Part shown: positions 1-64,000 of the stretch, piece by piece
Numbering within the stretch: position 1 is the stretch's first letter
How the letters are laid out: every line of letters begins with the position of its first letter
Assembly (NCBI GenBank): GCA_001002285.1
Contig: LCLX01000001.1
Coordinates: forward strand, 192,302-256,301
Length of the DNA: 64,000 nucleotides
Direction: 5' to 3'
Source of the DNA: Microgenomates group bacterium GW2011_GWC1_46_15
GTDB taxonomy: Bacteria; Patescibacteriota; Microgenomatia; UBA1400; UBA12028
Made by a program: the position numbers and the translations under genes
Notes under the pieces: generated by a model
What the model was told of the DNA's origin: nothing
Databases searched by the model: none
Seen by the model: only the letters and a program-made list of their open reading frames with translations

Positions 1-117
1 TTCAATTTGTTGAAGAGCAATGTTAACTGCTTGCATGCGCTGTTGCTTGAGGTTTGATACACTTCCCGGGACTGTTTGCTGAACCGTTTTAGCTTGTGAC
101 GATTTAACTGGGGACAT
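1..117 (-). CDS. hypothetical protein, N-terminal part (gene runs off the left edge)
   Basis: Uninterrupted minus-strand frame from ATG (rc of 115-117) to the window edge: MSPVKSSQAKTVQQTVPGSVSNLKQQRMQAVNIALQQIE... AAAGGAG RBS just upstream. Absent from the ORF track only because there is no stop inside the window. Confidence 0.35.
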   Translation of the reverse strand, partial: MSPVKSSQAKTVQQTVPGSVSNLKQQRMQAVNIALQQIE

Positions 118-149
118 ACTGCTCCTTTTTTGCTATACCGTATACTTTT

Positions 150-175
150 TGTACCAAAATTTCTTAAAGCCGGTT
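150..175 (-). promoter_or_regulatory. putative sigma70-type promoter with extended -10 TGGTACAAA for the leftward gene
   Basis: rc of ~158-166 reads TGGTACAAA. The same TGGTACAnT extended -10 appears before aspS, rpoD and pgk. Confidence 0.35.
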
Positions 176-534
176 CCAAAAACAAGAAAGAAAAGCGAAA
201 CTCTTATTCACTATAGCACGATACCACAATGTTTCGTGTTTTGCTCGGATATGTCGTACACAACGACGACATAGTGATAGTGTACAAGTGAAATCGAACA
301 AACACCTTACGGAAATGAAGTTGGTCTGTTATTGGATTAAAAATGGCGGGAGGGAAACAAGGGGAAATGCGTGGTAAAATAAGACTAATCTTGCTACGGG
401 GCGTAGCATAAAAGTAGTGTGCACGTCTGGGGGGCGTGCGGACCGAGAGCGTTACTCGGCGCCCCGACATTTTAATTGACTAATCAATATTTTTAATTAT
501 TGATTTCGGGTTATTTTTCTGTCATATTTAAAGT

Positions 535-1362
535 ATGCATTTTGCTCATACTTCCTGTTCAGTATGTGGAAAACTCCTCGAGAGAAGAATGAATTGGATT
601 CTTGAGAACGAACGGCATGAATACAAAACATATTGCTCCAAAGAATGCCAATCGAAGGGGAAAACAAAAAAAGTACAGTGCATATGTGAAAATCCAAAGT
701 GTAAAAAAGAATTTTCTCGAGAGTTAAATGATGTTTCACCACACAATTATTGTTCACGTTCGTGTGCTGTGGCAATAAATAATGTTCTCTACCCAAAGCG
801 CAAAAAGATTACCGTTACTCGTACACCAACACCAAGAATTTCAAAGTATACAAAAGAAAGCATTATTTCTGAGATAAGCCACTTCTTTCAAGAAAATCAA
901 CGCATTCCGTTGAAAATAGAGTTTGCAAAAGAATATTGGATGATCCGCAAATTATTTGGCACATGGAACAGTGCGATACGTACCGCCGGGTTCTCCCCTC
1001 ATTCTCACCGATTCGCACACCGATATAAAGCGAAGGATCAGCACATGTGTGATTCATTGGCTGAGAAAATCATTGATGACTGGTTATTTACACGGGGCAT
1101 CAAACATAAAATCCATGTTCCGTATTATTACAGAAACATGACAGCGGATTTTTCGATAGGGACTACGTTAGTCGAGTATTTAGGGTTGTATGGGAAATTA
1201 CATCGATATGACGTACTTGTTGAGGAAAAACGCAAGTTATGGAAAAGGAGAAAGTTAGACGTTATTGAGATATATCCAGAAGATCTTTTTCCGCAAAATC
1301 AACTTTCTGACGTGCTATCTCCATTATTGATTGACGATATTGTTACTTCTTTTACCGTGTAG
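535..1362 (+). CDS. Cys-rich zinc-ribbon protein with a homing-endonuclease-associated repeat and a C-terminal DUF559/Vsr-like endonuclease-like domain
   Basis: Several CxxC clusters in the first ~90 aa (CSVCGK, CSKEC, CICENPKCKKEF, CSRSC). Central FGTWNSAIRTAGF resembles the FGSWnnAL motif of HNH-associated repeats. C-terminal ADFSIGTTLVEYLG...YDVLVEE...LDVIEI resembles DUF559/very-short-patch-repair-like nucleases. Confidence 0.5.
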   Translation: MHFAHTSCSVCGKLLERRMNWILENERHEYKTYCSKECQSKGKTKKVQCICENPKCKKEFSRELNDVSPHNYCSRSCAVAINNVLYPKRKKITVTRTPTPRISKYTKESIISEISHFFQENQRIPLKIEFAKEYWMIRKLFGTWNSAIRTAGFSPHSHRFAHRYKAKDQHMCDSLAEKIIDDWLFTRGIKHKIHVPYYYRNMTADFSIGTTLVEYLGLYGKLHRYDVLVEEKRKLWKRRKLDVIEIYPEDLFPQNQLSDVLSPLLIDDIVTSFTV

Positions 1363-1592
1363 CACACTCCCCGAGTAACCCCGTGTTTTTGCACAAGACC
1401 TTGCTTGACCAACGAGGCAATATCATATGCCAATGTCCTCCCTGGCGTGGCCGGAAAACGCCTGGCGATTGCGTCAAACGTGATATAAGGGTGATCGGTG
1501 ATGATTGCGAAGATTTCCTGCCTGCGGGGGAGGAGCGCGCGGACAATCTCGGCGTGCAACTCTGGAGAGATGAGGGGCGGATTTTGCAACAT
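1299..1592 (-). CDS. LexA-type winged-helix DNA-binding domain protein (97 aa, no S24 peptidase domain)
   Basis: LPRRQEIFAIITDH...ITFDAIARRF...TPGRTLAYDIASLVKQGLV aligns by eye with the E. coli LexA N-terminal domain (LTARQQEVFDLIRDH...AEIAQRLGF...HLKALARKGVI). The 3' end overlaps 535..1362 convergently by 64 nt. The start codon lies inside the 10-bp repeat array. Confidence 0.45.
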   Translation of the reverse strand: MLQNPPLISPELHAEIVRALLPRRQEIFAIITDHPYITFDAIARRFPATPGRTLAYDIASLVKQGLVQKHGVTRGVCYTVKEVTISSINNGDSTSES

Positions 1593-1645
1593 CTAGCAAT
1601 ATTATGTAGTATTCAGCAGTATTGTGCAACATTATGCAATGATAT
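1586..1645. repeat. six tandem 10-bp helically phased direct repeats, consensus GCA(A/G)YATTnT
   Basis: Read directly: GCAACATCTA / GCAATATTAT / GTAGTATTCA / GCAGTATTGT / GCAACATTAT / GCAATGATAT. Lies between the wHTH gene start (1592) and the helicase-nuclease start (1713). Contains TTGCAA-N17-TAGTAT and TTGTGC-N15-TATAGA promoter-like spacings. Confidence 0.7.
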
Positions 1646-1712
1646 AGAGTTTTACAAACAAAGCGGATAGTTTCTCCTTCCCATTCGCCTTTTCATAGGG
1701 TATAACACATAT

Positions 1713-4700
1713 ATGCCCTCGCAATCTCCTTTAAAGAAACCACAGGAAAAATCCAATGCCGTGTTTTCTTCTCTCTACTCCAAACTTAATCCTGAGCAAA
1801 AGAAGGCGGTTGACGCAGTTGAAGGGCCAGTCATGGTATTTGCGGGTCCCGGTACGGGGAAAACACAAGTGTTGGCGATGCGCGCGGCCAACATTCTCAG
1901 AAAAACAGATGTCGGTCCGCACAACATTCTCGCGCTCACCTTTACCGAGTCGGCTGCAAAGGCGATGCGGGATCGGCTTATCTCGATCATCGGTGAGGAT
2001 GCGTACTATGTGAACATCGCGACGTTTCACTCGTTCTGTTCTGATGTCATTCAGTCAAACCCCGAGTTTTTCCCATTTTCCCGTGACGCAGAGCCATTAA
2101 CCGACCTCGAGCGGTTTACGATCGTTGAAAACATTATCCGCGAGCAGGCATTTGAGGCAATCAAGCCCATCAACAGTCCCATATTTTATGTTCGCGACTG
2201 TATTAAAGCGATGCAGGACTTAAAACGGGAGAACGTTGAGCCAGATGATTTCCGCAAATTGATTGAGTATGATGTGCTTCAATTGAAGAAAGCGGAAAGT
2301 CTGCCAAAAACAGAGCAAAAGCAGCGGGAGAAAAACATTGCCAAACAGCGCGAACTTCTCCAAGTATATGTGTTATATCAGCAAAAACTCCGTGAGATGG
2401 GACGGTATGACTACGAAGACATGATTTCGTTCGCGGTCCACGCGTTTGAACAAGATGAAATACTCCTACGGAGTTATCAAGAGCGTCTGCAGTACATCTT
2501 GGTTGATGAGTACCAGGATACGAATGCGGCGCAAAATAAAGTATTAGAGTTGCTCGCCTCCTATTGGGGAAAACAGGCAAACGTGTTTGTCGTGGGCGAC
2601 AGCGATCAGAGCCTGTATCGTTTTCAAGGCGCCTCTTTGGAAAACAGTGTGGCATTTGTGAAAAAGTACCCAACCGCGTTGTTTATCACGTTGACGAAAA
2701 ACTACCGGTCTACGCAGACCATTTTGGATGCCGCCACAGAACTCATCGCAAAAAATAATTTTACGCATGCGACATTGTTGGAAAAATTTCAAAAAATCAG
2801 TGCAAAAAAATCTACAAGGACTTCGGTTCCGCTCTCCGCAACAGTGTCATATCCTGCTCAGCCGGTTTATGTAGCCGCGTTTTCATCTGATCTTGCTGAA
2901 ACGGCGTATATCGCTGAAGAAATCAGCACGCTCATCAAAAAAGGCACGAATCCAAGCGAAATTGCAGTGTTGTACCGCACGAATAACGATAGTGCGGCAA
3001 TTGAAGACGCGTTGGTAAAATGGGAAATTCCATATGAAATCGACAGCGGTGTAGATATTTTGGACTCGCCAGTGGTCATGCAGCTGCTCACGCTTTTTCG
3101 AGTGATTTACGATTTGCGCACCACACGAGAAGCGATTGATTTATTCACGGTGTTGAACTATGAATGGGTTGGTTTGGATGCGCTTGATCTTCTCAAACTC
3201 TCGCGCCACGCGGCAGAAAAGAAACAATCATTGTTTGACATTGTGCAGGGAAACGAAATCAAAGCACTTCAATTGAAGAAAGCGAAAGAAACCATCGCGT
3301 TTGTGCAAAAACTTATTCAGTGGTCGAAAGATGATGCGCAAAAAACATTCCCGCTTTGGTTTGAAACGGTGCTGAACGACAGCGGATTTCTCTCCTGGGT
3401 TTTGAAACGGAATGACGCTGCGGAAGCGATTAATAAAATCCAGTCATTGTTCCGTGAAGTAAAAATACAAACTTCAGTTGATAAAAGTACAAAGCTGGAA
3501 ACATTTTTACGCACAATTGAACGTATGCGGGAGCATCGCATTGCGGTGAACGAAGAGGTATTGCAGCTCCAAAGAAAAGCGGTCAAGCTTGCGACCGCGC
3601 ACAGCGCGAAAGGTCGGGAGTGGGAGTACGTGTTTATCATCCGCGCGATAGATGGCAAGTGGGGAAATACACGGTCTAAAGACCTTATTCCACTTCCCGA
3701 AGGTGTCTTGCGGTACACGAATATTGAAGAAAAAGAGAAAAATGAAGATGACCGGCGGGTGTTTTATGTTGCGCTCACCCGCGCCAAAAAACGCGTTACC
3801 GTAACGTATGCAAAAACATCGGTTTCCGGAAACAGAACAAAAGAAAACACCCAAACATTGTTTATTGAAGAAATTCCGGAGAAACTAAAAAAAGAAGTTG
3901 ACACGACGTCGTTTGAACAATCCGCCAACGCGGTTCTCGCGAAGCTTCTTCACGCTCCGGTCAATCAAACACAGACGATAGAGGAAAACGAGTGGCTTTC
4001 TGGACTGCTTGAGAACTTTGTGCTTACGCCGACAACGCTCAACACATATCTTGAGTGTGCGTACAAGTTCAAACTGAATACATTGGTGAAAGTTCCACGT
4101 GCGAAAGAGGATTACTTGGCGTTTGGAACGGCAATTCATAAAGCGTTGGAAATGTTGTTTCGGTCGTTTATCGAAAAAAATAAGATTCCATCAAAGGAGT
4201 TTGTGATTGGTGAGTTTGAGAAAAGCCTGCATAGAGAAATTATGACGCAGGATGAGGAAAAAGCGCGGTTGAATCAAGGCAGAAAAGTGTTGTCGGCATA
4301 CTACGACGAGTATACATCGCAGTTTGCCAAGCCGGTCTTTTTGGAAAAATTCTTGGGGTATGGATGGCCACGCATCTATCTCGACGATATCCGAATTGGT
4401 GGCCGCATAGATAAAATTGAGTGGGCGGACGATGCGCATAAAACCGTGACCGTTGTGGACTACAAAACTGGCCAGCCAAAAACACGTGGAGAGATTGAAG
4501 GAAAAACAAAAACATCCAATGGTGACTACAAACGCCAACTTCTGTTTTACAAATTATTAACAGATCTTGACCGCAGCTTTGGACATAAAGTTGAAAAAGG
4601 CATGTTTGATTTTATTGAGAAAGACAAGCAAACGGGAAAATTCAGGCGCGAAGAGTTTTTTTTGCCAAAAGAAGAAGTGGATGGATTACGGAAAATTATT

Positions 4701-4847
4701 AAAGATGTTATGGGGGAAGTCCGCGCGCTCTATTTCCCGCGGACAACACACTACAGCGTATGTAAAGAGTGTGAGTTTGCCCAGCACTGCTGGCCCGATG
4801 GCATTCCAGAGCAAAAAGCGGAACAAATGAAACTTATCTCTTCTTAA
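1713..4847 (+). CDS. UvrD/PcrA-family SF1 helicase fused to a C-terminal RecB/Cas4-like PD-(D/E)xK nuclease with Cys cluster (AddA-like helicase-nuclease)
   Basis: Walker A AGPGTGKT, VDEYQDTN, TKNYRST, VALTRAK helicase motifs. C-terminal GGRIDKIE...VVDYKTGQ (RecB nuclease motif III-like) and the cysteines of CKECEFAQHCW. Confidence 0.85.
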   Translation: MPSQSPLKKPQEKSNAVFSSLYSKLNPEQKKAVDAVEGPVMVFAGPGTGKTQVLAMRAANILRKTDVGPHNILALTFTESAAKAMRDRLISIIGEDAYYVNIATFHSFCSDVIQSNPEFFPFSRDAEPLTDLERFTIVENIIREQAFEAIKPINSPIFYVRDCIKAMQDLKRENVEPDDFRKLIEYDVLQLKKAESLPKTEQKQREKNIAKQRELLQVYVLYQQKLREMGRYDYEDMISFAVHAFEQDEILLRSYQERLQYILVDEYQDTNAAQNKVLELLASYWGKQANVFVVGDSDQSLYRFQGASLENSVAFVKKYPTALFITLTKNYRSTQTILDAATELIAKNNFTHATLLEKFQKISAKKSTRTSVPLSATVSYPAQPVYVAAFSSDLAETAYIAEEISTLIKKGTNPSEIAVLYRTNNDSAAIEDALVKWEIPYEIDSGVDILDSPVVMQLLTLFRVIYDLRTTREAIDLFTVLNYEWVGLDALDLLKLSRHAAEKKQSLFDIVQGNEIKALQLKKAKETIAFVQKLIQWSKDDAQKTFPLWFETVLNDSGFLSWVLKRNDAAEAINKIQSLFREVKIQTSVDKSTKLETFLRTIERMREHRIAVNEEVLQLQRKAVKLATAHSAKGREWEYVFIIRAIDGKWGNTRSKDLIPLPEGVLRYTNIEEKEKNEDDRRVFYVALTRAKKRVTVTYAKTSVSGNRTKENTQTLFIEEIPEKLKKEVDTTSFEQSANAVLAKLLHAPVNQTQTIEENEWLSGLLENFVLTPTTLNTYLECAYKFKLNTLVKVPRAKEDYLAFGTAIHKALEMLFRSFIEKNKIPSKEFVIGEFEKSLHREIMTQDEEKARLNQGRKVLSAYYDEYTSQFAKPVFLEKFLGYGWPRIYLDDIRIGGRIDKIEWADDAHKTVTVVDYKTGQPKTRGEIEGKTKTSNGDYKRQLLFYKLLTDLDRSFGHKVEKGMFDFIEKDKQTGKFRREEFFLPKEEVDGLRKIIKDVMGEVRALYFPRTTHYSVCKECEFAQHCWPDGIPEQKAEQMKLISS

Positions 4848-6149
4848 TTATTTCCAACTTGGCAATGCAAAATAGACCCGATTAACAATCTTTTGTGGTA
4901 TAGGTATGCCCGTAAGGTGGGGATAAAACACAATAAACCACGCAAGCGCAAGCAAAGGAACAGTCACGACAAGAAACCGCAATCTTTTTTTCCGTGAAAT
5001 ATCGGCAAGAAACAGTGCAAGCATAATGCAAAGTAGTGGAATTGCGGGGGCATAGTGGTACGAGAACATAATCCTCGGAGAAAAAAGCCACGGTGTCCAC
5101 ACACTAAGATACGTAAGCAATAGAAATCCCCTTTTCCAGTCGCGGTTTTTGAGCCACAGTACCGCGAACCACACCGCGGTAATAAGTCCGCCCCAGAACA
5201 CAATGGGATTTCCCAGGTTATAAATATTGCCGACTTTTCCTGGTGTGTTGTAATCCACATACATCCAGACTGGTTTGAGATCAAACATCCATTGCAAGGG
5301 CGTTGATTGAGACGCGTGTGTCGCGTTCAAGTGCGTTTGGTAATACCAAATCTGGTTGTGGAGTTCTTTAAATTGGCTCCACGCATGGCCCTGCAGCCAA
5401 AACTGTGAGTAGGACAAAAGGTAAATCAGGATAGGAAGAATAATCCACGATAAAACTCCTTTCAGTAAAAGGATAAACTTTTTTTCTTTTAACACAACTA
5501 CAAAAGTATCAATGAAAAAGATTGGGAGAAGAAAGGCCCCACTCCATTTTGTTGCAACAGCAAGACCGGTAAGAATTCCCGATACAACAATCTGATATGG
5601 CTTTCGGTATTTCCGCCAGCGTGTGTAAAATACCAACGCACAGAGCATAAAGAAAACAAGAAAAATGTCATTCATCGCAATGCGGGATTGGGCAAGCAGT
5701 AAACCATCAACCGCGGAAAAAAAACTTGCAAGCAACGCAACACCTCGCACTTTTGTCAATTGAAGTGCCAATACATACGTCATCCACACCACACCAACGC
5801 CAAATATAACGGAAGGAAAACGCCATCCAAAACTATTTTCTCCAAAAATATACATGCTTCCAGCCTGGAAAAGTTTTGCTACCGGTGGATGGAGCCATTC
5901 AATTGCGGTATTTGGCTCAGGAGCGTCGTGCCACCATTCATATCCGGCGGGGTTGTTGTGCGCGTAGAGCTTGGCGGTAACTGCGTGATACACTTCATCA
6001 AAGTAGTACGTTTTTGGTAAAGTAACTCGGTACATTCGGGTTGCGAACGCGAAAAGCAAAATGAGTGGAAGAAGATAAAACGCTAGTCGGTCAAATGATA
6101 TATGTTTCATAAAACTGTATACAGTATAAAACATTGGAAGAGAAAACAT
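4848..6149 (-). CDS. integral membrane glycosyltransferase, GT39/PMT-ArnT-like (GT-C fold)
   Basis: Multi-pass hydrophobic protein with an N-terminal YYFDEVYHAVTA motif (DE motif of lipid-phosphate-sugar-dependent GT-C enzymes). The annotated start overlaps the divergent neighbour by 48 nt; the true start may be an internal Met (MFYTV or MKHIS). Confidence 0.55.
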   Translation of the reverse strand: MFSLPMFYTVYSFMKHISFDRLAFYLLPLILLFAFATRMYRVTLPKTYYFDEVYHAVTAKLYAHNNPAGYEWWHDAPEPNTAIEWLHPPVAKLFQAGSMYIFGENSFGWRFPSVIFGVGVVWMTYVLALQLTKVRGVALLASFFSAVDGLLLAQSRIAMNDIFLVFFMLCALVFYTRWRKYRKPYQIVVSGILTGLAVATKWSGAFLLPIFFIDTFVVVLKEKKFILLLKGVLSWIILPILIYLLSYSQFWLQGHAWSQFKELHNQIWYYQTHLNATHASQSTPLQWMFDLKPVWMYVDYNTPGKVGNIYNLGNPIVFWGGLITAVWFAVLWLKNRDWKRGFLLLTYLSVWTPWLFSPRIMFSYHYAPAIPLLCIMLALFLADISRKKRLRFLVVTVPLLALAWFIVFYPHLTGIPIPQKIVNRVYFALPSWK

Positions 6150-7772
6150 GAGGGAGCGTTTTGGTTTTTTACACTTTTCTCAACGTGGGGCGCATATTTT
6201 TTGTATCTTTGGCCACATATTCTGTATAAAACTGGGGAGGGAATTGTTGCTGGATGGATTGGTGTTTGGGCTGATTGGGCGGCACATTTTTCATACGCAA
6301 GTGTATTCGCGTATCGCCCACCAAGCGCATGGTTTTTGTGGCACCCATTATTTTTAGGAAAGAAATTCACATATCCGTTTTTGGCCGACGCAATCTCGGG
6401 AATGCTCATGCGGCTGGGTATAGATCGTGTTCCCGCATTTATTGGCCCATCCATCATTTTTACCGCGCTTTTTCTTGCGACACTATTTTTATTTTACCGG
6501 GAAATCTTAAAAAGTTGGAAGCAAGCATATCTTGCGGTTTCATTGTTTTTATTGAGTGGCGGGCTGGGATTCTTGTGGTTTTTACGCGATCTTTTTCAGA
6601 CACAGTCGTTACGTGTTGTACAATTTCCTCCACTTGAGTACACACACATCGGCGATTCGTACATCGAGTGGATCAACGTCGTCACGGGCCAGCTTTTGCC
6701 GCAGCGCGCGTTTTTACTTGGCTTGCCGGTTGCGCTCATGTTATTAATTATTCTTCACAGGTGGACACAAAAAGGATTTTCAAAAGTTTCTCTAGCCCGC
6801 CTTATCTTTTTTGGTTTGTGCTCCAGTCTTTTGCTGATTATTCACGTTCATACATTCATTATGTTTGTCATGGTGTGTGCGGTGAGCTGTATATTTGCGC
6901 TCTACAAGAAAAAACAGGATTGGAAGCATTGGGTGATGTTTGCCATTGCGGCGGGAATTCCTTCGATGATCATTTTTTCATGGCTGTATGGCGGAGAAAT
7001 TACACAGGGATTTTTCCGGTGGTATCCGGGGTGGCTCGCAAACCCACAAGCAAAGAACATCAACTTTTTCTATTTTTGGTGGATCAATTGGGGTGTATTT
7101 CTTCCATTTTCATTGTTTGCGATCATCAAAACAAAGTTATATAAACAACAATTTGTGTTGAGTGGTCTATTGTTATTTATTGCATCCAATCTCATTCTTT
7201 TTCAACCGTACGATTGGGATAACTCAAAGATTCTTACATGGAGTTATCTATTTTTCTGTATCCCATCAGCACAATTACTAGCGATGATGTGGAGAAGACG
7301 AATAATTTTTGCAAAAGTATCAGCTATTGTTTTAGTAATGGTGATGACCGCTTCCGGCGGCCTCGATCTTTGGCGGCTTCTTCACACGGATAAGCTTTCA
7401 TATCTTATGCTGAGCAGTGACGATCTCTCCATTGCCGAACAGTTCCGCCGCATCTCCACGCCCACCGATGTTGTATTGACCGCGGATAAGCACAATCACT
7501 GGGTTACAACGCTGACCGGGCGCCCCATTCTCTTGGGGTATAAGGGGTGGATGTGGACGTACGGCATTCACTACGAACAACGTGATGCCGACATGGTTGA
7601 GATGTTCCGCGGCGGTCCTCTCGCGCAAGAGTTATTAAAAACGTACGCTATCAAATGGGTGGTGATCGGCCCCGCTGAACTCTATGATTACCATGCGAAC
7701 GAGGCGTATTTTGCGAAAAAATATCCGATGGTCCTCAAAAACAGTGAGTACAGGGTGTATAAAATTCAATAG
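6102..7772 (+). CDS. integral membrane protein, probable GT-C-fold glycosyltransferase with a C-terminal soluble domain
   Basis: About 12 predicted hydrophobic helices followed by a ~150-aa hydrophilic C-terminal domain. No diagnostic motif recognised. The start is uncertain because of overlap with 4848..6149. Confidence 0.45.
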   Translation: MFHKTVYSIKHWKRKHEGAFWFFTLFSTWGAYFLYLWPHILYKTGEGIVAGWIGVWADWAAHFSYASVFAYRPPSAWFLWHPLFLGKKFTYPFLADAISGMLMRLGIDRVPAFIGPSIIFTALFLATLFLFYREILKSWKQAYLAVSLFLLSGGLGFLWFLRDLFQTQSLRVVQFPPLEYTHIGDSYIEWINVVTGQLLPQRAFLLGLPVALMLLIILHRWTQKGFSKVSLARLIFFGLCSSLLLIIHVHTFIMFVMVCAVSCIFALYKKKQDWKHWVMFAIAAGIPSMIIFSWLYGGEITQGFFRWYPGWLANPQAKNINFFYFWWINWGVFLPFSLFAIIKTKLYKQQFVLSGLLLFIASNLILFQPYDWDNSKILTWSYLFFCIPSAQLLAMMWRRRIIFAKVSAIVLVMVMTASGGLDLWRLLHTDKLSYLMLSSDDLSIAEQFRRISTPTDVVLTADKHNHWVTTLTGRPILLGYKGWMWTYGIHYEQRDADMVEMFRGGPLAQELLKTYAIKWVVIGPAELYDYHANEAYFAKKYPMVLKNSEYRVYKIQ

Positions 7773-7776
7773 AAAT

Positions 7777-8448
7777 TTATAGTTTCAAAAACTGTTTCGC
7801 GTCAAGGCTTGCTCCGCCCACAAGTAATCCACTAATTTTGGATTGCGCTAGGAAGTTCAGTGATGATTTTTCGTCAATGCTTCCGCCATATAAAATGGGA
7901 ACAGATGCGCCAAATGCTTCATGAATTTCTTTTATAATAGATAAAACAACATCAAGTTTTTCAGGTTCTCCCGAGCCAATGTGATCGGCTGGCTCAAACG
8001 CGACAATACATTTTTTACCTAAGCCGTTCTCCAAAGCACTCACTTGTTTCCAGATCGTTTCCTTTTCAACACAGAGTATTGGGGTGATGTTTTCCTCAAC
8101 GGCCATCGCAACTTTGTTTGCAACTTCCTGTATAGTTTCATGAAAATATCTTCGCCGCTCACTGTGCCCAACAATCGCGTATGTAACACCCAGATCTTTG
8201 AGATTGCGGACAGAAACTGCTCCGGTATACGAGCCGGCAGGGAACGGACTCAAATCCTGTGTTCCAAGCGCAATAGCATATTTTTTCTCTTTAATACGTT
8301 GTCCTAAAGGAACAAGAAAAGGGAAGGGGGGACAAAGGACGAGCGTGTGTGCCGTATGCCGGACAGATCCAACATCATCAACCCATTGCATTGCCTCATC
8401 AAGCGTTTTGTGTGATTTCCAGTTTGCGATAAGAAGTTTATGTGTCAT
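7777..8448 (-). CDS. tpiA: triosephosphate isomerase
   Basis: IANWKSHKT (TIM N-terminal NWK motif), GHSERR catalytic motif, ILYGGS near the C-terminus. Confidence 0.85.
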   Translation of the reverse strand: MTHKLLIANWKSHKTLDEAMQWVDDVGSVRHTAHTLVLCPPFPFLVPLGQRIKEKKYAIALGTQDLSPFPAGSYTGAVSVRNLKDLGVTYAIVGHSERRRYFHETIQEVANKVAMAVEENITPILCVEKETIWKQVSALENGLGKKCIVAFEPADHIGSGEPEKLDVVLSIIKEIHEAFGASVPILYGGSIDEKSSLNFLAQSKISGLLVGGASLDAKQFLKL

Positions 8449-8531
8449 AGCGTGTGCGCAGACTTATTTTAACAAAGTGCGGCAAAAATGTACGCAGTTG
8501 AACAAGCAGAAGTATGATAGCATGAAAGCCC

Positions 8532-10502
8532 ATGAAATCTGACTCCGCCCACTCACTCCAAGATCTCCGGGAGCGTTCGCCCCTGCTCAAGCCGTTGAAT
8601 GATCAACAGCTTTCCGCGGTGCTTCATGGTGATGGCCCCGCAATGGTGCTGGCGGGTGCTGGGTCTGGAAAAACACGCGTGCTCACCACGCGCGTTGCAT
8701 ATCTCATGACAGAGAAAAATGTTTCACCGAACAGTATTTTATTGGTGACGTTTACCAACAAAGCTGCTGCCGAGATGACAAACCGTGTTCAGCAGATGAC
8801 CGGCAAGCGTCCGCAGTTTTCCGGAACGTTTCACCGGTTATGCGCGCGGATTCTCCGCCAGGACGGCATCCTCATCGGCATTCCGCCGACATTTTCCATT
8901 TATGACGATGACGATCAGCTTGATTTGGTGAAAAGTATCTTAAAAAAACTGAACCTTTCGGTTAAAGAGTTCAACCCGCGTCTCATGCTCAGCATGATTT
9001 CAAACGCAAAAAATGAGTTGCTTTCACCAAAAGACTATCAAATTTTTGCGAAAGGAAAAATTCAGGAGGCGGCGAACCGCGTGTATCAGCTCTATGAAAA
9101 AGAGTTGGATAAAAATGGCGCGGTGGATTTTGACAATTTGCTCAATAAAACGGTTGAACTTTTCCGTAAACATTCAAATATTTTGCAGAAGTATCAGCAT
9201 ATGTTTGAGTATGTGTTGGTTGATGAGTATCAAGATGTGAATAAAGCGCAGTACCTATTAACAAAAATGCTCGCGGCTCCACAGAACAATTTGTTCGCGG
9301 TGGGAGATTTTAGCCAAAGTATTTATGCCTGGCGTGGTGCGGATTACCGCAACATGCTCGCGCTCAAAACAGATTTTCCCGGCATTCAAGAATATCGATT
9401 AGAGCAAAACTATCGGTCAACGCAGACCATTTTGAATGCCGCCAGCGCGGTGATTTCACACAACACATCCCATCCTATTCTCGAGCTTTGGACAGAAAAG
9501 ACAGACAAAAGGCGCATTACGTTATATGAAGCAGAAACCGAAAAGGATGAAGCGGAGTTTGTCACGCATCACATTCAGCAGTTCAAGAAAACTTTACCGT
9601 ATTCCGAAATGGTGGTGCTGTACCGCACCAACGCACAAAGCCGTGTTTTTGAAGAACTTTTCCTCAAGTATGGAGTTCCATATAAACTTGTTGGTGGTGT
9701 GCGGTTTTACGCGCGCAAAGAAGTGAAAGATGTTCTCTCGCTTCTGCGCCTTTTTGTGAACGAGCATGACTCTGTTGCGCTTTCCCGCATCGAAAAGCTT
9801 GGGAAAAAGCGCCTGCAGGTATATCTTTCGTGGCTCGCGTCAACAAAAAAATTTCCCGAGAAAACACTCGATATTCTTGATGCGGTGCTTGAGGCATCTC
9901 AATATCTCACACTCTATGATGAACGCCTTGAAGAAGATGCGGAGCGGTTGGAAAACATTCAAGAGCTGCGGTCTGTGGCGAGCGAATTTTCTGATGTTCC
10001 CAGTTTGCTCGAAAACGTTGCGCTTGTCGAAAATAATACGTTGCCGGACTCAAGCTCTTCCAATCAGCAACAAGATGCCGTTTCACTCATGAGTATCCAC
10101 GCTGCAAAAGGACTCGAGTTTAGTGCGGTATTTCTGGTTGGCATGGAGGAGGGCCTATTTCCACATAGCCGGTCGCTCATGGACAAGCATCAGCTTGAAG
10201 AAGAACGCCGCCTTTGCTACGTTGCGATCACGCGCGCGAAAGAACATTTGTACATCAGTTACACACGCCGGCGCCTCTTGTACGGAGCGGTTACAGGGTC
10301 CATTGTTTCGCGGTTTATTGCCGAGATTCCAGACCACACACTTGAGAGAAAAGGGGGAGAACATCCAGTGGGATTACTCTCTGGTTCACAACATTTAACT
10401 CATCCTCAGCACATCTCCCGTCGCTTTTCTCAGTTAAGCGACGAAACGCTCGAACGCGTGCTCAAGGGTGAAATTGACGTAGAGTCATTTTTGGATATGT
10501 AG
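8532..10502 (+). CDS. pcrA: ATP-dependent DNA helicase PcrA/UvrD
   Basis: AGAGSGKTRVLTTR Walker A, VDEYQDVN, QNYRSTQ, VAITRAK; about 650 aa, typical of PcrA. Confidence 0.9.
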   Translation: MKSDSAHSLQDLRERSPLLKPLNDQQLSAVLHGDGPAMVLAGAGSGKTRVLTTRVAYLMTEKNVSPNSILLVTFTNKAAAEMTNRVQQMTGKRPQFSGTFHRLCARILRQDGILIGIPPTFSIYDDDDQLDLVKSILKKLNLSVKEFNPRLMLSMISNAKNELLSPKDYQIFAKGKIQEAANRVYQLYEKELDKNGAVDFDNLLNKTVELFRKHSNILQKYQHMFEYVLVDEYQDVNKAQYLLTKMLAAPQNNLFAVGDFSQSIYAWRGADYRNMLALKTDFPGIQEYRLEQNYRSTQTILNAASAVISHNTSHPILELWTEKTDKRRITLYEAETEKDEAEFVTHHIQQFKKTLPYSEMVVLYRTNAQSRVFEELFLKYGVPYKLVGGVRFYARKEVKDVLSLLRLFVNEHDSVALSRIEKLGKKRLQVYLSWLASTKKFPEKTLDILDAVLEASQYLTLYDERLEEDAERLENIQELRSVASEFSDVPSLLENVALVENNTLPDSSSSNQQQDAVSLMSIHAAKGLEFSAVFLVGMEEGLFPHSRSLMDKHQLEEERRLCYVAITRAKEHLYISYTRRRLLYGAVTGSIVSRFIAEIPDHTLERKGGEHPVGLLSGSQHLTHPQHISRRFSQLSDETLERVLKGEIDVESFLDM

Positions 10503-10523
10503 CACGCATGTTATCATGACTCT

Positions 10524-11558
10524 ATGATTGTCCGCCCCCTCGATTCATCAGAAAAAGACGTATATAACGCTGTGGTGAAGCACCCGCTCCAGAGTTGGGA
10601 GTGGGGAGAGTTCCGCAAAAAAACCGGTGTCCAGATTGAACGCTTCGGGGTGTTCGACGGTTCCCGCCTGGTAAGTGGAATGCAAATCAGCTTTCATCCC
10701 GTCCCATATACACCGTTTACCGTTGGGTACTTTCCTAAAGGGACGATGCCGGACGAGGAGCAACTCCACGCACTTGAGGGGATTGGAAAACGCAAGAATG
10801 CACTGTATATCAAGATGGAGCCTAATATTGGTGTTTCAGTTGGATCAAACTCGGCGCACACCGCGATTATCGAGTTTCTCAAACAACACGGTGCAGTTCC
10901 AGGCCGACCCCTGTTTACCCGGTATACGTTCATGCTTGATCTCACTCCATTAGAGGAAAAACTCCTCGAGAACATGAAGCAAAAAACCAGGTACAACATC
11001 CGGCTGGCAGAGAAAAAAGGTGTAACAATCGTTGAGGACAGCACCGACGCAGGCCTGGAAGAGTATCTTAAAATCCTTAAGGAAACCACCCGCCGCCAGG
11101 CGTTTTACGCGCACAACGAAGCCTACTTCCGCTCGATGTGGCAGACGCTCAAACAGGGCAAAATGATTCACGTCTTTAAAGCAATGTTTGAAGGGAAGAC
11201 ATTGGTAGCCTGGATTGTCTTCATCCACAACAACACGCTGTACTATCCGTATGGCGCCAGTTCGTCTCAGCATAGAGAGTTGATGGCAAGTAACCTCATG
11301 ATGTGGGAGGTCATGAAGTTTGGAAAATCTGCTGGATGTACAAAGTTTGATATGTGGGGATCGCTTGGGCCAAACCCAAATCCGAAAGATCCTTGGTATG
11401 GTTTCCATACCTTCAAGGAAGGATATGGCGCAGTGTTAACAGAGTTTCTGGGAACGTATGATCTGGTACTCCAGTCTGCTCTCTATGCGCTATTTAGAGC
11501 GCTCGAGGATTTGAGATGGAAGTTCCTGAGGCTGAAAGCTTCGTTGTTCCGCCATTAA
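10524..11558 (+). CDS. FemAB-family peptidoglycan bridge-formation aminoacyltransferase
   Basis: GNAT-like FemAB signature GKTLVAWIVFIHNNTLYYPYGAS...KFDMWG; typical size (~340 aa). Confidence 0.6.
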   Translation: MIVRPLDSSEKDVYNAVVKHPLQSWEWGEFRKKTGVQIERFGVFDGSRLVSGMQISFHPVPYTPFTVGYFPKGTMPDEEQLHALEGIGKRKNALYIKMEPNIGVSVGSNSAHTAIIEFLKQHGAVPGRPLFTRYTFMLDLTPLEEKLLENMKQKTRYNIRLAEKKGVTIVEDSTDAGLEEYLKILKETTRRQAFYAHNEAYFRSMWQTLKQGKMIHVFKAMFEGKTLVAWIVFIHNNTLYYPYGASSSQHRELMASNLMMWEVMKFGKSAGCTKFDMWGSLGPNPNPKDPWYGFHTFKEGYGAVLTEFLGTYDLVLQSALYALFRALEDLRWKFLRLKASLFRH

Positions 11559-12150
11559 CAATGTCTCCAAGGGGAACAAACGTCGCAGGGTTCAAATATT
11601 TTCCGTTTTTGTGAATTTCAAGGTGGATGTGTGGGCCAGTCGTGCGGCCAGTCAATCCAACCGTACCAATGACGGTGTTGGCAAACACCTCGTCGCCTGT
11701 TTTTACCAAGCGTTTGGCCATATGGGAGTACAACGAGTGTATGCCGTTTGAGTGTTCAATCATAATAAAATTACCATATCCACTTCTCTCGAAGCCTGTC
11801 TCAACAACACGGCCTTCAGAAATAGGATGAATCTCGGCATTCAAGTTCGCGCGGACGTCAATACCGTTGTGGAATCTCGAAAAACCTTGGGAAACACCAC
11901 GGTAGTTTTCCTGAGTAATAGGGAGCTGAAAAAACGCGGAAAGTTTAAGCGCCTTCATCTCCTTTACAGAGGAGATGTGTAACTCATCTTGCTTGAGTTC
12001 ACGGTTTTCATTGTACTCAATATCAACCGACTGATTGGCAAGCACAATTTCATGGTCATTACCGTTCGCAGCAAATGCTGTGTAAGGCATGACTCCTGTC
12101 GCGATAACAATCGCGGTAGTAAGGGCAGTAAACTTCAAAATCTGTTTCAT
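11494..12150 (-). CDS. M23-family peptidoglycan metalloendopeptidase (LytM-like), secreted
   Basis: N-terminal signal-like segment. HNGIDV and GRTTGPHIHLEI (HxxxD ... HxH) Zn-binding motifs. The C-terminal tail overlaps the FemAB 3' end convergently by 65 nt. Confidence 0.8.
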   Translation of the reverse strand: MKQILKFTALTTAIVIATGVMPYTAFAANGNDHEIVLANQSVDIEYNENRELKQDELHISSVKEMKALKLSAFFQLPITQENYRGVSQGFSRFHNGIDVRANLNAEIHPISEGRVVETGFERSGYGNFIMIEHSNGIHSLYSHMAKRLVKTGDEVFANTVIGTVGLTGRTTGPHIHLEIHKNGKYLNPATFVPLGDIVNGGTTKLSASGTSISNPRAL

Positions 12151-12295
12151 ATATGCAGCATCATCGCTGCCAGTTCGGCCTTTTTTGGGCCAAAAAAATC
12201 TTCCGCAGATATACGTATATGTATAGTGCGAAAGAAGTGTCCTATAATAGCATTTGAAGTGTCATTTGTCAACCCATAATGGGTGGTCAAACTGA

Positions 12296-13330
12296 GTGTC
12301 AACCGGCACCGGCACTAGGCAAAAAATGTGGTACAATACGCCCATGTTTCGTACCGTACAATCAGCGAATGTCCAAGGCAAAGCGGTACTGGTTCGAATG
12401 GATCTTGATCTTCCCAAGCGTGGGCGTGGATATGACGAAACCAGGCTAGATAATGGTCTGGAGAGTCTGCATTGGCTCCTCAAGCAGGACGCCAAGACAG
12501 TAACGGTGGTTGGTCACTTGGGGCGGCCAGGAGGAAAACGTATTTTCGCATTTTCCCTCAAGAAAATTGAAAAACTCTTGAGGTCAAAGTTCACCAAGGA
12601 TGAAAACAAGAAAATCAAGGTTTTGGAGAATCTCAGGTTTGACTCGGGTGAGGAAAAGAACTCCGTGCTTTTTGCCAAAAAACTGGCAAAAGGACAGGAC
12701 CTCTTTGTGAACGATGCCTTTGCGAGCTCCCACGAAGAGCACGCCTCGATTGTTGGTGTTCCCAGGCTTCTTCCGTCCTACCTCGGTTTCCAGTTCCAGA
12801 AGGAGCTTGAAGGCCTCGAGAAGGCCGTACATGAGCCCAAAAGACCCCTTGTGGCGATCCTTGGCGGCGCCAAGCTGTCCACCAAGATGCACCTCCTCAA
12901 GCCACTTGAGGAAAAAGTTGATGTTCTCCTGGTGGGTGGGAAGATGGCCACAGAACTTGTCCAACACCCCGTTGAGAATCGCAAGCTTATTGTTGGGCAG
13001 TTGACCAAAGATGGGAAAGATATTTCTCCCCCCACAATAGAGCAGTTCATTCGGTTTATCCAGATGGCCCAGACCGTGGTCTGGAACGGACCTCTGGGGA
13101 AGTACGAGGACAAGGCGTACCGGAGGGGAACATACGCAATTGCCCAGTTCCTTTCCCACTCGAGGGCGTACACCATCGCCGGGGGTGGGGATACCGAGGC
13201 TGCGCTCACCGCGTTTAACATGAAAAAAGGGATCAAGTTTATCAGTTCTGGTGGAGGCGCAATGCTCGAGTACATCGCGTTTGGAACTCTGCCTGGGATC
13301 AAGGCTGTAGAGGCGTCGCCGAAGAGATAA
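12296..13330 (+). CDS. pgk: phosphoglycerate kinase
   Basis: KAVLVRMDLDLP...VGHLGRPGG (PGK N-terminal signature) and IAGGGDTEAAL. The true start is probably the ATG at ~12344 (MFRTVQS) rather than the track start. Confidence 0.85.
   Translation: MSTGTGTRQKMWYNTPMFRTVQSANVQGKAVLVRMDLDLPKRGRGYDETRLDNGLESLHWLLKQDAKTVTVVGHLGRPGGKRIFAFSLKKIEKLLRSKFTKDENKKIKVLENLRFDSGEEKNSVLFAKKLAKGQDLFVNDAFASSHEEHASIVGVPRLLPSYLGFQFQKELEGLEKAVHEPKRPLVAILGGAKLSTKMHLLKPLEEKVDVLLVGGKMATELVQHPVENRKLIVGQLTKDGKDISPPTIEQFIRFIQMAQTVVWNGPLGKYEDKAYRRGTYAIAQFLSHSRAYTIAGGGDTEAALTAFNMKKGIKFISSGGGAMLEYIAFGTLPGIKAVEASPKR
12300..12345 (+). promoter_or_regulatory. putative pgk promoter with extended -10 TGGTACAAT; transcript may be leaderless
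   Basis: TGGTACAAT at ~12329-12337. The ATG of MFRTV lies at ~12344, about 7 nt downstream of the -10 hexamer. Confidence 0.4.
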
Positions 13331-13360
13331 AACACTTCAACTCTGTGCTATGCTGATTTC

Positions 13361-14395
13361 ATGAAGTTTGCTATTAACGGTTTTGGTCGCATTGGCCGGA
13401 CGGGTTTCCGTGTCTGGTATGAAAAGCATGCCGACAAGGGGGAACTTGTTGTGGTCAATACCTCTGGATCTATGGATCTGGAGGGGTGGGCACATCTCCT
13501 CAAGTACGACAGCAACTATGGTGTGTGGTCAGTTCTAATCAAGACAGAGGTTCACCAGAAAAAAGATGAGGTTTCGGATGAAGACCCTTTGCTTGGGTAT
13601 TTCCATGTGGGTTCGCATACGGTTGCGGTGTTAGCTCAGCGTGATCCGGCGAAACTTCCCTGGAGTTCTCTTGGGGTGGAAACGGTTATTGAGTCAACAG
13701 GCAAGTTTATAAGCAAAGAACAGGCCTCAGCACATCTGGCTGCGGGGGCAAAACGAGTGGTCATTTCGGCACCACCCAAAGGTGGAGATGTTGGAACCTA
13801 TGTCCTCGGGGTAAATGAGAGCCCAGGATCTGGTATTGAGTCCAACGCTTCGTGCACAACAAACTGCGTTGCTCCGGTGGCGGCGATTATGCATGAGGTA
13901 TTCAGGGTGAAAAAAGCGATGATGTCCACGATGCATAGTTATACCGATGACCAGAATCTCCAAGATAACTCACACCATGATCTGCGCAGAGCCAGAAGCG
14001 CGGCGATGAACATCATTCCAACAACAACGGGCGCGGCAATCTCGGTGACAGAAACGATTCCAGAGTTAAAAGGCCTATTTTCTGGAGTGGCGTATCGAGT
14101 GCCCACGCGCACAGGCTCCCTTTCTGAGATGGTGTTTCTCGTTGAAAAGCCAACAACTGTTGAAGAAGTAAATCAGGCTTTTGTAAAGGCGGCCGATCAT
14201 CCGCGGTGGCGCGGGATTATCGGTGTTACGAATGAACCCATCGTTTCCTCGGACATTATCGGCAGAAGTGAGTCGGCCATCGTTGATCTTGCGCTTACCC
14301 AAGTGGTGGACGGCGACATGGTGAAAGTTGTTGCCTGGTATGACAACGAATGGGGATACTGTAACAGGCTGATTGAACAAGTGGTGATGGGATAA
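13361..14395 (+). CDS. gap: glyceraldehyde-3-phosphate dehydrogenase
   Basis: MKFAINGFGRIGR NAD-binding N-terminus; ASCTTNCVAPV active-site Cys motif. Confidence 0.9.
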   Translation: MKFAINGFGRIGRTGFRVWYEKHADKGELVVVNTSGSMDLEGWAHLLKYDSNYGVWSVLIKTEVHQKKDEVSDEDPLLGYFHVGSHTVAVLAQRDPAKLPWSSLGVETVIESTGKFISKEQASAHLAAGAKRVVISAPPKGGDVGTYVLGVNESPGSGIESNASCTTNCVAPVAAIMHEVFRVKKAMMSTMHSYTDDQNLQDNSHHDLRRARSAAMNIIPTTTGAAISVTETIPELKGLFSGVAYRVPTRTGSLSEMVFLVEKPTTVEEVNQAFVKAADHPRWRGIIGVTNEPIVSSDIIGRSESAIVDLALTQVVDGDMVKVVAWYDNEWGYCNRLIEQVVMG

Positions 14396-14406
14396 CAATT
14401 TTTCTC

Positions 14407-14436
14407 TTGACAAATGTTCCATATATGGCACAATGA
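14407..14436 (+). promoter_or_regulatory. promoter of toxin-antitoxin operon (TTGACA-N16-TGGCACAAT), leaderless start
   Basis: TTGACA at ~14407-14412, TGGCACAAT at ~14426-14434. The ATG at 14441 is ~7 nt after the -10. Confidence 0.5.
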
Positions 14437-14440
14437 ATGA

Positions 14441-14764
14441 GTGACAAAAACAATTTTAATTGATAAACGAGCGGAGAAAGAGCTTAAACAATTTCCCCGC
14501 TCAGTTCAATTAAAATTTCAGGCATTTTTTGAGATTCTTGAAAAAGAAGGGAGGTTGGAAGAGCCATTTGGTAAAAAACTTTCCGGAATGGCTCGTATAT
14601 TTGAAATACGGGTAAAACATGAAGGGCAATGGCGGGTACTCTATGCGTATCTATATAAAGATTCAATCGTAGTGTTATCCGCTTTTGCAAAGAAAACTCA
14701 AAAAACACCAAGAATAGAACTTGAAAAGGCAAAGAACAGATTACTTGGGTATAGGGAGGAATAA
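14441..14764 (+). CDS. HigB/RelE-superfamily (Gp49-like) toxin
   Basis: About 107 aa. FEIRVKHEGQWRVLYAYLYKDSIVVLSAFAKKTQKTP resembles phage Gp49/HigB-like toxins. Stop overlaps the start of the next gene (TAATG). Confidence 0.55.
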   Translation: MTKTILIDKRAEKELKQFPRSVQLKFQAFFEILEKEGRLEEPFGKKLSGMARIFEIRVKHEGQWRVLYAYLYKDSIVVLSAFAKKTQKTPRIELEKAKNRLLGYREE

Positions 14765-15054
14765 TGAAAACACTTCGAAAACAACAAACCATTACTTTGA
14801 GTGATTTTGGGAAAAATATAACAAAAGAAGAGCGGAAATTTATTGATGCCGAAAAAAGGTATTACCAAGTTGTCGTTGCTTTGCGGAAAAAGAGAGAAGG
14901 TCTTGGGCTCACACAAGAAAAATTGGCGCATCTTTCGAAATTACCAAGAACAACAATTACAAAAGTTGAGTCGGGATCAAGAAACGCAACACTCCAAACA
15001 CTCATGGTCATTGCTCAGGCAATGGGAAAAAGTATTGAGCTAAGACTTTTGTAG
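14764..15054 (+). CDS. XRE-family HTH antitoxin (HigA-like)
   Basis: GLTQEKLAHLSKLPRTTITKVESG helix-turn-helix; 96 aa; translationally coupled to the upstream toxin gene. Confidence 0.6.
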   Translation: MKTLRKQQTITLSDFGKNITKEERKFIDAEKRYYQVVVALRKKREGLGLTQEKLAHLSKLPRTTITKVESGSRNATLQTLMVIAQAMGKSIELRLL

Positions 15055-15080
15055 TGTATGTTAAACAAGTGATTGGGTAA

Positions 15081-15839
15081 TTATTCCGCCCAATTCTTAA
15101 ACCAAATTCCTATCTCCCGTGCCACTTTTTGCCACTCCTCTTTCAGGTTGTGCGCACTGTGAAACAATGTCATGAGTTGAGCGTTGCTAACGTGCTCACA
15201 AAAATTCTTGATTTGTTTATACGGGACAATGGTATCTGTAGTTGTCCCAATGACAAGGAACTTGTATGAAATTTTCTGGGCTTCTTGAGTAATGTCATAC
15301 TTAGCAGCGTCTTCAAAAAACCGATAATGCAACTTTTTTCTTTCTCCATTTTTCCGTAACTCAACATATCCTCTTTTCTTTGCCTGGGCTAAATCTTTGG
15401 GGTCATACAAGTTTGCAAGTACTTGATCGCTTTTTATGGAAGGTGTGGCTGCTACAACCGTGCTTATGCGTTGATCTTGCGAGGCAAGAAGAATGGCGGT
15501 AGTAGCTCCCATGCTGTGGCCATATATCCCAACTTTTCTTTTATTGAGTCTTGGTAAAGACCAAACAAACTCGAGTGCTGTCTTGGCATCATCTAAAAAA
15601 CCAGATAGCGTTTTTTCTTCCCTGGTGCTCCCAGATTCTCCCGTGCCGTGAAAATCAATCCGAAAAGTTGCTATTCCTTGAGGATTCAAGATCTTTGTAA
15701 TTTTTTCATTTTCTTCTTTTGTTCCTTTGCCAAATCCGTGTAAACACAGGACTAAAGGATATCGTGATTTTTTCTCCGGAAGATCAAGAAGTCCAGCAAT
15801 TTTAATTCCTCGAGAATTTATAAGAAAAACTTTTTGCAT
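15081..15839 (-). CDS. alpha/beta-fold hydrolase (dienelactone-hydrolase-like)
   Basis: Nucleophile elbow GIYGHSMGATT; LVLCLHGFG. The track start (15896) overlaps tRNA-Cys; the likely start is the internal ATG (MQKVFLINS) at ~15839. Confidence 0.7.
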   Translation of the reverse strand: MQKVFLINSRGIKIAGLLDLPEKKSRYPLVLCLHGFGKGTKEENEKITKILNPQGIATFRIDFHGTGESGSTREEKTLSGFLDDAKTALEFVWSLPRLNKRKVGIYGHSMGATTAILLASQDQRISTVVAATPSIKSDQVLANLYDPKDLAQAKKRGYVELRKNGERKKLHYRFFEDAAKYDITQEAQKISYKFLVIGTTTDTIVPYKQIKNFCEHVSNAQLMTLFHSAHNLKEEWQKVAREIGIWFKNWAE

Positions 15840-15843
15840 GTTG

Positions 15844-15918
15844 AGCTGCCGGCCGGATTTGAACCGGCGAATCGAGGGTTTTGCAGACCCCGCCATTAGA
15901 CCACTCTGGTACGGCAGC
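15844..15918 (-). tRNA. tRNA-Cys: tRNA-Cys (anticodon GCA)
   Basis: rc gives GCTGCCG acceptor, 3-bp D-stem, anticodon arm GGGGT-CTGCAAA-ACCCT, T-arm GCCGG-TTCAAAT-CCGGC, 3' acceptor CGGCAGC; folded by eye. Confidence 0.75.
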
Positions 15919-15990
15919 GAATCAGATTACCCGTATTCTAGCAGATTTGTTGCCAAACTCGGCCTTGCCAGTGTATGATGTGGGGATCGT

Positions 15991-16893
15991 ATGAGGAAAA
16001 TCTTTCTTCTCGTTTGTACAGCAGTTCTTTTGTCGGCGTGTTCGGCACCGTCATTTTTTCAGAAAAAAGCAGGATTGCAGATTAAGCTAACGGGTGAAGA
16101 TAAAGCCGAAGTATTTTTAAACGGATCAACCGTAGGAACAACGCCGTACGAAGCAGATAATCTTAAAGCGGGAACATACACAGTCAAACTTGTTCCACAA
16201 GACGCGACAAAACAGCCATACGAAACACACGTTGTCCTATCCCCGAGTCTCATCACGGGGATAACGTGGAGTTTTGGCGCAACGCCGGATGAAAGTGGCG
16301 GCGATGTGTTTGAGCTTTCAAAAGTTTCTGGAAAGAAAGCAGAATTATCGATTATTACCACGCCAGACAACATTGTGGTGCGATTGGATGGGCAGTCTAA
16401 AGGATTCAGTCCGCTGATTTTGCAGGAGCTTTCCGAAGGCGAACACTCGCTAACGTTGAGTGCGCCGGGATATGTTGAGCGCACAAGTGCTCCAAAAATT
16501 ATGAAGGGGTATCGCGTAACTGTAACCACAAAACTCGCGCGGGACTCACAAAGTTTGATCACAACTCCAGTGTCAACGCTATCTGCTCTGCCAACACCAA
16601 CTCCGAAGGCAACTCCGAAAGCGACACCGAAAACAACAACAGCAACGGGTTCGGCAACGATCAAAACACAGGTGACTCCGCCTTTACCCTACGTTGAAGT
16701 AACACAGACACCGACTGGGTGGTTACGCGTACGCACTGAGGCAAGCGGAGCTTCTGATGAAGTTGCAAAGTTAGACGTGGGTGCAAAGGTCCCGTATCTC
16801 AATGAAACAACAGATGGGTGGCACAAGGTTGAGTACACAACGGGGAAAACAGGATGGGTTTCCGGTCAATATGCGATTGTACATTCGCAGTAA
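15991..16893 (+). CDS. lipoprotein with PEGA domain, Thr/Pro-rich linker and C-terminal SH3b domain
   Basis: Signal peptide with lipobox LLSAC. PEGA-like KAEVFLNGSTVGTTPYEADNLKAGTYTVKLV. PTPTPKATPKATPKTTT low-complexity linker. C-terminal GWLRVRTEASG...GWVSGQYAIV is SH3_3-like. Confidence 0.6.
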   Translation: MRKIFLLVCTAVLLSACSAPSFFQKKAGLQIKLTGEDKAEVFLNGSTVGTTPYEADNLKAGTYTVKLVPQDATKQPYETHVVLSPSLITGITWSFGATPDESGGDVFELSKVSGKKAELSIITTPDNIVVRLDGQSKGFSPLILQELSEGEHSLTLSAPGYVERTSAPKIMKGYRVTVTTKLARDSQSLITTPVSTLSALPTPTPKATPKATPKTTTATGSATIKTQVTPPLPYVEVTQTPTGWLRVRTEASGASDEVAKLDVGAKVPYLNETTDGWHKVEYTTGKTGWVSGQYAIVHSQ

Positions 16894-16896
16894 AAA

Positions 16897-17826
16897 TCAG
16901 AACACATACAGCACGGTCATCACAGAAAGTCCCCACAGCACGACGGCAATCAATAGCGGTTTATCTTCCAGCAATACTTTATCCGGCGACTCTCCACGGT
17001 TTTTTTCGTATACGAGCTGCAAGTACCGCATCACGCCATAAATCACCAAGGGCACGGTAACCATCAGCCATTTTTGCGTGATAAATGTACGGGGCAGAAC
17101 GGTGTACACTTGTAACAATTTTCCCGCGGGAACGTACGCGTCGCTTTGGAATGCATAGAGCGCGTAGGTCAACCAAGTGGTGTTCGCGAACATGCCGGTA
17201 TAGATATCTAGCAAACGCTGTGAGTAATGTTCCAATGCTTTGCGCGTGTTTCCACTACCTTCCATGAGTGTCCGCTCGCTTTGCCGTTTGCCAACCGCGA
17301 GGAATAAAGCTGCGGAAATGACGGTGAGCAGGAACCACACGCTCATGTGCAGGTTCACTACTACGGCACCAGCGTATACACGGAGAATAAAGCCGGTTGC
17401 GATCGCCATGACGTCAAGAATGGGGATGTGTTTCAACGAGAATGAATAGAATATATGAAGTGCAGCATACGCAATCGTAAGCAGTAAAAAGTATGAGGAA
17501 AACGTGAGTGAGAAAAAGAATACGGAAACCAAGCCAACGATAGCAAAAAAGAGGGCGATTGGAACGGGCAACTTTCCGGACGCAATCGGCCGGTTTTTCT
17601 TAAATGGATGTTGGCGGTCCGATTTTAAATCAATAATATCGTTGATGATGTAAATCGAAGAAGACAATACGGAGAACAACACAAACGCCTTTGTGACGGT
17701 GAAAAAATACCGCGGAAAATCATAGAAAAAGAATCCTGAAAACACCAGCGCCGCATACAACGCAAGATTTTTTATCCACTGTCTTGGACGAGCCGCTTTG
17801 ATGATGAGAAAAAAAGTGTGATCCAC
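16897..17826 (-). CDS. UbiA-family prenyl-phosphate phosphoribosyltransferase (decaprenyl-phosphate 5-phosphoribosyltransferase, DPPR-synthase-like)
   Basis: ARPRQWIKNLALYAAL and NDIIDLKSDRQHPFKKNRPIASGKL (NDxxDxxxD) match the Rv3806c-type UbiA signature; about 8 TM helices; ends in TGA. Confidence 0.7.
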   Translation of the reverse strand: MDHTFFLIIKAARPRQWIKNLALYAALVFSGFFFYDFPRYFFTVTKAFVLFSVLSSSIYIINDIIDLKSDRQHPFKKNRPIASGKLPVPIALFFAIVGLVSVFFFSLTFSSYFLLLTIAYAALHIFYSFSLKHIPILDVMAIATGFILRVYAGAVVVNLHMSVWFLLTVISAALFLAVGKRQSERTLMEGSGNTRKALEHYSQRLLDIYTGMFANTTWLTYALYAFQSDAYVPAGKLLQVYTVLPRTFITQKWLMVTVPLVIYGVMRYLQLVYEKNRGESPDKVLLEDKPLLIAVVLWGLSVMTVLYVF

Positions 17827-18854
17827 GCGAGGAATCCTCCAAAGAGTAACACTGCTGCGATGATTGTATAGAATTTTTGCTCGCTATTCAATTGAAGCGC
17901 TAACATTCCAAGAAATGCAGTGGTGATCCAGTAGAATCCTGCGATTCTCCGTTTGCCCCATCCCATGTCAAGAAGACGGTGGTGGAGATGCCCGCGGTCG
18001 CCCCACACCGGCGAGTGGCCTTTCATGATGCGGCGCAGAATGACAAACACCGCGTCAATCGTTGGAATGGCTAAAACTAACAATGCAGTTGCAACTTTTG
18101 CACCGGATAAAATGGATAAGACGGCGAGGAAGTAGCCGGCTAGTGAGCCTGCCCCGTACCCAGCCATAATTTTTTGCGGATACATGTTCCATACTAAGAA
18201 TCCCAAGAACGCGCCGGATACAATAAGTGCCAGTGTGGTAACACTCGTTTGTGCGGGATCGGTAGAGAAGCGGAGCGATAGTACACCGATCACAAACGCG
18301 GCAATACCAACAAATCCAGGCATCTGCCCATCAATACCCTTCGACCAGTTCACGATGTTCATGTTCCACACAATCCAAAGAACAGCAAAAAAATCAGCAA
18401 GCAGCCAAATGGCGTGGGAAGATCCGAATGCTTGAAATATAAGCCGCGGTTGGTCCAACGCAATAACACCAGGGCCAAGCGGATTACTGACGTATGCGAT
18501 ACCAATACCGGAACCCACAACGGCAAGTGCGGCGCAAATGGTAAGTATAAGCCGCAAGTATGGATTGAGATCAAAAAGATCGTCAAAAAAACCAACAAGC
18601 GCAAGAATGATAGCACCAATAAAAATACCAATGAAATGTTTATCAATCGGCATAAACATCAAACTCGCCACCAACGTTGCCAAGAAAATAATAATACCGC
18701 CGCCACGCGGGACAGGTTTTGTGTGAACTACTTTTGGATGCGAACTTTTTTTAGGATCGTCAATCCACCGGAACTTTTTATAGAGCGCGATAACAATTGG
18801 GGTCACGCAGAGCGCGGTTATAAAACTGACAAGTAACGCGGAAATATTGAGCAT
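17772..18854 (-). CDS. glycosyltransferase family 4 polyprenyl-phosphate sugar-1-phosphate transferase (MraY/WecA family)
   Basis: Multi-TM; NMNIVNWSKGIDGQ (MraY/WecA NxxNxxDGxDG-like); HLHHRLLDMGW. Confidence 0.7.
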   Translation of the reverse strand: MLNISALLVSFITALCVTPIVIALYKKFRWIDDPKKSSHPKVVHTKPVPRGGGIIIFLATLVASLMFMPIDKHFIGIFIGAIILALVGFFDDLFDLNPYLRLILTICAALAVVGSGIGIAYVSNPLGPGVIALDQPRLIFQAFGSSHAIWLLADFFAVLWIVWNMNIVNWSKGIDGQMPGFVGIAAFVIGVLSLRFSTDPAQTSVTTLALIVSGAFLGFLVWNMYPQKIMAGYGAGSLAGYFLAVLSILSGAKVATALLVLAIPTIDAVFVILRRIMKGHSPVWGDRGHLHHRLLDMGWGKRRIAGFYWITTAFLGMLALQLNSEQKFYTIIAAVLLFGGFLAWITLFFSSSKRLVQDSG

Positions 18855-18875
18855 ACGTTTATTTTTTAACCTTTT

Positions 18876-19202
18876 CTATCCTACGACGACTACAATGCGG
18901 ATGCACGCAATGTACACCAATACAATGGTAAGAAGTGTTGCAATGTTAAGAATCGAGAGAAGGAACTCTTGCCCGCGGATTCTTCGCGCAATCTGTGATT
19001 GAAAAAACGCGACTCCACCAGCAAATAATGGAAAGATAAAAATATATTGACTTTTTACAATGAAGTCTTGTGTCCGCGCGAGTGTGTAAAACAACGGAAT
19101 CTCCGGCGGAAGAAAAAAGAAGTACGCGATTGTTACGATGAAAAACAACATGCCCACCAATAGAAAGGAGGCAGTTGGAGTAAAAAGAGCACGTTGCGGC
19201 AT
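18876..19202 (-). CDS. small integral membrane protein
   Basis: 108 aa with three hydrophobic helices; no recognised motif. Confidence 0.35.
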   Translation of the reverse strand: MPQRALFTPTASFLLVGMLFFIVTIAYFFFLPPEIPLFYTLARTQDFIVKSQYIFIFPLFAGGVAFFQSQIARRIRGQEFLLSILNIATLLTIVLVYIACIRIVVVVG

Positions 19203-19220
19203 ATATATTTCTAAGTCCGA

Positions 19221-20744
19221 TTATTTTGATCCGACTCTACGATACAGATTCATTGTGGGCAGTTGTTTCACAAGCACATATTGGCCATTCAGGTATGTAT
19301 AAAAATCAGGAAACTTTCCATCTTCATTGCGCATCACAACAATCACTTGTGGCGGATGCGCAACTAAACTATCCATCGTTTCTTGGTACGCGTTGAAGTC
19401 TTTAATGTGGAAAGACACAGTAAATCTTCCGGAGGGAACTCTGCGGGCAAGTGCGTACAGCATGGGATCGGTGCCCCATATAAAAAGTCTACTGTTAGAA
19501 GGGGTTGTTTGTTGGATGTACGACGCGGCGGCATATGTATCGGCCATGAGCGGGTTGAACTGTTCGCGGTACTGTTCGATCGAGATATCGTGGCGGATAA
19601 ACTGGAGGAATGTGGTGTAGTAGGAAAGCATAGGGTACTGTCCTGACTGGAAACCAACGAGAATGAGCACGAGTGGAAGAACACATAGCACAGGAACAAG
19701 TGATGATTCAATCGTAGATTTTACTTTTCCAAACCAAAACGCGAGCGCAAGCGCGAGTGGAGGAAATGTTTGAAGGAAGTAGTGCGGATACGGGCGTGAA
19801 GAAAGCAATGCGGAAAAGAGTGTTAATGCCATCCACGCGTACACAAACACTGCCTGCGGAGAAAGCTTTTTCCTTGCGAAAATTAAGAGTGCGATGATGG
19901 CAGCAAACGCAGACAATTTTCCCGGCATACTGAAAAGAAAAAGGAGAAAGGGATGAGAAAAGGGTGGAGAAAACTCAAAACTATACCGGAAGTTGTATAA
20001 CAAACCAAACGCGAGATAATCTCCCAACGCGTGTTTTGCGACGAAGTACGCAATACTGAGAAGAATCGGGATGGCAAAACCCATGGCAAGAATAATGGTT
20101 GCCTTTAAGAGCGCAGAAAGGACTTCCCACGATGGTTTGCGGAGATATAAAAAGAAAAAGAGAACTCCAACCGCCGCGGCATCAAATATCGCCGGGACTT
20201 TTGTAAGCGCGCCCAATGAAAAGAGGACTCCAACGCCAAAGAGCGGAACAACATCAAGAATACGTTTCTCTTTGTGGTGAAAAAAAGAGTGCCATAGTGA
20301 TGTTTGAGTAAGTAACGCAAGTCCGCCGAGCATAAATCCCATGACGAACAACTCTCCGTTCGCGATGTTGCCTTCAAAAAATGGTAATGCTGTGAGGAGT
20401 AGTAAGAAAAATGTTGCAAGATATGCCTGTTTTTTTGTCGTAAAAAAGCGTTCGGCAACGCGGTAAAAAAGCGCGAGCATGCAGGTTGTCCAGGTCATCA
20501 GCAAAAGCTTGAACCAAAACTGTGACGGCACCATTGCAAGAAGATAAATGATCGGTGTTTTATGATCAATAATGTCTTTGTACAGCGTAAGCCCATTGCG
20601 CAGTGCCAAACCAACCGTTAAATAAATGCCCTCGTCACCGTACCAATACGGTTCAAACAAATTTGGGATGCGGAGTAAAATATTGGCAACGAGAATGAAG
20701 AAAAGTGGTTCAATGCGGACAAGAAAATGAAATAATCGTTTCAC
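19221..20744 (-). CDS. GT-C-fold membrane glycosyltransferase (ArnT/PMT-like)
   Basis: N-terminal YGDEGIYLTVGLALRNGLTLYKDIIDHKTP (DE motif of GT-C lipid-linked-sugar transferases), >10 TM helices, C-terminal soluble domain. Confidence 0.55.
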   Translation of the reverse strand: MKRLFHFLVRIEPLFFILVANILLRIPNLFEPYWYGDEGIYLTVGLALRNGLTLYKDIIDHKTPIIYLLAMVPSQFWFKLLLMTWTTCMLALFYRVAERFFTTKKQAYLATFFLLLLTALPFFEGNIANGELFVMGFMLGGLALLTQTSLWHSFFHHKEKRILDVVPLFGVGVLFSLGALTKVPAIFDAAAVGVLFFFLYLRKPSWEVLSALLKATIILAMGFAIPILLSIAYFVAKHALGDYLAFGLLYNFRYSFEFSPPFSHPFLLFLFSMPGKLSAFAAIIALLIFARKKLSPQAVFVYAWMALTLFSALLSSRPYPHYFLQTFPPLALALAFWFGKVKSTIESSLVPVLCVLPLVLILVGFQSGQYPMLSYYTTFLQFIRHDISIEQYREQFNPLMADTYAAASYIQQTTPSNSRLFIWGTDPMLYALARRVPSGRFTVSFHIKDFNAYQETMDSLVAHPPQVIVVMRNEDGKFPDFYTYLNGQYVLVKQLPTMNLYRRVGSK

Positions 20745-20767
20745 CGAGTCATTGTACTATAGAACTT

Positions 20768-22285
20768 CTATACTTTCTCAGTGACGCGGTACTCGATGTA
20801 TTTACCGAGCATCAAGCGGGTATGTGAATCAATACCTGGGAGTGCTGAGAAGAAAAATCCAATGATGGGAAGCAAAATATACTCAAATGGTTGAATAAGT
20901 ACTTTAAGAAAAGAAACTTCTTTTGGCCGCGGTGGACGAGAACGTGCATCAATAACAAAAATAGTGAGGAGTGAAACAAGGCTCAGGGTTAAAATTGCGG
21001 AAGTAACTTGCGGGAGTGTTTTTCCAAGAATGGTTCGGCTGAACTGTTCATTGAGAAGCGTTGGAAATAGTGCGCCAAGCGTGATCGCAAACCAGTTCAC
21101 GGGCCAAAGGAAGTGATCTTCTACGGTCTTAAACACGCGGATTGTTTTATCCCAGAACGGAATGTTTTCAGCAAGAATCCATTGTTTGAGAATGTACGCA
21201 TCGTCACTCACACCCCAAGACCATCGTTTGATTTGCTCATACTGATTTTTCATTGTTGGCCAAAACCCATGTGATTCTGGGGCGTCTGCGTATACGGGAA
21301 TAAACATAGGAACAACCTCCAAATCGCCTTTTTTCGCAAAGTACGCTTTAAAGAACAGACGGTAGTCTTCCGGAATAACATCGGTATCCCAATACCCGAT
21401 CTCATCAATAAGTTTTAGTGATACTGAGTATGTGGAAAAATTAATAAGCCGGTCCTGCCGCATCAAAATAAACATTTGCATAACTGAGAACATTGAGGCG
21501 AGCACGCGCACAGGAGCAGGAACTTTCCAAATATTGTTGTAAAACATGATGGATGGTTGCCAAATACGGTTATATCGTTTGGGATCGTCAAGGAACTTAA
21601 ACGTGAGCGCGCTAAAATAATTCGGATGGAACTGCGCATCGGCGTCTTGGCTGGAAATGGTCACGTAGTTGATATCAATTTTTTGCTGGTCCACGAGCTT
21701 ATGTTTTGCCTCTTTTGCTCCCCAGCACATGTTTGATGATTTCCCTTTGACTTCACCCGCAATGTCGGGATGAAACGTACACCACAAATGACCAAACGTT
21801 TTTGCATAAAGTTTTTGAAGTGTTTTTGCTTTTTCTTTCCCCCCCTCTCCCTCGCGTTCTTCAAATGAAAGCATAATAGACATGTTTTCTAATGGAAACG
21901 TTTGTTTTTTGAGGCTTTCGATGGTGCGCTGGAGTGTGGAAAGCGGTTCTTTATATGTTGGAATCACGACAATGTGGTGAATGCGTTTCCAGTCTGGGAA
22001 TTGTTGAAGATCTCCGAGCCAGTCAAAGTTCTGAGAGGCGCGGATGCGGAAGTGCGCAACGGTCGCGAGTACAGCCATACTGAGTGAGCGGTAAAGCCAA
22101 TACATATCGAAAAAAATGATGTAGTACGCGACAACTTCTGGCACAACAAGCGCGCCCCATACGGGAAAAAGAATGAGCCACCACGACGTGAACCCGGGAA
22201 GGATTTCCAGGAAGCGCTGTGTTTTGACGGGATAGCGGCGGACGATTCTGCGCAGGAACGGAAACATATCGGGGTATTGTACCAT
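20768..22285 (-). CDS. glycosyltransferase family 2, processive (cellulose-synthase-like) membrane GT
   Basis: HIVVIPTYKEP, SQDADAQ (DxD) and QIKRW (QxxRW) motifs; TM segments at both ends. Confidence 0.7.
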   Translation of the reverse strand: MVQYPDMFPFLRRIVRRYPVKTQRFLEILPGFTSWWLILFPVWGALVVPEVVAYYIIFFDMYWLYRSLSMAVLATVAHFRIRASQNFDWLGDLQQFPDWKRIHHIVVIPTYKEPLSTLQRTIESLKKQTFPLENMSIMLSFEEREGEGGKEKAKTLQKLYAKTFGHLWCTFHPDIAGEVKGKSSNMCWGAKEAKHKLVDQQKIDINYVTISSQDADAQFHPNYFSALTFKFLDDPKRYNRIWQPSIMFYNNIWKVPAPVRVLASMFSVMQMFILMRQDRLINFSTYSVSLKLIDEIGYWDTDVIPEDYRLFFKAYFAKKGDLEVVPMFIPVYADAPESHGFWPTMKNQYEQIKRWSWGVSDDAYILKQWILAENIPFWDKTIRVFKTVEDHFLWPVNWFAITLGALFPTLLNEQFSRTILGKTLPQVTSAILTLSLVSLLTIFVIDARSRPPRPKEVSFLKVLIQPFEYILLPIIGFFFSALPGIDSHTRLMLGKYIEYRVTEKV

Positions 22286-22313
22286 GAAAAAGGAGGTATT
22301 ACTTGAGGAAAAG

Positions 22314-23123
22314 TTACGTCGTTTGTAGATTAAAAAACCGCATACTATTTTCGCTTATCATTTTTTCAAATATATCTTTCTCCATCGAAAGAAAATCTGC
22401 AAGAAATGCCGATGTTTCTGCGATATACGCAGGTTCATTGATATTTCCTCGCTTAGATTGTGGAGCGAGAAAAGGCGCGTCGGTTTCGATAAGGAGACGG
22501 TCATGCGGGGTATGGCGTGCCAACTCGCGGATACCATCTGCGTTTTTATATGTCACATTTCCAGCAAAACTGATAGAGAACCCAAGTTCTAATGCTTTGT
22601 TGAGATATTCTATTGAGCCGGACATGCAGTGCAGAACAGCGCGGGGTGTTTTTCCATCGCTTTTTGAAAAATGATTGAGAACATCAAGGACATCATCGTA
22701 TGCATCTCTGCAGTGAATAATCAGCGGTAAATCGTATGTTTTTGCTAATGTAATATGCTCACCAAACAATAGTTTTTGTCTATGCTTTTCCTGTTCGGCG
22801 TTTTGGTCTTTTGGAACATGAAAATAATCGAGTCCACATTCACCAATTGCCACAAGCGAATCTTTATGGTGTTCAATGAGCGCGCGGAGCTGTTGGATTT
22901 CAGTGTGTGTAGACGAAGCCGGGGTGTCGGTTGGATGGTAGCCAACCGCGCAAAACAAATTTGGATCCTGGTGCGCAACTTCAATCGCGCGCGCGTTACT
23001 TTGCGCATCTGTTCCAATCACAATGCTTTTGGAAACGCCGGCAGCCTGTGCCTCTTTCCAATATCTCTTCCAATCTGCATACAATGGGTCAAGATTGTAA
23101 TGGATGTGCGTATCAATAATCAT
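22314..23123 (-). CDS. tatD: TatD-family metal-dependent hydrolase/DNase
   Basis: IIDTHIHYNLDP, GECGLDY, LLIETDAPFL TatD motifs. The track start at 23297 gives a ~58-aa non-homologous N-extension overlapping metG; the likely start is ~23123 (MIIDTHIH). Confidence 0.75.
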   Translation of the reverse strand: MIIDTHIHYNLDPLYADWKRYWKEAQAAGVSKSIVIGTDAQSNARAIEVAHQDPNLFCAVGYHPTDTPASSTHTEIQQLRALIEHHKDSLVAIGECGLDYFHVPKDQNAEQEKHRQKLLFGEHITLAKTYDLPLIIHCRDAYDDVLDVLNHFSKSDGKTPRAVLHCMSGSIEYLNKALELGFSISFAGNVTYKNADGIRELARHTPHDRLLIETDAPFLAPQSKRGNINEPAYIAETSAFLADFLSMEKDIFEKMISENSMRFFNLQTT

Positions 23124-24541
23124 GCCGAAAGCCTTGGAAAAAGCGGCGCGGGTTGTGTGATGGTTTTTTCCGTAAAGATACTCAACATGCGTTTGGCAGT
23201 TTCTGGCAAAAATGGTTGGAGGTCGTATCCTACCGCAATTACTCCAGCGACAAGCTCGTTGAGTGTCTTGAGACGATCGTCGCCTTTTTTCTCCCAAACT
23301 TTTTCATCGCTGATGCGTTTGTTAAGCGCAGAAATACGGTTCCATATATCGTCAAGCGCCCCTCTCAGCGCAAATCGGTTGATAGCCTGAGATACCGCGG
23401 GGGAGAATGTTTTTACGTTTGTCGCAGCAATACTGGAGCCTTCGCACAACTTTGCCAACCGCGATACTAAGTTTCCTAGTTCATTTGCCAGCGCGGAACT
23501 ATACATCTCGCCAACGCGGTCAATGCTAATATCGCCGTCCTCGGTTGTTGGAATCTCGCGGAGCACATAGTAACGAACGGGTTCAACGCCGTATTTTTCA
23601 ATGATTTCGATGGGGTCAATCACGTTCCCGAGTGTTTTACTCATCTTTTGACCGTTCACCGTAATATAGCCGTGCGAGTAAATGCGTTTTGGAAGTGGTA
23701 GTTTTGCAGACAAGAGCATAGCCGGCCAGTACACCGCGTGAAAACGGATAATGCCTTTGCCGATCAAATGGACATCGGCTGGCCACCATTTTTTATATTT
23801 CTGCTCATCAATACCGAAACCAACACCGCTTTGATAGACGTTGAGCGCGTCAAACCACACATACATCATTTGTGTCGAATCACCCGGAACTTCAACACCC
23901 CAATTATGCGCACGCTCTTTAGAACGCGAAATACTAATGTCCCGCACATCACCCTGTAAAAAGCGGACTACCTCGTTTTTTTGTTTTTCCGGAATGATTT
24001 CAAGCTCACCCGATTCAATCAGCTGTAAAATCTTTTCTTTATACGATGATAACTTGAAAAAATAATTTTCCTCGCCAACCTTTTCCAATTTTTTTCCTGG
24101 ATGTTCAAAACACTCACCATTTTTATTGAGTTCATCTGGTGTATAGAACGCCTCGCATCCCACACAGTACAGCCCTTCGTACGTTTTTTTGTAGATATCA
24201 CCGTTTTTTGCGCACAGTTTCCACAATTCTTGGCTGGAAACGTGGTGTTTTTCACTACTCGACCGCTGAAATACATCGAACTGTACAGAGAGTTTTTCAG
24301 CAAGCTCAACAAACTCATCGGCATGCAATGTGCAAAATGCCCGCACTTCCTGCCCTGCTTTTTCCGCGGCCTGTACGTTTTTTAGTGCGTTTTCATCAGA
24401 GCCAGTGAGATACATCGTTTCATCGCCAGCCAAACGGTGGTACCGCGCGATCACGTCACCCTGCACAAACTCAAGCGCGTGCCCAATATGCGGCTTCGCG
24501 TTTACGTACGGAATGGCGGCGGTAATATAAAACTTCGTCAT
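23120..24541 (-). CDS. metG: methionine--tRNA ligase (short form)
   Basis: AAIPYVNAKPHIGHALE (HIGH motif); QKMSKTLGN (KMSKS); 473 aa, lacking the C-terminal tRNA-binding extension. Confidence 0.9.
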   Translation of the reverse strand: MTKFYITAAIPYVNAKPHIGHALEFVQGDVIARYHRLAGDETMYLTGSDENALKNVQAAEKAGQEVRAFCTLHADEFVELAEKLSVQFDVFQRSSSEKHHVSSQELWKLCAKNGDIYKKTYEGLYCVGCEAFYTPDELNKNGECFEHPGKKLEKVGEENYFFKLSSYKEKILQLIESGELEIIPEKQKNEVVRFLQGDVRDISISRSKERAHNWGVEVPGDSTQMMYVWFDALNVYQSGVGFGIDEQKYKKWWPADVHLIGKGIIRFHAVYWPAMLLSAKLPLPKRIYSHGYITVNGQKMSKTLGNVIDPIEIIEKYGVEPVRYYVLREIPTTEDGDISIDRVGEMYSSALANELGNLVSRLAKLCEGSSIAATNVKTFSPAVSQAINRFALRGALDDIWNRISALNKRISDEKVWEKKGDDRLKTLNELVAGVIAVGYDLQPFLPETAKRMLSIFTEKTITQPAPLFPRLSA

Positions 24542-24559
24542 AACAGGTATTGTACCGCA

Positions 24560-24937
24560 TTATTTTTTAGATTTTGGTGAGGGTTTTGCAAACATGCGTA
24601 AAAATTTCTTACTCATTGAACTTGCCCACTTATCCACTTTCATCTTTTGAAGTGCAAGTTTCATTCCTTTTGCATTTGTTTTTTCTGCAACAGTAGCAAT
24701 GGTGGCGCTGGAAACGTGAAGAATTTTCCCAATCTCTGTGTAGTTTTTTCCATCATTTAAAAACGCTGCTATAGCAAGTCTTTTTGTAAGCATATCCATT
24801 TCTCCGCGGCCCAAAAAATCCTCAAGAAAAACGCGCGACTCTTTCACTGTAGAAAGATCGGCGATCACTTGAAAAAAAGAGCGGTGAAGCTCCTCTTCAA
24901 ACACACTCTGCAGTTTTTGCGAAGACATTTTTGGCAT
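24560..24937 (-). CDS. TrpR-like YerC/YecD-family DNA-binding protein
   Basis: About 125 aa with HTH YTEIGKILHVSSATIATV, characteristic of the Trp-repressor-like YerC family; sits directly upstream of metG. Confidence 0.55.
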   Translation of the reverse strand: MPKMSSQKLQSVFEEELHRSFFQVIADLSTVKESRVFLEDFLGRGEMDMLTKRLAIAAFLNDGKNYTEIGKILHVSSATIATVAEKTNAKGMKLALQKMKVDKWASSMSKKFLRMFAKPSPKSKK

Positions 24938-24978
24938 ATATATTCCAGGGCAAACGGGATGTTCAGTACAATAGCAAG

Positions 24979-25323
24979 CTATTGTTTAGCAGTCAAGAGC
25001 AATTCAAATGATAAAAGTGTTAAAAGCAGAATAACGATGTTTAATGCGCTGATCATATGCAGAAAAGAGAACAAAATCAGGATGGTAAGACCAATGGCGA
25101 GCAACAATCCTCTTCTCATATTTAAGAAGAGGTAACTCAGTAAAAAACACGCGGAAAGAAAAATAAGGAGAAATATAATGGCATATGAGTTTTCCGGTGG
25201 AATGGTGCGAATAATGGATGGATCAACAAAAAAGAAAATTTCGAGAAGGATGAAGAGGAAGAAAACTCCGATGCCAAGAGTGGGAATGGTGTTGAGATAT
25301 GTTTTTTTTGTCACTCTGGTCAT
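24979..25323 (-). CDS. small integral membrane protein
   Basis: 114 aa with three hydrophobic helices. Confidence 0.35.
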   Translation of the reverse strand: MTRVTKKTYLNTIPTLGIGVFFLFILLEIFFFVDPSIIRTIPPENSYAIIFLLIFLSACFLLSYLFLNMRRGLLLAIGLTILILFSFLHMISALNIVILLLTLLSFELLLTAKQ

Positions 25324-25357
25324 TCTATCCTACTCCGCGCTTTGATAGAATAACCAC

Positions 25358-26410
25358 ATGACAGATTTACTCGTCATTCTTCTTTCGCTCGCCGCGCTTG
25401 TGGCTTTTTTTGCGTGGTACCTCAACAAGAAATTTTCCGAAATGACTGTAAAAAAGGAAGACACCACATTGGTTGAGTGGATCAAGGCAACGCAGGAAGA
25501 TATTAAAAATCTTCAGCAAACGCTGCACGACTCGATGCAAAAATCCAATCAGAACATGACCGTAACGCTTCAGCAGAACACAAAGGACATTCATGACCGT
25601 TTGACGCGGGCGGCGGAAGTCATCGGCGAACTTAAAAGAGAGGCAGGAGCGTTCAGTGAAGTCGGCCGTTCTATGAAAGAACTGCAGGAGTTTTTGAAGT
25701 CCCCTAAACTGCGTGGAAACATTGGTGAGCGTGTACTCAATGATCTCATTGGGCAGATGTTTCCAAAACAGAGCTTTTTTATTCAGTATAAGTTTCGGTC
25801 AGGAAATACGGTTGATGCGGCAATCAAAACAGATGCCGGGATTCTTCCGATTGATTCGAAGTTTCCCATGGAGAACTTCCAAAAAATGGCAAAAGAAGAA
25901 ACGGAGAAGGGTCGCGATCTTGCTCGTAAGGAATTTATTCGTAATGTACGGAGTCATATTGACGCAATCTCTTCAAAATACATTTTGCCGGAAGAAGGAA
26001 CGATGGATTTTGCATTGATGTATGTGCCTTCCGAGTCGGTGTACTACGAAATCGTCAACATGAATGACGTGATGGAGTACGCCCGCATCCAACGGGTATA
26101 TATCGTTTCGCCATCAACGCTCTACGCGCATCTGCAAACAATTTTGCTCTCGTTTGAAGGAAAAAATCTTGAACAAAAAAGCCGTGAGGTGCTTCGGTTA
26201 TTGCACGCGGTGAAAAAAGACTATGGAAAAGCGCTCACGCAGTTTGCGGTTCTTGGGAAACACGTAACGAATGCATACAACAGTGTTTCAACGGTTTCCG
26301 GTGCGTTTTCCCAGCTTGGCCAAAAGCTAGAAAGTACGGATAGACTTGAAGATGGAAAAGAAAAATCCCGGACATTGCTACAAGCAAGCGAGAGTGTGGA
26401 AGAGGAATAA
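25358..26410 (+). CDS. rmuC: DNA recombination protein RmuC
   Basis: N-terminal TM, long coiled coil, C-terminal ILPIDSKFPMENF and FALMYVPSESVYYE, typical of the RmuC family. Confidence 0.7.
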   Translation: MTDLLVILLSLAALVAFFAWYLNKKFSEMTVKKEDTTLVEWIKATQEDIKNLQQTLHDSMQKSNQNMTVTLQQNTKDIHDRLTRAAEVIGELKREAGAFSEVGRSMKELQEFLKSPKLRGNIGERVLNDLIGQMFPKQSFFIQYKFRSGNTVDAAIKTDAGILPIDSKFPMENFQKMAKEETEKGRDLARKEFIRNVRSHIDAISSKYILPEEGTMDFALMYVPSESVYYEIVNMNDVMEYARIQRVYIVSPSTLYAHLQTILLSFEGKNLEQKSREVLRLLHAVKKDYGKALTQFAVLGKHVTNAYNSVSTVSGAFSQLGQKLESTDRLEDGKEKSRTLLQASESVEEE

Positions 26411-26417
26411 TTTTTCA

Positions 26418-26825
26418 CTACTGTTTTGGTTGAATATAGAGTTCAAAGTTGACCGGAGGGAACGGCAAGTCGTTCGTACGTGGATCCGCGCGCAACACGT
26501 CTTCATGTAAAAGATTGAGCGTTTTTTGCATCGCGGATTGTGATGCGGTTTGTTGTTCCGTAACCGGCGTGGGAGTTGGCTGGACAGAAATAGGTAATTG
26601 TTTTTTCATTGTCAGAAGCGCTAAAACAAATACTAGCAAAAATATACCAACCGATACTCCGATCATAACGAGGCGGATATTTTTTTTCTTAGGAAGTTGT
26701 GTGCCCCCATTGGCCGTGCGCAACGAATCAAACAACGGCTGCTCTTCTGCAAACGTTGTCTGCTCATCCATTACGGGAACGTCAAGTTGTTTTTCATCTG
26801 GTTGTAGAATAGGTTCTTGGTTCAT
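26418..26825 (-). CDS. hypothetical single-pass membrane protein
   Basis: 135 aa; central TM (IRLVMIGVSVGIFLLVFVLALL); Pro/Thr-rich tail. 4-nt overlap with the upstream gene. Confidence 0.4.
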   Translation of the reverse strand: MNQEPILQPDEKQLDVPVMDEQTTFAEEQPLFDSLRTANGGTQLPKKKNIRLVMIGVSVGIFLLVFVLALLTMKKQLPISVQPTPTPVTEQQTASQSAMQKTLNLLHEDVLRADPRTNDLPFPPVNFELYIQPKQ

Positions 26826-27655
26826 TGCGCGAGCTCCTTCACAAAACTTTCAGCTTGTAGAACTTTTGAGTACACCGCATTCAATCCGTCAATAATGCGG
26901 ACATAGGTTGAAAGCGACATCGGGGTTTGATTTGTTGAGAAACCGAGTTGTTCGTCTGTTTTTTTCATGAACACATCTGCGATATCCATCGTGCGTTGAA
27001 GCTCATCAAATCCCCGTAGTTTTTCTGTTTTCTTCGAAACATCAATTGTTTGTTGATCAATGTCGGCGCGGAGTTGTGTTGAAACGATGCGGAGTTGATC
27101 AATTGCGTACTGCATGGCGGCAATTTTAGAAAGCGCGAGCGTCATGTATGCGGTAGAAAGCAATGGCGTTTGTCTTTCGGAAAACTGTGTTGAAGCAACG
27201 TCGAGTGCAACGCGATCCTGCGCGGCATCAACCAGTAATTTTTGCACGTTCAAATCATCAAGAATCTGCTGAATTTTTGTTTGCTGTTCCGCGCGTTTTG
27301 TGAGATCAAGTCCTTTGAGATCGGAAATATACGTGAGCAGTGTTTGAAAATATGACGTTAGTGTTCCAATGCGCGCAAGCTGAACGTTTCTTGACGCGGC
27401 AACGGCAACGTCAAGCAGGGCAAGTGTTTGGAGTTGGAGATACTGTTCATGCGCGACGGAAAACTGTTGTTCTTTTTCACGGTAGGTGTTTAATGTCGCG
27501 ATGTACGCTTGTTTTGCGGTATCAAACGTGGAAGGAGTTTGTTGGGCGTACAACGTAATGGGGGATACAACCAGTACGGTGAAGATAGTGAAGAAAGAAA
27601 CGATAGCAATGAGGTGGGCGAGTTTCACAGATTCATTATAAAGTGTTTGGAGCAC
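26822..27655 (-). CDS. hypothetical secreted/anchored coiled-coil protein
   Basis: N-terminal hydrophobic segment followed by Q/L-rich heptad-like sequence. Confidence 0.4.
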   Translation of the reverse strand: MLQTLYNESVKLAHLIAIVSFFTIFTVLVVSPITLYAQQTPSTFDTAKQAYIATLNTYREKEQQFSVAHEQYLQLQTLALLDVAVAASRNVQLARIGTLTSYFQTLLTYISDLKGLDLTKRAEQQTKIQQILDDLNVQKLLVDAAQDRVALDVASTQFSERQTPLLSTAYMTLALSKIAAMQYAIDQLRIVSTQLRADIDQQTIDVSKKTEKLRGFDELQRTMDIADVFMKKTDEQLGFSTNQTPMSLSTYVRIIDGLNAVYSKVLQAESFVKELAQ

Positions 27656-27679
27656 GGCTGCTACGATATTTAAAAATAT

Positions 27680-27694
27680 GCGCTAGATCGTTGC
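27680..27694. promoter_or_regulatory. conserved 15-mer GCGCTAGATCGTTGC overlapping a -35-like TTGCTT (copy 1)
   Basis: Exact 15-nt identity with 40610..40624; 56 nt upstream of the ATG at 27750. Confidence 0.5.
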
Positions 27695-27749
27695 TTTTTG
27701 TTTAACGTGGTATACTTCAGCGCAGTAATACTTTTTGAAAGGAGCCAAA

Positions 27750-28106
27750 ATGGGAAAACGATTGGTAGATGCTGAACCAACCGAACTTCAAGATGAGCGA
27801 AGGGAGTTTTATGCGATGACCGGCGCAAAAGAAACTGAAATACTTGATGCAATTCGACTTCAATTTCCTACAGTTACTCCGCCAGAAAGAATTCTTGCTT
27901 TAATTGCATTAAAAAACGGCTCCGGAACGGTATGTGGTTTTCAACGCAACGGGGGGATAAGTCGTGGTCTTATATCGCAAAATGATCTTGAACGATTTAT
28001 ACAGGAACAACGCCGCAAATTATCTTTACCAGCGGCAACAATAACTAAGCCAAGACCTAAAGCGGGTATGCCCGGGGTTGACTGGTCAATAACAGTTAAA
28101 GTTTAG
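27750..28106 (+). CDS. hypothetical protein
   Basis: ATG with AAAGGAG RBS (the track starts 15 nt earlier at a TTG); no recognised domain. Confidence 0.4.
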   Translation: MGKRLVDAEPTELQDERREFYAMTGAKETEILDAIRLQFPTVTPPERILALIALKNGSGTVCGFQRNGGISRGLISQNDLERFIQEQRRKLSLPAATITKPRPKAGMPGVDWSITVKV

Positions 28107-28113
28107 TCCATTG

Positions 28114-28686
28114 TTATCTCTTATCAAAATGAAATATCTGTGCTCTAAGCATGGCAACAATGGTTGCGGTATCGTGAATTTCTCCACGTTGAATCATTGC
28201 GAGAACTTGTTTACGTGGTTTTGTGAGTATTTCTAAACTTTCTTCATCATCTTGATGTTTTTCTCCAGATTTCAATTTCTGTGCAAGAAAAAAGTGAATT
28301 TGTTGATTTGTAAATCCTGAAGCAGAATATTGCTTGCCAATGTTTGTCCAGACTTCAGCGGAATATCCGGTTTCTTCTTGAAGTTCGCGTTTAGCGGCAT
28401 GAAGAGGGTCTTCACCATCATCAATAAAACCCATCGGAAACTCTAATGAATAACGTTGTGTTCCATACCGAACTTGTCCTGTCATAATAAGCGTCTCATT
28501 GGTGAGAAGAGGAACGATAACAACAAATGAGGGTCTTTCTATCACGGATCGCTCAATAGGTTTTCCGGTTTTTAGAAATATTCCCTTATCAATCCGGAGT
28601 TTTAGCCACCATGTATCGTATAAATATGTTGAAGAAGTAATGTTCCAAGGTGGTGGATGAGAAAAATTGTTTTGACCTTTTTTCAT
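28114..28686 (-). CDS. NUDIX hydrolase (ADP-ribose pyrophosphatase-like)
   Basis: Nudix box GFIDDGEDPLHAAKRELQEETGY. Confidence 0.75.
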   Translation of the reverse strand: MKKGQNNFSHPPPWNITSSTYLYDTWWLKLRIDKGIFLKTGKPIERSVIERPSFVVIVPLLTNETLIMTGQVRYGTQRYSLEFPMGFIDDGEDPLHAAKRELQEETGYSAEVWTNIGKQYSASGFTNQQIHFFLAQKLKSGEKHQDDEESLEILTKPRKQVLAMIQRGEIHDTATIVAMLRAQIFHFDKR

Positions 28687-28704
28687 AAAGGACCACTTGA
28701 TTTT

Positions 28705-29427
28705 CTAAACAGTTTTTGCGAGTTCTTTGTCACGCACGTATGTGGTTGCTTGGTAGAGCGCCTCAAATGTTCCTGTATCAAGCCATTTACCTTTCACCAT
28801 CGCAACTTCCAGCGTTCCTTCCTTGAGGTAAAGGTTGTTTAAATCGGTAATTTCCAACTCGTCACGCGCGGAAGGTTTTAATGATTTTGTCTTTTGCACA
28901 ACGGTGTTGTCATACACATACAGGCCAGTAACGGCGTACGGAGATTTGGGTTGTTTAGGTTTTTCTTCAATAGAAACGGCTTTATTATTCGCGTCAAACT
29001 CAACGACACCAAACCGTTCGGGATCGGGAACTTTAGATGCAAACACTAACGCGCCGGACTTAAAATTGCGAACGGGATTAATAAAATCGTCTTCAAAGAA
29101 GTTGTCACCTAAAATTAACGCGACATTTTCTTTATCAACAAAATTCTCTCCAATAAGAAATGCTTGCGCGAGTCCATTCGGTTTTTCCTGTACTTCGTAC
29201 GAGAATGTACATCCAAAATCTTTCCCGCTTCCCAACAGCTTCACAAAATCACCGGCATGGTCGGGAGCCATGATAATTAAAATCTCGGTAATACCGGCGT
29301 GAATGAGTGTTTCCAATGGAAAATAAATCATCGGTTTGTTGTACAGAGGGAGCAGTTGTTTACTGGTGACTTTCGTAAGAGGGGCAAGCCGCGTTCCTGC
29401 GCCTCCTGCCAAAATAATGCCGCGCAT
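28705..29427 (-). CDS. rmlA: glucose-1-phosphate thymidylyltransferase-like sugar nucleotidyltransferase (RmlA family, short form)
   Basis: MRGIILAGGAGTRLAPLTKVTSKQLLPLYNKPMIYFPLETL matches the RmlA N-terminus nearly residue for residue. Confidence 0.8.
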   Translation of the reverse strand: MRGIILAGGAGTRLAPLTKVTSKQLLPLYNKPMIYFPLETLIHAGITEILIIMAPDHAGDFVKLLGSGKDFGCTFSYEVQEKPNGLAQAFLIGENFVDKENVALILGDNFFEDDFINPVRNFKSGALVFASKVPDPERFGVVEFDANNKAVSIEEKPKQPKSPYAVTGLYVYDNTVVQKTKSLKPSARDELEITDLNNLYLKEGTLEVAMVKGKWLDTGTFEALYQATTYVRDKELAKTV

Positions 29428-29445
29428 ATCATCCTCCTGAATTTC

Positions 29446-29703
29446 TTACAGCGTAAGCAGAAATAAGACTGATCCTGCAAACAAACTGACAAAGAAATAT
29501 TCTAACACAATCCGGGCAGTAAGTGACTTTTCATTGCGATGATGCATGATGCCCCATAAAAAGTAGGCGAGCGAAATTGCAAGGGCAAAAGATTGTTGAA
29601 GCAACACATTTGGCCAGACCGCGAAAAAGCCAAAGAAAAATACCGCGAGAACGCATACAAGAATTAAATAATCGGCCGGATGTTTGTGTAGTTCTTTAAA
29701 CAT
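29446..29703 (-). CDS. small integral membrane protein
   Basis: 85 aa, three hydrophobic helices. Confidence 0.35.
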   Translation of the reverse strand: MFKELHKHPADYLILVCVLAVFFFGFFAVWPNVLLQQSFALAISLAYFLWGIMHHRNEKSLTARIVLEYFFVSLFAGSVLFLLTL

Positions 29704-29734
29704 AGTATTTTACGTGCTTTACGGTAAAGTGCCT

Positions 29735-30625
29735 CTAAAGCAGTGAACCCCCCTTGAATACAATGACAATAATGATAATGGTAATGAAGAGCGCAATGTG
29801 CGCAAGGTTTTTTCCAACAACACGGACGGTTTTCTTGTAGTGTGCGACAAACATGTCATAGATCAACACTGCCAATAATAGACCTAACATAGCAAGGAAG
29901 ACTGATTTTGAAACTTGCAGTGGTGAAAATGTTGGTGTTGAGTCTGTAGTTGTAGTTGTTGAGGTGACTTTTCGTAACGGGGTGGGTTCTGGAGCTGATT
30001 CTTTTGCAAAAACGGCGATAGCGGAGCCAGCATTCCCAACTTCCGCCTTTTTATTAGCAGGTGCGCCAAACATCTGCACAACTAATGTTGTTTCCACTCC
30101 CTGATACTTTCCATCTATCACCGCGATGCCCGTGTCAGAGTATGTGTTTTGAACAATGTTTGCCCTATGAGTGGGCGAAGCCATCCATGCGGTAACCATG
30201 CTATCGGTATCGCCAAAGTCTCGCGCTAAGTTTTCTCCGGCAATACTATACGAGTACCCCGATTTTTGAATAAACACCCAAGGCGTTGTTCCGTCTGGGG
30301 CGGAGTGTGCCCAGTACTGTTTCAAAAACATATCTGATGCTTTAGAAAGTGCGGCCTGCGTAAGGAGAGCGTTGTTTTGCAGAGGCTTGAGGTCCGCACG
30401 CTCACGCTCTGCATTAATATCTTGCAAGACCTGACTTGCGGTAATATTTGAAGCGTATCCAAGAACATAGCCTGAGGAGTTAAACAATGGTGGCGTCGTT
30501 TTCAAAAAGACGTGAAACACAAGGACAAGCGTGGTAAGGACAAAAAAACCCTCGGGGTGAAGAAGTCGTGGCCGGTGGTTATTTGTGTGCCTTGGTGTAA
30601 AGAGATGGGCGAGCAGGTCAAACAT
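29735..30625 (-). CDS. membrane-anchored CAP/SCP (PR-1-like) domain protein
   Basis: YWAHSAPDGTTPW...SIAGENLA...HRANIV resembles bacterial SCP/CAP (YkwD-like) domains; TM segments at both ends. Confidence 0.55.
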   Translation of the reverse strand: MFDLLAHLFTPRHTNNHRPRLLHPEGFFVLTTLVLVFHVFLKTTPPLFNSSGYVLGYASNITASQVLQDINAERERADLKPLQNNALLTQAALSKASDMFLKQYWAHSAPDGTTPWVFIQKSGYSYSIAGENLARDFGDTDSMVTAWMASPTHRANIVQNTYSDTGIAVIDGKYQGVETTLVVQMFGAPANKKAEVGNAGSAIAVFAKESAPEPTPLRKVTSTTTTTDSTPTFSPLQVSKSVFLAMLGLLLAVLIYDMFVAHYKKTVRVVGKNLAHIALFITIIIIVIVFKGGSLL

Positions 30626-30632
30626 GAATTCA

Positions 30633-31271
30633 TCATAACACGTTGAGTTTGTGTTTTTTCTTGAGGATTACTATAGCAAGCGTGGTTATTATGGTTACAA
30701 AAATGATACCGATGAATACGGCGACAAAAAGAGGCTGTTTATGTAGGAGGGGTGGAACTGTTTGGAGTTCTTGTGTAGTCTGTTCTCCAAGAACTTGCGG
30801 TGATGGGGGTGGAAGTGTTGGTTTGGGAAACTGGAAAACGGTTCGTGGTGTTGGTTGTAGAGATGGAACAGGAGTTTGTGTGGGCGATGGACTAGGTTCT
30901 GACACCACATTTTTTTCAACACCTGTCGTAATATCAAAAGAAACATTTTTCAATTGGTATTTGAGATCAATGTCTTTGCTGATGGTAAACTCAAGGATAA
31001 ATTGGCGGTCCGCATGTGCGGGGATTGTGGAAAGCGTTTGATTTCCATCGTGTTGAAACTCAGCGAGTGTTTGTGAAGGAATGGGGAGCTGTGCATCGTT
31101 TTCATCGAGAAATGCAATAGAAACGTATTGGGCAGAGCCTTGTAATAGTTCATGTATGTTGCTGAACTCAACTGCACCCATCACCTCACTATCCAGTGTG
31201 TTGTGGACAATAACGGACTGGCGTGATGTTACTCCAGGTCTTAACGATTGGAGTGTGAATGATGTGCTCAT
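30633..31271 (-). CDS. hypothetical cell-surface protein, C-terminal TM anchor, Pro-rich stalk
   Basis: PSPSPTQTPVPSLQPTP...LPPPSPQ followed by a hydrophobic helix and a KKKHK stop-transfer. Confidence 0.4.
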   Translation of the reverse strand: MSTSFTLQSLRPGVTSRQSVIVHNTLDSEVMGAVEFSNIHELLQGSAQYVSIAFLDENDAQLPIPSQTLAEFQHDGNQTLSTIPAHADRQFILEFTISKDIDLKYQLKNVSFDITTGVEKNVVSEPSPSPTQTPVPSLQPTPRTVFQFPKPTLPPPSPQVLGEQTTQELQTVPPLLHKQPLFVAVFIGIIFVTIITTLAIVILKKKHKLNVL

Positions 31272-32437
31272 CCTTCCTCCTGTATGTCTGAATGGTTGCC
31301 GAACGCATCTTGACTGATGATGGCAAAATAATATTGTGTGTTGGGATCGAAGTTGTTGATAAACAATGTTTCCTCCGCTTCAGGAATAAGCGGGCTATGA
31401 AAACTTTCTTGTGTTTGTTCTACGCGCGTCAGCGTTGAGAGATTTGTTTCATGTGTGATCGGAGTTGGTGATGCGTAGAGTTCGTATTTTGAAATGTTTC
31501 CAAAATCATCGGAAGGTGTTGTAAACTCAAGCACATACTCGCCGTTGCCAGCATTCATTGTTGAAAGAAAACGGATTGGTTGAGGGGCAACGTTATTAAA
31601 TGAAGCGGGGATATGTAACGATTCCTCTTTGTTTTGACTGAAATCCTCACTCCAAAAAGTGAGAGTGTTATTTTCAGGATTTTGCGTAAGCGTAAAAGGA
31701 GGTGCTACTGGTATTGGTTGAGTAAAAGAGGAATATTGAATGAACGATATTGATTGTTGAAGGTCATCAATAAGAAATGTGAGTTGTGTTGAAGGATTTG
31801 CGAGAATAGGTATCGTTGTTACGTGTGAAAATTCAACCCATGATGGATTTTCGTTATCTCCAGTGTTGCCTGCTGAAAATGTAATAAGAAGATGGTCTTC
31901 AGAAAACTGTGTGAGATCAATACGTACTGTTTGTACTTCTGTTGAACCATTATGAATATCTTCCGCGCGGATTTGAAATACTTGTTTGTCATTGATCCGT
32001 ACCTCAAACGCAGGATCGTCAAAACCCGCGCTTTGTTCTGTTGTAAATATTTGATACGTAAACGTGAGAGTTTTTGCAGTATTTGGAATAAGTTGGGCGA
32101 CTGAACTGTGTTCAGCCAGTATCGAGTGTTCCGAGCCAATTTGAACAAGATGATCTTTAGTCTCAACTTCTCCGTGAATATCCCACCCCTGTGTTCCATC
32201 TACAAAATCACCATTCACAATGAGCTCCTGAAAAGGAGTCGGATTGTTCGAGACATATTGATACGCAATGTGTGTTTTCGGTGGTGTCCAATCATCAAAT
32301 GAAAGTGTGTTATTCCTGATTGTTTCACTTGGTACGAACATTGCAGTTACTTGAGAAGGGAAACCAACAAACCAGGCTAAAAGCACAAGCATAATCATGA
32401 GGGTCATACATAACACTGTACTGCCGAGAACAAACAA
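31268..32437 (-). CDS. hypothetical secreted protein (N-terminal signal/TM), possible Ig/FN3-like repeats
   Basis: N-terminal hydrophobic segment; beta-rich composition; 4-nt overlap with the downstream gene suggests an operon with 30633..31271. Confidence 0.4.
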   Translation of the reverse strand: MFVLGSTVLCMTLMIMLVLLAWFVGFPSQVTAMFVPSETIRNNTLSFDDWTPPKTHIAYQYVSNNPTPFQELIVNGDFVDGTQGWDIHGEVETKDHLVQIGSEHSILAEHSSVAQLIPNTAKTLTFTYQIFTTEQSAGFDDPAFEVRINDKQVFQIRAEDIHNGSTEVQTVRIDLTQFSEDHLLITFSAGNTGDNENPSWVEFSHVTTIPILANPSTQLTFLIDDLQQSISFIQYSSFTQPIPVAPPFTLTQNPENNTLTFWSEDFSQNKEESLHIPASFNNVAPQPIRFLSTMNAGNGEYVLEFTTPSDDFGNISKYELYASPTPITHETNLSTLTRVEQTQESFHSPLIPEAEETLFINNFDPNTQYYFAIISQDAFGNHSDIQEEG

Positions 32438-32496
32438 TCACCTTACGAAAACCAAACTACTCAAACATGGTAAAATACCTCTGTAATTCTTGATTT

Positions 32497-32570
32497 GGCC
32501 CCATCGTCTAGTGGCCTAGGACGTCAGGTTCTCATCCTGAAGATCCCCGGTTCGAATCCGGGTGGGGTCA
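32497..32570 (+). tRNA. tRNA-Glu: tRNA-Glu (anticodon CUC)
   Basis: GGCCCCA acceptor; D-arm TCGTCTAGTGGCCTAGGAC typical of tRNA-Glu; anticodon arm TCAGG-TTCTCAT-CCTGA; T-arm CCCGG-TTCGAAT-CCGGG. Preceded by a TGGTAAAAT extended -10. Confidence 0.8.
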
Positions 32571-32580
32571 CAGAGTATTT

Positions 32581-33000
32581 ATGAAAAAATTACTGATTTT
32601 AGCTTGCATTGTTCTATTTGCTCTTCTCCTGGTGATACGCTCAAATCAAAGTACGACAATCCCTTCGGAGGGGGATGATGCTCAAGAAATAACAAAAGAA
32701 AAAGCTATTGCCCTAATACAAAAGAAGTTTCCAGAAGTAAAAAACATTAAAGAAAATCCAAATATTACAATTGGCATGACCATGTATATCCGTACCACAC
32801 AAAAAGACAATTTTTGGAAGCTATTATTTTGGCAAGGGTCAGGGGACTGTGAGGCGGGATGTTTAAATGATCACGAGTGGTATTTTATTGTGAAAAGTGA
32901 CAGTTCTGTAGAGAAAGTCGGAGAGTTTGAGAGAATTTTTAATTCAAGAAAAAATGGATCTGATGAAAAGGGAATGCGGATTGCAAACTTTTTAGAGTAA
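32581..33000 (+). CDS. hypothetical secreted protein
   Basis: N-terminal signal-like hydrophobic segment; no domain recognised. Confidence 0.4.
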   Translation: MKKLLILACIVLFALLLVIRSNQSTTIPSEGDDAQEITKEKAIALIQKKFPEVKNIKENPNITIGMTMYIRTTQKDNFWKLLFWQGSGDCEAGCLNDHEWYFIVKSDSSVEKVGEFERIFNSRKNGSDEKGMRIANFLE

Positions 33001-33144
33001 AATAAGGAGTAATAATTATCTATGTTAGAAAAAAGTCCCCATCCTTACGACATACGCGATACATTTGACCAAGAAATTCAGGACTGTGTTTAACAATATC
33101 CAGATCATGAAAAATGGGGAACTCCTTTCAGCGCGGTATACCGT

Positions 33145-33405
33145 ATGACAAATAATGCAGGACATCCTCATGATGAGAAGGCAAGGCATCTACTAGAAGA
33201 AGATGTTATCAAGGCTATTGACGTAAGAACGCCCGCGGCAGTAATAAGGTTTGCTTTGCAGAAAGCGTTAGAATGGCGCAAAGTACTTATTAAAGAAAAA
33301 GGCCGCTCCGAATGGAGTAGAATGCAACCGATAGAATTAAGGATATTAAAGGTGAGATTGATCGGAAAAATCTCTGGAGGCGCTCTTAGGGAAATTTTTG
33401 GTTGA
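33145..33405 (+). CDS. hypothetical small protein
   Basis: 86-aa ORF in an AT-rich, low-density islet after tRNA-Glu. Confidence 0.3.
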   Translation: MTNNAGHPHDEKARHLLEEDVIKAIDVRTPAAVIRFALQKALEWRKVLIKEKGRSEWSRMQPIELRILKVRLIGKISGGALREIFG

Positions 33406-33418
33406 AGAATAAAAAATA

Positions 33419-33646
33419 ATGATGAACAATCCGAAAAATCAGACAACAGACACGATTGTTGAGTCCCTTTTAAGTAATACGAGTAGGCAGTACACGGAGT
33501 CCGCACATGCTGAGATTTTCCGCCGGCTTATCAACACAATGAAAGAGTTTAACGACAAAACTGAACGTATAGAAAAAGTGATGCTATATCTTGCGGTGGC
33601 TCAAGTGGTGCTGGCGGTTACACAGATTATTGTTGCGATACGGTGA
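33419..33646 (+). CDS. hypothetical small protein with C-terminal TM helix
   Basis: 75 aa; C-terminal VMLYLAVAQVVLAVTQIIVAI hydrophobic helix. Confidence 0.3.
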   Translation: MMNNPKNQTTDTIVESLLSNTSRQYTESAHAEIFRRLINTMKEFNDKTERIEKVMLYLAVAQVVLAVTQIIVAIR

Positions 33647-33687
33647 TTGAAGTTTAGCTCGTTCTGGACTACAATCAGAAAAAATAT

Positions 33688-33936
33688 ATGCCACCTCGCT
33701 CTCGTGCAGAATATTTATTGAGAGAAGAGAAAAGGGATTTTTCATTAAGTGTCTCTAGTGTTGGACGCCCCCTTCGACTAGTACAAGAACACCCAAACGT
33801 TCGGATTAATGTTTTGAGGGATCGTTTATATCGGGATATTCAACGGCAAAAGCCGGAATTAGCAGAAAAAATTCGTCCCAGATGGTCCAAAATGACCATT
33901 GCCGAGTTGCAAGAACTCCTTTTATCTCCAAAGTAA
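33688..33936 (+). CDS. hypothetical small basic protein
   Basis: 82 aa, Arg/Lys-rich. Confidence 0.3.
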   Translation: MPPRSRAEYLLREEKRDFSLSVSSVGRPLRLVQEHPNVRINVLRDRLYRDIQRQKPELAEKIRPRWSKMTIAELQELLLSPK

Positions 33937-34785
33937 CTACCCTTCTCCCTGCTCTTGCATCAGCGTCGCCATCTCTCTCCGTACGGCCTGCGCTTCGAGC
34001 ATCGTTAAACCAAGCTCGTTGAGTGTGCTTTGCTGCTGTTCCAAGTCCCGCACCATCACAATATTCTTATTTAACAACGCCTGTTTGTGCGACTGCGATA
34101 ACGTGGTGAGCGAAGTAATGGGGTGAAGATGTGATTCCTCGATCATGTCCTGCAGGCTCCCGTGTTCGGGGTAGTTCCAACCGAGAACTTTCATGCCAAC
34201 ACACTGAGCATACTCCAACGCATCGGCAGTACATTTTGTGTTGGTGACAAGCCAAGCCTGATGGGTATCATTCTGTTCTTCAGGAGGTTCTTGTTTTTTC
34301 CACGCATTCAAAATATCTAAATACCTCGCCTGCACATACAAACTCACTTTTACATCCGACCGCAGGCCTGGTTCGTTGTGGAACTTGCACTCAATCATGT
34401 AATGCTCATGCCCTTTTTTTGCCAACACATCAACTTCATGGCTTACGCATGTGCCGCGCACAACAGTACCGACTTGAACAACATACCCTTGGCGTTCCAA
34501 CAGCGCTCCTATATAGCGTTCAAACGGATACCCGCTGGGGCCAAGCTCCATAATAGCTTGTTTGAGATTATACCGTGGTGCTCCTTCTGGATACGCGGAC
34601 ATAAAAAAGTTTTGCACATGTTGATAAATCTCGCGGGTAGGAATGCCGGGATATAACGAAGACATGATTTGGCGTACAACGGCGTCGTGGTGCTTTTGTG
34701 GAATGTGCGCGCGACGCAACGACCGACGAAGCTTGTGTTCATCGAATGGTTCACGCCGACCATCAGCCTTAATAATGTCAATCAT
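33937..34785 (-). CDS. ATP-cone domain fused to restriction-endonuclease-like (Mrr_cat) domain protein
   Basis: N-terminal MIDIIKADGRREPFDEHKLRRSLRR (ATP-cone as in NrdR). C-terminal FERYIGALLERQGYVVQ...HEVDVLAKKG...IECK matches the Mrr-type PD-(D/E)xK catalytic core pattern (D...E.K). Confidence 0.55.
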   Translation of the reverse strand: MIDIIKADGRREPFDEHKLRRSLRRAHIPQKHHDAVVRQIMSSLYPGIPTREIYQHVQNFFMSAYPEGAPRYNLKQAIMELGPSGYPFERYIGALLERQGYVVQVGTVVRGTCVSHEVDVLAKKGHEHYMIECKFHNEPGLRSDVKVSLYVQARYLDILNAWKKQEPPEEQNDTHQAWLVTNTKCTADALEYAQCVGMKVLGWNYPEHGSLQDMIEESHLHPITSLTTLSQSHKQALLNKNIVMVRDLEQQQSTLNELGLTMLEAQAVRREMATLMQEQGEG

Positions 34786-34788
34786 AGT

Positions 34789-35712
34789 TCAGCAATATTG
34801 TTTAAGCGTATCTACTGATTTTTTCAAGTTAACCTGCTCCCCGTCCGACAAGCTTAGATGTAGTACGCTTTCCACGCCTTGTGACCCAAGCACACACGGA
34901 ACACTCAACGACACCCCGCTATGCCCATAGTAGTTGTCCAGCGGAACGGAGAGCGGGAAAATTGTTTTTGCATCAGAAAACATTGTCTGCATAATCTTTG
35001 TTGCCACAACACCGATCGCGTAATACGTTGCGCCTTTTGACTCGATAATCGTATACGCAGCCTTTTTTGTTTTTTCGTGCGCTTCTTGAATTTTTTCGCG
35101 CGTAACTCCAGGAAAATCGAGTAGTCGAATTCCGCCAACCGTCGCATACTCGTACACGGGGAACGAACTGTCGCCATGTTCGCCCAGCACATACGCGTGA
35201 ATGCTTTTTGGATCAACATGAATAATGTCTGAAATATACGATCGGAAGCGGGCGGTATCTAACATAGTGCCGGAGCCAAAAATACGACCGCTTGCGTGTG
35301 GAGCAATTCCATGTGCGAGATTGACCAATACATCAACAGGGTTTGCTATAATAAGGATGACAGCGGTGGGATTGGTAGATAGAACTTTCGGCAGAATATC
35401 TTTTAAAATGGCTTCGTTTTTTTTGCAGAGGTCCAACCGTGTTTCTCCCGGCGCTTGAGCCGCGCCCGCAGTAATGACAACCAAATGTGCTTCCGCGAGA
35501 TCAGCATAGTCGTCCGTTGCAACAATATTGACGTAGTCTAAAAACGGAAGCGCGTGTTCGAGGTCCAGCTTTTCCCCGACCGCTTTCTTTTTATCCCGCG
35601 CAAGCAAAATAATATCGGTTGGCGTACCGTCGAGCATCATGGCGTACGCAACCGTGGCACCAACCTTGCCGATACCCACGACAGCCACTTTGAACGAGCA
35701 GGCAATGTTCAT
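34789..35712 (-). CDS. L-lactate/malate dehydrogenase
   Basis: KVAVVGIGKVGATVAYA Rossmann motif; LGEHGDS LDH/MDH signature; ends in TGA. Confidence 0.85.
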   Translation of the reverse strand: MNIACSFKVAVVGIGKVGATVAYAMMLDGTPTDIILLARDKKKAVGEKLDLEHALPFLDYVNIVATDDYADLAEAHLVVITAGAAQAPGETRLDLCKKNEAILKDILPKVLSTNPTAVILIIANPVDVLVNLAHGIAPHASGRIFGSGTMLDTARFRSYISDIIHVDPKSIHAYVLGEHGDSSFPVYEYATVGGIRLLDFPGVTREKIQEAHEKTKKAAYTIIESKGATYYAIGVVATKIMQTMFSDAKTIFPLSVPLDNYYGHSGVSLSVPCVLGSQGVESVLHLSLSDGEQVNLKKSVDTLKQYC

Positions 35713-35730
35713 ATTTCTACTGTAGCTCAG

Positions 35731-36381
35731 TTATCTTGGCGAAACAACACCGACACGCTTGCAATAGCGGGCGATAGGACAACGCGAACACCACGGGTGA
35801 AGCGGCCGGCATATATCCTGCCCATGCCGAACAAACACGCGGTTTACATCATGAATATATTGGCGGGGGATGAGCTTGGTGAGCGCGCGCTCAGTTTCTT
35901 CCGGCGTTTTTGTGTTGGTCCAGCCCAGGCGGTGTGCAATACGGTGTACGTGAACATCAACAGCAATCTGTGGTGTGTTGAAAAATAATGTCAGCATGAT
36001 GTTTGCAGTTTTTCTGCCAACCTGCGGAAGTGCTAAAAGGTCCACTTCGGTTGAAGGAACTTTGCCATTGTGCTTAGCGATGAGCGCGTGTGAAAGTTTT
36101 TGCAACGCTGTTGCTTTTGCGTGATAAAAACCAATGGGTTTAACCATGTTTTCAAGTGTTTTAACTGGGAGATTAGCCAGTTTTTGCGGAGTTGGTGCAA
36201 GAGTAAAAAGATTTTTTGCGACAGGAATCGTCATTGCATCCGTTGCGCGTTGGGACAACACTACCGCAACGAGCATCTGAAACGAGTCATGTTTGAACGC
36301 CTCATGCATTGGGTGGGTAACGTATGTTCGGCGCAAGATATCCATAACGGTAGACGCATCTTGCGGAGAGGGTGTTCGCAT
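35731..36381 (-). CDS. nth: endonuclease III (DNA-(apurinic or apyrimidinic site) lyase)
   Basis: HhH-GPD LLALPQVGRKTANIML and C-terminal 4Fe-4S cluster CRPLHPWCSRCPIARYC (C-X6-C-X2-C-X5-C). Confidence 0.85.
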   Translation of the reverse strand: MRTPSPQDASTVMDILRRTYVTHPMHEAFKHDSFQMLVAVVLSQRATDAMTIPVAKNLFTLAPTPQKLANLPVKTLENMVKPIGFYHAKATALQKLSHALIAKHNGKVPSTEVDLLALPQVGRKTANIMLTLFFNTPQIAVDVHVHRIAHRLGWTNTKTPEETERALTKLIPRQYIHDVNRVFVRHGQDICRPLHPWCSRCPIARYCKRVGVVSPR

Positions 36382-36413
36382 GGCATGATTGTACCAGAAC
36401 TCGAGGAATATAT

Positions 36414-36989
36414 ATGAAGATATTGATTGCTACCCACAATGCGGGAAAAAAGAAAGAAATTCAGCAGATTCTTGGTGGTGCGGTTGAGGTGTTAAATCTC
36501 GATGACATTGCTATTGTTGTTCCCGAGCCGGAAGAAACGGGAAGCACATACGAGGAGAATGCGCTTATCAAGGCCCGCCACGCCGGCGATCTTTCAAGTT
36601 TGATTACTATTGCCGATGATTCCGGGTTGGAAGTTGAGGCGTTGCCCGGTGAGCTCGGTGTAAAAACCGCACGATATGGTCCAGGGAGTGATGCTGATCG
36701 TTACACGAAATTATTGCGTGCGATGAGCGGCATAGCACAACGAAAAGCGAAGTTTGTCAGCTGTATTGTGTTGTATGATCCAAAAGACAAAACTTCTCAT
36801 ACTTTTTTGGGTGAAATGCCCGGCTCCATTGCGCACGAGCCGCGCGGAACGAACGGATTCGGATATGATCCAGTGTTTATTCCAGAAGGCTACGACCAAA
36901 CCTTTGCAGAACTTGGCACAGAAGTAAAAAATACAATCTCACATCGGGCAAAAGCGTTGGAGAAGTTAAAAGAGTTTATGGTAAAATAA
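36414..36989 (+). CDS. rdgB: dITP/XTP pyrophosphatase (Ham1/RdgB family)
   Basis: MKILIATHNAGKKKEI and GFGYDPVFIPEGYDQTFAEL. The start is placed at the ATG 42 nt downstream of the track start. Confidence 0.8.
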   Translation: MKILIATHNAGKKKEIQQILGGAVEVLNLDDIAIVVPEPEETGSTYEENALIKARHAGDLSSLITIADDSGLEVEALPGELGVKTARYGPGSDADRYTKLLRAMSGIAQRKAKFVSCIVLYDPKDKTSHTFLGEMPGSIAHEPRGTNGFGYDPVFIPEGYDQTFAELGTEVKNTISHRAKALEKLKEFMVK

Positions 36990-37007
36990 AGGAGAAAGGA
37001 AGGATAT

Positions 37008-37352
37008 ATGGCAGAGGAAAAGAAAAAGGGAGATGCTGAAAAATCAATTCAAGCCTTTAATGCATGGATTGATGATGTTGTAAATTACGGAAGGAAAGTA
37101 AATGAGAATTTTATTGCAGTTGATGCTGGAGGCTCTGTAGTACATTCTGGATATAAGTTATCGGAATTTAAAACAAAATTAGATTTGTTTGAAAAACTAG
37201 ACACGATAGGTTTGAATAGCAAAGATATTGAAGCGGTTCGCGCACAAGTCCTGATTCTCACTAGACAGGATTCAAAAGATCCAAATGTTGGATATGACAC
37301 TGATGTTGTTGGAGAAACACTAAATAAGCTTTCGTTATTAAGAAAAAAGTAA
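37008..37352 (+). CDS. hypothetical protein
   Basis: 114-aa ORF with GGAG RBS; no recognised domain. Confidence 0.4.
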   Translation: MAEEKKKGDAEKSIQAFNAWIDDVVNYGRKVNENFIAVDAGGSVVHSGYKLSEFKTKLDLFEKLDTIGLNSKDIEAVRAQVLILTRQDSKDPNVGYDTDVVGETLNKLSLLRKK

Positions 37353-37363
37353 GCTTCTTCTGT

Positions 37364-38455
37364 GTGCTATCATATCCCTCACCTATGACCGATCCGCGCA
37401 ACACTAAACTCGCCGACATTCTCGTGAACTACTCGATCTCCGCAAAACGTGGGGATACGGTGTGGGTGCGCACGAGTTCGGTGTTGGGTCTGCCACTGGC
37501 CCGCGAAGTTTTTCAAAAACTTGTTGATGTTGGCGCGGACGCATACCTTGATATTTCGGATGAGCGCAGTGGATCGTATCTCATCAAGCACGCGGCACAG
37601 TCCCAACTCGTAAAGTTACCAGCCGTTTCAAAGTATATTGCTGATTGGGCAAATAAATCCATTGCAATCTATGCTGATGAAAACACGCGCGAACTTGCAA
37701 ACGTGGACTCCAAAAGAATGTTGTTGCGCACAAAAGCGCTCAAGCCGATCCGCGATGTCAGTATTAAAAAACCGTGGGTGCTCACGTACTATCCAACACC
37801 CGCGATGGCACAGGACGCGAACATGGGGTATGAGGAGTTTTGTGATTTTTTCTATACATCTTGTTTGCGCGACTGGAAAAAAGAGGGCGTACGGATGCAC
37901 AAGTTGGCAAACATGTTAAACGATGCGCGCAAGATTGAAGTGACTGGTGAAAAAACACGTTTGAAACTCTCAGCAAAAGGCCGGTTATTTATTCCATGCG
38001 ATGGTGAGTTCAACATGCCAGATGGCGAGGTATTCACCGCGCCGGTGGATGACTCGGTGGAAGGTGAAGTGTATTTCAATTACCCGTTGTTACGGCAAGG
38101 AAAAATGATCCGTGATATTCATTTGCGGTTCGAAAAAGGAAAAGTCGTGCGTGCGGATGCAAGCGAAAACAAGGATTTCTTGATTAAGATTTTGGATACG
38201 GATGAAGGCGCGCGCCGATTGGGTGAGTTTGCGATCGGTATGAACCCCGGGATTCAGACGTACATGAATAATGTGTTGTTTGATGAAAAAATTCAGGGAA
38301 CGGTACACATGGCACTGGGCGAGGCGTATGAAGAGTGCCGCGGATACAATAAATCAGCAATCCATATGGATATCGTCAAAAACATGAAACCTGTTGGAAG
38401 TACGGTAACTGCCGACGGAAAAACAATCCTCAAAAACGGCAAGCTCATTATATAA
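37364..38455 (+). CDS. aminopeptidase, M29 (AmpS/PepS) family
   Basis: Size and pattern (VNYSISAKRGDTVWV...DGEVFTAPVDDSVEGEVYF...HMALGEAY) are consistent with thermophilic-metalloprotease M29 aminopeptidases; assignment by memory only. Confidence 0.55.
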   Translation: MLSYPSPMTDPRNTKLADILVNYSISAKRGDTVWVRTSSVLGLPLAREVFQKLVDVGADAYLDISDERSGSYLIKHAAQSQLVKLPAVSKYIADWANKSIAIYADENTRELANVDSKRMLLRTKALKPIRDVSIKKPWVLTYYPTPAMAQDANMGYEEFCDFFYTSCLRDWKKEGVRMHKLANMLNDARKIEVTGEKTRLKLSAKGRLFIPCDGEFNMPDGEVFTAPVDDSVEGEVYFNYPLLRQGKMIRDIHLRFEKGKVVRADASENKDFLIKILDTDEGARRLGEFAIGMNPGIQTYMNNVLFDEKIQGTVHMALGEAYEECRGYNKSAIHMDIVKNMKPVGSTVTADGKTILKNGKLII

Positions 38456-38475
38456 ACATCGTGCGAGGTAAAGAT

Positions 38476-38730
38476 TTAGCGGAATTTCCACCACGCGGCT
38501 GCGAGCAGTGCGATGATCACCACACTCACAACAAGTGTTTTTAGCATGTCGCGGACAATATAAAGATTTTGTTGTTTTTGAAGGCCTAAAGTCGGCGACT
38601 TACCACCTTTTTTCTCCGAAATTTTCATTGTTTGTGGTGAAAGCGCTTGAAGCGAGTATAGTTTTTCTGCCCCACTATGCCGCCGAAGTTGCGCCAATTC
38701 TTTTTGTTTTCGCGTGCGATGTTGTCCCAT
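38476..38730 (-). CDS. small protein with C-terminal TM helix
   Basis: 84 aa; C-terminal LKTLVVSVVIIALLAAAWW. Confidence 0.35.
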   Translation of the reverse strand: MGQHRTRKQKELAQLRRHSGAEKLYSLQALSPQTMKISEKKGGKSPTLGLQKQQNLYIVRDMLKTLVVSVVIIALLAAAWWKFR

Positions 38731-38757
38731 ATGGGCATTGTACTATAGAATACCCCT

Positions 38758-39240
38758 ATGGACGCTTTACAAATTATCGCACTTGTTATTTCCGCGGCGC
38801 TTGCAACATGGCTCCTCGTTATTACTGTTTTATTTCTCAAGCTCCGCACCTTTTTCCAAAAAATGACGATTGGAATTTCAAAAAAAGACATGAAAACACT
38901 CTTGGAAACAATGGATGCAAAATTAGACGCCGATCATGCCAAGCTCACTCAATTGGGCGAACGTATCCAGCATAATGAAAAAGAAGAAAAACAGCACATT
39001 CAAAAAACGGCGCTTGTGCGGTATAACCCGTTTGGCGAGACAGGCGGAAATCAAAGTTTTGTGTTAAGCTTATTGGATGCGGACGGTGAGGGATTTGTGA
39101 TAACATCACTGCATAACCGCGACTACACACGTGTCTACGCAAAAGAAGTCCGTGTAGAAGGCAAACTAGAGGGAAAAAACGACAGCTTCTCGAAAGAGGA
39201 GCGGGAGGCGATCTCTCTTGCGTCAAAAAAACACGGCTAA
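38758..39240 (+). CDS. DUF4446-like membrane-anchored protein
   Basis: N-terminal TM; RYNPFGETGGNQSFVLSLLDADGEGFVITSL resembles the DUF4446 family. Confidence 0.4.
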   Translation: MDALQIIALVISAALATWLLVITVLFLKLRTFFQKMTIGISKKDMKTLLETMDAKLDADHAKLTQLGERIQHNEKEEKQHIQKTALVRYNPFGETGGNQSFVLSLLDADGEGFVITSLHNRDYTRVYAKEVRVEGKLEGKNDSFSKEEREAISLASKKHG

Positions 39241-39288
39241 CGTAATGAAAGCCAACTTGGTAATGTAAAAAGAAATGAAAGGAAACTC

Positions 39289-40500
39289 ATGAAGAATACG
39301 ATTGTTGCTGGCATTATCCTTTATTTCGTTTCAACGGGTGTTTCATATGTTGCGTTTGCGAATATAGGCAAAGGCGGAGGTCTTCTGAGTCCAACAAATT
39401 TTCATACTGAAGCAATTCCGACCCCGGATCCATCCAACCGCATTGTCATTGCTCCGGAAGCTCCAAAAAATCAAGCGTGTCCGTTAAATGGCAAGATGTA
39501 CACCGAGGCAGAAAAGCAGTCATGGGATGTCCGCCGGCCGCTCGCGGTCATGGTTGAGAACCATGTTGATGCCCGCCCGCAGTCTGGTTTGAGTAAAGCC
39601 GATGTGGTGTATGAAGCGGTGGTTGAAGGGGGTATTACGCGGTTTATGGCGATGTACTATTGTGAGGCGCAGGCGAAAGATGTGTTGATTGCGCCGGTGC
39701 GTTCAGCCCGCCAGGCATTTATTGACTGGGCGTTTGATTACAATTTGCCGCTCTATGTGCACGTTGGCGGTGCAAACGGCGATGACACCGATCCACGTGT
39801 CCGCGCGCTTGAGCATTTGAGTGACTATGGGTGGACGATGCGCAACGACCTTAATCAGTTTTCGTTGGGGTATCCAACATTTGTGCGCAACTACAACCGT
39901 CTCCCGGGTAAAGACGACTTGGCGACGGAACACACAATGGAGTCCAGTACAGAGCGGCTTTGGGCGATTAGCGCAAAACGCGGATACACCAACTTAAGTC
40001 CAGACGTCAAACTGAGAGGAAAAGTTGTTCCAGGAAAAGATTGGCGCACAGGGTTTGTTGAGTGGATGTTCCAAGATGATGCTGAAGGAGCGAAGCGGGG
40101 TACGGTTTCAACAGTCTCCAATGAATTTTGGAGCGGGTACAAAGAGTTCGATGTGAAGTGGATATATGACAAAGCGGCGAATATGTACAAGCGCTTCGTT
40201 GCCGAACAGTCAGATGTTGATCTCAGCACAAGTAAGCAGATTGAAGTGAAAAACGTCGTGATCATGCAAGTCAAAGAGTTGTCGTCCATTGATATTCACC
40301 ATCACAACTACTTGCAAACGATCGGAACGGGGAAGGCATGGGTGTTTCAGAACGGTGAAGCAATTCAGGCAACGTGGACAAAGAAAACCCGTGACGGCGG
40401 CAGACTTATCTTTACCGATTCCCGCGGCAAACAGATTCAGTTTGTCCGAGGCATGATCTGGATCTCGGCAGTGAATCAAGAAGTTGCACCGGCGTACTAA
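39289..40500 (+). CDS. DUF3048 domain-containing secreted/lipoprotein
   Basis: VMVENHVDARPQSGLSKADVVYEAVVEGGITRFMAMYY is the characteristic DUF3048 N-domain; N-terminal signal segment. Confidence 0.6.
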   Translation: MKNTIVAGIILYFVSTGVSYVAFANIGKGGGLLSPTNFHTEAIPTPDPSNRIVIAPEAPKNQACPLNGKMYTEAEKQSWDVRRPLAVMVENHVDARPQSGLSKADVVYEAVVEGGITRFMAMYYCEAQAKDVLIAPVRSARQAFIDWAFDYNLPLYVHVGGANGDDTDPRVRALEHLSDYGWTMRNDLNQFSLGYPTFVRNYNRLPGKDDLATEHTMESSTERLWAISAKRGYTNLSPDVKLRGKVVPGKDWRTGFVEWMFQDDAEGAKRGTVSTVSNEFWSGYKEFDVKWIYDKAANMYKRFVAEQSDVDLSTSKQIEVKNVVIMQVKELSSIDIHHHNYLQTIGTGKAWVFQNGEAIQATWTKKTRDGGRLIFTDSRGKQIQFVRGMIWISAVNQEVAPAY

Positions 40501-40609
40501 AGCGAGACATTTTTTTCGGCATTAAGGTAATGACGAAGTCTTGTCAAGAAAAAATAACGACCGAGTCTCATTGAGTACTTTTCGTTTCCAAATAAATGGT
40601 GTATAGTTT

Positions 40610-40624
40610 GCGCTAGATCGTTGC
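40610..40624. promoter_or_regulatory. conserved 15-mer GCGCTAGATCGTTGC overlapping a -35-like TTGCAT (copy 2)
   Basis: Exact 15-nt identity with 27680..27694; followed by TTGCAT-N16-TACGAT. Confidence 0.5.
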
Positions 40625-40697
40625 ATACATAAAGTGTGCGAATACGATCAAATCCTGCACACAAATATATACACAATTCCTGCCGTAAGGAGCATAT

Positions 40698-41297
40698 ATG
40701 GCCGATTTATCAGACTTTATTCTTTCCAAAGTTCGCGTGAAGCTTCTTCAAGTATTTTTTGAGCAACCAACCGGAATGTGGTATGTCCGCGAACTTACAC
40801 GCAAAACAGACGAAGAGATTAATGCAGTCCGCCGTGAACTAGACCGCATGTTGACCGCAAGTATGGTGAAAATGGAAGAGCGTGGAAACCGGAAGTATTA
40901 TTTCCTCAACCCCGCGTATGATTTTTACCCAGAACTCATGCGGCTTGTTGCCAAAACAACCGGAATTGGGCATGAAATCAAGAAAAACAGAAAAAAGCTT
41001 GGAACAATAAAATACGTCATGTTTACGGGCAAGTTTGCGAAACATGAAAAACGCGCGAATGACGAAGTAGATATCTTGATGGTTGGCGATGTTGTTTTGC
41101 CGGAGCTTGCAGCAATTGTACGCACAGAGGAAAAACTCCGCGGATTTGAAATCAACTACACCGTGATGACCGAAGATGAGTTTATGTTCCGCAAACAACG
41201 CCGCGATCCGTTCCTTCTTGGTATTTTAGAGCTTCCACGTGTCATGGTGATTGGTGAGGAAGAAGAGATGTTGGAGAGAAAGCCCACCATTCAATAA
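40698..41297 (+). CDS. hypothetical protein with N-terminal winged-helix-like domain
   Basis: WYVRELTRKTDEEINAVRRELDRM helix-like segment; no catalytic motif recognised; immediately upstream of secDF. Confidence 0.4.
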   Translation: MADLSDFILSKVRVKLLQVFFEQPTGMWYVRELTRKTDEEINAVRRELDRMLTASMVKMEERGNRKYYFLNPAYDFYPELMRLVAKTTGIGHEIKKNRKKLGTIKYVMFTGKFAKHEKRANDEVDILMVGDVVLPELAAIVRTEEKLRGFEINYTVMTEDEFMFRKQRRDPFLLGILELPRVMVIGEEEEMLERKPTIQ

Positions 41298-41303
41298 CCT
41301 GCC

Positions 41304-42707
41304 ATGAAGACGAAACGCCCGATCCGATCACTTCTTTTTATCATGGTAGTTTCAATCATTTCACTTGTGCTTGCGATGCCAAAAGAGATTCCAATCAAGT
41401 TTTCTGCGATGGGGAAAACGGTGTCGTACACACTTCAGCGGCCGCACCTCGATCTTTCACGTTTGCGCATTCCGTTTAAACGCGATTTAGAGTTCAAGAT
41501 GGGATTGGATATTCGTGGAGGCACGCGTGTTGTGTTAGAAGCGGATATGAGTAAGATCGCGCAGGCAGACCGGGAAACCGCGTTGGAAAGCGCTCGCAAT
41601 GTCATTTCCCGCCGTGTGGATTTGTTTGGTGTGGGTGAGTCTGCCGTGAAAACTTCTCGGCTTGGTGAAACCTATCGCATTATTGCTGAGCTTCCGGGTG
41701 TTACCAATACGCAGCAGGCTGTTCAAATTATTGGGTCCACCGCTCAGCTGGATTTTCGCGAGGAGGCGAGCAGCTCCGCCCCCCTGACTCCGGGTACAAT
41801 TGATCAGCTCCTTGGCGGTCATTTTGTGCCAACAGGTTTAACAGGAAAAGATCTCAAGCGTGCGACCGTGCAGTTCAGCAGCGAAACCAGCGAACCGGTT
41901 GTAAATATCGAGTTTAATGATGAAGGAAAAAAGAAGTTTGCCGAGATCACGACGCGCAACATCAAAAAGCGGGTGGCAATTTTTCTTGACGAGTTCCCTG
42001 TTTCTGTTCCGGTGGTGAACGAGCCCATTGTGAATGGGAGTGCGGTCATCAGCGGCGGCTTCAAGGTAGACGACGCGAAACAGCTGAGTATCCAATTAAA
42101 CGCGGGCGCTCTGCCAGTTCCCATCACGATTGTTCAGCAGGAAACGGTAGATGCCAGTCTGGGTACAGAAGCGGTTCAAAAAACCGCGATTGCTGGTTTG
42201 GTCGGTGTTGGTTTAGTCGCACTTTTTATGGTGTTGTACTATGGATGGAAAGGATTGCTGGCAGATTTAGCCCTTGGTGTGTACGCGCTCATCACGATTG
42301 CGATTTATAAACTTGTACCGGTTACATTAACGCTTCCCGGCATTGCTGGTCTCCTCCTCTCTATTGGCATGGCAGTAGACAGCAATATTCTGATTTTTGA
42401 GCGCATGAAAGAAGAACTGCGGATGGGTAAGCCGTTTGATTTAGCAATGACATTGGGGTTTGGTCGCGCATGGGACAGTATTAAAGATGCCAACGTTGCA
42501 ACACTGTTCACCTGTTTTATTTTATTCAATCCATTCGAGTTTGAGTTTCTCAATCGCAGTGGAATGGTTCGCGGATTCGCGCTTACCCTAGCACTGGGTA
42601 TTTTTGTCAGCCTCTTTACCGGCATTGTGGTTACCCGCACCTTTTTGCGGTTATTCTTGAAAGAAAATATAGAAAAAACAGATATACAAAAGGGAGCCCG
42701 AGCATGA
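41304..42707 (+). CDS. secD: protein translocase subunit SecD
   Basis: GLDIRGGTRVVLEADMS and a C-terminal 6-TM SSD-like domain; followed by secF with 4-nt overlap. Confidence 0.85.
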   Translation: MKTKRPIRSLLFIMVVSIISLVLAMPKEIPIKFSAMGKTVSYTLQRPHLDLSRLRIPFKRDLEFKMGLDIRGGTRVVLEADMSKIAQADRETALESARNVISRRVDLFGVGESAVKTSRLGETYRIIAELPGVTNTQQAVQIIGSTAQLDFREEASSSAPLTPGTIDQLLGGHFVPTGLTGKDLKRATVQFSSETSEPVVNIEFNDEGKKKFAEITTRNIKKRVAIFLDEFPVSVPVVNEPIVNGSAVISGGFKVDDAKQLSIQLNAGALPVPITIVQQETVDASLGTEAVQKTAIAGLVGVGLVALFMVLYYGWKGLLADLALGVYALITIAIYKLVPVTLTLPGIAGLLLSIGMAVDSNILIFERMKEELRMGKPFDLAMTLGFGRAWDSIKDANVATLFTCFILFNPFEFEFLNRSGMVRGFALTLALGIFVSLFTGIVVTRTFLRLFLKENIEKTDIQKGARA

Positions 42708-43594
42708 TCCACTTCATGAAACTCCGCTGGCTGTACTTTACCTTATCTGGTTTGGTCATTTTGCCGGGTGTTGTGTCGCTGGTGTTGTTTGGTCTGTGTC
42801 CCAGCATTGATTTTACCGGCGGAACAGAACTCGAACTAAAGATTATTGATAAAAATCACAACGCAATTACCGAAGAAGCGCTGAAAAAAGAAACAGAAGG
42901 TGTATTAGATATCCGCGAAGTACGTATGCTGAAAAATAGCCATGTTCTCATCAAAACAGTCCCTATTGAACTAGCAAAAAAAGACGAAGCAGTGCAAAAA
43001 CTCCAAGTGGCAAATGAATTAGTTGAAGAAGTCCGGTATGAAACGGTTGGGCCGGTGCTAGGACGTGAGCTATTGGTGAAAACGTTGGTCGCGGTGGCAT
43101 TGTCTGCGGGTGGCATCATGTTATATGTTGCTTACCGGTTTAAAGAAATGCGGTACGGGGTATGCGCGGTGCTTGCGATGTTCCACGATATGCTTGTGTT
43201 GATTGGTACATTTAGCCTCCTTGGATACTTTCTCCATGTTGAAGTTGATGTATTGTTTGTGACGGCGGTATTAACAATCTTGTCATTTTCGGTGCACGAC
43301 ACTATTGTGGTGTACGACCGCATCCGTGAGCTTCGACGCAAAGAGCGCGGGCTCACCTATGTTGAAATGATTGATACCGCGGTAACAGAGACACTTTCAC
43401 GGTCGCTCAACAACTCGCTCACGATTATCTTTATGTTATTAGCGCTGTGGCTGTTGGGTGGCGAGACAATCCGATGGTTTGTGTTTGCACTTCTAATAGG
43501 AACGATTACGGGCACATATTCTTCAACATTTACCGCGGCTCCCCTGCTGGTGATTTGGGATAGCTTGCACAGTAGACGGAAAAAGGCGAAGTAG
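42704..43594 (+). CDS. secF: protein translocase subunit SecF
   Basis: Typical SecF size and topology; FTGGTELELK periplasmic-domain start; conserved C-terminal TM bundle. Confidence 0.85.
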   Translation: MIHFMKLRWLYFTLSGLVILPGVVSLVLFGLCPSIDFTGGTELELKIIDKNHNAITEEALKKETEGVLDIREVRMLKNSHVLIKTVPIELAKKDEAVQKLQVANELVEEVRYETVGPVLGRELLVKTLVAVALSAGGIMLYVAYRFKEMRYGVCAVLAMFHDMLVLIGTFSLLGYFLHVEVDVLFVTAVLTILSFSVHDTIVVYDRIRELRRKERGLTYVEMIDTAVTETLSRSLNNSLTIIFMLLALWLLGGETIRWFVFALLIGTITGTYSSTFTAAPLLVIWDSLHSRRKKAK

Positions 43595-43637
43595 TATAAT
43601 GGGCGGAAGAGTCAAGGAAAAGGAGGAAAATGCATGA

Positions 43638-44033
43638 ATGGATAAAAGAAAAAAAAGACGTACTGGAGAAATTGAACCAATGTTGTATTTTCTTAATAAA
43701 GGTAACAGTCTTCAGAAAGCGATTGCAGAGGGAAGAGTAACACCAGGGCTTATTGTGGGCATTCAGCGTCTTTCTAATATTGATGGGGAGTTTGTGGTTG
43801 TTACAAATCCCGAACTTTATACCCAAGTATATCAAGATGTAAAGAGGCGTGGAAGTATGGCACATGCAATTTCAATAGGAATGTTTGATTTGGAGAAAGA
43901 ATACGGTTTAATTCTTGTTGATCCAACAGATCTTATCGGGGAACGTAGTACAGAATTGCGTAGCATAGTACATGCGCTCAATGTACTCAACCCACTTGAA
44001 ACGGATGATCCGCGAAGTAGCAGGCGAAGATAA
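43638..44033 (+). CDS. hypothetical protein
   Basis: 131-aa ORF; no domain recognised. Confidence 0.35.
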   Translation: MDKRKKRRTGEIEPMLYFLNKGNSLQKAIAEGRVTPGLIVGIQRLSNIDGEFVVVTNPELYTQVYQDVKRRGSMAHAISIGMFDLEKEYGLILVDPTDLIGERSTELRSIVHALNVLNPLETDDPRSSRRR

Positions 44034-44068
44034 CAAACAGAAAGACTACTAAAAAAGAAAAAGAAACG

Positions 44069-45415
44069 TTAATCTTTTAGTTCCTTCACTCTTCCCAGTA
44101 AGTACCCCCTTGTGTTTTTACTCGGATCTTTCTCCACCTCTGCGAATAATGTGTGGAGTATCTTTCCAACTTCCGGTCCCGGCTTGAGCTTCAACGTCTT
44201 CATTACATCTCCCCCATCAACCGCCATATCGTTCATCGTGAACGTTACTTTTAACTGTTCTTTGATCCGTTCCTGTAGTTCTTCTAATCTCCAACTCGTA
44301 CGTTTGGCACCGCTTCCCAATCGATCGGCAATACGCAGATCAATCATGTCATCGAGGTTATCAACGTCGACGCGGCGAATAAATCGGCGGATGTACGCGT
44401 CCGTAACGCGCCGATCATACACAAACATATGCCAGCGCACGAGTGTAAACACGCGTTGAATATCTTTTTTAGAAAAACGGAAGCGGGTTGCAACATCTTT
44501 GGCAACACGCGCGCCAAGCACTTCGTGGTTATAAAACGTAACGACTTCTTTCACATCTTTCGCGGTTTGCGGTTTTGCAATGTCATGAAGTAAAACGGCA
44601 AATCGGACAATAGGATCTTGAGATGGACATGCGTGCACGGATTTCAGCGTATGCGTCCACACGTCATAAATATGATGATGTGCCTGATCTACGCCTTTTG
44701 TTGCCAATAACTCTGGCAAGATATGTTTCAATACACCCGTTGAGGCGAGTAACTCAATGCCGTCAACAGAGTGGTCTGAAATCAGAATCTTCAAAAACTC
44801 ATCGCGGATCCGTTCCCAACTAATATGTTGAATCATGTCCGCATTTTTCTGAATAGATTCCAGTGTTTTTACTTCAATAGTGAATCCAAGTTGAGCACCA
44901 AACCGGATTGCCCGCATCATACGCAGGGCATCTTCGGTAAAACGAGTATTGGCATCCCCGACTGCGCGGATGATTTTTGCAGAAAGATCTTTTTGACCAT
45001 CGTATGGATCAATAATTTTTTGATCAATATCAAGCGCGATCGCGTTGACCGTAAAGTCGCGCCGCTGAAGATCATCCGTAATAGAACTACCCCACTCCAC
45101 TTTTTCCGGCCGCCGATGGTCTGTATACATACCCTCGGAACGATACGTCGTGATTTCATATATTTCTTCCGGGTTTTCAAGATCATCAAGATATTTTCCC
45201 GCGATGCCGACCGTGCCGAACTTATTGTCATAAAAACTGTCGGGGAAAAGTTTTTGCACCTGTTCCGGGGTGGCGTTGGTGGTAAAGTCCCAGTCTTTGG
45301 TTGGTGTATGAAGTAAAAGGTCGCGCACCGCGCCGCCCACAATATACACCTCAAAACCGCCGGATTTCATGGTTGAAAGAATCTTTTTAACTGGGCCGGG
45401 GAGCGTAAATGCCAT
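44069..45415 (-). CDS. cca: CCA-adding tRNA nucleotidyltransferase / poly(A) polymerase-family enzyme with HD domain
   Basis: YIVGGAVRDLLL head-domain motif; RRDFTVNAIA; HD motif HHIYDVWTH. Confidence 0.8.
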   Translation of the reverse strand: MAFTLPGPVKKILSTMKSGGFEVYIVGGAVRDLLLHTPTKDWDFTTNATPEQVQKLFPDSFYDNKFGTVGIAGKYLDDLENPEEIYEITTYRSEGMYTDHRRPEKVEWGSSITDDLQRRDFTVNAIALDIDQKIIDPYDGQKDLSAKIIRAVGDANTRFTEDALRMMRAIRFGAQLGFTIEVKTLESIQKNADMIQHISWERIRDEFLKILISDHSVDGIELLASTGVLKHILPELLATKGVDQAHHHIYDVWTHTLKSVHACPSQDPIVRFAVLLHDIAKPQTAKDVKEVVTFYNHEVLGARVAKDVATRFRFSKKDIQRVFTLVRWHMFVYDRRVTDAYIRRFIRRVDVDNLDDMIDLRIADRLGSGAKRTSWRLEELQERIKEQLKVTFTMNDMAVDGGDVMKTLKLKPGPEVGKILHTLFAEVEKDPSKNTRGYLLGRVKELKD

Positions 45416-45437
45416 GAGGTGATGATATCATACTCGC

Positions 45438-47084
45438 ATGGTCTGGAATGTTCTTTCCCCAGGTGTGCCAAAAACTCAAGATGAGCTTCGCGCGGTCTTG
45501 TTGAAAAACCGCGGTCTTACAACAAAAAAATCACAAGAAAACTTTTTACATCCAGTCTCCCCGCTCGAGTTATCGTTAAAAGATGTTGGGCTTGATGGTA
45601 GTGTGATGAAACGTGCTGTAGCACTCATTACCGAAGCAAAAGAAAAAAAATGGAACGTCATTGTGTTCGGCGACTATGATGCAGACGGAATCTGCGCAAC
45701 TGCAGTGCTGTGGGAAACATTATTTGAGATGGAGATTCATGCGCTCCCCTTTATCCCCGACCGCGAGCGGCATGGATATGGCCTTTCTATCAAGGCGATC
45801 ACCGATCTTGTGAGCGAACACGGAAAACCTGATCTTCTCATTACGGTTGATAACGGCATTGTCGCGCACGATGCATTTGAACACCTCAAAACGCTCGGTG
45901 TGAAAACGATTTTGACCGATCATCATCAGCTCGACGTTCGCGGAGCTCCTGTAGCCGATATTATTTTACATACCACCGCATTATGTGGAACCACAACCGC
46001 TTGGATGCTTGCCCGCGCGCTCAATCCAAAAAAAGCGGAATCATTGCTCGATTTGTGTGGTATTGCGACAATCGCCGACCAAGTTCCTCTCCTCAACGCA
46101 AACAGAAGTTTTGCAAAGTTTGGCATTGAAGCTATCCGGCGCACCACCCGTCCAGGCCTCCATATGTTGATGGACACTGCTGGTATTAAAAAAGAGGACG
46201 TGAATACATACACGATTAACTATGGAATTGCCCCACGTATCAACGCAATGGGAAGAGTTGGCGACCCCAAAGATGCGCTTCGGTTGTTATGTGGAAAAAA
46301 TACGCAAAAACTACAAGCGCTTGCTTCAGCGGTTCAGGAAACGAATACCCTGCGGCAGGACATGACGTTCCAGTTTATCCAAAAAGCGAAACTGCAAAAA
46401 AATCTGTGGATAACCGAGCGCGTCATTATTATTGAGGATGAGGCGTTTCACGAAGGAGTGATCGGGCTGATTGCGGGTAAGTTGGCAGAGGAGTTTGGAA
46501 AACCTGCTATTGCGATTGCACGCGGGAAAACGACTGCAAAAGCCAGTGCGCGCTCAATTGCGGGTGTGAATATCACTGAGTTTTTGCGCCAAGTCCGCGA
46601 TGACCTCATTGATATTGGTGGACATCCTATGGCCGCGGGGTTTTCACTGCTGGCAGAAAATATTGCGAAAGTTAAAAAGCGATTAGAAGTTTTGGCGAAA
46701 GAGCAAATTGGTCTCGAATTGCTACAGAAGAAACTGGATGTGGAGTGTGAACTACCATGGGACCTTATTTCTGAAAAAACAGTAAAATCGCTGGAGGAGT
46801 TTGAACCGCATGGTGCTGGGAATGTAACACCTCTTTTTGGTGTACGCAGAGGACGGTTGATTGAGGCACGGCGGATTGGAAAAGAATCTCAGCATTGTAA
46901 GTTAGTGGTCCAGCCAGAGAATGATCCAAAGCAATTTTTAACTGTACTTGCATTTGGCATGGGCGAAGCATGTGAGCGCTTAGCCAAAGGTGAGCTATTT
47001 GATCTAGCGATTCAGTTAAAACTTAACGTATGGAACAGGAGAAAAGAAGTGCAAGGGGTGGCGAAGGATATAAGGATGCAATAA
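45438..47084 (+). CDS. recJ: single-stranded-DNA-specific exonuclease RecJ
   Basis: DHH motifs FGDYDADGICATAVL, TDHHQ; DHHA1 GGHPMAAGFSL. Confidence 0.85.
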   Translation: MVWNVLSPGVPKTQDELRAVLLKNRGLTTKKSQENFLHPVSPLELSLKDVGLDGSVMKRAVALITEAKEKKWNVIVFGDYDADGICATAVLWETLFEMEIHALPFIPDRERHGYGLSIKAITDLVSEHGKPDLLITVDNGIVAHDAFEHLKTLGVKTILTDHHQLDVRGAPVADIILHTTALCGTTTAWMLARALNPKKAESLLDLCGIATIADQVPLLNANRSFAKFGIEAIRRTTRPGLHMLMDTAGIKKEDVNTYTINYGIAPRINAMGRVGDPKDALRLLCGKNTQKLQALASAVQETNTLRQDMTFQFIQKAKLQKNLWITERVIIIEDEAFHEGVIGLIAGKLAEEFGKPAIAIARGKTTAKASARSIAGVNITEFLRQVRDDLIDIGGHPMAAGFSLLAENIAKVKKRLEVLAKEQIGLELLQKKLDVECELPWDLISEKTVKSLEEFEPHGAGNVTPLFGVRRGRLIEARRIGKESQHCKLVVQPENDPKQFLTVLAFGMGEACERLAKGELFDLAIQLKLNVWNRRKEVQGVAKDIRMQ

Positions 47085-47108
47085 ACCCTTGCTTTAATAG
47101 CTGTTTCT

Positions 47109-47318
47109 TCATTCACTCATATATGCGATTTCTCCATCATCGACTCTTCGAACAAGTTGTCCACCAAGTCTGTATGGTGTTTTTTCTTTAGGATCAAGTT
47201 TTCCCGCGCGCGTGGCAGCAAATGGATCTTCGTCGCTCATTACAGCTACAGGTTTTCCGTTTAACATGTAATAATTTTTTTCCCCATTTTCATTCATATT
47301 TCCTCCTTCTATATTCAC
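47109..47318 (-). CDS. hypothetical small protein
   Basis: 69 aa; second gene of a two-gene minus-strand unit behind a structured leader. Confidence 0.4.
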   Translation of the reverse strand: MNIEGGNMNENGEKNYYMLNGKPVAVMSDEDPFAATRAGKLDPKEKTPYRLGGQLVRRVDDGEIAYMSE

Positions 47319-47329
47319 AAACTTTGTTA

Positions 47330-47488
47330 TTATACACTTTTACTTTCCTGCAACCTATCAATCTTTTCTTTCTTATCCTTTGCTTGTTCAAGCATAAGCG
47401 CAACCAATAAGGCCGCGGCTTTCTTAGACCCATGTTCTTTCCAGGCTTGCAGGTTGTTCATTTCTGATGATTGCGCTGTTCCCAGCAT
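47330..47488 (-). CDS. hypothetical small protein
   Basis: Start moved to the internal ATG (MLGTAQSS), which has a GGAGAGGGGGTGA RBS; the track start at 47515 has no RBS and abuts a terminator U-tract. Confidence 0.35.
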   Translation of the reverse strand: MLGTAQSSEMNNLQAWKEHGSKKAAALLVALMLEQAKDKKEKIDRLQESKSV

Positions 47489-47520
47489 AGTACTCACCCC
47501 CTCTCCTCTATGCAATAAAG

Positions 47521-47553
47521 CATAAAAAAACCTCCGGGTTAATTCGGAGGTTT
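47521..47553 (-). terminator. intrinsic terminator hairpin (AAACCUCCG...CGGAGGUUU + U7) within the minus-strand leader; candidate attenuator
   Basis: 9-bp perfect stem, 8-nt loop, then UUUUUUU on the minus strand. An upstream GGGGGGAGGUUUGG (rc of ~47587-47603) can alternatively pair with the 5' arm. Confidence 0.55.
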
Positions 47554-47655
47554 GGTTGTTTCTTTGCTTTTTCTATCGTACTATTCCACCAAACCTCCCC
47601 CCGCGTGCGGGACAAATTTGCCTTGAATGGAAAGACGATACCACTGGTTCATAAT

Positions 47656-47691
47656 CTTGGGTATCATACAAACCAAAAAACTGCTTGTCAA
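47656..47691 (-). promoter_or_regulatory. consensus sigma70 promoter TTGACA-N17-TATGAT on the minus strand
   Basis: rc of 47686-47691 is TTGACA and rc of 47663-47668 is TATGAT, with a 17-bp spacer. The -35 overlaps the aspS -35 on the other strand. Confidence 0.6.
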
Positions 47692-47712
47692 CGTGTGATT
47701 TTCTGGTACACT
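47685..47712 (+). promoter_or_regulatory. aspS promoter TTGTCA-N16-TGGTACACT (extended -10)
   Basis: TTGTCA 47685-47690; TGGTACACT 47704-47712. The identical 12-mer TCTGGTACACTG recurs before rpoD. Confidence 0.6.
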
Positions 47713-47718
47713 GAAAAA

Positions 47719-47866
47719 AGAATATGTGGCGATGACCCTGCCGACACCAGGTGAGCCAAGCCGCCAGAGGCGGACGGGTAAGCCCGGTATAGCAGGAAAG
47801 AGAAACGACAAGGTGGCACCGTCTTCAGCACGAAGACCCTTTCGCACAAGGGCTCGTGCTTTTTTG
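47719..47866 (+). ncRNA. T-box riboswitch leader (Asp-specific) with terminator
   Basis: GCGAUGA K-turn-like start of Stem I. GAC-A specifier-like triplet. AAGGUGGCACCG at 47809-47821 matches the T-box consensus AGGGUGGNACCG, with N=C as expected for discriminator G73 of tRNA-Asp. Then hairpin AGCACGA...UCGUGCU + U6 (47827-47866) immediately before the aspS RBS. Confidence 0.6.
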
Positions 47867-47893
47867 TAGGCGAATACATACAATGGAGGAACT

Positions 47894-49306
47894 ATGGAGT
47901 ACGGAAACAGAGTATTAATCCAAGAGTCGCTTGTGCAGGTTGGCAAAACGATCACCCTCAAAGGGTGGGTTGCGACAAAGCGTGACCATGGGAAATTGAC
48001 CTTCATTGATTTGCGCGACCGGTCTGGTATTGTGCAGTGCATGGGGTACCAAAAAATGGGTGAACTGACCACGGAGTCGGTGATTGAAGTGACTGGTATT
48101 GTAAAGCAGCGGCCGGCAAACATGGTGAATACGCAGATTGAAACAGGAACGGTTGAAGTTGATGTACAAGAGTATCGCATTCTGAACACCGCAAAAGAAC
48201 TTCCCATCCAAGTTGAGGGTGACGGATATGAAATCAACGAAGAATCTCGGTTGAAGTACCGCTATTTGGATTTGCGGCGTTCCCGCTTGAACTCGATGCT
48301 AAAGTTACGCTCCAAATTTATCCGCGCGTTCCGTGAAGCCCTCTACACTGAGGACTTTGTTGAAGTTGAGACGCCGATGCTCACGAAATCAACCAAAGAA
48401 GGCGCGCGAGATTTCCTGATTCCATCCCGCTTTTATCCAGGAAAGTTCTATGCATTGCCCCAAAGTCCTCAGCAGTATAAACAGTTATTAATGACGGCGG
48501 GCGTTGAACGGTACTTCCAAATGGCGCGGTGTATCCGCGATGAAGACCTTCGGGCAGACCGTGGGTTTGAGTTTACGCAGTTGGACTTGGAGATGAGTTT
48601 TGTTGAACAACACGATGTGATGGCGTTGGTTGAACAGGTGGTGAAGTCTGCAGTAACCGCGGTAGGCGGAAAAATCAAACAAGACCCCTTTCCCGTTTTT
48701 GAGTATGCCGATGTGATGAAGAAGTTTGGCGCGGATAAGTTTGATGTGCGCACGGAAGAAGAAAAAAAGGCGGGAGTACTCGCCTTTGCGTGGGTGGTGA
48801 AGTTTCCGTTCTTTAAGAAAGTAGATAAAAAAGATGCTGCAGAAGTTCGTGATAGCAAGAGTGGGTGGACGTTCACGCATAATCCATTCAGCGCGCCAAT
48901 TCCGGAACACGAAGAGTGGCATGTGAAAGGCGAGCACACTGGCGAAATCATCACCGCGCAGTATGACTTGGTGTGTAATGGGTATGAAGCTGGTGGCGGA
49001 AGCATCCGCGCGCATAAGCCGGAAGTGTTACGTGCGACATTCCGCACGATGGGCTACTCGGATGCCGAGATTGAAGCGAGTGTTGGCCACATGCTCGAAG
49101 CGTTTGAGGTGGGAACGCCTCCGCACGGTGGGATTGCGCTTGGTATTGACCGCTTAGTCATGTTGTTGGCGGGCGAAAACAACTTGAAAGAAACAATTGC
49201 GTTCCCAATGACGTCAACCGGCCGCACCGCGGTGATGGACGCGCCAACAGAAGTGAGTAAAGAGCAGATGAAGGAGTTAGGGATGGAAGTCAAAGAGAAT
49301 AAATAG
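47894..49306 (+). CDS. aspS: aspartate--tRNA ligase (bacterial type, reduced insertion domain)
   Basis: FIDLRDRSG, QSPQQYKQLLM, RCIRDEDLRADRGFEFTQLDLEMSF (motif 2), HNPFSAP, GGGSIR, GIDRLVML (motif 3). Confidence 0.9.
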   Translation: MEYGNRVLIQESLVQVGKTITLKGWVATKRDHGKLTFIDLRDRSGIVQCMGYQKMGELTTESVIEVTGIVKQRPANMVNTQIETGTVEVDVQEYRILNTAKELPIQVEGDGYEINEESRLKYRYLDLRRSRLNSMLKLRSKFIRAFREALYTEDFVEVETPMLTKSTKEGARDFLIPSRFYPGKFYALPQSPQQYKQLLMTAGVERYFQMARCIRDEDLRADRGFEFTQLDLEMSFVEQHDVMALVEQVVKSAVTAVGGKIKQDPFPVFEYADVMKKFGADKFDVRTEEEKKAGVLAFAWVVKFPFFKKVDKKDAAEVRDSKSGWTFTHNPFSAPIPEHEEWHVKGEHTGEIITAQYDLVCNGYEAGGGSIRAHKPEVLRATFRTMGYSDAEIEASVGHMLEAFEVGTPPHGGIALGIDRLVMLLAGENNLKETIAFPMTSTGRTAVMDAPTEVSKEQMKELGMEVKENK

Positions 49307-49311
49307 TTTCG

Positions 49312-49851
49312 TTATCCTTGACTTCTACCTTCTAAATATTGTAAATACGCACCTTTTTGTGCCAGCCAAGATTTAAGAAACTCTTGCACATGCTGCAAAA
49401 CATTACCCAAGGCAAGATTTCCCCTATGTTGTTCGGATAATCCTAGTGTTTTTTGACCTTCGCCATAGTCTATGTTTGCACAAAGAACAGTCGAAGGATA
49501 AGAAAACACTTCCAAGGAGGGTTGTGTGCGGAGATCAGGGAGCTTGATACATACTCTTATCACTCCTAAGTCAGAATTTCTCCAAATAACAGAAGCCTCT
49601 CCACTTTCTACGGAAAAAGGATAACCGTGGTCTTTGAGTTCTTGGAAAAGAGGGAAAAGAATCTCATCAACTCTTCTTTTAATGCCATCAATTTCTCGTT
49701 GAAGGGTATTTTCTTGTAGAATTCTTTGATCCCTCGTTTCCCCAGCTTGAGTTAAAGCTTTAATCGCCTTGTTTCTCCCTCGTCGAAGCGTTTCTCCAAT
49801 CCATGCCATAGCTCCTCCTTTATAGAATACGGACAGTATACGAAAAAGCAC
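49312..49851 (-). CDS. hypothetical protein
   Basis: 179-aa ORF convergent with aspS; no domain recognised. Confidence 0.4.
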   Translation of the reverse strand: MLFRILSVFYKGGAMAWIGETLRRGRNKAIKALTQAGETRDQRILQENTLQREIDGIKRRVDEILFPLFQELKDHGYPFSVESGEASVIWRNSDLGVIRVCIKLPDLRTQPSLEVFSYPSTVLCANIDYGEGQKTLGLSEQHRGNLALGNVLQHVQEFLKSWLAQKGAYLQYLEGRSQG

Positions 49852-49913
49852 GTATTTGTCAAGATAAATTAAGAATTCATGCGGAGGTTCATTATTTTTG
49901 TCATAATATCCCC

Positions 49914-50843
49914 ATGTCTTCCCGCATCAAACTTACCCTCATTCTTTTCCTTATCCTTCTTTTGGTTCAACCCGGGTCAAACGCAATTCAGCAACTTAAT
50001 CTTCACCGCGGCACTCCTGTCATCCGCGAAACGTCATTAGTTATTCCAACCTCTGCTGTAGTTCCAGTCTCCAAAAACCGGCTCAACATACCACGGCTTT
50101 CGGCGTATGCGGCAATCGTGATTGATAAAGAGTCTGGATCGATTTTGTACTCCAAAAATCCTGACACACAACTTTTTCCTGCTTCGATCACAAAACTCAT
50201 GACCGCCGTTGTTGCGCTCGATACGTTTCAATTGGATAAAGTTGTTACGATCACAAAAGAGAGTCAGGCGGTGGGAAGCACGATGAAGTTGCAGGCAAAC
50301 GAAAAAATTTCAGTAGAAAACTTGCTGAAAGGCTTGTTAATTTCCAGTGGGAATGATGCGGCATACGCGCTGGCTGAGGCATACTCCGGCGGGTATGAAA
50401 AGTTTGTGGAAGCGATGAATACTAAGGCACAAGCGCTTCATATGGAACGCACAACATACAAAAACGTTTCTGGCGTTGAGCAGGATGGTCACGTAACAAC
50501 GGTGCGTGATATCGCGACACTTGCAAAAGTTGCAATGACGTATCCGTTTGTCCGCGATACGGTCAAACTTGAAAAAGCAGTTGTGACTGATACAACAAAC
50601 CAAATCACACATGAGCTTCAATCAACAGATAAACTGCTTGGGAAAGTTGTTGGTTTAGAAGGGATTAAAACAGGATGGACGACACAGGCCGGTGAGTGTT
50701 TAGTGGCACAGGTTACACGTAATGGGCACACGATTATTAGTGTGGTGCTCAAAAGCGACGATCGATTTGGAGAAACAGAATACTTAATCGAATGGGCGTT
50801 TAGTAACTACACATGGAAAACATTTCAGTTTGAAGAAAAGTAG
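49914..50843 (+). CDS. D-alanyl-D-alanine carboxypeptidase (S11, PBP5/6-like)
   Basis: Signal peptide; SxxK (ASITKLMT), SxN (SSGNDAA), KTG (KTGWT) motifs. Confidence 0.75.
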   Translation: MSSRIKLTLILFLILLLVQPGSNAIQQLNLHRGTPVIRETSLVIPTSAVVPVSKNRLNIPRLSAYAAIVIDKESGSILYSKNPDTQLFPASITKLMTAVVALDTFQLDKVVTITKESQAVGSTMKLQANEKISVENLLKGLLISSGNDAAYALAEAYSGGYEKFVEAMNTKAQALHMERTTYKNVSGVEQDGHVTTVRDIATLAKVAMTYPFVRDTVKLEKAVVTDTTNQITHELQSTDKLLGKVVGLEGIKTGWTTQAGECLVAQVTRNGHTIISVVLKSDDRFGETEYLIEWAFSNYTWKTFQFEEK

Positions 50844-50857
50844 AGAAAATCGAAGAA

Positions 50858-51940
50858 CTATTTTTTTCCCGTCGAACTTTGTTGAGCCACCGCGGGAACG
50901 TACGCAAAAAAGTTGTTATCTCCGGTAAACACATAGATCGGTTGGAGATAATTTTGCGGTGTATCAGAGTCATAGTATGCCAACGCAACATTCCGCACCA
51001 CAGCGCTTGTAACATTTTGGTCAACATACGCGACATATCCTTTGCCCGCTTGCAGTTGTTTCCACGCTTCTAACGTAGAAACAAGGCCGTACGTTTCGGC
51101 TCGGTCATACTCAACAGAGAAATGCATAAACTCCATTTCAACAACGCTCAAATCTTTTTCTTCACTTCCGGAAAAAATCATCCGCGCACTCCCTTTAGAC
51201 GGATCTGGACGGAATACAGGATATCTCAGTCCAAGCGCTGTGCGGAAAAGATCAACTTGGACGAAGTCGGCTTCAGAAAAACTTACCGCGGGAGTGTATG
51301 AAGAACCGGAACTTTTGAGAAGTGTTATCCGTGCTTCTCCCGTCGCCATGTCGTCGGGAAGAAGGCTTGCGTCACGCAGAATCCCACGCGCGCGGTTTGC
51401 AACCTCGCTTTGTGTGGGAAGTTTCCGGTTGTTCGTTAAAAAGTTTGGATCGGTGGACCAATCCGTTCTCATCGTAAAATTCTGTGAAACAATATCCATC
51501 TCAAGCGTTGAGGTCAGCGGCGTTGTACGTTTCCAGCGGTACACTGTTTCCGAGACTTGCTCTGGTGGGAACTCAAAACCAAGATCACCCGCAACCTGTT
51601 TTGCATTGTCCGAAGAGAACAAACTCGCCCGGCCAACGGGAATGAAATAAACCGGCAGTTGGTTGGCAAGCATAGGAAGCGATCCATCTTTTGTTTGGAG
51701 TGTATATGTTTTTATCTGGAACGGCGATTGAGGAAACGTTAATGATGGGAGGGTGCCAAAGCCATACGTTGGTTCCGGTGGTTTGGGTGGATTCAGCAAG
51801 CGATATAACGAAAAACTCATGTTTAAAATCACCCGGCCAATGATAAAAAAAGCAAGAAGAAACGCGCCATACTTAATCGCGTTGCGCGCGATAAACGCAA
51901 CGTTGCTCAAACTTGCCTGAGGAACCTCGGTTGGAGTCAT
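50858..51940 (-). CDS. hypothetical membrane-anchored secreted protein
   Basis: Start trimmed to an internal Met (MTPTEV) to remove the overlap with gltX; TM helix near the N-terminus; no domain recognised. Confidence 0.4.
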   Translation of the reverse strand: MTPTEVPQASLSNVAFIARNAIKYGAFLLAFFIIGRVILNMSFSLYRLLNPPKPPEPTYGFGTLPSLTFPQSPFQIKTYTLQTKDGSLPMLANQLPVYFIPVGRASLFSSDNAKQVAGDLGFEFPPEQVSETVYRWKRTTPLTSTLEMDIVSQNFTMRTDWSTDPNFLTNNRKLPTQSEVANRARGILRDASLLPDDMATGEARITLLKSSGSSYTPAVSFSEADFVQVDLFRTALGLRYPVFRPDPSKGSARMIFSGSEEKDLSVVEMEFMHFSVEYDRAETYGLVSTLEAWKQLQAGKGYVAYVDQNVTSAVVRNVALAYYDSDTPQNYLQPIYVFTGDNNFFAYVPAVAQQSSTGKK

Positions 51941-52007
51941 ACAGCCATCATAGCAAATCATAGAGAGGTTGCGATATAATCGCACTAGAACAAATCTAGA
52001 GAAAATT

Positions 52008-53456
52008 ATGACAGCCACATCAAAAACCAAAACCGTCCGTACCCGCATCGCCCCTTCCCCGACGGGTCTTGCCCATGTTGCTACGGGATATATTGCGCTG
52101 TTTAACTACGCGTTTGCACATCAACATGGCGGCCAATTTATCATCCGCATCGAGGATACCGACCGCGCGCGGTTTGTTGAAGGTGCTGAACAGGTTATCT
52201 ATGACTCACTGAAGTGGTTGGGAATTCCACACGCTGAAGGGGTAGATATTGGTGGACCGTACGCGCCGTATAAGCAGTCCGAGCGGTTGGATATCTATAA
52301 AAAGTATGCCGAAGAGTTAATTAAAAAAGGTCACGCATACTACTGTTTTTGCACATCAGCGGAATTGGAAACGATGCGTAATGCCCAGCAAAAAGCGGGG
52401 AAACTCCCCATGTACGATGGCCGGTGCAAGCAGTTGGATCCCAAGGTTGCACAAGAGCGCGCGCAAAAAGAAAAGCATGTGATCCGCCTTCATATGCCAG
52501 ACGAAGGGAAAACCGAGTGGGAGGACTTAATCCGCGGACACATCGAGTTTGAGAACGCGCTTGTTGATGACCAAGTATTGATAAAGTCCGACGGCTTCCC
52601 CACATACCATCTCGCGGTGGTGGTTGATGACTACTTGATGAAGATTACCCATGTGATGCGTGGTGAGGAATGGATCAGTTCAACACCAAAACATATTGCG
52701 TTGTACACCATGTTTGGATGGGAGATTCCGCAGTTTGCGCACATGCCGTTACTGCGCAACCCAGACCACAGCAAGCTTTCCAAACGCAAGAACGATGTAT
52801 CGTTGATCAGTTATATGAAAAAGGGATACTTACCCGAAGCGCTTGTGAACTTTTTGTGTCTGTTGGGATGGTCGCACCCCGAACACGAAGAAGTATTTGA
52901 CCTGCAAAACTTTTTGAAACACTACGCGATTGACCGTATGCAAAAAACAGCTCCGGTCTTTGATTTTAATAAACTCAACTGGATGAATGGCCTATACATT
53001 CGGGAAAAGCTCAGCGCTGCGGAGTTAAAGAAGCGGTTGGAACCATTTTTGCCAAGTGATTTCCCCAAAAAGAAGTTTGACACGATTCTCCCACTTATCC
53101 GTGATCGTCTTGTTTTATTAGCGGATGTTGAATCATTAACAGATTTCTTTTACCGCGACATTGTCGTGGATAAAAAAGCACTTCAATTTAAAAAAGCAGA
53201 CGATGCCCTCATCGCGCAACAATTACTTTCATCAATTGAAGCGCTTAAAAAGACCGACTGGACACTTCAGTCAATTGAAGCGGTACTCCGCAGTCTTCAG
53301 GAAAAAAACGACTGGAATAAAGGTCAATACTTTATGTTACTCCGTATTGTGGTCACCGGAAAAACCGCAACCCCACCGCTTTTTGAAACAATAGAGGTGC
53401 TAGGGAAAGAAAAAACATTCCAAAGACTCGAGAAAGCCCGCTCACTTTTCGCCTAA
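52008..53456 (+). CDS. gltX: glutamate--tRNA ligase
   Basis: RIAPSPTGLAHVATGYIALFNYAFA (HIGH-region equivalent) and KLSKRK (KMSKS). Start at the ATG of MTATSKTKTV; the track start is an upstream TTG. Confidence 0.85.
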   Translation: MTATSKTKTVRTRIAPSPTGLAHVATGYIALFNYAFAHQHGGQFIIRIEDTDRARFVEGAEQVIYDSLKWLGIPHAEGVDIGGPYAPYKQSERLDIYKKYAEELIKKGHAYYCFCTSAELETMRNAQQKAGKLPMYDGRCKQLDPKVAQERAQKEKHVIRLHMPDEGKTEWEDLIRGHIEFENALVDDQVLIKSDGFPTYHLAVVVDDYLMKITHVMRGEEWISSTPKHIALYTMFGWEIPQFAHMPLLRNPDHSKLSKRKNDVSLISYMKKGYLPEALVNFLCLLGWSHPEHEEVFDLQNFLKHYAIDRMQKTAPVFDFNKLNWMNGLYIREKLSAAELKKRLEPFLPSDFPKKKFDTILPLIRDRLVLLADVESLTDFFYRDIVVDKKALQFKKADDALIAQQLLSSIEALKKTDWTLQSIEAVLRSLQEKNDWNKGQYFMLLRIVVTGKTATPPLFETIEVLGKEKTFQRLEKARSLFA

Positions 53457-53483
53457 AAATCTGGTAAAATTCTCCTGTATTGA

Positions 53484-53554
53484 TGCCCGGTCATCTAATG
53501 GTAGGATGCGACACTCTGAATGTCGTCATTGTGGTTCGAGTCCACGCCGGGCAA
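53484..53554 (+). tRNA. tRNA-Gln: tRNA-Gln (anticodon CUG), boundaries approximate
   Basis: Acceptor TGCCCGG/CCGGGCA, D-arm ATCT..GGAT, anticodon arm CGACA-CUCUGAA-UGUCG, T-arm TGTGG-TTCGAGT-CCACG. Hand fold; exact ends uncertain. Confidence 0.55.
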
Positions 53555-53594
53555 CATCTTGTACTGCTTGAGTGAATAGTGCCATAATAAGAGT

Positions 53595-54242
53595 ATGCGG
53601 TTTCGCCTGCGGGGTCTCTTCATCGGTTGTGGAGTAACAACGGTTGCACTGTTTGCATATCTCTTTTTCCTCGCGTATACACAAAATCAAACCATTACAG
53701 AACTCAAACAAACAACAGAGTACCTTTCTTCTAAACTTCAACAAGGTTCACAGCAAGCATTACCACAACAACTCGCCTGTTCTGGAGCATGTATTGATGT
53801 GATTCAATCAGCAACGGCGTCGTTATCGCTCAAAACATCTACAAAAGCGCAATCTTCGACGCCAAAAACAACTTCGGGAGTAAAGGAATACTATATTCCG
53901 TTTGGCACAGGCTTCACGCAAAACAATAAATGGGAAGACGTTTCTGGCACCGATACAATGATCGATCCAGCCAACTATGGCACCATTGTAAGTGTTATTT
54001 TTGAGGCAGGCATGCGCATTCCTGTTGCGAATGGAACGATGTATGCCAGGCTCTACAATAAAACCGACGATCATCCGGTTTGGCTTACTGAAGTTTCCAC
54101 AAGCGCCGGCGTAAGCACAATGGTGAAGTCGCAACCCATTACTTTGGATGCGGGAAACAAACTTTACCGTGTGCAGATCAGCACGTCTTTGCAGTATCCG
54201 TCATACTTGGACTTCGCACGCCTCCATATTACGGTAAAATAA
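53595..54242 (+). CDS. hypothetical secreted protein
   Basis: N-terminal TM/signal; beta-rich; no domain recognised. Confidence 0.4.
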   Translation: MRFRLRGLFIGCGVTTVALFAYLFFLAYTQNQTITELKQTTEYLSSKLQQGSQQALPQQLACSGACIDVIQSATASLSLKTSTKAQSSTPKTTSGVKEYYIPFGTGFTQNNKWEDVSGTDTMIDPANYGTIVSVIFEAGMRIPVANGTMYARLYNKTDDHPVWLTEVSTSAGVSTMVKSQPITLDAGNKLYRVQISTSLQYPSYLDFARLHITVK

Positions 54243-54283
54243 TCATTTGCATTCTCCCCTGTTATCCGTTACGCTAGCACCAC

Positions 54284-55180
54284 ATGAAAAAACATATGTT
54301 CACTCTAAAAAACACAACAACAGCAAGTCTTTTTCTTGGAATCCTTCTTACTTCTTTTACCATTGTTGCCGCAAAAACTCCGGTGATGACGAAATACACA
54401 GCTGGAGTGGTATTGGGTGATGAGTTCGAACAAAAGACAGAAAAAACCAATGAAGAAACAAAAAAATCGGAAGAGCGCTCACGAGAACAGCAAAAACAAG
54501 AAACTTCATCAGGTACATCGAATACATCGGTGAATGTTCAGCGGGAAGGAACAAAACAGGAGCTTGAAATTCAAACAGGCAACCGGAAAGTGAAAACAAA
54601 AGCTGAGGACAATGGAAAATTCAAACTTGAAATCGAAAATCCAGATGTGAAACTCAAATATGAAGTCAAAGATGGAGAGTTATTATTAAAAACTGAAGAC
54701 AAAAAAGGAAATGAGAAAGAAGCAAGCGAACAAGAAAAAGAGGAAACGGAGGGTCTTTTTGAGCAGGAAGACATTGAAGTTGCATCGAAGGAGGGAGAGA
54801 TTGAGTTTGAACACAAAGGAGTTCGCACGCGGACAAACTTCCCACTTTCGATTGATCCCACAACAAACGGACTTGTTGTAACAACGCCAGCCGGACAGAA
54901 AACTGTCACCACTTTGCCTGACGTTGCTGTTCAGAACATGCTTTCCCAAGGAGTTCTCACGACTATTGTGAGCGAATCTGTGCAAACTTCTCCCGTTCAA
55001 CTCGAAACGTTTGAGGGTGAACTGGCGTATCGCATAGAAGGAGAAAAAGAAATACGTGTACTCGGCTTCATTCCTGTAATGGTGCAAACAACAGCGTATG
55101 TTTCTCCGGACGATGGTCAAATCGTTGCTCAACGGCGGTCGCTTCTCTCAAATATCTTGAACTTTATTTCAACGAAGTAA
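54284..55180 (+). CDS. hypothetical secreted protein with Lys/Glu-rich repetitive region
   Basis: Signal peptide; long K/E-rich low-complexity segment (EETKKSEERSREQQKQE...). Confidence 0.4.
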   Translation: MKKHMFTLKNTTTASLFLGILLTSFTIVAAKTPVMTKYTAGVVLGDEFEQKTEKTNEETKKSEERSREQQKQETSSGTSNTSVNVQREGTKQELEIQTGNRKVKTKAEDNGKFKLEIENPDVKLKYEVKDGELLLKTEDKKGNEKEASEQEKEETEGLFEQEDIEVASKEGEIEFEHKGVRTRTNFPLSIDPTTNGLVVTTPAGQKTVTTLPDVAVQNMLSQGVLTTIVSESVQTSPVQLETFEGELAYRIEGEKEIRVLGFIPVMVQTTAYVSPDDGQIVAQRRSLLSNILNFISTK

Positions 55181-55216
55181 TCCACACGGAAGACTTCTCT
55201 GTGTTACCATATCCCT

Positions 55217-56068
55217 ATGTCTTGGCAGATACTCATGTTTATCAGTGTTGTAACATATGCTTTCTCCATTCTCCTTCAACGTATCCTTCTTAAAGAAGAC
55301 ACAAGTGATCCAAAAGCATTTTCTGTTCTTTTCACAACAATAACGGGGTTGTTCATCGGTATGTTTGGATTTGCGACGATGGATATGCGCCTTCCGGCTT
55401 TGGGTTCCATCATCCCGAATTTTTTATTGATGATTGTTTTATACACGATGGGCAATTTTATGTTTTCGACTGCGCTCAAACATTTAGAAGCCTCGTTTGT
55501 CACGATTTTATTTTCTAGTAAAGTACTTTTTAGTGTTTTTGCATCAACGATCTTTTTACATGAAGGATTACAGGGCAAGCAATTTATAGGAACTTTTCTT
55601 ATTCTCTTGAGTATTGTGTTGGTCAATTTAAAATCAACAAAAATATCTTTTGGAAAGTATGCATGGATCACAATACTCGCAGCACTCTTTTTTGGTGTGC
55701 AAACAACAAATGACAGATATTTACTCCAGACGTTTTCTCTTTATCCATACGTAACATTAGCGTTTTTGCTTCCAACAGTTCTTCTAGCACTCACCGACCG
55801 GCACATTGTGAAGCACATGCAACCGCTTTTGCAGAAAAACACAGCGTGGAAATTAATTCTATCATGCGCAATTTATGCGCTTTCTGCGATCACTTTTTTT
55901 GCCGCACTCCAAATTGCACCAAACTCTTCACAGGTTGCCTCAATGAATGCGTCGAGTGTCATGCTGATCGTCATTCTTGGGATGATCATATTGAAGGAAC
56001 GCGGCGATATGGTGAAAAAAATAATTGGTGCGGTGCTAAGTACGATTGGATTGTTGTTGGTGGTATAA
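55217..56068 (+). CDS. DMT-superfamily (EamA-like) transporter
   Basis: 10 predicted TM helices in two 5-helix halves; 283 aa. Confidence 0.55.
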   Translation: MSWQILMFISVVTYAFSILLQRILLKEDTSDPKAFSVLFTTITGLFIGMFGFATMDMRLPALGSIIPNFLLMIVLYTMGNFMFSTALKHLEASFVTILFSSKVLFSVFASTIFLHEGLQGKQFIGTFLILLSIVLVNLKSTKISFGKYAWITILAALFFGVQTTNDRYLLQTFSLYPYVTLAFLLPTVLLALTDRHIVKHMQPLLQKNTAWKLILSCAIYALSAITFFAALQIAPNSSQVASMNASSVMLIVILGMIILKERGDMVKKIIGAVLSTIGLLLVV

Positions 56069-56476
56069 AACACGGTTTAGTCGTAGTAAAATGATGCGAA
56101 AGGAGAGGAGAAAATATGTCACTAAGAGAAATGGAATGAGTTATTGGACAAGCTATTATTAGTGATGCACTCAGGAGAGGGCTTCTTGGTCATCGTCGTG
56201 CCGAATTATTAAAAAGTTTTAATTTCTCAGAAAAAGAACGGGAGTTTTTGCTGAAAATTCAAGCAGACACGTTTGTGGAGTTTGCACAAGCCGTCACTGA
56301 TTATATTAGTAGTCATCCGGAAGAGAAACTTCCTCCAGCTGCAACAAGATAACTTACAGCCCATACCCACTCAACTGCGCGTTTCCAATCCGGATTCTTG
56401 GTGAGTGAAAGAATCATCATGAAGAGCAACAGCCTGAAAAATCTCTCCCGAATATAACTCGAAGATTTGATATACT

Positions 56477-58351
56477 GTGGGCATCATGGCTTCCCAAATT
56501 GAAGAGATAAAATCGGCGGTTGACATTGTGCAGGTGATTGGCGAGCGCGTGAATCTCACGAAGGCGGGAAAAAACTTTAAAGGCCTGTGTCCGTTTCATT
56601 CAGAGAAAACGCCATCGTTTTTTGCAACGCTAGAAATTCAACGGTATAAATGTTTTGGATGTGGCAAATCGGGTGATGTGTTAACGTTTGTGCAGGAGTA
56701 TGACTCGCTCACGTTTGTTGAAGCGTTGGAGATGTTGGCAAAACGCGCCGGCATTATGTTAGAAAGGCAGGCGTTTAGTCCCGAAGATGCCCACCGCAAA
56801 CGGTTGTATGAAGTTCTCCACCTCGCGCGTGAGTACTTTCATTATGTTTTAACGGAACACAAACTGGGTGAACCCGCCCGTAAGTACTTGAAAACCCGCG
56901 GTATTACGAGTGAAACGATTAAAACATTTGGACTTGGATACGCGCCGAACTCATGGGATGGGTTGTACAACTATTTAGTAAAGAAAAAAAAGTATGATGT
57001 GCGTGAGCTTGAAGATGTTGGATTGGTGATCCGCAAAACAGGCACGCGAGGCACAAGTAGTGGTATCGGTGCGGGTGATGTGTATGATCGTTTCCGTGGC
57101 CGTATCATGTTTCCATTGACCGATGCTCAAGGAAAAGTGGTTGGTTTTTCCGGCCGTGTGCTTGATCCGGAAATTAAAGAGGCGAAGTACATCAACTCGC
57201 CGGAAACGCAGTTGTATCACAAAAGCGAGTTATTGTTTGGCTACTCGGTACTCAAAAACTTTATCCGCAAAGAAGAGGAAGTGCTGGTTGTTGAAGGAGA
57301 ACTGGACGCGTTGTCCTCGTACCAGGCCGGTGCGCAGAACGTTGTGGCGATTAAAGGCTCTGCGCTCACCGAAAAACAGGTGCGGTTGTTGTCGCGTTCG
57401 GTGAAACGCGTGATTTTGGCGCTGGATGCAGACTCAGCTGGTGTTGAAGCAACCAAGCGCGCGATTGAAACTGCCCGCCCGTTTGAGTTAAGCCTACGCG
57501 TGCTTCCTCTCGTTGGCGGCAAGGATCCCGACGTGATCGCGCGCGAACAACCAAAAATCTGGCGCGACATGGTCAAAAAAACCGCCTCGGTATATGCATT
57601 TCTCATTGACTCTTCGTTTACCGCGCATGGTGATGAAGGTAAAACTGGTGAAGGCAAACGGCTTATTACTAACGAAGTCATTCCCGTGCTTGCTTCGATT
57701 CAAAACTCGGTGGAACAGGCGCATTTTCTTGAGTACGCGGCCGAACATTTAGACGTCAAACAAGAGGCATTGGAAAAAGAGTTGGAAAAGTATTTGCAGA
57801 AGCGCAAATTCTCCCCCGGTTTTACGCCTCGGAATACACCACCGCAGGAAAACCAAGACATACGAAAAAACCCAACGGTATTGTTCACCAGCCGCACGTC
57901 TCTAGAGCGGTATTTGTGCTCTTTACTCCTGCGTTTGGAGCCGGCCGACGTGCAAAAATATGTGGTACAACTCCTTGATATTGGTGTGCAGGAGCCCGTG
58001 ATCGCCAAACTCATCAAACACCTCGCGCGGTTTATAGAAACACAGCCACTCGACCTCACCAAATTTGCCCAGTCTTTGCCAGAGGAACTCCGGCAGCCGT
58101 TATCCGACTTGTATCTCGAGTTTGAAGATGATGATAGCAATGTCATTAAGGAGTTTGAAAAGGCCCGCCGGCGCCACGCGGTTTTGGCGCTTAAGGAGCG
58201 GATGCAGGAAATCGCGCACACAATGGCGGAACTTGAACAAAAAACACTGCAAACCGCTGAAGAAGAACAGACATTCAAAAGCTTGCAGGATGAGTTGGTG
58301 CTCGTTGGCGAAAAAATCCAAGTTTTTGAGGGGGAAAACGGGCCATTATAA
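56477..58351 (+). CDS. dnaG: DNA primase
   Basis: CHC2 zinc finger KGLCPFHSEKTPSFFATL...YKCFGCGKSGD; Toprim VVEGELDALS; followed by rpoD. Confidence 0.85.
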   Translation: MGIMASQIEEIKSAVDIVQVIGERVNLTKAGKNFKGLCPFHSEKTPSFFATLEIQRYKCFGCGKSGDVLTFVQEYDSLTFVEALEMLAKRAGIMLERQAFSPEDAHRKRLYEVLHLAREYFHYVLTEHKLGEPARKYLKTRGITSETIKTFGLGYAPNSWDGLYNYLVKKKKYDVRELEDVGLVIRKTGTRGTSSGIGAGDVYDRFRGRIMFPLTDAQGKVVGFSGRVLDPEIKEAKYINSPETQLYHKSELLFGYSVLKNFIRKEEEVLVVEGELDALSSYQAGAQNVVAIKGSALTEKQVRLLSRSVKRVILALDADSAGVEATKRAIETARPFELSLRVLPLVGGKDPDVIAREQPKIWRDMVKKTASVYAFLIDSSFTAHGDEGKTGEGKRLITNEVIPVLASIQNSVEQAHFLEYAAEHLDVKQEALEKELEKYLQKRKFSPGFTPRNTPPQENQDIRKNPTVLFTSRTSLERYLCSLLLRLEPADVQKYVVQLLDIGVQEPVIAKLIKHLARFIETQPLDLTKFAQSLPEELRQPLSDLYLEFEDDDSNVIKEFEKARRRHAVLALKERMQEIAHTMAELEQKTLQTAEEEQTFKSLQDELVLVGEKIQVFEGENGPL

Positions 58352-58377
58352 ATGCCATTATAGGTGCCATTATAAAT
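58342..58377. repeat. three tandem 12-bp repeats GCCATTATA(AA/GG)T
   Basis: GCCATTATAAAT GCCATTATAGGT GCCATTATAAAT; the first copy encodes the dnaG C-terminus and stop; abuts the rpoD -35. Confidence 0.7.
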
Positions 58378-58380
58378 ATC

Positions 58381-58409
58381 TTGCGCATTTCCCCTTTCTC
58401 TGGTACACT
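58381..58409 (+). promoter_or_regulatory. rpoD promoter TTGCGC-N14-TGGTACACT (extended -10)
   Basis: Shares TCTGGTACACTG with the aspS promoter. Confidence 0.55.
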
Positions 58410-58453
58410 GCGCGCGGTATCATGAGGATACGTCGTTGTGTTTGGTCGTGCCT

Positions 58454-59803
58454 ATGCCCAAGAAATTACCCAAGAAAACTATGCCAAAAAAAACCGTTTC
58501 CCACAAAAAATCCGGGGTTCGAACGAAGTCCGGGTTTAAAAATACACCAAAAACTAAAAACATACAATATAGTGTCTCTAAACACGCTGCTTTTAAACAC
58601 GGTGCGTCGAAGCAGGGTGTTTCCAAGCAAAATACTCCTAAGCAAGGTGCGTTTAAACAGTCAACCTCTCCGCGGCCAGCTCCAGTAACACTCTCTGCCC
58701 GCAAAGAAGCCCAAGCGAGTGCGCTCAAACAACGCATCGCCGATCTTCTCAAACGCGCGAAAAACCAAGGATTTATCACACAGGAAGAAATTCTCGGTGT
58801 ATTTGCATATCCCGAAGATCACCTCAAGGAGTTGGATGGGTTATACGGCACCATGTTTACCGCGGGTGTAGACGTGTTCGAGACCGTTGAAGAAGAGCAG
58901 ATGAAGGAAGATTCTGGCGTCATTTCTGACCTGGAGAAAGAACTCGAAGTATTGTCTACACTTGATGACCATTCCGTTGCCGACCCCGTCCGCATGTACT
59001 TGAAAGAAATCGGCCGCATTCCCCTGTTGACGCGCGAAGAAGAAATTGACTTGGCGCAGAGAAATGACGGCGGCGATCCGGTTGCAAAACAGAAGCTCAT
59101 TAATGCAAACCTGCGTCTAGTGGTTTCAATCGCGAAAAAATACATTGGCCGTGGCATGACATTTTTGGACCTCATTCAAGAGGGTAACAAAGGATTAATC
59201 CGCGCGGTTGAAAAATATGACTGGACGAAAGGGTTTAAGTTTTCCACATACGCAACGTGGTGGATCCGCCAAGCCATTACCCGCGCGATTGCCGATCAGG
59301 CCCGCACCATCCGTATTCCCGTTCACATGGTTGAAACGATCAATAAGTTGATGCGCGTCTCCCGCAAGCTTATGCAGGACTTGGGCCGCGAGCCAACCGC
59401 CGAGGAAATCGCGGACGCGATGGAAGGCATTGACCCCGACCGCGTGCGCGAGATTTTAAAGATTTCACAAAAAACCACGTCGTTGGAAACACCGATTGGA
59501 GACGATGACGATTCCTATTTGGGTGACTTTATTGCCGATGATACGCAGACCTCGCCGTACGATGCCACGAGCAAGCGGTTGTTGAAAGAAAACATTGAAG
59601 AAGTATTGAGTGCGTTGACCGACCGTGAGGCCAAGGTCTTGAAAATGCGGTTTGGACTAAACGGCGCTCGCCCGATGACGTTGGAAGAAGTTGGTCAGAA
59701 GTTCGGCGTCACGCGCGAACGTATCCGGCAGATTGAGGCGAAGGCGCTGCGAAAGCTCAAGCACCCGAGCAAGCGGAAAATGCTCCAGGATTACTTGGAG
59801 TAG
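58454..59803 (+). CDS. rpoD: RNA polymerase sigma factor RpoD (sigma-70) with an unusual Lys-rich N-terminal extension
   Basis: Regions 1.2-2.4 ([27 protein letters not shown]; [18 protein letters not shown]...[17 protein letters not shown]) and region 4 ([15 protein letters not shown]). Start at the ATG of MPKKLPKK (the track starts at a TTG 18 nt upstream). Confidence 0.9.
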
Positions 59804-59804
59804 A

Positions 59805-60092
59805 ATGACGATCCATAATAATGAGCGTACAAAACTTGCAAAACAATATCTCGCTCAATACTTTCCGAATATGGATAAAAACACCAGAAAAATTGTTGTC
59901 GAACTTGCTGTTCATCACTTTACTGGTAACTATTCACCAGTGAAAGTAGAACAAGATGATAGAGGAGCAATAGGGTCAGGAACAACATTCGAAGAATTTG
60001 TTATTTACTTGGGAGAACTTCGTGGAAACGAAGAACCCATGGGTGTTGATCATGCCTGGCTTGGATCTATTATTGCAAAAACAGGTATGTAA
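59805..60092 (+). CDS. hypothetical protein
   Basis: 96-aa ORF starting 1 nt after the rpoD stop (MTIHNNERTKLAKQYL...). Confidence 0.35.
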   Translation: MTIHNNERTKLAKQYLAQYFPNMDKNTRKIVVELAVHHFTGNYSPVKVEQDDRGAIGSGTTFEEFVIYLGELRGNEEPMGVDHAWLGSIIAKTGM

Positions 60093-60116
60093 GTTCTTTT
60101 CCCTGTGCTAAAATAC

Positions 60117-60899
60117 TCATATTCTCTTGCGTAGAATATAAAATATCGTTTTCCACCGTTTAAACGTTGTGTGTAGCGCAGATAGAAGTGTTGCATATGA
60201 CCGTGCCGAAGTATGAACAATGATTGAAGAATCAAAACCAATAGTCCCGAACTGAGAGAGTCTACTTGCAAGTTCAAAATCTTCAAGATTGATTCCGAGG
60301 AATAATGTATTGCGAAACCCTTCTGCCTTTTTTAATGCAGATGAACGTACCGCGCAATTAAATCCCTGAAGTGATGTAAATCCGAACATGTGATTCTTTA
60401 TTTTTTCCCAGAACTCAAAAAGATGCATATGATTCATCCAAAGAACGAGGGTTGGAGCGTCAAATAGAATAAGTCTTCCAGTTACGGCAATATCAGAGGA
60501 TGTTGAAAAATGTTCTGAAATTCGTTCGATCCAAGTTGATGTTGGTTGCGAATCAGCATCGGTCATAGCGATAATAGAAGATTGTGCACATGAACACCCT
60601 TTTTGTCTGGCAAGCCCGGTTCCAGAGTTCATTTCCTGAAGAATGTGAAATGAAACATTTCTTTCTTTAAATTTTTTCACATATGAACGAGCAACATCCA
60701 ATGATGAATCGGTAGATCCATTGTCAACAACGATCACTTCCGTGGGGAGTACTGTTTGCTGAAGGAGTGACTCAAGACAGTCTGGAAGCAGGGAAGCCTC
60801 ATTCTTCATGGGGATGACCACACTGATGGGTAAAATTTTCATCTGTAGAAAGTATACCAAGTATGCTACAGTACATCTTCTTTGTTGTAGTATGGGCAA
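60117..60899 (-). CDS. glycosyltransferase family 2
   Basis: ISVVIPMKNEASLLPDCLESLLQQT, VVDNGSTDSS, DADS - the classic GT2 (GT-A) N-terminal motifs. Confidence 0.7.
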   Translation of the reverse strand: MPILQQRRCTVAYLVYFLQMKILPISVVIPMKNEASLLPDCLESLLQQTVLPTEVIVVDNGSTDSSLDVARSYVKKFKERNVSFHILQEMNSGTGLARQKGCSCAQSSIIAMTDADSQPTSTWIERISEHFSTSSDIAVTGRLILFDAPTLVLWMNHMHLFEFWEKIKNHMFGFTSLQGFNCAVRSSALKKAEGFRNTLFLGINLEDFELASRLSQFGTIGFDSSIIVHTSARSYATLLSALHTTFKRWKTIFYILRKRI

Positions 60900-60935
60900 C
60901 TATGAGTTGATTGTTCCTATGTTCAGGACTATAAT

Positions 60936-61619
60936 TTGAACATGGGTTACTTTGGAAATTTGGAAAAGAAAATACAGGCGCAGCAATTAAGAAAAAAGGG
61001 CTTGTCCTACTCTGAAATCAAAAAACGCATTAATGTTCCTAAAAGCACTTTAAGTAATTGGTGTCGAGACATTGCACTTACCGAAGGACAAGCTCTTCGA
61101 CTTTTTAAGAATAAACTTACAGGTTCAGCTCGCGGACGAATAATAGGAGCAAAACGCCAACAGGCAAAAAGATTACGACAAATTTCCGATATGTTAACTG
61201 AGGGGAGGAAAGAAGTAGGGTCTTTGTCGACAAGAGACGTATTCATTGCGGGAATTTGTTTGTACTCTGCTGAGGGAACAAAAAGGGACAAGGCGTGTGG
61301 TTTTGCCAACAGCGATCCTTTGTTGATAAAATTTATGGCAAATTGGTTTAGAAAATTTTGTCATGTTTCGGAAGAAAAATTTAGGGGAGCAATTTGGATT
61401 CATTCGGGTTCTGATTATCGGAAGGCAACACACTATTGGTCTAAAGTTGCTGGTATACCAACATCACAATTTCTCAAACCATATATCGTAGCAAATAAAA
61501 CAGAGAGTCGAAAAATTCGGAAAAATATCCATCCATATGGAGTATTTTCCATCAGATTTTCTGATGCAAAAATTCATAGAAAAATAATGGGATGGATCTC
61601 TGGAATACTCGATTCCTAG
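60936..61619 (+). CDS. HTH-domain protein, possible free-standing LAGLIDADG-type homing endonuclease
   Basis: N-terminal HTH (LSYSEIKKRINVPKSTLSNWCRD). FIAGICLYSAEGTK resembles a LAGLIDADG motif followed by a beta-rich region; weak, by eye. Ends 34 nt before the intron-containing tRNA-Asn. Confidence 0.35.
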   Translation: MNMGYFGNLEKKIQAQQLRKKGLSYSEIKKRINVPKSTLSNWCRDIALTEGQALRLFKNKLTGSARGRIIGAKRQQAKRLRQISDMLTEGRKEVGSLSTRDVFIAGICLYSAEGTKRDKACGFANSDPLLIKFMANWFRKFCHVSEEKFRGAIWIHSGSDYRKATHYWSKVAGIPTSQFLKPYIVANKTESRKIRKNIHPYGVFSIRFSDAKIHRKIMGWISGILDS

Positions 61620-61652
61620 CTGATATAATACCCCTGTTCTTTTATAGATCGA

Positions 61653-61982
61653 TCCCCGGTAGCTCAGCCTGGTAGAGCGGGAAGCTGTAGCGTACTGCAG
61701 CCCTTTTTAGCGATGAAAAGGGAAACACAGGGTGAATTCAGGGAAGCCTTCGCTAGTGGTGAAAATCAATAGCATGGTAATCCTGAGCCAACTCCGATGA
61801 ATGGAATAAACGTAGTCGGAAGGGTGCAGAGACTAGGAGTGAGGATCCAACCAATACTCTCCAGAAGCGCCCTGCTCCAACATTATTTCGGTAGCGTTGG
61901 ATGAAGAGATAGTCCACACTTTATGGAAACATAAAGAGCATGTGTAACTTCAAGGTCCAAGGTTCAAATCCTTGCCGGGGAG
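61653..61982 (+). tRNA. tRNA-Asn: tRNA-Asn (anticodon GUU) interrupted by a group I intron
   Basis: Exon 1 61653-61688 (TCCCCGG acceptor, GCTC-AGCCTGGTA-GAGC D-arm, GGAAG, CUGU). Exon 2 61945-61982 (UAA, CTTCA, T-arm CAAGG-TTCAAAT-CCTTG, CCGGGGA, discriminator G). The spliced anticodon loop CUGUUAA equals the canonical tRNA-Asn loop. Confidence 0.75.
61689..61944 (+). ncRNA. group I self-splicing intron (~256 nt) in the tRNA-Asn anticodon loop
   Basis: P1: exon GCUGU pairs with the internal guide GCAGC (61697-61701), with U.G at the splice site. AAAGGGAAAC (P4-like). GGGUGCAGAGACUAGGAG (R element, P7 5' strand). GAAGAGAUAGUCCACAC (S element, P7 3' strand). The intron ends with G before exon 2. 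Closely resembles cyanobacterial tRNA-Leu intron core sequences. Confidence 0.75.
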
Positions 61983-62006
61983 CATAGTATAGTTAATATA
62001 ACCAAT

Positions 62007-62720
62007 ATGAAACCTTCTGAAAGAAAACAAAGATTGGTTGAAGAGTTAGCCGATCTTTATGAAAAATTAGATACCAATAAACTTTATGGTTTTCCGAACC
62101 AAAAAGATACACAACAATGGCTAGCAAACGTGGCATCTGTTCTAAAAAATTTAGATGAAAGCGATTATCAAGAGATTGTTAGATTAAGTAAAACTGTTGG
62201 CCTTTCTGAATCTCGTGAAGAAAGAAAAAAGGCAGCTAAGGAAATTAATCAGTTTTTAGGGCGCAAGGTTGCTGAGTATAAAAGATATGATTTTGGTTAT
62301 CTAGATAGAAAAGTTGAAGATTATCCTGAAGATATTACAAATTATGTCCACGACAAAGAATTAAGAGGTAGATGCCTAGATTTACTTCAAGCTAGTTCAA
62401 AATTCGATAGGGTTATCAATCAAGCAACGCAGGTACTGGAAGATCGAATCAGAACTAAATCTGGTTTGCAAGAGCATCTTGTTGGAGAAGCATTAGTCAA
62501 TAAGGTACTTAATCCAGATTTATCAAAAACAGTGATAAATATTTCTAGTGATGCTGATGAACACCAAGGATTCTGTAATATATGTCGTGGCATGATGGGA
62601 ACATTTAGAAATCCATCTCACCATCATTTAACAGACACAATTACAAGAGAAGAAGCATTCAAGGTTTGTGCCTTTGTGGATACGTTACTTTCTATTCTGG
62701 AGCGGGCTAAAAATGTATAA
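62007..62720 (+). CDS. Hypoth_Ymh (TIGR02391)-like C-terminal domain protein with HEPN-like Rx4H motif; putative abortive-infection/toxin component
   Basis: C-terminal QATQVLEDRIRTKSGL...GFCNICRGMMGTFRNPSHHH...EEAFKVCAFVDTLLSIL matches the TIGR02391 pattern (F..G..IRNP.AH) recalled from memory. Confidence 0.45.
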   Translation: MKPSERKQRLVEELADLYEKLDTNKLYGFPNQKDTQQWLANVASVLKNLDESDYQEIVRLSKTVGLSESREERKKAAKEINQFLGRKVAEYKRYDFGYLDRKVEDYPEDITNYVHDKELRGRCLDLLQASSKFDRVINQATQVLEDRIRTKSGLQEHLVGEALVNKVLNPDLSKTVINISSDADEHQGFCNICRGMMGTFRNPSHHHLTDTITREEAFKVCAFVDTLLSILERAKNV

Positions 62721-63315
62721 CGATAAATATATTGAAGACTTATTTAACAATATAAAAAATAGTATTGTTAATGACGTTGGATTGGCCATAAAGGCTTACT
62801 GTTCTGAGTATCACAACGGCAATATAACGTCTGGTTTCTTTGCTGTGCCTCGATTGTTACTACCTGAAATTGATGGCATGGGAGCATATATCACCGGAAA
62901 TGTTAATTCCACTGCTAGTAATATTGAAAGTTATCTCGAAAAAATTATGTCCAAAATCGATGATAAGTACTCCGTATATGCGAAGTTTATCTCAAAAATA
63001 TATAGGCATGGACTACTACATCAACATGAACCTAAAAATTGCAAATACCAGGGTAGGGATGCAGCGTGGAGTTTTGTGGTTAGTAATCCAAATAATCCTA
63101 TAGAGATTCAGCACAAGTATCATTTGGTAGAAAACCAAATTACTTTCGATAAATCCATACAGAACCCTCCTTTTGTTCTTCAAACAGACATGACACTCTT
63201 CTACAAAGATGTTGTTGATTCAATCGATAGAATGAAACAAGAATCTAAAACTACCTACAGGAAAACATTTGATAAAGCTAGGAATGAACAACTTAAAGTA
63301 CAAATATTAACATGA
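62713..63315 (+). CDS. hypothetical protein with Rx4H (HEPN-like) motif YRHGLLHQHEP, overlapping partner of 62007..62720
   Basis: Start at the ATG of MYNDKYIEDLF (8-nt overlap with the upstream stop); no other motif recognised. Confidence 0.4.
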   Translation: MYNDKYIEDLFNNIKNSIVNDVGLAIKAYCSEYHNGNITSGFFAVPRLLLPEIDGMGAYITGNVNSTASNIESYLEKIMSKIDDKYSVYAKFISKIYRHGLLHQHEPKNCKYQGRDAAWSFVVSNPNNPIEIQHKYHLVENQITFDKSIQNPPFVLQTDMTLFYKDVVDSIDRMKQESKTTYRKTFDKARNEQLKVQILT

Positions 63316-63505
63316 ATAAATTGTGTGTTTTACACCAAAACTTGAAGCATCTAATTCATTTCCTCCCTTAATTACTAAACAAACCTAAAATCCTCAAATA
63401 TATTGGACACTTAGGCTAAATTGGTGATTATATTAACATTACGATCTTCGAGCAAACGTATTTAGCCTTTCAAAACGAGCCATTTTTGAATGTTATAATG
63501 AGGTT

Positions 63506-64000
63506 ATGGAACTCCATCGATTTAGCCCAATACAAGACGAAGCGCAGATGATGAAAGCAATAAAACATATTCATTTTGCTTGCCACACGTTGTGTATGCA
63601 ATCAATGGGGAGATATTTACCAGTTGCTGGGAACGTGGGAGTCTTTTGTCATGATGATGACGAATATGCGTTCCTTACAAAACTCCGTGAAAAATTTACG
63701 GATTCGTCTAACAGTGTATACGGAAAATATTTTCGACTTCACAAACCTATCGTTATTCCAGCAAAGGGTGATATTCCAAAAACCACGTACAGTTATCTTT
63801 ATATTCGGAAACCTGACCCAAATAAAAACCAGGTGGGTGATATAGATTTCTACTTAGAGCCAGAAAAATATGCAGAATTAAAACAATCCTTACTTGAGGG
63901 TAAGATGATCACAGGCGCACGAGTGCTTCCCAATCGTCCCGACTTGGATTTGATTGAATTATATAGTCAAGACATCGACGCGTTCGGCTATATTGGTAAC
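63506..64000 (+). CDS. hypothetical protein, N-terminal 165 aa (runs off the right edge)
   Basis: ATG at 63506 with upstream GAGG and TATAAT (63495-63500); open frame to the window end (MELHRFSPIQDEAQMMKAIKHIHFACHTL...). Missing from the track because there is no stop in the window. Confidence 0.35.
   Translation, partial: MELHRFSPIQDEAQMMKAIKHIHFACHTLCMQSMGRYLPVAGNVGVFCHDDDEYAFLTKLREKFTDSSNSVYGKYFRLHKPIVIPAKGDIPKTTYSYLYIRKPDPNKNQVGDIDFYLEPEKYAELKQSLLEGKMITGARVLPNRPDLDLIELYSQDIDAFGYIGN

Follow-up and report, generated by a model that had tools for sequence, protein, structure and literature searches.

A probable minimal T-box leader upstream of aspS in a member of the Patescibacteria

Results

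The aspS locus and its leader

The window (the whole stretch of DNA analysed, 64 kb) carries on its forward strand an open reading frame of 470 aa that is identified as aspS by the NCBIfam profile for bacterial-type aspartate--tRNA ligase (NF001750, 584.6 bits). The protein covers this 590-position profile in two stretches, indicating that the GAD insertion domain is missing. Its exact sequence has also been deposited from a Candidatus Pacebacteria bacterium and from Microgenomates group bacterium GW2011_GWB1_45_17. These organisms fall in the phylum Minisyncoccota (Patescibacteria/CPR). The window thus stems from an ultra-small CPR bacterium (Candidatus Pacebacteria/Microgenomates), which bears out the suspicion, raised in a sequence-only reading of this DNA, that the genome is CPR-like.

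The aspS leader (47719–47893) represents the gap between a bidirectional terminator that closes the upstream units (47528–47553) and the start of the open reading frame at 47894. The good promoter claimed for it is present as a consensus match only, with TTGTCA, 16 nt and TG-n-TACACT, and predicts a transcription start at about 47719, 9 nt 5' of Stem I. Downstream, the Shine-Dalgarno sequence lies outside the antiterminator and terminator folds alike, which argues for control at the level of transcription. The gltX gene of the same window (51969–53456) has no T-box element, suggesting that the leader is gene-specific, and a covariance model scan with filters off found no second T-box in the 64 kb. 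The predicted features are as follows.

47685–47712, + strand: predicted sigma-70-like promoter (consensus scan only, 9/12 matches, TG present)
47685–47690, + strand: −35 element TTGTCA, 16-nt spacer to the −10 element
47707–47712, + strand: TG-extended −10 element TACACT
47728–47757, + strand: ultrashort Stem I (sequence and pair check)
47741–47747, + strand: specifier loop CCGACAC, a 7-nt terminal loop
47761–47773, + strand: reduced Stem II, a plain hairpin CCGCC-AGA-GGCGG of 13 nt
47775–47793, + strand: Stem IIA/B pseudoknot with F-box, CGGGUAAGCCCGGUAUAGC
47795–47809, + strand: purine-rich linker of 15 nt, GGAAAGAG-AAACGAC, in place of Stem III
47810–47841, + strand: antiterminator (discriminator domain), dG −7.6 kcal/mol
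47827–47865, + strand: intrinsic terminator of 12 bp, dG −16.0 kcal/mol
47885–47889, + strand: Shine-Dalgarno sequence GGAGG, 20 nt past the U-tract, unsequestered
47894–49306, + strand: aspS

An ultrashort Stem I with an aspartate codon in its terminal loop

Stem I starts with a K-turn. Its C-stem GGC/GCC (47728–30/47755–57) is formed by the pairs G47728-C47757, G47729-C47756 and C47730-G47755 and is followed by the 3-nt bulge GAU (47731–33), the sheared pairs G47734·A47754 and A47735·G47753, and then C47736·U47752. The resulting form, GGC-GAU-GA…GA-GCC with tandem sheared G·A pairs, is canonical as judged from sequence only, and the GCGAUGA (47729–47735) that had been read as a K-turn-like start of Stem I falls within this textbook K-turn. 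The K-turn is topped by a 4-bp helix, CCUG/CAGG (47737–40/47748–51), and by a 7-nt terminal loop in which the Asp codon GAC (47743–45) occupies positions 3–5 and is followed by the conserved purine A47746. The GAC-A triplet proposed as a specifier is therefore in place upstream of aspS (47743–47746), and when its presentation was checked by fold, it was found in the 7-nt terminal loop of the 4-bp hairpin. The module, AGCG..GA, stem, 7-nt loop, stem and GA-GCU, recurs in related leaders.

Stem I ends at the specifier loop after 4 bp, without an AG bulge or a distal loop, and neither an AGAGA nor a GGUGNRA motif occurs anywhere in 47719–47810. Overall, the tRNA-elbow platform (the interdigitated T-loop platform, IDTM), a recognisable S-turn and Stem III are all absent from the aspS leader. 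The sequence-only reading was silent on the ultrashort Stem I, on the position of the specifier in a terminal loop and on these three absences. We regard these absences as the more interesting side of the leader.

From Stem II to the linker

The 13-nt Stem II hairpin does not contain the AGUA/GAA S-turn motif. In the relatives, this position is taken by a hairpin of 5–7 bp, often with the loop GGUNNNAA, and two leaders (L159 and L142) have a longer Stem II with AGUAGA(A). We considered GGUNNNAA as an elbow-binding T-loop and set the idea aside; a 6-bp hairpin would probably not extend as far as the elbow, and the loop is absent in the window.

Next comes the Stem IIA/B pseudoknot. Stem IIA pairs CGG with CCG (47775–77/47784–86), Stem IIB pairs the loop GC (47782–83) with GC at 47792–93, and the F-box equivalent is CCGGUA (47784–89). 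In an alignment of 22 leaders, Stem IIA is 100% paired and the GC/GC of Stem IIB is invariant, with a third pair (A-U, G-C or C-G) in 8/22. A candidate pairing of GCAGG (47792–96) with CCUGC (47737–41) was dropped, as visual comparison with a set of relatives showed no conservation.

Between the pseudoknot and helix A1 there is no helix, and the conserved purine run GGAAAGAG is present; across the family, the alignment shows conservation of GGAA(N)RAG in the linker. The linker may correspond to the purine string that normally flanks Stem III (RRRNG-Stem III-AA).

Mutually exclusive antiterminator and terminator folds

The antiterminator consists of A1 (AAGG/CCUU, 47810–13/47838–41), the 7-nt T-box bulge UGGCACC (47814–20) and A2 (GUCUUC/GAAGAC, 47821–26/47832–37; 6 bp, loop AGCAC). 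The UGGC of the bulge is expected to pair with the 3'-ACCG of the tRNA. The T-box core AAGGUGGCACCG, which the sequence-only reading had picked out, was found at 47810–47821, and the slightly longer AAGGUGGCACCGUC (47810–47823) fits 10/13 specified positions of the T-box consensus AGGGUGGNACCGCG taken from PMC11297988.

The terminator has a 7-bp lower stem (AGCACGA/UCGUGCU, 47827–33/47854–60) and a 5-bp upper stem (CCCUU/AAGGG, 47837–41/47848–52) separated by an internal loop, and it ends in a U6 tract (47860–47865). Fifteen nucleotides (47827–47841) are common to its 5' arm and to the 3' half of the antiterminator, so the two folds are mutually exclusive; the strong terminator whose 5' arm can alternatively form the antiterminator, as had been claimed, is thus confirmed (−16.0 versus −7.6 kcal/mol). 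Given this difference, termination would be the default and the antiterminator would need outside help, which is the logic of a T-box. The minimum free energy of the whole leader is not unusually stable (z = −1.56). The overlap recurs in relatives: an antiterminator was detected in 21 short-Stem-I leaders, and in 18 of these a rival hairpin with a U-tract overlaps the 3' strand of A1.

The leader is missed by RF00230 and recovered by a window-blind covariance model

A search with Rfam RF00230, which had been proposed as a check, gave no match in the whole 64-kb window at the gathering threshold, nor at E ≤ 10 in 351 nt around the leader. At the gathering threshold, it also failed to match 11 CPR loci. 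RF00230 expects a long Stem I and its gathering threshold is 93 bits, and we attribute the null result on the window to this architecture and threshold. As a positive control, two long-Stem-I aspS leaders, L093 and L099, scored 100.8 and 97.2 bits, and the model missed 9/9 short-Stem-I leaders tested. RF00230 is thus blind to the short architecture, and the lack of a hit, which had been put forward as grounds for rejecting a T-box, literally holds but is not valid evidence against one.

The two long-Stem-I leaders carry CGGGUAAGCCCG..AUAGC and GGUGGCACC blocks identical to those of the window leader. Such leaders precede conventional, GAD-containing aspS genes and have an AGAGA bulge, a GGUGAAA distal loop and a GAA-GAU-A specifier. 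The RF00230 alignment itself has CGGGUAAGCCCGAUAU in the Stem IIA/F-box columns and GGUGGCACCGCG in the T-box columns.

We rebuilt a covariance model from the other 21 leaders, leaving the window sequence out and covering the module from Stem IIA/F-box to the antiterminator. With filters off, this window-blind model matched the leader with 62.0 bits (E ~ 1e-17), whereas the runner-up in the 64 kb reached 9.6 bits (E = 0.16). The match is far beyond chance. Pairing was scored in the alignment of the IIA-to-A1 module from 22 leaders, the window included: 91% of pair cells are paired, compared with 14–51% when the 3' partners are slid by 1–3 columns. In 10 of the 16 pairs both partners vary, and 0/500 shuffles reach the observed values. 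This formal count omits Stem I because MAFFT, in alignments of full leaders and of the Stem I module, placed the sequences with 6-bp stems out of register.

Distribution among CPR bacteria

Every informatively labelled organism among the best 80 species-level relatives belongs to a CPR lineage. Covariance model R1 detects the 3' module in front of aspS at about 13 of these 80 CPR loci, and its matches include leaders from outside the seed (L004 with 40.3 bits, L059, L023, L058, L016 and L011). This figure is an undercount because R1 missed L032, whose specifier hairpin carries CUGACAA and whose core, GCUGGCACA, is divergent. At another locus (L003), coding sequence runs right up to aspS. The predicted element is widespread but patchy in CPR. 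In a limited literature search, which is no proof of novelty, queries combining T-box or riboswitch surveys with CPR names returned no relevant paper.

Loop codons and UGGC bulges in relation to the downstream gene

Metagenome leaders were recovered by the pattern GGGTAAGCCC-N20-50-GGTGGCACC, in which only the IIA block and UGGC are fixed. The genes downstream nevertheless cluster by type: 20 encode AspRS, 11 SerRS, five TrpRS and two IleRS. In the short-Stem-I relatives, the codon displayed in the terminal loop is cognate to the synthetase gene that it precedes, namely GAC for aspS, AGC or UCC for serS, UGG for trpS and AUC for ileS. The aspS loops follow YUGACAM (CUGACAC, UUGACAA, UUGACAG), the serS loops are UUAGCNN (UUAGCUA, UUAGCAC, UUAGCCC), CCUCCAA and CUUUCCA, the trpS loops GUUGGGA and AGGUUGGA, and the ileS loops CCAUCAC and UUAUCAC. 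The stems that hold these loops vary in nearly every leader with pairing kept (CCUG/CAGG, GCUAU/AUAGC, GACAG/CUGUC, GGUUAG/CUAACC, GUGUGG/CCACAC and others).

We quantified the match with a strict specifier test (a 7-nt loop, a closing stem of at least 4 bp and the triplet at loop positions 3–5). By this test, an Asp triplet is found in 6/12 non-redundant aspS leaders and in 0/14 leaders of other genes, and shuffled sequences pass at 4.7% (0.047). A loose test that accepts the cognate codon in any hairpin loop of 6–10 nt was uninformative, as shuffles pass it in 41–85% of cases.

Upstream of the 80 CPR aspS genes, with the N of UGGN left free, 10/10 T-box cores adjoining aspS have UGGC. Among metagenomic UGGC leaders, 47 pass the F-box and A1/A2 test, and their genes, where classified, are for Asp in 19 cases, Ser in 9, Trp in 3 and Ile in 2; 31 of the 33 validated UGGC leaders with a classified gene therefore serve Asp, Ser or Trp. 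Bacterial tRNAs for these three amino acids carry G73 by established identity rules, and covariation of the discriminator (N = C with G73 tRNAs) appears to be indirectly supported. Two ileS relatives also carry UGGC, and since tRNA-Ile normally has A73, the rule linking N to position 73 is imperfect in this group.

We take the tRNA-Asp of the window genome to have anticodon GUC and G73; its gene was not found in the window, in about 200 fetched loci or in about 20 kb of flank from longer contigs of the same organism. Separately, the tRNA-Asn of the window genome has G73.

Discussion

Relation to known T-boxes

The leader can be compared with three kinds of T-box. With class I T-boxes (RF00230, for example Bacillus subtilis tyrS, and L093/L099), it shares the K-turn at the base of Stem I, a codon followed by a purine, the IIA/B pseudoknot and F-box (with the CGGGUAAGCCCG block identical in L093/L099), the T-box sequence, the 7-nt UGGN-ACC bulge between A1 and A2, a mutually exclusive intrinsic terminator and a site before an aminoacyl-tRNA synthetase gene that matches the amino acid of the codon. 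It differs in that nothing remains of Stem I but the K-turn and four base pairs, the specifier has a terminal in place of an internal loop, and the AG bulge/distal loop (IDTM), the S-turn of Stem II and Stem III are missing. It also scores below every Rfam threshold, and its host is a CPR bacterium and not a member of the Firmicutes or similar phyla.

Ultrashort Stem I's have been reported from translational, mostly actinobacterial T-boxes (PMC7583486; also PMC11297988). These include the actinobacterial ileS T-boxes of Mycobacterium smegmatis/M. tuberculosis and Nocardia farcinica, for which the ultrashort Stem I is credited to Sherwood et al. 2015 as cited in PMC7583486. As described in reviews, they share with the window leader a truncated Stem I without IDTM (PMC7583486), a reliance on the Stem II domain, with a IIA/B pseudoknot and F-box, and the same discriminator core; the N. 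farcinica F-box CCGUCA given there is identical in L033. The same descriptions set the two apart: the ileS T-boxes act on translation by sequestering the Shine-Dalgarno sequence and have a Stem II of about 70 nt with a conserved S-turn, by which the minor groove of the codon-anticodon helix is read, a Stem III and often insertions in A2, whereas the window leader has an intrinsic terminator, would respond to tRNA-Asp, and has a plain 13-nt Stem II hairpin and no Stem III.

Finally, the glyQS T-box of Bacillus/Geobacillus, the textbook minimal T-box, is like the window leader in being transcriptional with a reduced set of domains. The reduction is the opposite one: glyQS drops Stem II and IIA/B and keeps a long Stem I with IDTM as well as Stem III, whereas the window element keeps IIA/B and drops IDTM and Stem III.

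In the literature, the IDTM-less form is described only for translational actinobacterial T-boxes, yet the window element ends in an intrinsic terminator. The window leader is outside both the class modelled by RF00230 and the translational actinobacterial class; its predicted architecture is the short Stem I of the latter joined to the terminator of the former, with further modules dropped.

A proposed mechanism and its alternatives

The T-box claimed upstream of aspS is supported by the observed anatomy of the leader with its exclusive folds, by conservation with the 62.0-bit window-blind match, by covariation and by the match between loop codon and gene. We consider it highly probable that the leader is a tRNA-Asp-sensing T-box riboswitch controlling transcription read-through. 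Transcription would start near 47719, and the nascent RNA would fold the K-turn-based ultrashort Stem I, whose 7-nt loop presents GAC; the small Stem II hairpin and then the Stem IIA/B pseudoknot would form, and the anticodon GUC of tRNA-Asp would pair with GAC. The 3'-GCCA end of an uncharged tRNA would pair with the UGGC bulge and stabilise the weak antiterminator (−7.6 kcal/mol), which would keep 47827–47841 from the terminator (−16.0 kcal/mol) and allow RNA polymerase to read into aspS. With charged tRNA, or with none, the terminator and its U6 tract would form and transcription would stop at about 47865. In this scheme, we infer tRNA binding, charge discrimination and the actual points of transcription start and termination from sequence. 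Some feature of the RNA presumably makes up for the loss of the elbow platform, the S-turn and Stem III.

Could the leader be a decaying T-box? The leader is without three modules that normally bind tRNA (IDTM, S-turn and Stem III), the element occurs in some close relatives and not in others, and CPR genomes are under reductive evolution, as might be expected of a non-functional relic in which the hairpin and U6 act as a constitutive attenuator or are read through regardless of tRNA. We find this very unlikely. The K-turn, the codon with its purine, the F-box, the 7-nt bulge, A1/A2 and the terminator overlap are all intact, and among the relatives the reduced layout is kept through compensatory changes, while its codon switches to fit four synthetase genes, which argues for purifying selection on function. 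In addition, the AspRS gene is generally essential, and a constitutive −16 kcal/mol terminator in front of it would presumably be harmful.

Alternatively, the T-box may act on translation, or at both levels, through an alternative fold that hides the ribosome-binding site. All characterised ultrashort-Stem-I T-boxes are translational (PMC7583486), and in a small number of relatives (L169, for example) an obvious U-tract terminator is absent and the Shine-Dalgarno sequence is near the discriminator. In the window, however, the competing helix is an intrinsic terminator of the classic type (12 bp, −16 kcal/mol, U6) and GGAGG lies 20 nt past the U-tract, outside both folds; a hairpin and U-tract are likewise found in 18/21 relatives. 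Translational control of this leader is therefore highly improbable.

That AspRS binds the anticodon-loop-like hairpin to regulate its own gene, much as E. coli thrS is autoregulated by tRNA mimicry, or that another protein controls the terminator, is scarcely credible: the specifier hairpin does have the size of an anticodon arm, with a 7-nt loop that in most relatives has a pyrimidine as its second base and, behind the triplet, a purine, but the loop holds the codon GAC and not the anticodon GUC, as do the loops of the Ser, Trp and Ile relatives for their codons, which favours tRNA pairing over a synthetase-binding anticodon mimic, and the leader has in common with RF00230 members the T-box-specific UGGN bulge, F-box pseudoknot and A1/A2 geometry.

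A possible subclass of transcriptional T-boxes

Does the leader of the window stand for a wider class? We see the evidence as evenly balanced on whether it belongs to an uncatalogued, Rfam-invisible subclass of minimal transcriptional T-boxes in CPR/Patescibacteria, with sensing domains of about 93–115 nt, a K-turn topped by a terminal loop that resembles an anticodon loop and displays the codon, loss of the elbow platform, usually of the S-turn, and of Stem III, and an antiterminator/terminator decision taken during transcription. Textbooks use the T-box to illustrate how an mRNA can read a tRNA. IDTM, the distal platform of Stem I, has been described as essential for transcriptional T-boxes, and the restriction of ultrashort Stem I's to translational ones has been explained by the need for fast co-transcriptional tRNA capture (PMC7583486). 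Current models accordingly hold that transcriptional switches need the long Stem I platform to capture tRNA fast enough (PMC7583486). If functional, the subclass would contradict the view of the elbow contact as essential for transcriptional T-boxes, and a 114-nt transcriptional T-box without platform, S-turn and Stem III would directly test the platform-for-speed idea. What most deserves an experimental test is how tRNA might be bound when both the elbow platform and the S-turn are absent.

The TBDB database combines RF00230 hits with a class II model run only on Actinobacteria (PMC7778990), and elements of the present kind would therefore not have been collected. If the class holds up, RF00230 and TBDB systematically miss it, and the distribution of T-boxes is therefore under-reported.

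Amino acid synthesis is scant or lacking in CPR bacteria, and few regulators are known from them. If the proposed subclass holds, some of these bacteria would sense whether particular tRNAs (Asp, Ser, Trp and Ile) are charged and adjust the amounts of the synthetases accordingly, and this would be one of few regulatory mechanisms that can be read directly from CPR genomes. A transcriptional T-box reduced to 114 nt would also lend itself, as a compact scaffold, to structural studies and to the engineering of switches that respond to tRNA. Indeed, the subclass, if true, would comprise the smallest natural T-box scaffolds: the sensing domain of the window leader is 114 nt, and from K-turn to A1, L169 (Asp) measures 93 nt and L140 (Trp) 99 nt, both without Stem II.

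Structural variation among short-Stem-I T-boxes

In many short-Stem-I T-boxes, relatives of the aspS leader of the window, a Stem II of 5–7 bp is topped by a conserved 8–9-nt loop, GGUNNNAA, which lies directly 5′ of Stem IIA (L004, L006, L007, L033, L110, L121, L131, L151 and L160). The U...A spacing of this loop is compatible with a T-loop pentanucleotide, and the loop may stand in for the S-turn. The Stem II of the window leader itself lacks GGUNNNAA and carries an AGA loop.

Is the fourth base of the UGGN bulge always matched to discriminator base 73? Bacterial tRNA-Ile carries A73 as a rule. In two independent short-Stem-I T-boxes, the ileS leaders of the metagenome loci L142 and L190, the specifier loop nevertheless presents AUC (Ile) together with a UGGC bulge. 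Thus, either tRNA-Ile has an atypical discriminator base in the hosts of these leaders, or the rule that N pairs with base 73 is less strict.

A more divergent leader precedes aspS at another comparison locus, L032:

2740–3000 of L032 (CAZFGX010000001.1, a 1-Mb contig): aspS leader; AspRS 72% identical

This leader has a specifier hairpin (GUUUG-CUGACAA-CAAGC) and a terminator, and its core is divergent (GCUGGCACA). The Stem IIA/B block is absent from it and the covariance model found no match in it; the leader may be a T-box reduced still further.

Two metagenome loci carry T-box-like UGGC leaders before genes other than synthetases, both of which passed the F-box and A1/A2 test: L108, before a NUDIX hydrolase gene, and L170, before a gene for a HAD-family hydrolase possibly related to phosphoserine phosphatase.

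Genomic surroundings of aspS

Promoter-like sites at window positions 47663–47712 are divergent and overlapping. One of them is directed away from aspS:

47691 down to 47663, minus strand: promoter-like site TTGACA-17-TATGAT, 11/12 consensus matches

A palindromic TTGTCAA/TTGACAA is common to this site and the −35 element of the aspS leader promoter. The CPR AspRS (window 47894–49306) is 470 aa long versus about 590 and lacks the GAD insertion domain; the AspRS of L169 and L181 also lack GAD and reach 611–616 aa through a C-terminal extension.

Other tRNA-related genes of the window are:

51969–53555, plus strand: gltX (GluRS; TIGR00464, 509 bits), followed directly by tRNA-Gln(CUG)
32497–32570: tRNA-Glu(CUC), discriminator A73
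61653–61982, plus strand: intron-split tRNA-Asn(GUU), called by ARAGORN in spliced form
61689–61944, plus strand: 256-nt group I intron inside tRNA-Asn(GUU) (RF00028, 89.7 bits)

No T-box-like element was found upstream of the window gltX. Neither of two tRNA finders detected the tRNA-Asn gene in the unspliced window sequence. Its intron splits the anticodon between positions 35 and 36, with the splice site inferred from the P1 U·G pair and the omega-G; the exons joined accordingly were called as tRNA-Asn with discriminator G73. The short-Stem-I T-box locus L140 also contains a group I intron (937–1133).

Finally, two UvrD/PcrA-family helicase genes fall within 10 kb in the window (1713–4847 and 8532–10502, both plus strand); the first encodes a protein of 1044 aa with a C-terminal PD-(D/E)XK nuclease domain (AddA-like).

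Follow-up and report, generated by a model that had tools for sequence, protein, structure and literature searches.

A basic, predicted disordered tail ahead of an acidic region 1.1 in the primary sigma factor of a Microgenomates bacterium

The rpoD product of Microgenomates group bacterium GW2011_GWC1_46_15 is a complete canonical group-1 sigma factor, in which an acidic region 1.1 is followed by regions 1.2, 2, 3 and 4. Ahead of region 1.1 it carries a basic, Lys-rich tail, which, judging from sequence and structural models, is an addition upstream of this domain and not a substitute for it. The gene was analysed within a window of 64,000 nt, by which we mean the whole stretch of DNA under study, and its features are collected in Table 1.

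Table 1. Features of rpoD and its surroundings in the window
Feature	Position	Strand	Basis or details
rpoD, primary (group 1) sigma factor, 449 aa	58454..59803	+	ORF list, Pfam, homologues
Alternative rpoD starts	TTG 58436 (455 aa); ATG 58481 (codon 10)	+	
Highly conserved rpoD upstream region	58374..58453	+	near-invariant compared with L002; promoter-like elements by inspection
Basic Lys-rich predicted-disordered tail, residues 1-79	58454..58690	+	charge, AlphaFold2, dN/dS, orphan status
Indel-prone tail segment	58475..58553	+	imperfect 16-nt direct repeats 58475-58490 and 58538-58553, 63 nt apart
Six imperfect pentapeptide / 15-nt units [S/F/P]-K-[H/Q]-x-x, residues 42-71	58577..58666	+	autocorrelation, repeat search
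Sigma region 1.1, acidic helical domain, residues 80-154 (Pfam 92-154)	58691..58915	+	PF03979, charge, AlphaFold2, phmmer
Acidic linker between regions 1.1 and 1.2, residues 155-176, net -5	58916..58981	+	charge; low AlphaFold2 pLDDT
Conserved core of rpoD	58982..59764	+	Pfam; dN/dS 0.01 compared with L002
Region 1.2, Pfam residues 177-203	58982-59062	+	Pfam
Region 2, Pfam residues 215-285	59096-59308	+	Pfam
Region 3, Pfam residues 294-370	59333-59563	+	Pfam
Region 4, Pfam residues 384-437	59603-59764	+	Pfam
1.8-kb segment between rpoD and intron-containing tRNA	59804-61620		absent from L002, where the tRNA region directly follows rpoD; includes a 95-aa ORF with no Pfam match
GT2 glycosyltransferase (within the 1.8-kb segment)	60117-60899	-	
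227-aa ORF	60936-61619		weak N-terminal HTH match
tRNA-Thr(UGU) with 256-nt group I intron	61653-61983	+	exon 1 61653-61686; intron 61687-61942; exon 2 61943-61983

The sigma factor, its region 1.1 and its tail

All five sigma-70 modules (regions 1.1, 1.2, 2, 3 and 4) exceeded their Pfam cut-offs in the rpoD product, and the matches to PF00140, PF04542, PF04539 and PF04545, which cover regions 1.2 to 4 in order, did so by far. The nearest database proteins are annotated RpoD from Microgenomates/Patescibacteria MAGs, with RpoD of Microgenomates group bacterium GW2011_GWB1_45_17 (contig L001) as the top match. Moreover, dnaG (56477-58351) lies 100 nt upstream of rpoD in the classical dnaG-rpoD arrangement. 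The domains, the homologues and this linkage thus bear out the original prediction that the gene encodes a sigma-70, more precisely a primary sigma-70-type factor; it is the presence of region 1.1 that sets group 1 sigma factors apart from groups 2-4. In a blastn alignment over 7.3 kb, L001 and the window show 3 mismatches and one indel. Because of this near-identity, we take the two sequences to represent one species-level population of a candidate-phyla-radiation bacterium.

Region 1.1 was recognised by several approaches. PF03979 (Sigma70_r1_1) matched residues 92-154 with 29.9 bits against a cut-off of 22.5, and these residues carry a net charge of -7 with a pI of 4.45, while region 1.1 together with the linker (residues 86-176) has a net charge of -12. 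The same residues 92-154 were aligned by phmmer to region 1.1 of C. difficile SigA (7l7b_F). AlphaFold2 predicted a helix-strand-helix-helix-strand domain, with a pLDDT of about 82 in the full-length model (range 81-90 over models) and, when the domain was modelled alone, 78 overall and about 88-90 in the core. When this model was compared with the PDB by Foldseek, the sigma 1.1 structures 9a58_A, 8to1_L, 5mww and 6psq_L came out on top, at E-values of 0.4-6.7 that are non-significant for such a small domain; the top five of the 15 matches include B. subtilis SigA/sigma1.1 (9a58_A, 5mww) and E. coli sigma70 with an ordered region 1.1, likewise with non-significant E-values. The model superimposes on B. 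subtilis sigma1.1 (5mww) with an rmsd of 2.1 A over 54 columns, a match whose Foldseek E-value is also non-significant. Like the canonical region 1.1 of E. coli sigma70 and of B. subtilis and T. maritima SigA, residues 80-154 are thus acidic, helical in the model and recognised by PF03979. Unlike in the canonical proteins, about 80 basic residues precede the domain here, while 50 of the 119 nearest homologues have at most 10 residues there.

Region 1.1 is known for its DNA-mimic or autoinhibitory behaviour, and the original prediction had placed the basic segment "instead of" an acidic region 1.1, so that the autoinhibitory acidic module would be absent. Beyond the N-terminal position of the segment, nothing speaks for this reading. 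It is contradicted by the Pfam match, the net charge of -7, the alignment with SigA and the AlphaFold2 fold, which together place an acidic domain, modelled as folded, at residues 80-154; we therefore consider a replacement of region 1.1 extremely improbable. Because an acidic region 1.1, folded in the model, follows residues 1-79, which are predicted to be disordered, the tail is best described as an extra extension. Hence the predicted layout runs from a disordered basic tail (+21) through an acidic, folded region 1.1 and its acidic linker (together -12) to regions 1.2 to 4.

The tail itself is strongly basic. Residues 1-85 contain 19 Lys, 3 Arg and 3 His with no Asp and a single Glu, which gives a net charge of +21 and a pI of 11.5; the tail is also rich in Ser and Thr, and overall K/Q/S/T/P/G-rich. 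AlphaFold2 gave residues 1-79 a pLDDT of 30-42 and assigned them no secondary structure. The amino-acid sequence showed significant autocorrelation at lag 5 (z=4.3, p=0.0002) and lag 10 (z=4.6), and the nucleotide sequence at lag 15 (z=4.8 against codon shuffles), with a mean pairwise nucleotide identity of 59% among the six 15-nt units. The repeat search found a family of 22-nt repeats spaced 15 and 45 nt apart, and a duplication of MPKK at a distance of 27 nt, while Tandem Repeats Finder at a minimum score of 30 did not report the array. The pentapeptide repeats are real but weak and degenerate.

These results agree with the original prediction in its description of the first ~80 residues as Lys-rich, basic and imperfectly repetitive (net +21, pentapeptide periodicity), and the imperfect DNA tandem repeats that it placed at 58560-58670 lie close to the interval found here. 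The disorder and structure prediction that it proposed as a check indicates a disordered tail and a folded region 1.1. A scan of the window's ORFs of 100 aa or longer found no long Lys-rich stretch in a convincing gene other than the rpoD tail; Lys-rich tails are no proteome-wide habit visible in the window. Apart from this tail, the convincing genes yielded a single Lys-rich segment, the short C-terminal stretch of a 125-aa Trp-repressor-family ORF (24560-24937, minus strand; PF01371, E=1.5e-10).

Translation start and flanking DNA

Five in-frame start codons were found at the 5' end of rpoD, namely TTG 58436, TTG 58442, GTG 58448, ATG 58454 and ATG 58481. From codon 11 to codon 126, no ATG, GTG or TTG occurs in frame, and the next start, TTG at codon 127, is already inside the conserved region 1.1 domain. 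Given this gap, translation of region 1.1 entails translation of the tail, of which at least 76 residues are then necessarily made. The reading frame thus places the tail within the predicted translated protein.

Alternatively, the start might have been mis-called, with the basic segment serving as a 5' leader and translation initiating downstream. The starts of related genes are indeed called inconsistently, as three homologues of 434, 385 and 368 aa (P0011, P0012 and P0016) have nested N-termini and the gene of the sister lineage L002 was called from the second ATG; a second frame is also open across the region (ORF 58065-58688), and ATG 58454 has no Shine-Dalgarno motif directly ahead. However, this last point says little, because a Shine-Dalgarno-like motif was found upstream of only 6 of the 37 ORFs of at least 250 aa in the whole window. 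The lack of in-frame starts in codons 11-126 argues against a downstream start, as do the two tail indels, both in frame with lengths that are multiples of 3 (63 nt and 30 nt), and a tail dN/dS below 1. Initiation near DPVRMY (residue 177), the alternative raised along with the original prediction, fails on the same lack of start codons, and would moreover remove the conserved region 1.1. A mis-called start is thus very unlikely.

The exact start is uncertain within narrow limits. A GAGGA motif at 58424-58428 precedes TTG 58436 with a 7-nt spacer, and the survey of the 37 long ORFs did not decide between this codon and ATG 58454. The choice shifts the protein by at most six residues in front, or by nine at codon 10. 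ATG 58454 and its reading frame are kept in L001-L004. It was also observed that many start codons in the window stand directly 3' of TAnnnT-like -10 boxes, for example tgatatact followed by GTG at dnaG; together with the scarcity of Shine-Dalgarno motifs, this hints that mRNAs of this genome may lack a leader or have a very short one. For annotation, the case is a reminder that different gene callers place the rpoD start of this group differently.

The DNA around the start is far more conserved than the tail. Between 58374 and 58477, which covers the upstream region and the first 8 codons, about 2 substitutions separate the window from L002, while the core has a dS of 0.64 and the tail is heavily diverged; this suggests strong constraint on the rpoD promoter, leader or initiation region. 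By eye, a predicted promoter-like TTGCGC (58381-58386), a 17-nt spacer and TGgTACACT (58401-58409) can be recognised here; a consensus promoter/terminator scan upstream of rpoD called nothing, and folding of the 5' leader (58412-58500) gave no structure beyond chance (z = +1.4). Tandem Repeats Finder reported a 12-nt tandem repeat, GCCATTATAAAT x3 with 83% matches, at 58342-58377, which runs across the dnaG stop codon into the dnaG-rpoD spacer. This repeat is only partly conserved in L002.

Downstream of rpoD, the intron of the tRNA-Thr(UGU) gene (Rfam RF00028, 89.7 bits) is inserted between anticodon-loop positions 33 and 34, with the 5' exon ending in U and the intron in G. After the exons were joined at manually set junctions, ARAGORN recognised a clean 75-nt tRNA, while the native interrupted sequence was missed by the same program. 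This interrupted tRNA region is 98% identical to L002 and its flanks are 84-88% identical. The segment 59804-61620, which is absent from L002, may be an insertion adjoining the tRNA.

Evolution and distribution of the tail

Compared with L002, the tail has a dN/dS of 0.44 (Sd 16.5, Nd 27.5; synonymous excess p about 0.02-0.04), against 0.01 at a dS of 0.64 for the rpoD core. Such a value would correspond to only weak constraint on the tail. Length changes were found in both L001 and L002. L001, near-identical elsewhere, lacks exactly 63 nt (21 codons) at 58475-58553, exactly between the 16-nt direct repeats, which looks like the signature of slippage or short-repeat recombination, or possibly of assembly collapse. 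L002 has a 30-nt in-frame deletion, which removes ten codons of the pentapeptide array and equals two 5-aa units in length; despite many substitutions its tail is still basic, with +21 from the same ATG. From these comparisons, the tail evolves fast, both through substitutions and through slippage or recombination at short direct repeats that leaves the frame intact, and it keeps its composition but not its sequence.

When the tail alone was searched by phmmer against 1.84 billion representative proteins, one true relative (P0121) was found, and it belongs to the same clade. The second match, a QDVIK-repeat protein, was rejected as compositional only. Against PDB sequences, the tail alone gave 0 matches at E<=10. 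Judged by these searches, this particular tail is confined to its species-level clade, and the original prediction of a lineage-specific extension holds.

The residues ahead of region 1.1 were then counted from predicted starts in the best 119 homologues of the rpoD product. Region 1.1 was found in 118 of the 120 listed homologues. Among the best 119, at most 10 residues precede it in 50, 11-19 in 19 and at least 20 in 50, so that about 58% have fewer than 20. A strongly basic extension, defined as at least 20 residues with a net charge of at least +8, is present in 17 of these 119 (14%), such as MARAKKKPVTRRKPVAKKTVKK... and AKKVAPKKVAPKQSAPKK.... Among the 50 homologues with a predicted extension of 20 aa or longer, the extension is neutral or acidic in 13.

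Because predicted starts are unreliable, the tails were re-derived from DNA for 80 GTDB loci, independently of gene callers. Most Patescibacteria representatives among them have at most 12 residues ahead of region 1.1. In two loci, L020 and L021, no start codon lies nearer than 60 residues upstream, which forces tails of 60 aa with net charges of +15 and +19. In a third, L012 (Patescibacteria UBA924, DBDU01000016.1), an open frame of about 135 residues precedes region 1.1; it has an AKKP / H1-like, K/A/P-rich composition (MPKPTPKKTPSKKAAKAAVKKPVVKK...). As an ATG is also present just ahead of region 1.1 in L012, the annotated start may hide a much longer basic tail. In L005, an open K/Q/P-rich frame reaches about 70 or more residues, according to which start is taken. 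The loci of lower identity (57-61%, mostly with Bacillota or Actinomycetota labels) were all free of forced tails, and in all of them region 1.1 starts within about 4-17 residues of the N-terminus.

Non-homologous basic tails are, as read from these homologues and loci, recurrent and sporadic in Patescibacteria RpoD. The comparison with RpoD of relatives, with which the original prediction was to be checked, supports a lineage-specific tail. In the literature, we found nothing specific on a lysine-rich or basic N-terminal sigma extension or on sigma factors in Patescibacteria, and no account of such a tail in that phylum; spirochete and SPO1 papers had no bearing on it.

Precedents and candidate roles

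Basic low-complexity N-terminal segments are already known in actinobacterial primary sigma factors, and the tail described here is a further instance, a modest curiosity. According to the PDB SEQRES record, residues 1-103 of Mtb SigA (5uh5_F) have a net charge of +19 and residues 104-226 of -47. In M. smegmatis, the N-terminal segment sigmaA_N is disordered by CD and NMR, with its first 60 residues positively charged; it contributes to the binding of MoaB2, a protein with a negatively charged surface, mainly through residues 61-160, the basic first 60 being not essential (PMC11656743). In mycobacteria, the disorder extends to the acidic part of sigmaA_N, and a folded region 1.1 is not recognised (PMC11656743). 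For Mtb SigA, promoter binding, in vitro transcription and complementation were unchanged in delta42, delta92 and delta132, and only the deletion that takes away the acidic residues 132-179 fails (PMC10011835).

The tail resembles sigmaA_N in three respects. Each is a lineage-specific disordered N-terminal segment of an essential group-1 sigma factor (disordered by prediction here), each places a basic block and then an acidic block before region 1.2 (+19/-47 in Mtb, +21/-12 here), and each consists of low-complexity sequence rich in K, A, P, T and S. However, the rpoD product here keeps a Pfam-positive region 1.1, folded in the model, with the basic block ahead of it. No sequence homology to the tail was detectable in a PDB set that includes full-length Mtb, M. 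smegmatis and Streptomyces sigma factors, and the composition is A/K/P/T-rich there but K/Q/S/T/P/G-rich with [S/F/P]K[H/Q]xx units here. By analogy, the rpoD product would thus work like the sigmaA_N type without being a member of it.

A second comparison is offered by S. coelicolor HrdB (8k60_F), in whose PDB SEQRES record a region-1.1-like segment (net -4) is followed by AKKTTAKK repeats (residues 73-162, net +19) and then by an acidic stretch (net -17); HrdB region 1.1 is disordered in cryo-EM maps (AfsR paper). Both are primary sigma factors with a Lys-rich repetitive basic segment beside an acidic stretch, upstream of region 1.2. The basic repeats follow the region-1.1-like segment in HrdB but precede region 1.1 here, and the repeat unit and sequence are unrelated.

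The polycationic repeats of the tail (19 Lys in 85 residues) also recall H1-like Lys-Ala-Pro tails. The C-terminus of mycobacterial HupB, the C-terminal lysine repeats of actinobacterial TopA and chlamydial Hc1 are polycationic, disordered and repetitive, and bind DNA non-specifically. The Patescibacteria RpoD tails of L012, P0103, P0104 and P0071 look just like them, while the tail here contains less Ala and Pro but more Gln, Ser, Thr and Gly, and has no homology to them.

On these grounds, we slightly favour a role of the tail as a modulatory, non-essential, electrostatically acting disordered polycation, which would contact nucleic acid, mask region 1.1, or both. Being flexible and carrying +21, it could make weak, sequence-independent contacts with DNA (or RNA) that would hold sigma or the holoenzyme on nucleic acid; judged from charge, DNA or RNA binding by the tail is plausible. 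Its charge would equally allow it to fold back on the adjacent acidic block (region 1.1 plus linker, net -12), and this fold-back would tune the strength of region 1.1 as a DNA mimic or autoinhibitor. Any role would be modulatory, because of the weak constraint, the variation in presence and absence and the mycobacterial deletion data. Function as such is weighed against by the short tails of most relatives, the absence of 21 residues from L001, the dispensable basic block of Mtb SigA and the dN/dS of 0.44.

The same points lend some weight to a neutral origin, in which a low-complexity segment with no selected function grows and shrinks through replication slippage and recombination of short repeats within an A-rich 5' coding region, and is tolerated because the N-terminus of region 1.1 is solvent-exposed. 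The 63-nt indel coincides exactly with the interval between the 16-nt direct repeats, and the genome concerned, L001, has otherwise 3 mismatches over 7.3 kb; L002 lacks ten of the codons that make up the pentapeptide array, and the tail dN/dS stands at 0.44 against 0.01 for the core. Further, the tail is absent from most relatives, its sequence is an orphan, the basic block of Mtb SigA can be deleted (PMC10011835), and A-rich DNA biases toward Lys codons. However, the tail dN/dS is still below 1 (p about 0.02-0.04), and strong basicity is kept across diverged tails and arises repeatedly in non-homologous Patescibacteria RpoD tails. As 13 of the 50 extensions are neutral or acidic, drift does not obviously impose basicity. 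A neutral by-product is hence a serious candidate, though the less probable of the two.

A quite improbable third reading sees the tail as a docking or modification site, for an anti-sigma-like sequestering protein, phosphorylation or the control of proteolysis, and not as a nucleic-acid contact. The binding of disordered mycobacterial sigmaA_N to MoaB2, with its negatively charged surface, offers a model for docking, although the residues needed there were 61-160 and the basic first 60 were not essential (PMC11656743). Modification would suit the Ser and Thr content of the tail, and phosphorylation in the disordered N-terminal region modulates SigA activity (PMC10011835). On the other hand, binding motifs are usually conserved islands, while the tail has no conservation outside its species-level clade, and 21 of its residues can be lost, as in L001.

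To return to the favoured electrostatic role, it could also be extended to the phylum. Polycationic sigma tails would then have been gained time and again, independently, in Patescibacteria, and would serve as H1-like DNA tethers or as counter-ions of region 1.1 that alter promoter search or open-complex formation; the tail described here would be a selected functional module and not a tolerated low-complexity expansion. We consider this extension rather unlikely. If true, such tails would be a solution specific to this lineage, whose members have few transcription factors.

For now, the finding serves mainly as a correction: region 1.1 is present, the start is sound, and the tails are sporadic, fast-evolving and not without precedent. 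If the tail is functional, a charged disordered appendage would tune region 1.1 and the non-specific DNA affinity of the housekeeping sigma factor in an uncultured, genome-reduced lineage, and would provide a second phylum-level example beside the poorly understood actinobacterial sigmaA_N.

Follow-up and report, generated by a model that had tools for sequence, protein, structure and literature searches.

A patescibacterial tRNA-Asn(GUU) gene with a probable self-splicing group I intron inside its anticodon, and the gene that precedes it

Two halves of a tRNA lie 256 nt apart near the end of the window, the 64-kb stretch of DNA analyzed here. This arrangement raises the questions of whether the halves belong to one gene, what separates them, at which position they would be joined, and what the gene lying directly upstream of them might do.

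A tRNA-Asn(GUU) gene in two halves

An initial annotation had read the halves as a tRNA-Asn(GUU) with the anticodon loop CUGUUAA and a discriminator G, and ARAGORN upheld both the coordinates and the identity. The gene occupies positions 61653-61982 of the window on the forward strand and is interrupted inside the anticodon by a 256-nt group I intron. Its parts, together with a promoter-like element in front of it, are as follows.

61653..61688, + strand: 5' exon of tRNA-Asn(GUU), with the acceptor 5' strand, the D arm, the 5' strand of the anticodon stem, and loop nucleotides C32 U33 G34 U35 (ARAGORN)
61689..61944, + strand: group I intron, 256 nt, no ORF, omega-G at 61944 (RF00028, covariation, MFE fold with z = -2.8)
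61945..61982, + strand: 3' exon of tRNA-Asn(GUU), with U36 A37 A38, the 3' strand of the anticodon stem, the variable loop, the T arm, and the acceptor 3' strand (ARAGORN)
61621..61629, + strand: extended -10-like element TGATATAAT, 23 nt upstream of the tRNA 5' end (read from the sequence)

The 5' exon (61653-61688; UCCCCGG-UA-GCUC-AGCCUGGUA-GAGC-G-GGAAG-CUGU) terminates in GGAAGCUGU and is followed by the intron (61689-61944), whose first letters are AGCG and whose last are AUGUG. The 3' exon (61945-61982; UAA-CUUCA-AGGUC-CAAGG-UUCAAAU-CCUUG-CCGGGGA-G) begins with UAACUUCA and closes on CCGGGGA-G, with the discriminator G at 61982 and no encoded CCA. Joined, the exons make a 74-nt cloverleaf that ARAGORN calls tRNA-Asn(GUU), in which the anticodon loop is restored as CUGUUAA and a G27.A43 pair at the top of the anticodon stem is the sole mismatch. 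When introns were allowed, ARAGORN returned Asn(gtt) with a 256-nt intron from sequence position 37, which, given a D loop of 9 nt, places the insertion between canonical nucleotides 35 and 36. The spliced tRNA would carry U1-A72 and G73 (UCCCCGG...CCGGGGA-G); U1-A72 and discriminator G73 are Asn identity features in E. coli tRNA-Asn. The same acceptor ends, UCC...GGA-G, are common to all of the homologues described below that splice to tRNA-Asn, at least 90 in number, and to the uninterrupted tRNA-Asn genes of related loci.

ARAGORN in its default mode found four tRNAs elsewhere in the window and did not call the split gene, nor did the Rfam tRNA model match it; with the same two tools, no uninterrupted tRNA-Asn was found in the 64-kb window. 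The element TGATATAAT at 61621-61629 is probably the promoter of the tRNA-Asn itself. It was not called by a simple promoter scan because no -35 is present, and the TGnTATAAT element recurs in the gap between ORF and tRNA in 18 of 67 related loci. A terminator-like call at 61684-61701 corresponds to the P1 hairpin of the intron followed by a U-rich P2 strand; the U-run is not kept in relatives, and the call was therefore treated as a coincidence.

The surroundings are those of an ordinary chromosome, with genes for GluRS, DnaG, RpoD, and a family-2 glycosyltransferase and a G+C content of 35 to 50%. A patescibacterial origin is indicated by three observations: the closest intron among the matches listed (70% identity) comes from a MAG assigned to Patescibacteria; the split tRNA-Asn is preceded by rpoD in at least nine loci, mostly Parcubacteria, Paceibacterota, or Patescibacteria by title; and the named homologues of the flanking ORF belong to Berkelbacteria, Woesebacteria, and Microgenomates. 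Logan contig SRR6487776_19 and DQGK01000040.1, a MAG contig of assembly GCA_003524785.1, match the locus at 100% identity, and the identical locus recurs in more than 20 independent assemblies, so that it is not an assembly artefact.

Fold of the intron and its homologues

The assignment of the intervening sequence to group I, made initially by eye, was borne out by a full-length match to Rfam model RF00028 (61677-61936, model positions 1-253), which reached 89.7 bits, the gathering score being 50 (E value, 1.3e-21), and is among the highest scores measured in the family (range, 58 to 98 bits). The helices were placed as follows.

61685..61700, + strand: P1 hairpin, in which exon CUGU and intron A (61685-61689) pair with the internal guide UGCAG (61696-61700) (RF00028, covariation)
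61702..61722, + strand: P2 hairpin, 6 of 6 pairs with compensatory changes (also in the MFE fold)
61728..61734, + strand: P3 5' strand, pairing with 61868-61874, double changes in 3 of 7 pairs
61738..61786, + strand: P4-P5-P5a domain, in which P4 is 61738-61743 with 61781-61786 (RF00028, covariation)
61787..61825, + strand: P6 and its extension P6a, 6 of 6 P6a pairs covarying
61831..61835, + strand: P7 5' strand GACUA, inside the invariant CAGAGACUA block (RF00028, 27 of 27 sequences)
61836..61861, + strand: additional hairpin separating P7 from P3', where subgroup IA introns have P7.1/P7.2, with a covarying closing stem
61868..61874, + strand: P3 3' strand (covariation)
61876..61901, + strand: P8 hairpin (covariation, MFE fold)
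61910..61914, + strand: P7 3' strand UAGUC, within AAGAGAUAGUCC, pairing with GACUA at 61831-61835
61919-61936 (part of 61915..61944), + strand: P9 hairpin, 6 of 7 pairs covarying
61915-61917 with 61942-61944, + strand: P9.0-like helix that reaches and includes omega-G, 2 of 3 pairs covarying

Most of the elements first picked out by eye keep their place in this fold. The U.G pair of P1 is U61688.G61697, which marks the 5' splice site and was recovered with both RF00028 and RNAalifold; it is present in 25 of 27 aligned homologues, the remaining two rows being alignment gaps, and the next pair covaries. The proposed R and S elements are indeed the two strands of P7, GACUA (61831-61835) and UAGUC (61910-61914), and the G said to end the intron is G61944, in a column where every one of the 27 sequences has G and which follows two covarying pairs. 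The one element that had been misplaced is GGGAAAC (61720-61726), which had been likened to P4 and instead forms the 3' strand of P2 and J2/3. P10, read from the sequence, comprises 2 bp at best.

Homologues were sought in species-representative genomes with a DNA pattern consisting of the P7 3' strand, a gap, G|UAA, a second gap, and the T arm. The scan returned at least 120 loci, at least 90 of which, when spliced at the position used in the window, give a valid tRNA-Asn(GUU); among the matches listed, the introns of these loci measure 189-590 nt. Outside Patescibacteria, the same arrangement is common in MAG-based species representatives of Omnitrophota, Acidobacteriota, Nitrospirota, Cyanobacteriota, Margulisiibacteriota, Elusimicrobiota, Planctomycetota, and others, and also inside tRNA arrays on phage-like contigs. 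Twenty long introns (>500 nt) were seen in tRNA-Asn, and most of them carry HNH-like ORFs with the motif CxxC...HH...CANCHREIH.

An alignment of 27 non-redundant short introns, including that of the window, gave an RNAalifold consensus with P1, P2, P3, P4, P5 and its extension, P6 and its extension, P8, P9, and the P9.0-like helix. Compensatory double changes were found in 38 of the 54 predicted pairs. Once P7 is included as a pseudoknot, 97.4% of cells hold standard pairs, compared with 76% in a shuffle control, in which none of 500 shuffles reached the observed value, and with 32-43% when the 3' partners were slid by 1-3 columns; the covariation score was 0.585, and the slid structures gave no more than 0.11. 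P7 is invariant in all 27 sequences and is thus neither supported nor contradicted by covariation. Given the Rfam E value and the covariation among 27 homologues, chance is excluded as the origin of the fold. Among the relatives, the interval between P7 and P3' holds two hairpins in some introns and a minimal tetraloop hairpin in others. Introns of subgroup IA carry P7.1/P7.2 between P7 and P3', and the intron of the window appears to be IA-like, judging from its extra hairpin in this interval and from agreement with the literature.

Splice junction and place among known tRNA introns

The steps by which the tRNA would mature can be laid out from the established group I mechanism. The pre-tRNA would be transcribed, probably from the extended -10 promoter at 61621-61629, and the intron would fold through P1-P9 so that U35 is presented in the P1 U.G wobble. 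An exogenous guanosine bound in P7 would attack the phosphate after U61688; the terminal G61944 would then take the same P7 site, and the freed 3'-OH of U35 would attack the 3' splice site. U35 would thereby be joined to U36, restoring the loop CUGUUAA, and the tRNA would be finished by RNase P, 3' trimming, and CCA addition, the last being expected because no CCA is encoded.

Two junctions fit the rule that the exon ends in U, the intron ends in G, and the loop has 7 nt: U35|U36, which makes the tRNA Asn(GUU), and U33|U34, which makes it Thr(UGU). If the intron lay two nucleotides upstream, at 33/34, U33 (61686) would be joined to U61943, and the resulting 7-nt loop, CUUGUAA, is accepted by ARAGORN as Thr(tgt), a call that it makes at no fewer than 31 homologous loci. 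Several lines of evidence nevertheless render this tRNA-Thr(UGU) most improbable. In P1, U33 pairs with A, and the U.G wobble falls on U35. The 3' end that the Thr reading requires, 61942, is out of step with the covarying P9.0-like helix ending at G61944. In the tRNA body, U1-A72 and G73 are common to all homologues, every one of which (at least 90) splices to Asn. Finally, the published spliced product of a homologue was sequenced and has the 35/36 junction, its best BLAST matches being intron-less tRNA-Asn (PMC13011429). The insertion between 35 and 36 counted by the initial annotation is thus the position on which ARAGORN with introns and the geometry of P1 agree. It might also be asked whether the intron has decayed and lost the ability to splice, leaving the locus a tRNA pseudogene, as the G27.A43 mismatch in the anticodon stem could suggest. 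Such decay is highly unlikely: every core helix of the window intron is intact, its invariant blocks CAGAGACUA, GAUAGUCC, and GGUAAUCC agree with the family consensus, its Rfam score lies near the top of the family range, and the 64-kb window holds no other tRNA-Asn. The sequence evidence makes it very probable that a patescibacterial (CPR) tRNA-Asn(GUU) gene is here interrupted at U35|U36 by an ORF-less, self-splicing group I intron, and we infer that this copy splices and serves as the working tRNA-Asn of the cell.

The intron belongs to a class that is already known. Four classical bacterial tRNA hosts (Leu, fMet, Arg, and Ile2; all IC3) were extended to 21 settings by Williams (2020; bioRxiv 10.1101/2020.01.27.920355), and a class from that work, "Asn.4Ug," is cited by Nakagawa et al. 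(PMC13011429). Nakagawa, Amikura, Omae, and Suzuki (mSystems 2026; PMC13011429; bioRxiv 10.1101/2025.07.03.662931) surveyed 95 complete Patescibacteria genomes and described 15 introns at 35/36 of tRNA-Asn(GUU). They demonstrated precise, GTP-dependent self-splicing of a homologous Patescibacteria tRNA-Asn intron in vitro without protein, sequenced the junction, and showed that a change of omega-G to C abolishes the reaction. The same study assigned 25 of 28 published 35/36 introns to subgroup IA, reported HNH endonuclease genes in four long tRNA-Asn introns, considered the 35/36 site rare outside Patescibacteria, and noted that ARAGORN and tFind often miscall 35/36 introns as Thr(UGU) 33/34, a two-base ambiguity that it settled for Asn (PMC13011429). 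The intron of the window is one more member of this class (Williams 2020; Nakagawa et al. 2026). It resembles the published 35/36 introns in host tRNA, anticodon, site, the logic of U(-1) and omega-G, phylum, size range, and the absence of an ORF. It also shares their annotation failure, in that the gene is missed by default tools or called Thr(UGU) 33/34. The published survey covered complete Patescibacteria genomes, to which the copy in the window, known from a MAG contig, does not belong; the present scan adds many examples outside that phylum.

Compared with the classical introns of the tRNA-Leu type, the intron of the window is alike in being a probably self-splicing group I intron of the anticodon loop, ORF-less, close to their length of about 200-250 nt, and furnished with a U.G 5' splice site. 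It differs in its insertion at 35/36 rather than at 34/35 (Leu) or 36/37 (Arg and Ile), and in the extra P7-P3' hairpin that sets it apart from the IC3 introns. The likeness to the cyanobacterial tRNA-Leu intron proposed at the outset therefore holds for a group I intron in an anticodon loop and fails for the subgroup, since the extra hairpin is present and published 35/36 introns are mostly IA, not IC3; the accompanying remark that neither the site nor the Asn host is that of the four classical cases (Leu, fMet, Arg, and Ile) was correct. The HNH-encoding tRNA-Asn introns of Patescibacteria share the site and the tRNA, whereas the intron of the window is short (256 nt) and encodes nothing; its neighboring gene lies outside the intron and has a LAGLIDADG-like fold as modeled, not an HNH domain.

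The gene upstream of the tRNA

The flanking gene lies on the same strand as the tRNA and ends shortly before it.

60942..61619, + strand: flanking gene, outside the intron, 225 aa from the ATG at 60942, with an N-terminal HTH and a C-terminal LAGLIDADG-like domain (predicted), ending 33 nt before the tRNA

In searches against Pfam, NCBIfam, and PHROGs and in a single-sequence PDB search, only the HTH of the ORF was recognized. A profile of the family searched against PDB gave only weak I-DmoI matches (E values, 0.03-0.09), and none of 30 family members matched the Pfam LAGLIDADG models even at E <= 10. In the AlphaFold model (pLDDT, 88.8), the HTH is followed by a long helix and an alpha/beta domain, for which Foldseek disagrees by ranking OmpA-like domains first, with poor scores. 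Because of this disagreement and of the missing Pfam match, the C-terminal domain as modeled is described as LAGLIDADG-like in fold, and not as a member of the LAGLIDADG family. The family comprises 319 database proteins and 477 metagenome relatives with 46-76% identity and 40 invariant columns. In its helix FIAGIxLYxxEGxK, G106, G114, and K116 are invariant, and position 113 (E113 here) is E or D in 30 of 30 members. WhiA (DUF199), a LAGLIDADG-derived transcription factor with an HTH, differs in having two LAGLIDADG domains, both degenerate, and its HTH at the C terminus; in the flanking protein, the HTH is N-terminal, a long helix connects it to a single LAGLIDADG-like domain, and the acidic residue of the motif is retained. 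Candidate roles for the flanking protein are those of a free-standing homing endonuclease, of a regulator like WhiA, and of a splicing helper.

The gene is closely tied to its tRNA. Among the 79 loci that encode a family member and have enough downstream sequence, 78 have a tRNA-Asn(GUU) immediately downstream on the same strand, and one has no tRNA; 13 ORF loci were resolved with Rfam and by inspection (11 with an intron, one with an uninterrupted tRNA, and one without a tRNA). The distance from ORF to tRNA-Asn is mostly 3-40 nt (range, 3-70 nt), and the genes on either side of the pair vary among loci. The tRNA-Asn is split by a group I intron in 71 of the 78 cases and uninterrupted in 7; at one uninterrupted locus, the anticodon stem-loop is the same as at an intron-bearing locus. 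This excess of introns beside the ORF, relative to a background of 15 tRNA-Asn introns in 95 Patescibacteria genomes (PMC13011429), may be phylogenetic. Seen from the intron, among the matches listed the flanking gene is present at 3 of 90 intron-bearing tRNA-Asn loci and absent from 87. A search of viral contigs found no member of the flanking family. The gene is not mentioned in PMC13011429, where endonuclease genes were sought only inside introns, and no other description of it was found in the literature; its linkage to tRNA-Asn therefore seems unreported.

Some features of these loci would fit a selfish endonuclease. The acidic motif residue is kept, a near-identical strain has a frameshifting 28-bp deletion in the flanking gene, the presence of the intron flips among the closest relatives of the ORF, and the intron of the window is nearer to introns of ORF-less loci in other phyla than to those beside the closest ORF homologues.

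Two accounts of the flanking protein have to be weighed. In one, it would be a domesticated WhiA-like DNA-binding protein or a splicing helper (maturase), and not a homing endonuclease, acting on the tRNA-Asn gene or its transcript. We regard this as a plausible reading, to be held tentatively. The strong conservation of the whole protein argues for it, as do the absence of the gene from viral contigs, the probable tRNA promoter TGnTATAAT at the 3' end of the ORF, and the persistence of the gene beside uninterrupted tRNA-Asn, in one case with the anticodon stem-loop of an intron-bearing locus. A host function sits less easily with E113, whose retention (E/D in all 30 members) is expected of an active enzyme, and with the 28-bp frameshifting deletion; moreover, a homologous tRNA-Asn intron self-splices without protein (PMC13011429), and 87 of the 90 intron-bearing tRNA-Asn loci among the matches listed do without the gene. 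In the other account, the protein would be an active free-standing homing endonuclease that cuts tRNA-Asn loci lacking it and co-converts the ORF-less intron (trans or collaborative homing), as is known for mobE/I-TevIII of phage T4 and for F-CphI and psbA of cyanophage S-PM2 (Hausner, Hafez, and Edgell 2014, PMC3984707). The parallel is one of analogy only, the host being a cellular tRNA gene here and a phage protein gene there, and we consider the proposal rather unlikely. In its simple form, with the intron insertion site as the target, it does not predict the 7 loci that have the gene beside an intron-less tRNA-Asn. A related model, in which the intron protects against the neighboring endonuclease, is weakened by the loci with an uninterrupted tRNA-Asn.

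For the family of introns, the window contributes one more confirmed example, and the scans extend the arrangement to many phyla other than Patescibacteria. Such genes are overlooked or wrongly named by tRNA finders run with default settings, a point already made in PMC13011429, so that genomes appear to lack tRNA-Asn and their completeness scores suffer. The meaning of the neighboring gene depends on what it does. If collaborative homing is true, the Patescibacteria tRNA-Asn introns regarded as "HEG-less, hence immobile" would be mobilized from outside the intron, and if the linkage reflects endonuclease-driven mobility, the published inference that these introns rarely move would need revision. 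If the linkage instead reflects regulation or splicing assistance, the flanking protein would represent a previously undescribed partner of a bacterial tRNA gene.

Linkage of the tRNA-Asn gene to an upstream ORF

The intron-bearing tRNA-Asn(GUU) gene of the window follows a conserved ORF and is itself followed by two further coding sequences, with these features (window coordinates):

60907-60935: promoter-like site, TTGATT-17-TATAAT
60942-61619, + strand: flanking ORF, upstream of tRNA-Asn(GUU); its conserved product (225 aa) combines an HTH with a LAGLIDADG-like fold
62007-62720: Hypoth_Ymh/TIGR02391 protein gene, the first gene 3' of the tRNA
62668-63315: unknown ORF, after the Hypoth_Ymh/TIGR02391 gene

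Across the window and the related loci of the flanking ORF (L121-L210), 78 of the 79 loci examined had a same-strand tRNA-Asn(GUU) gene directly downstream of this ORF. The adjacent tRNA-Asn carried a group I intron in 71 of these 78 loci and was uninterrupted in 7, and the gene neighborhood around the ORF/tRNA-Asn pair differed between loci. The ORF family receives no mention in the tRNA-intron paper (Nakagawa et al., mSystems 2026, PMC13011429). The promoter-like site is separated by 6 nt from the start codon of the flanking ORF (ATG at 60942), so the mRNA of this ORF may have little or no leader. In a near-identical locus (L215:436-1113, ENA ANAN16-1_SAMN03203000 scaffold_5214; locus identity, 99.8-100%), the flanking ORF has lost the HTH segment VPKSTLSNW through a frameshifting 28-bp deletion, and there is another gap, of about 38 bp, around window 62943-62982. 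The deletion could be genuine, making this a null allele, or could stem from misassembly.

Genomic neighborhood

In the window, rpoD (58436-59803) is located shortly upstream of the tRNA (61653), as it is in many other patescibacterial loci (L008, L025, L032, L040, L046, L059, L089, L094, L119, and L124); dnaG precedes it in the window and in L124. The rpoD-tRNA-Asn arrangement is a conserved neighborhood among genomes with little synteny otherwise. Directly 3' of the tRNA, the G+C content falls to 35% (62007-64000), and the downstream genes vary in other loci too, with a defense-like appearance (Mrr_cat in L130; DUF5677 in L127). Collectively, this drop and these variable genes suggest that the tRNA 3' end is an integration point of islands. 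Elsewhere in the window, ARAGORN placed a tRNA-Pro(GGG) at 397-468, where the Rfam tRNA model scored below its gathering score.

Distribution and variation of the intron

Among the matches listed from species-representative genomes (L001-L120), the 35/36 tRNA-Asn intron is widespread beyond Patescibacteria, occurring in Omnitrophota, Acidobacteriota, Nitrospirota, Margulisiibacteriota, Elusimicrobiota, Planctomycetota, Methylomirabilota, and Cyanobacteriota (Microcoleus, Tychonema, and Phormidium). Two intron contigs among these matches are labeled Pacearchaeota (L014 and L027); mis-binning was suspected in a similar case by Williams 2020 (bioRxiv 10.1101/2020.01.27.920355).

Introns longer than 500 nt (L004, L021, L028, L032, L047, L051, L074, L079, L082, L083, L089, L091, and L107) encode ORFs of about 100 to 135 aa with CxxC...HH...CANCHREIH, an HNH signature recognized by eye. 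Several other long tRNA-Asn introns hold truncated versions alone, consistent with decay of the endonuclease gene. The window intron also scores as intrinsic-terminator-like at 61684-61701, where the U-rich P2 strand (CCUUUUU) comes after the P1 hairpin; since this U-run is not kept in related introns, the resemblance is probably coincidental.

Introns matching the Rfam group I model (RF00028, 60-96 bits) and splicing to tRNA-Asn(GUU) were also found on viral-classed IMG/VR contigs of 50-90 kb (L225:176-404, L269:5568-5794, and L232:5892-6100), within dense tRNA gene arrays, each with 10-16 tRNAs spread over a few kilobases. Among the viral pattern matches listed, 13 of 120 splice to tRNA-Asn. 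Phage tRNA arrays could carry the tRNA-Asn intron from host to host.
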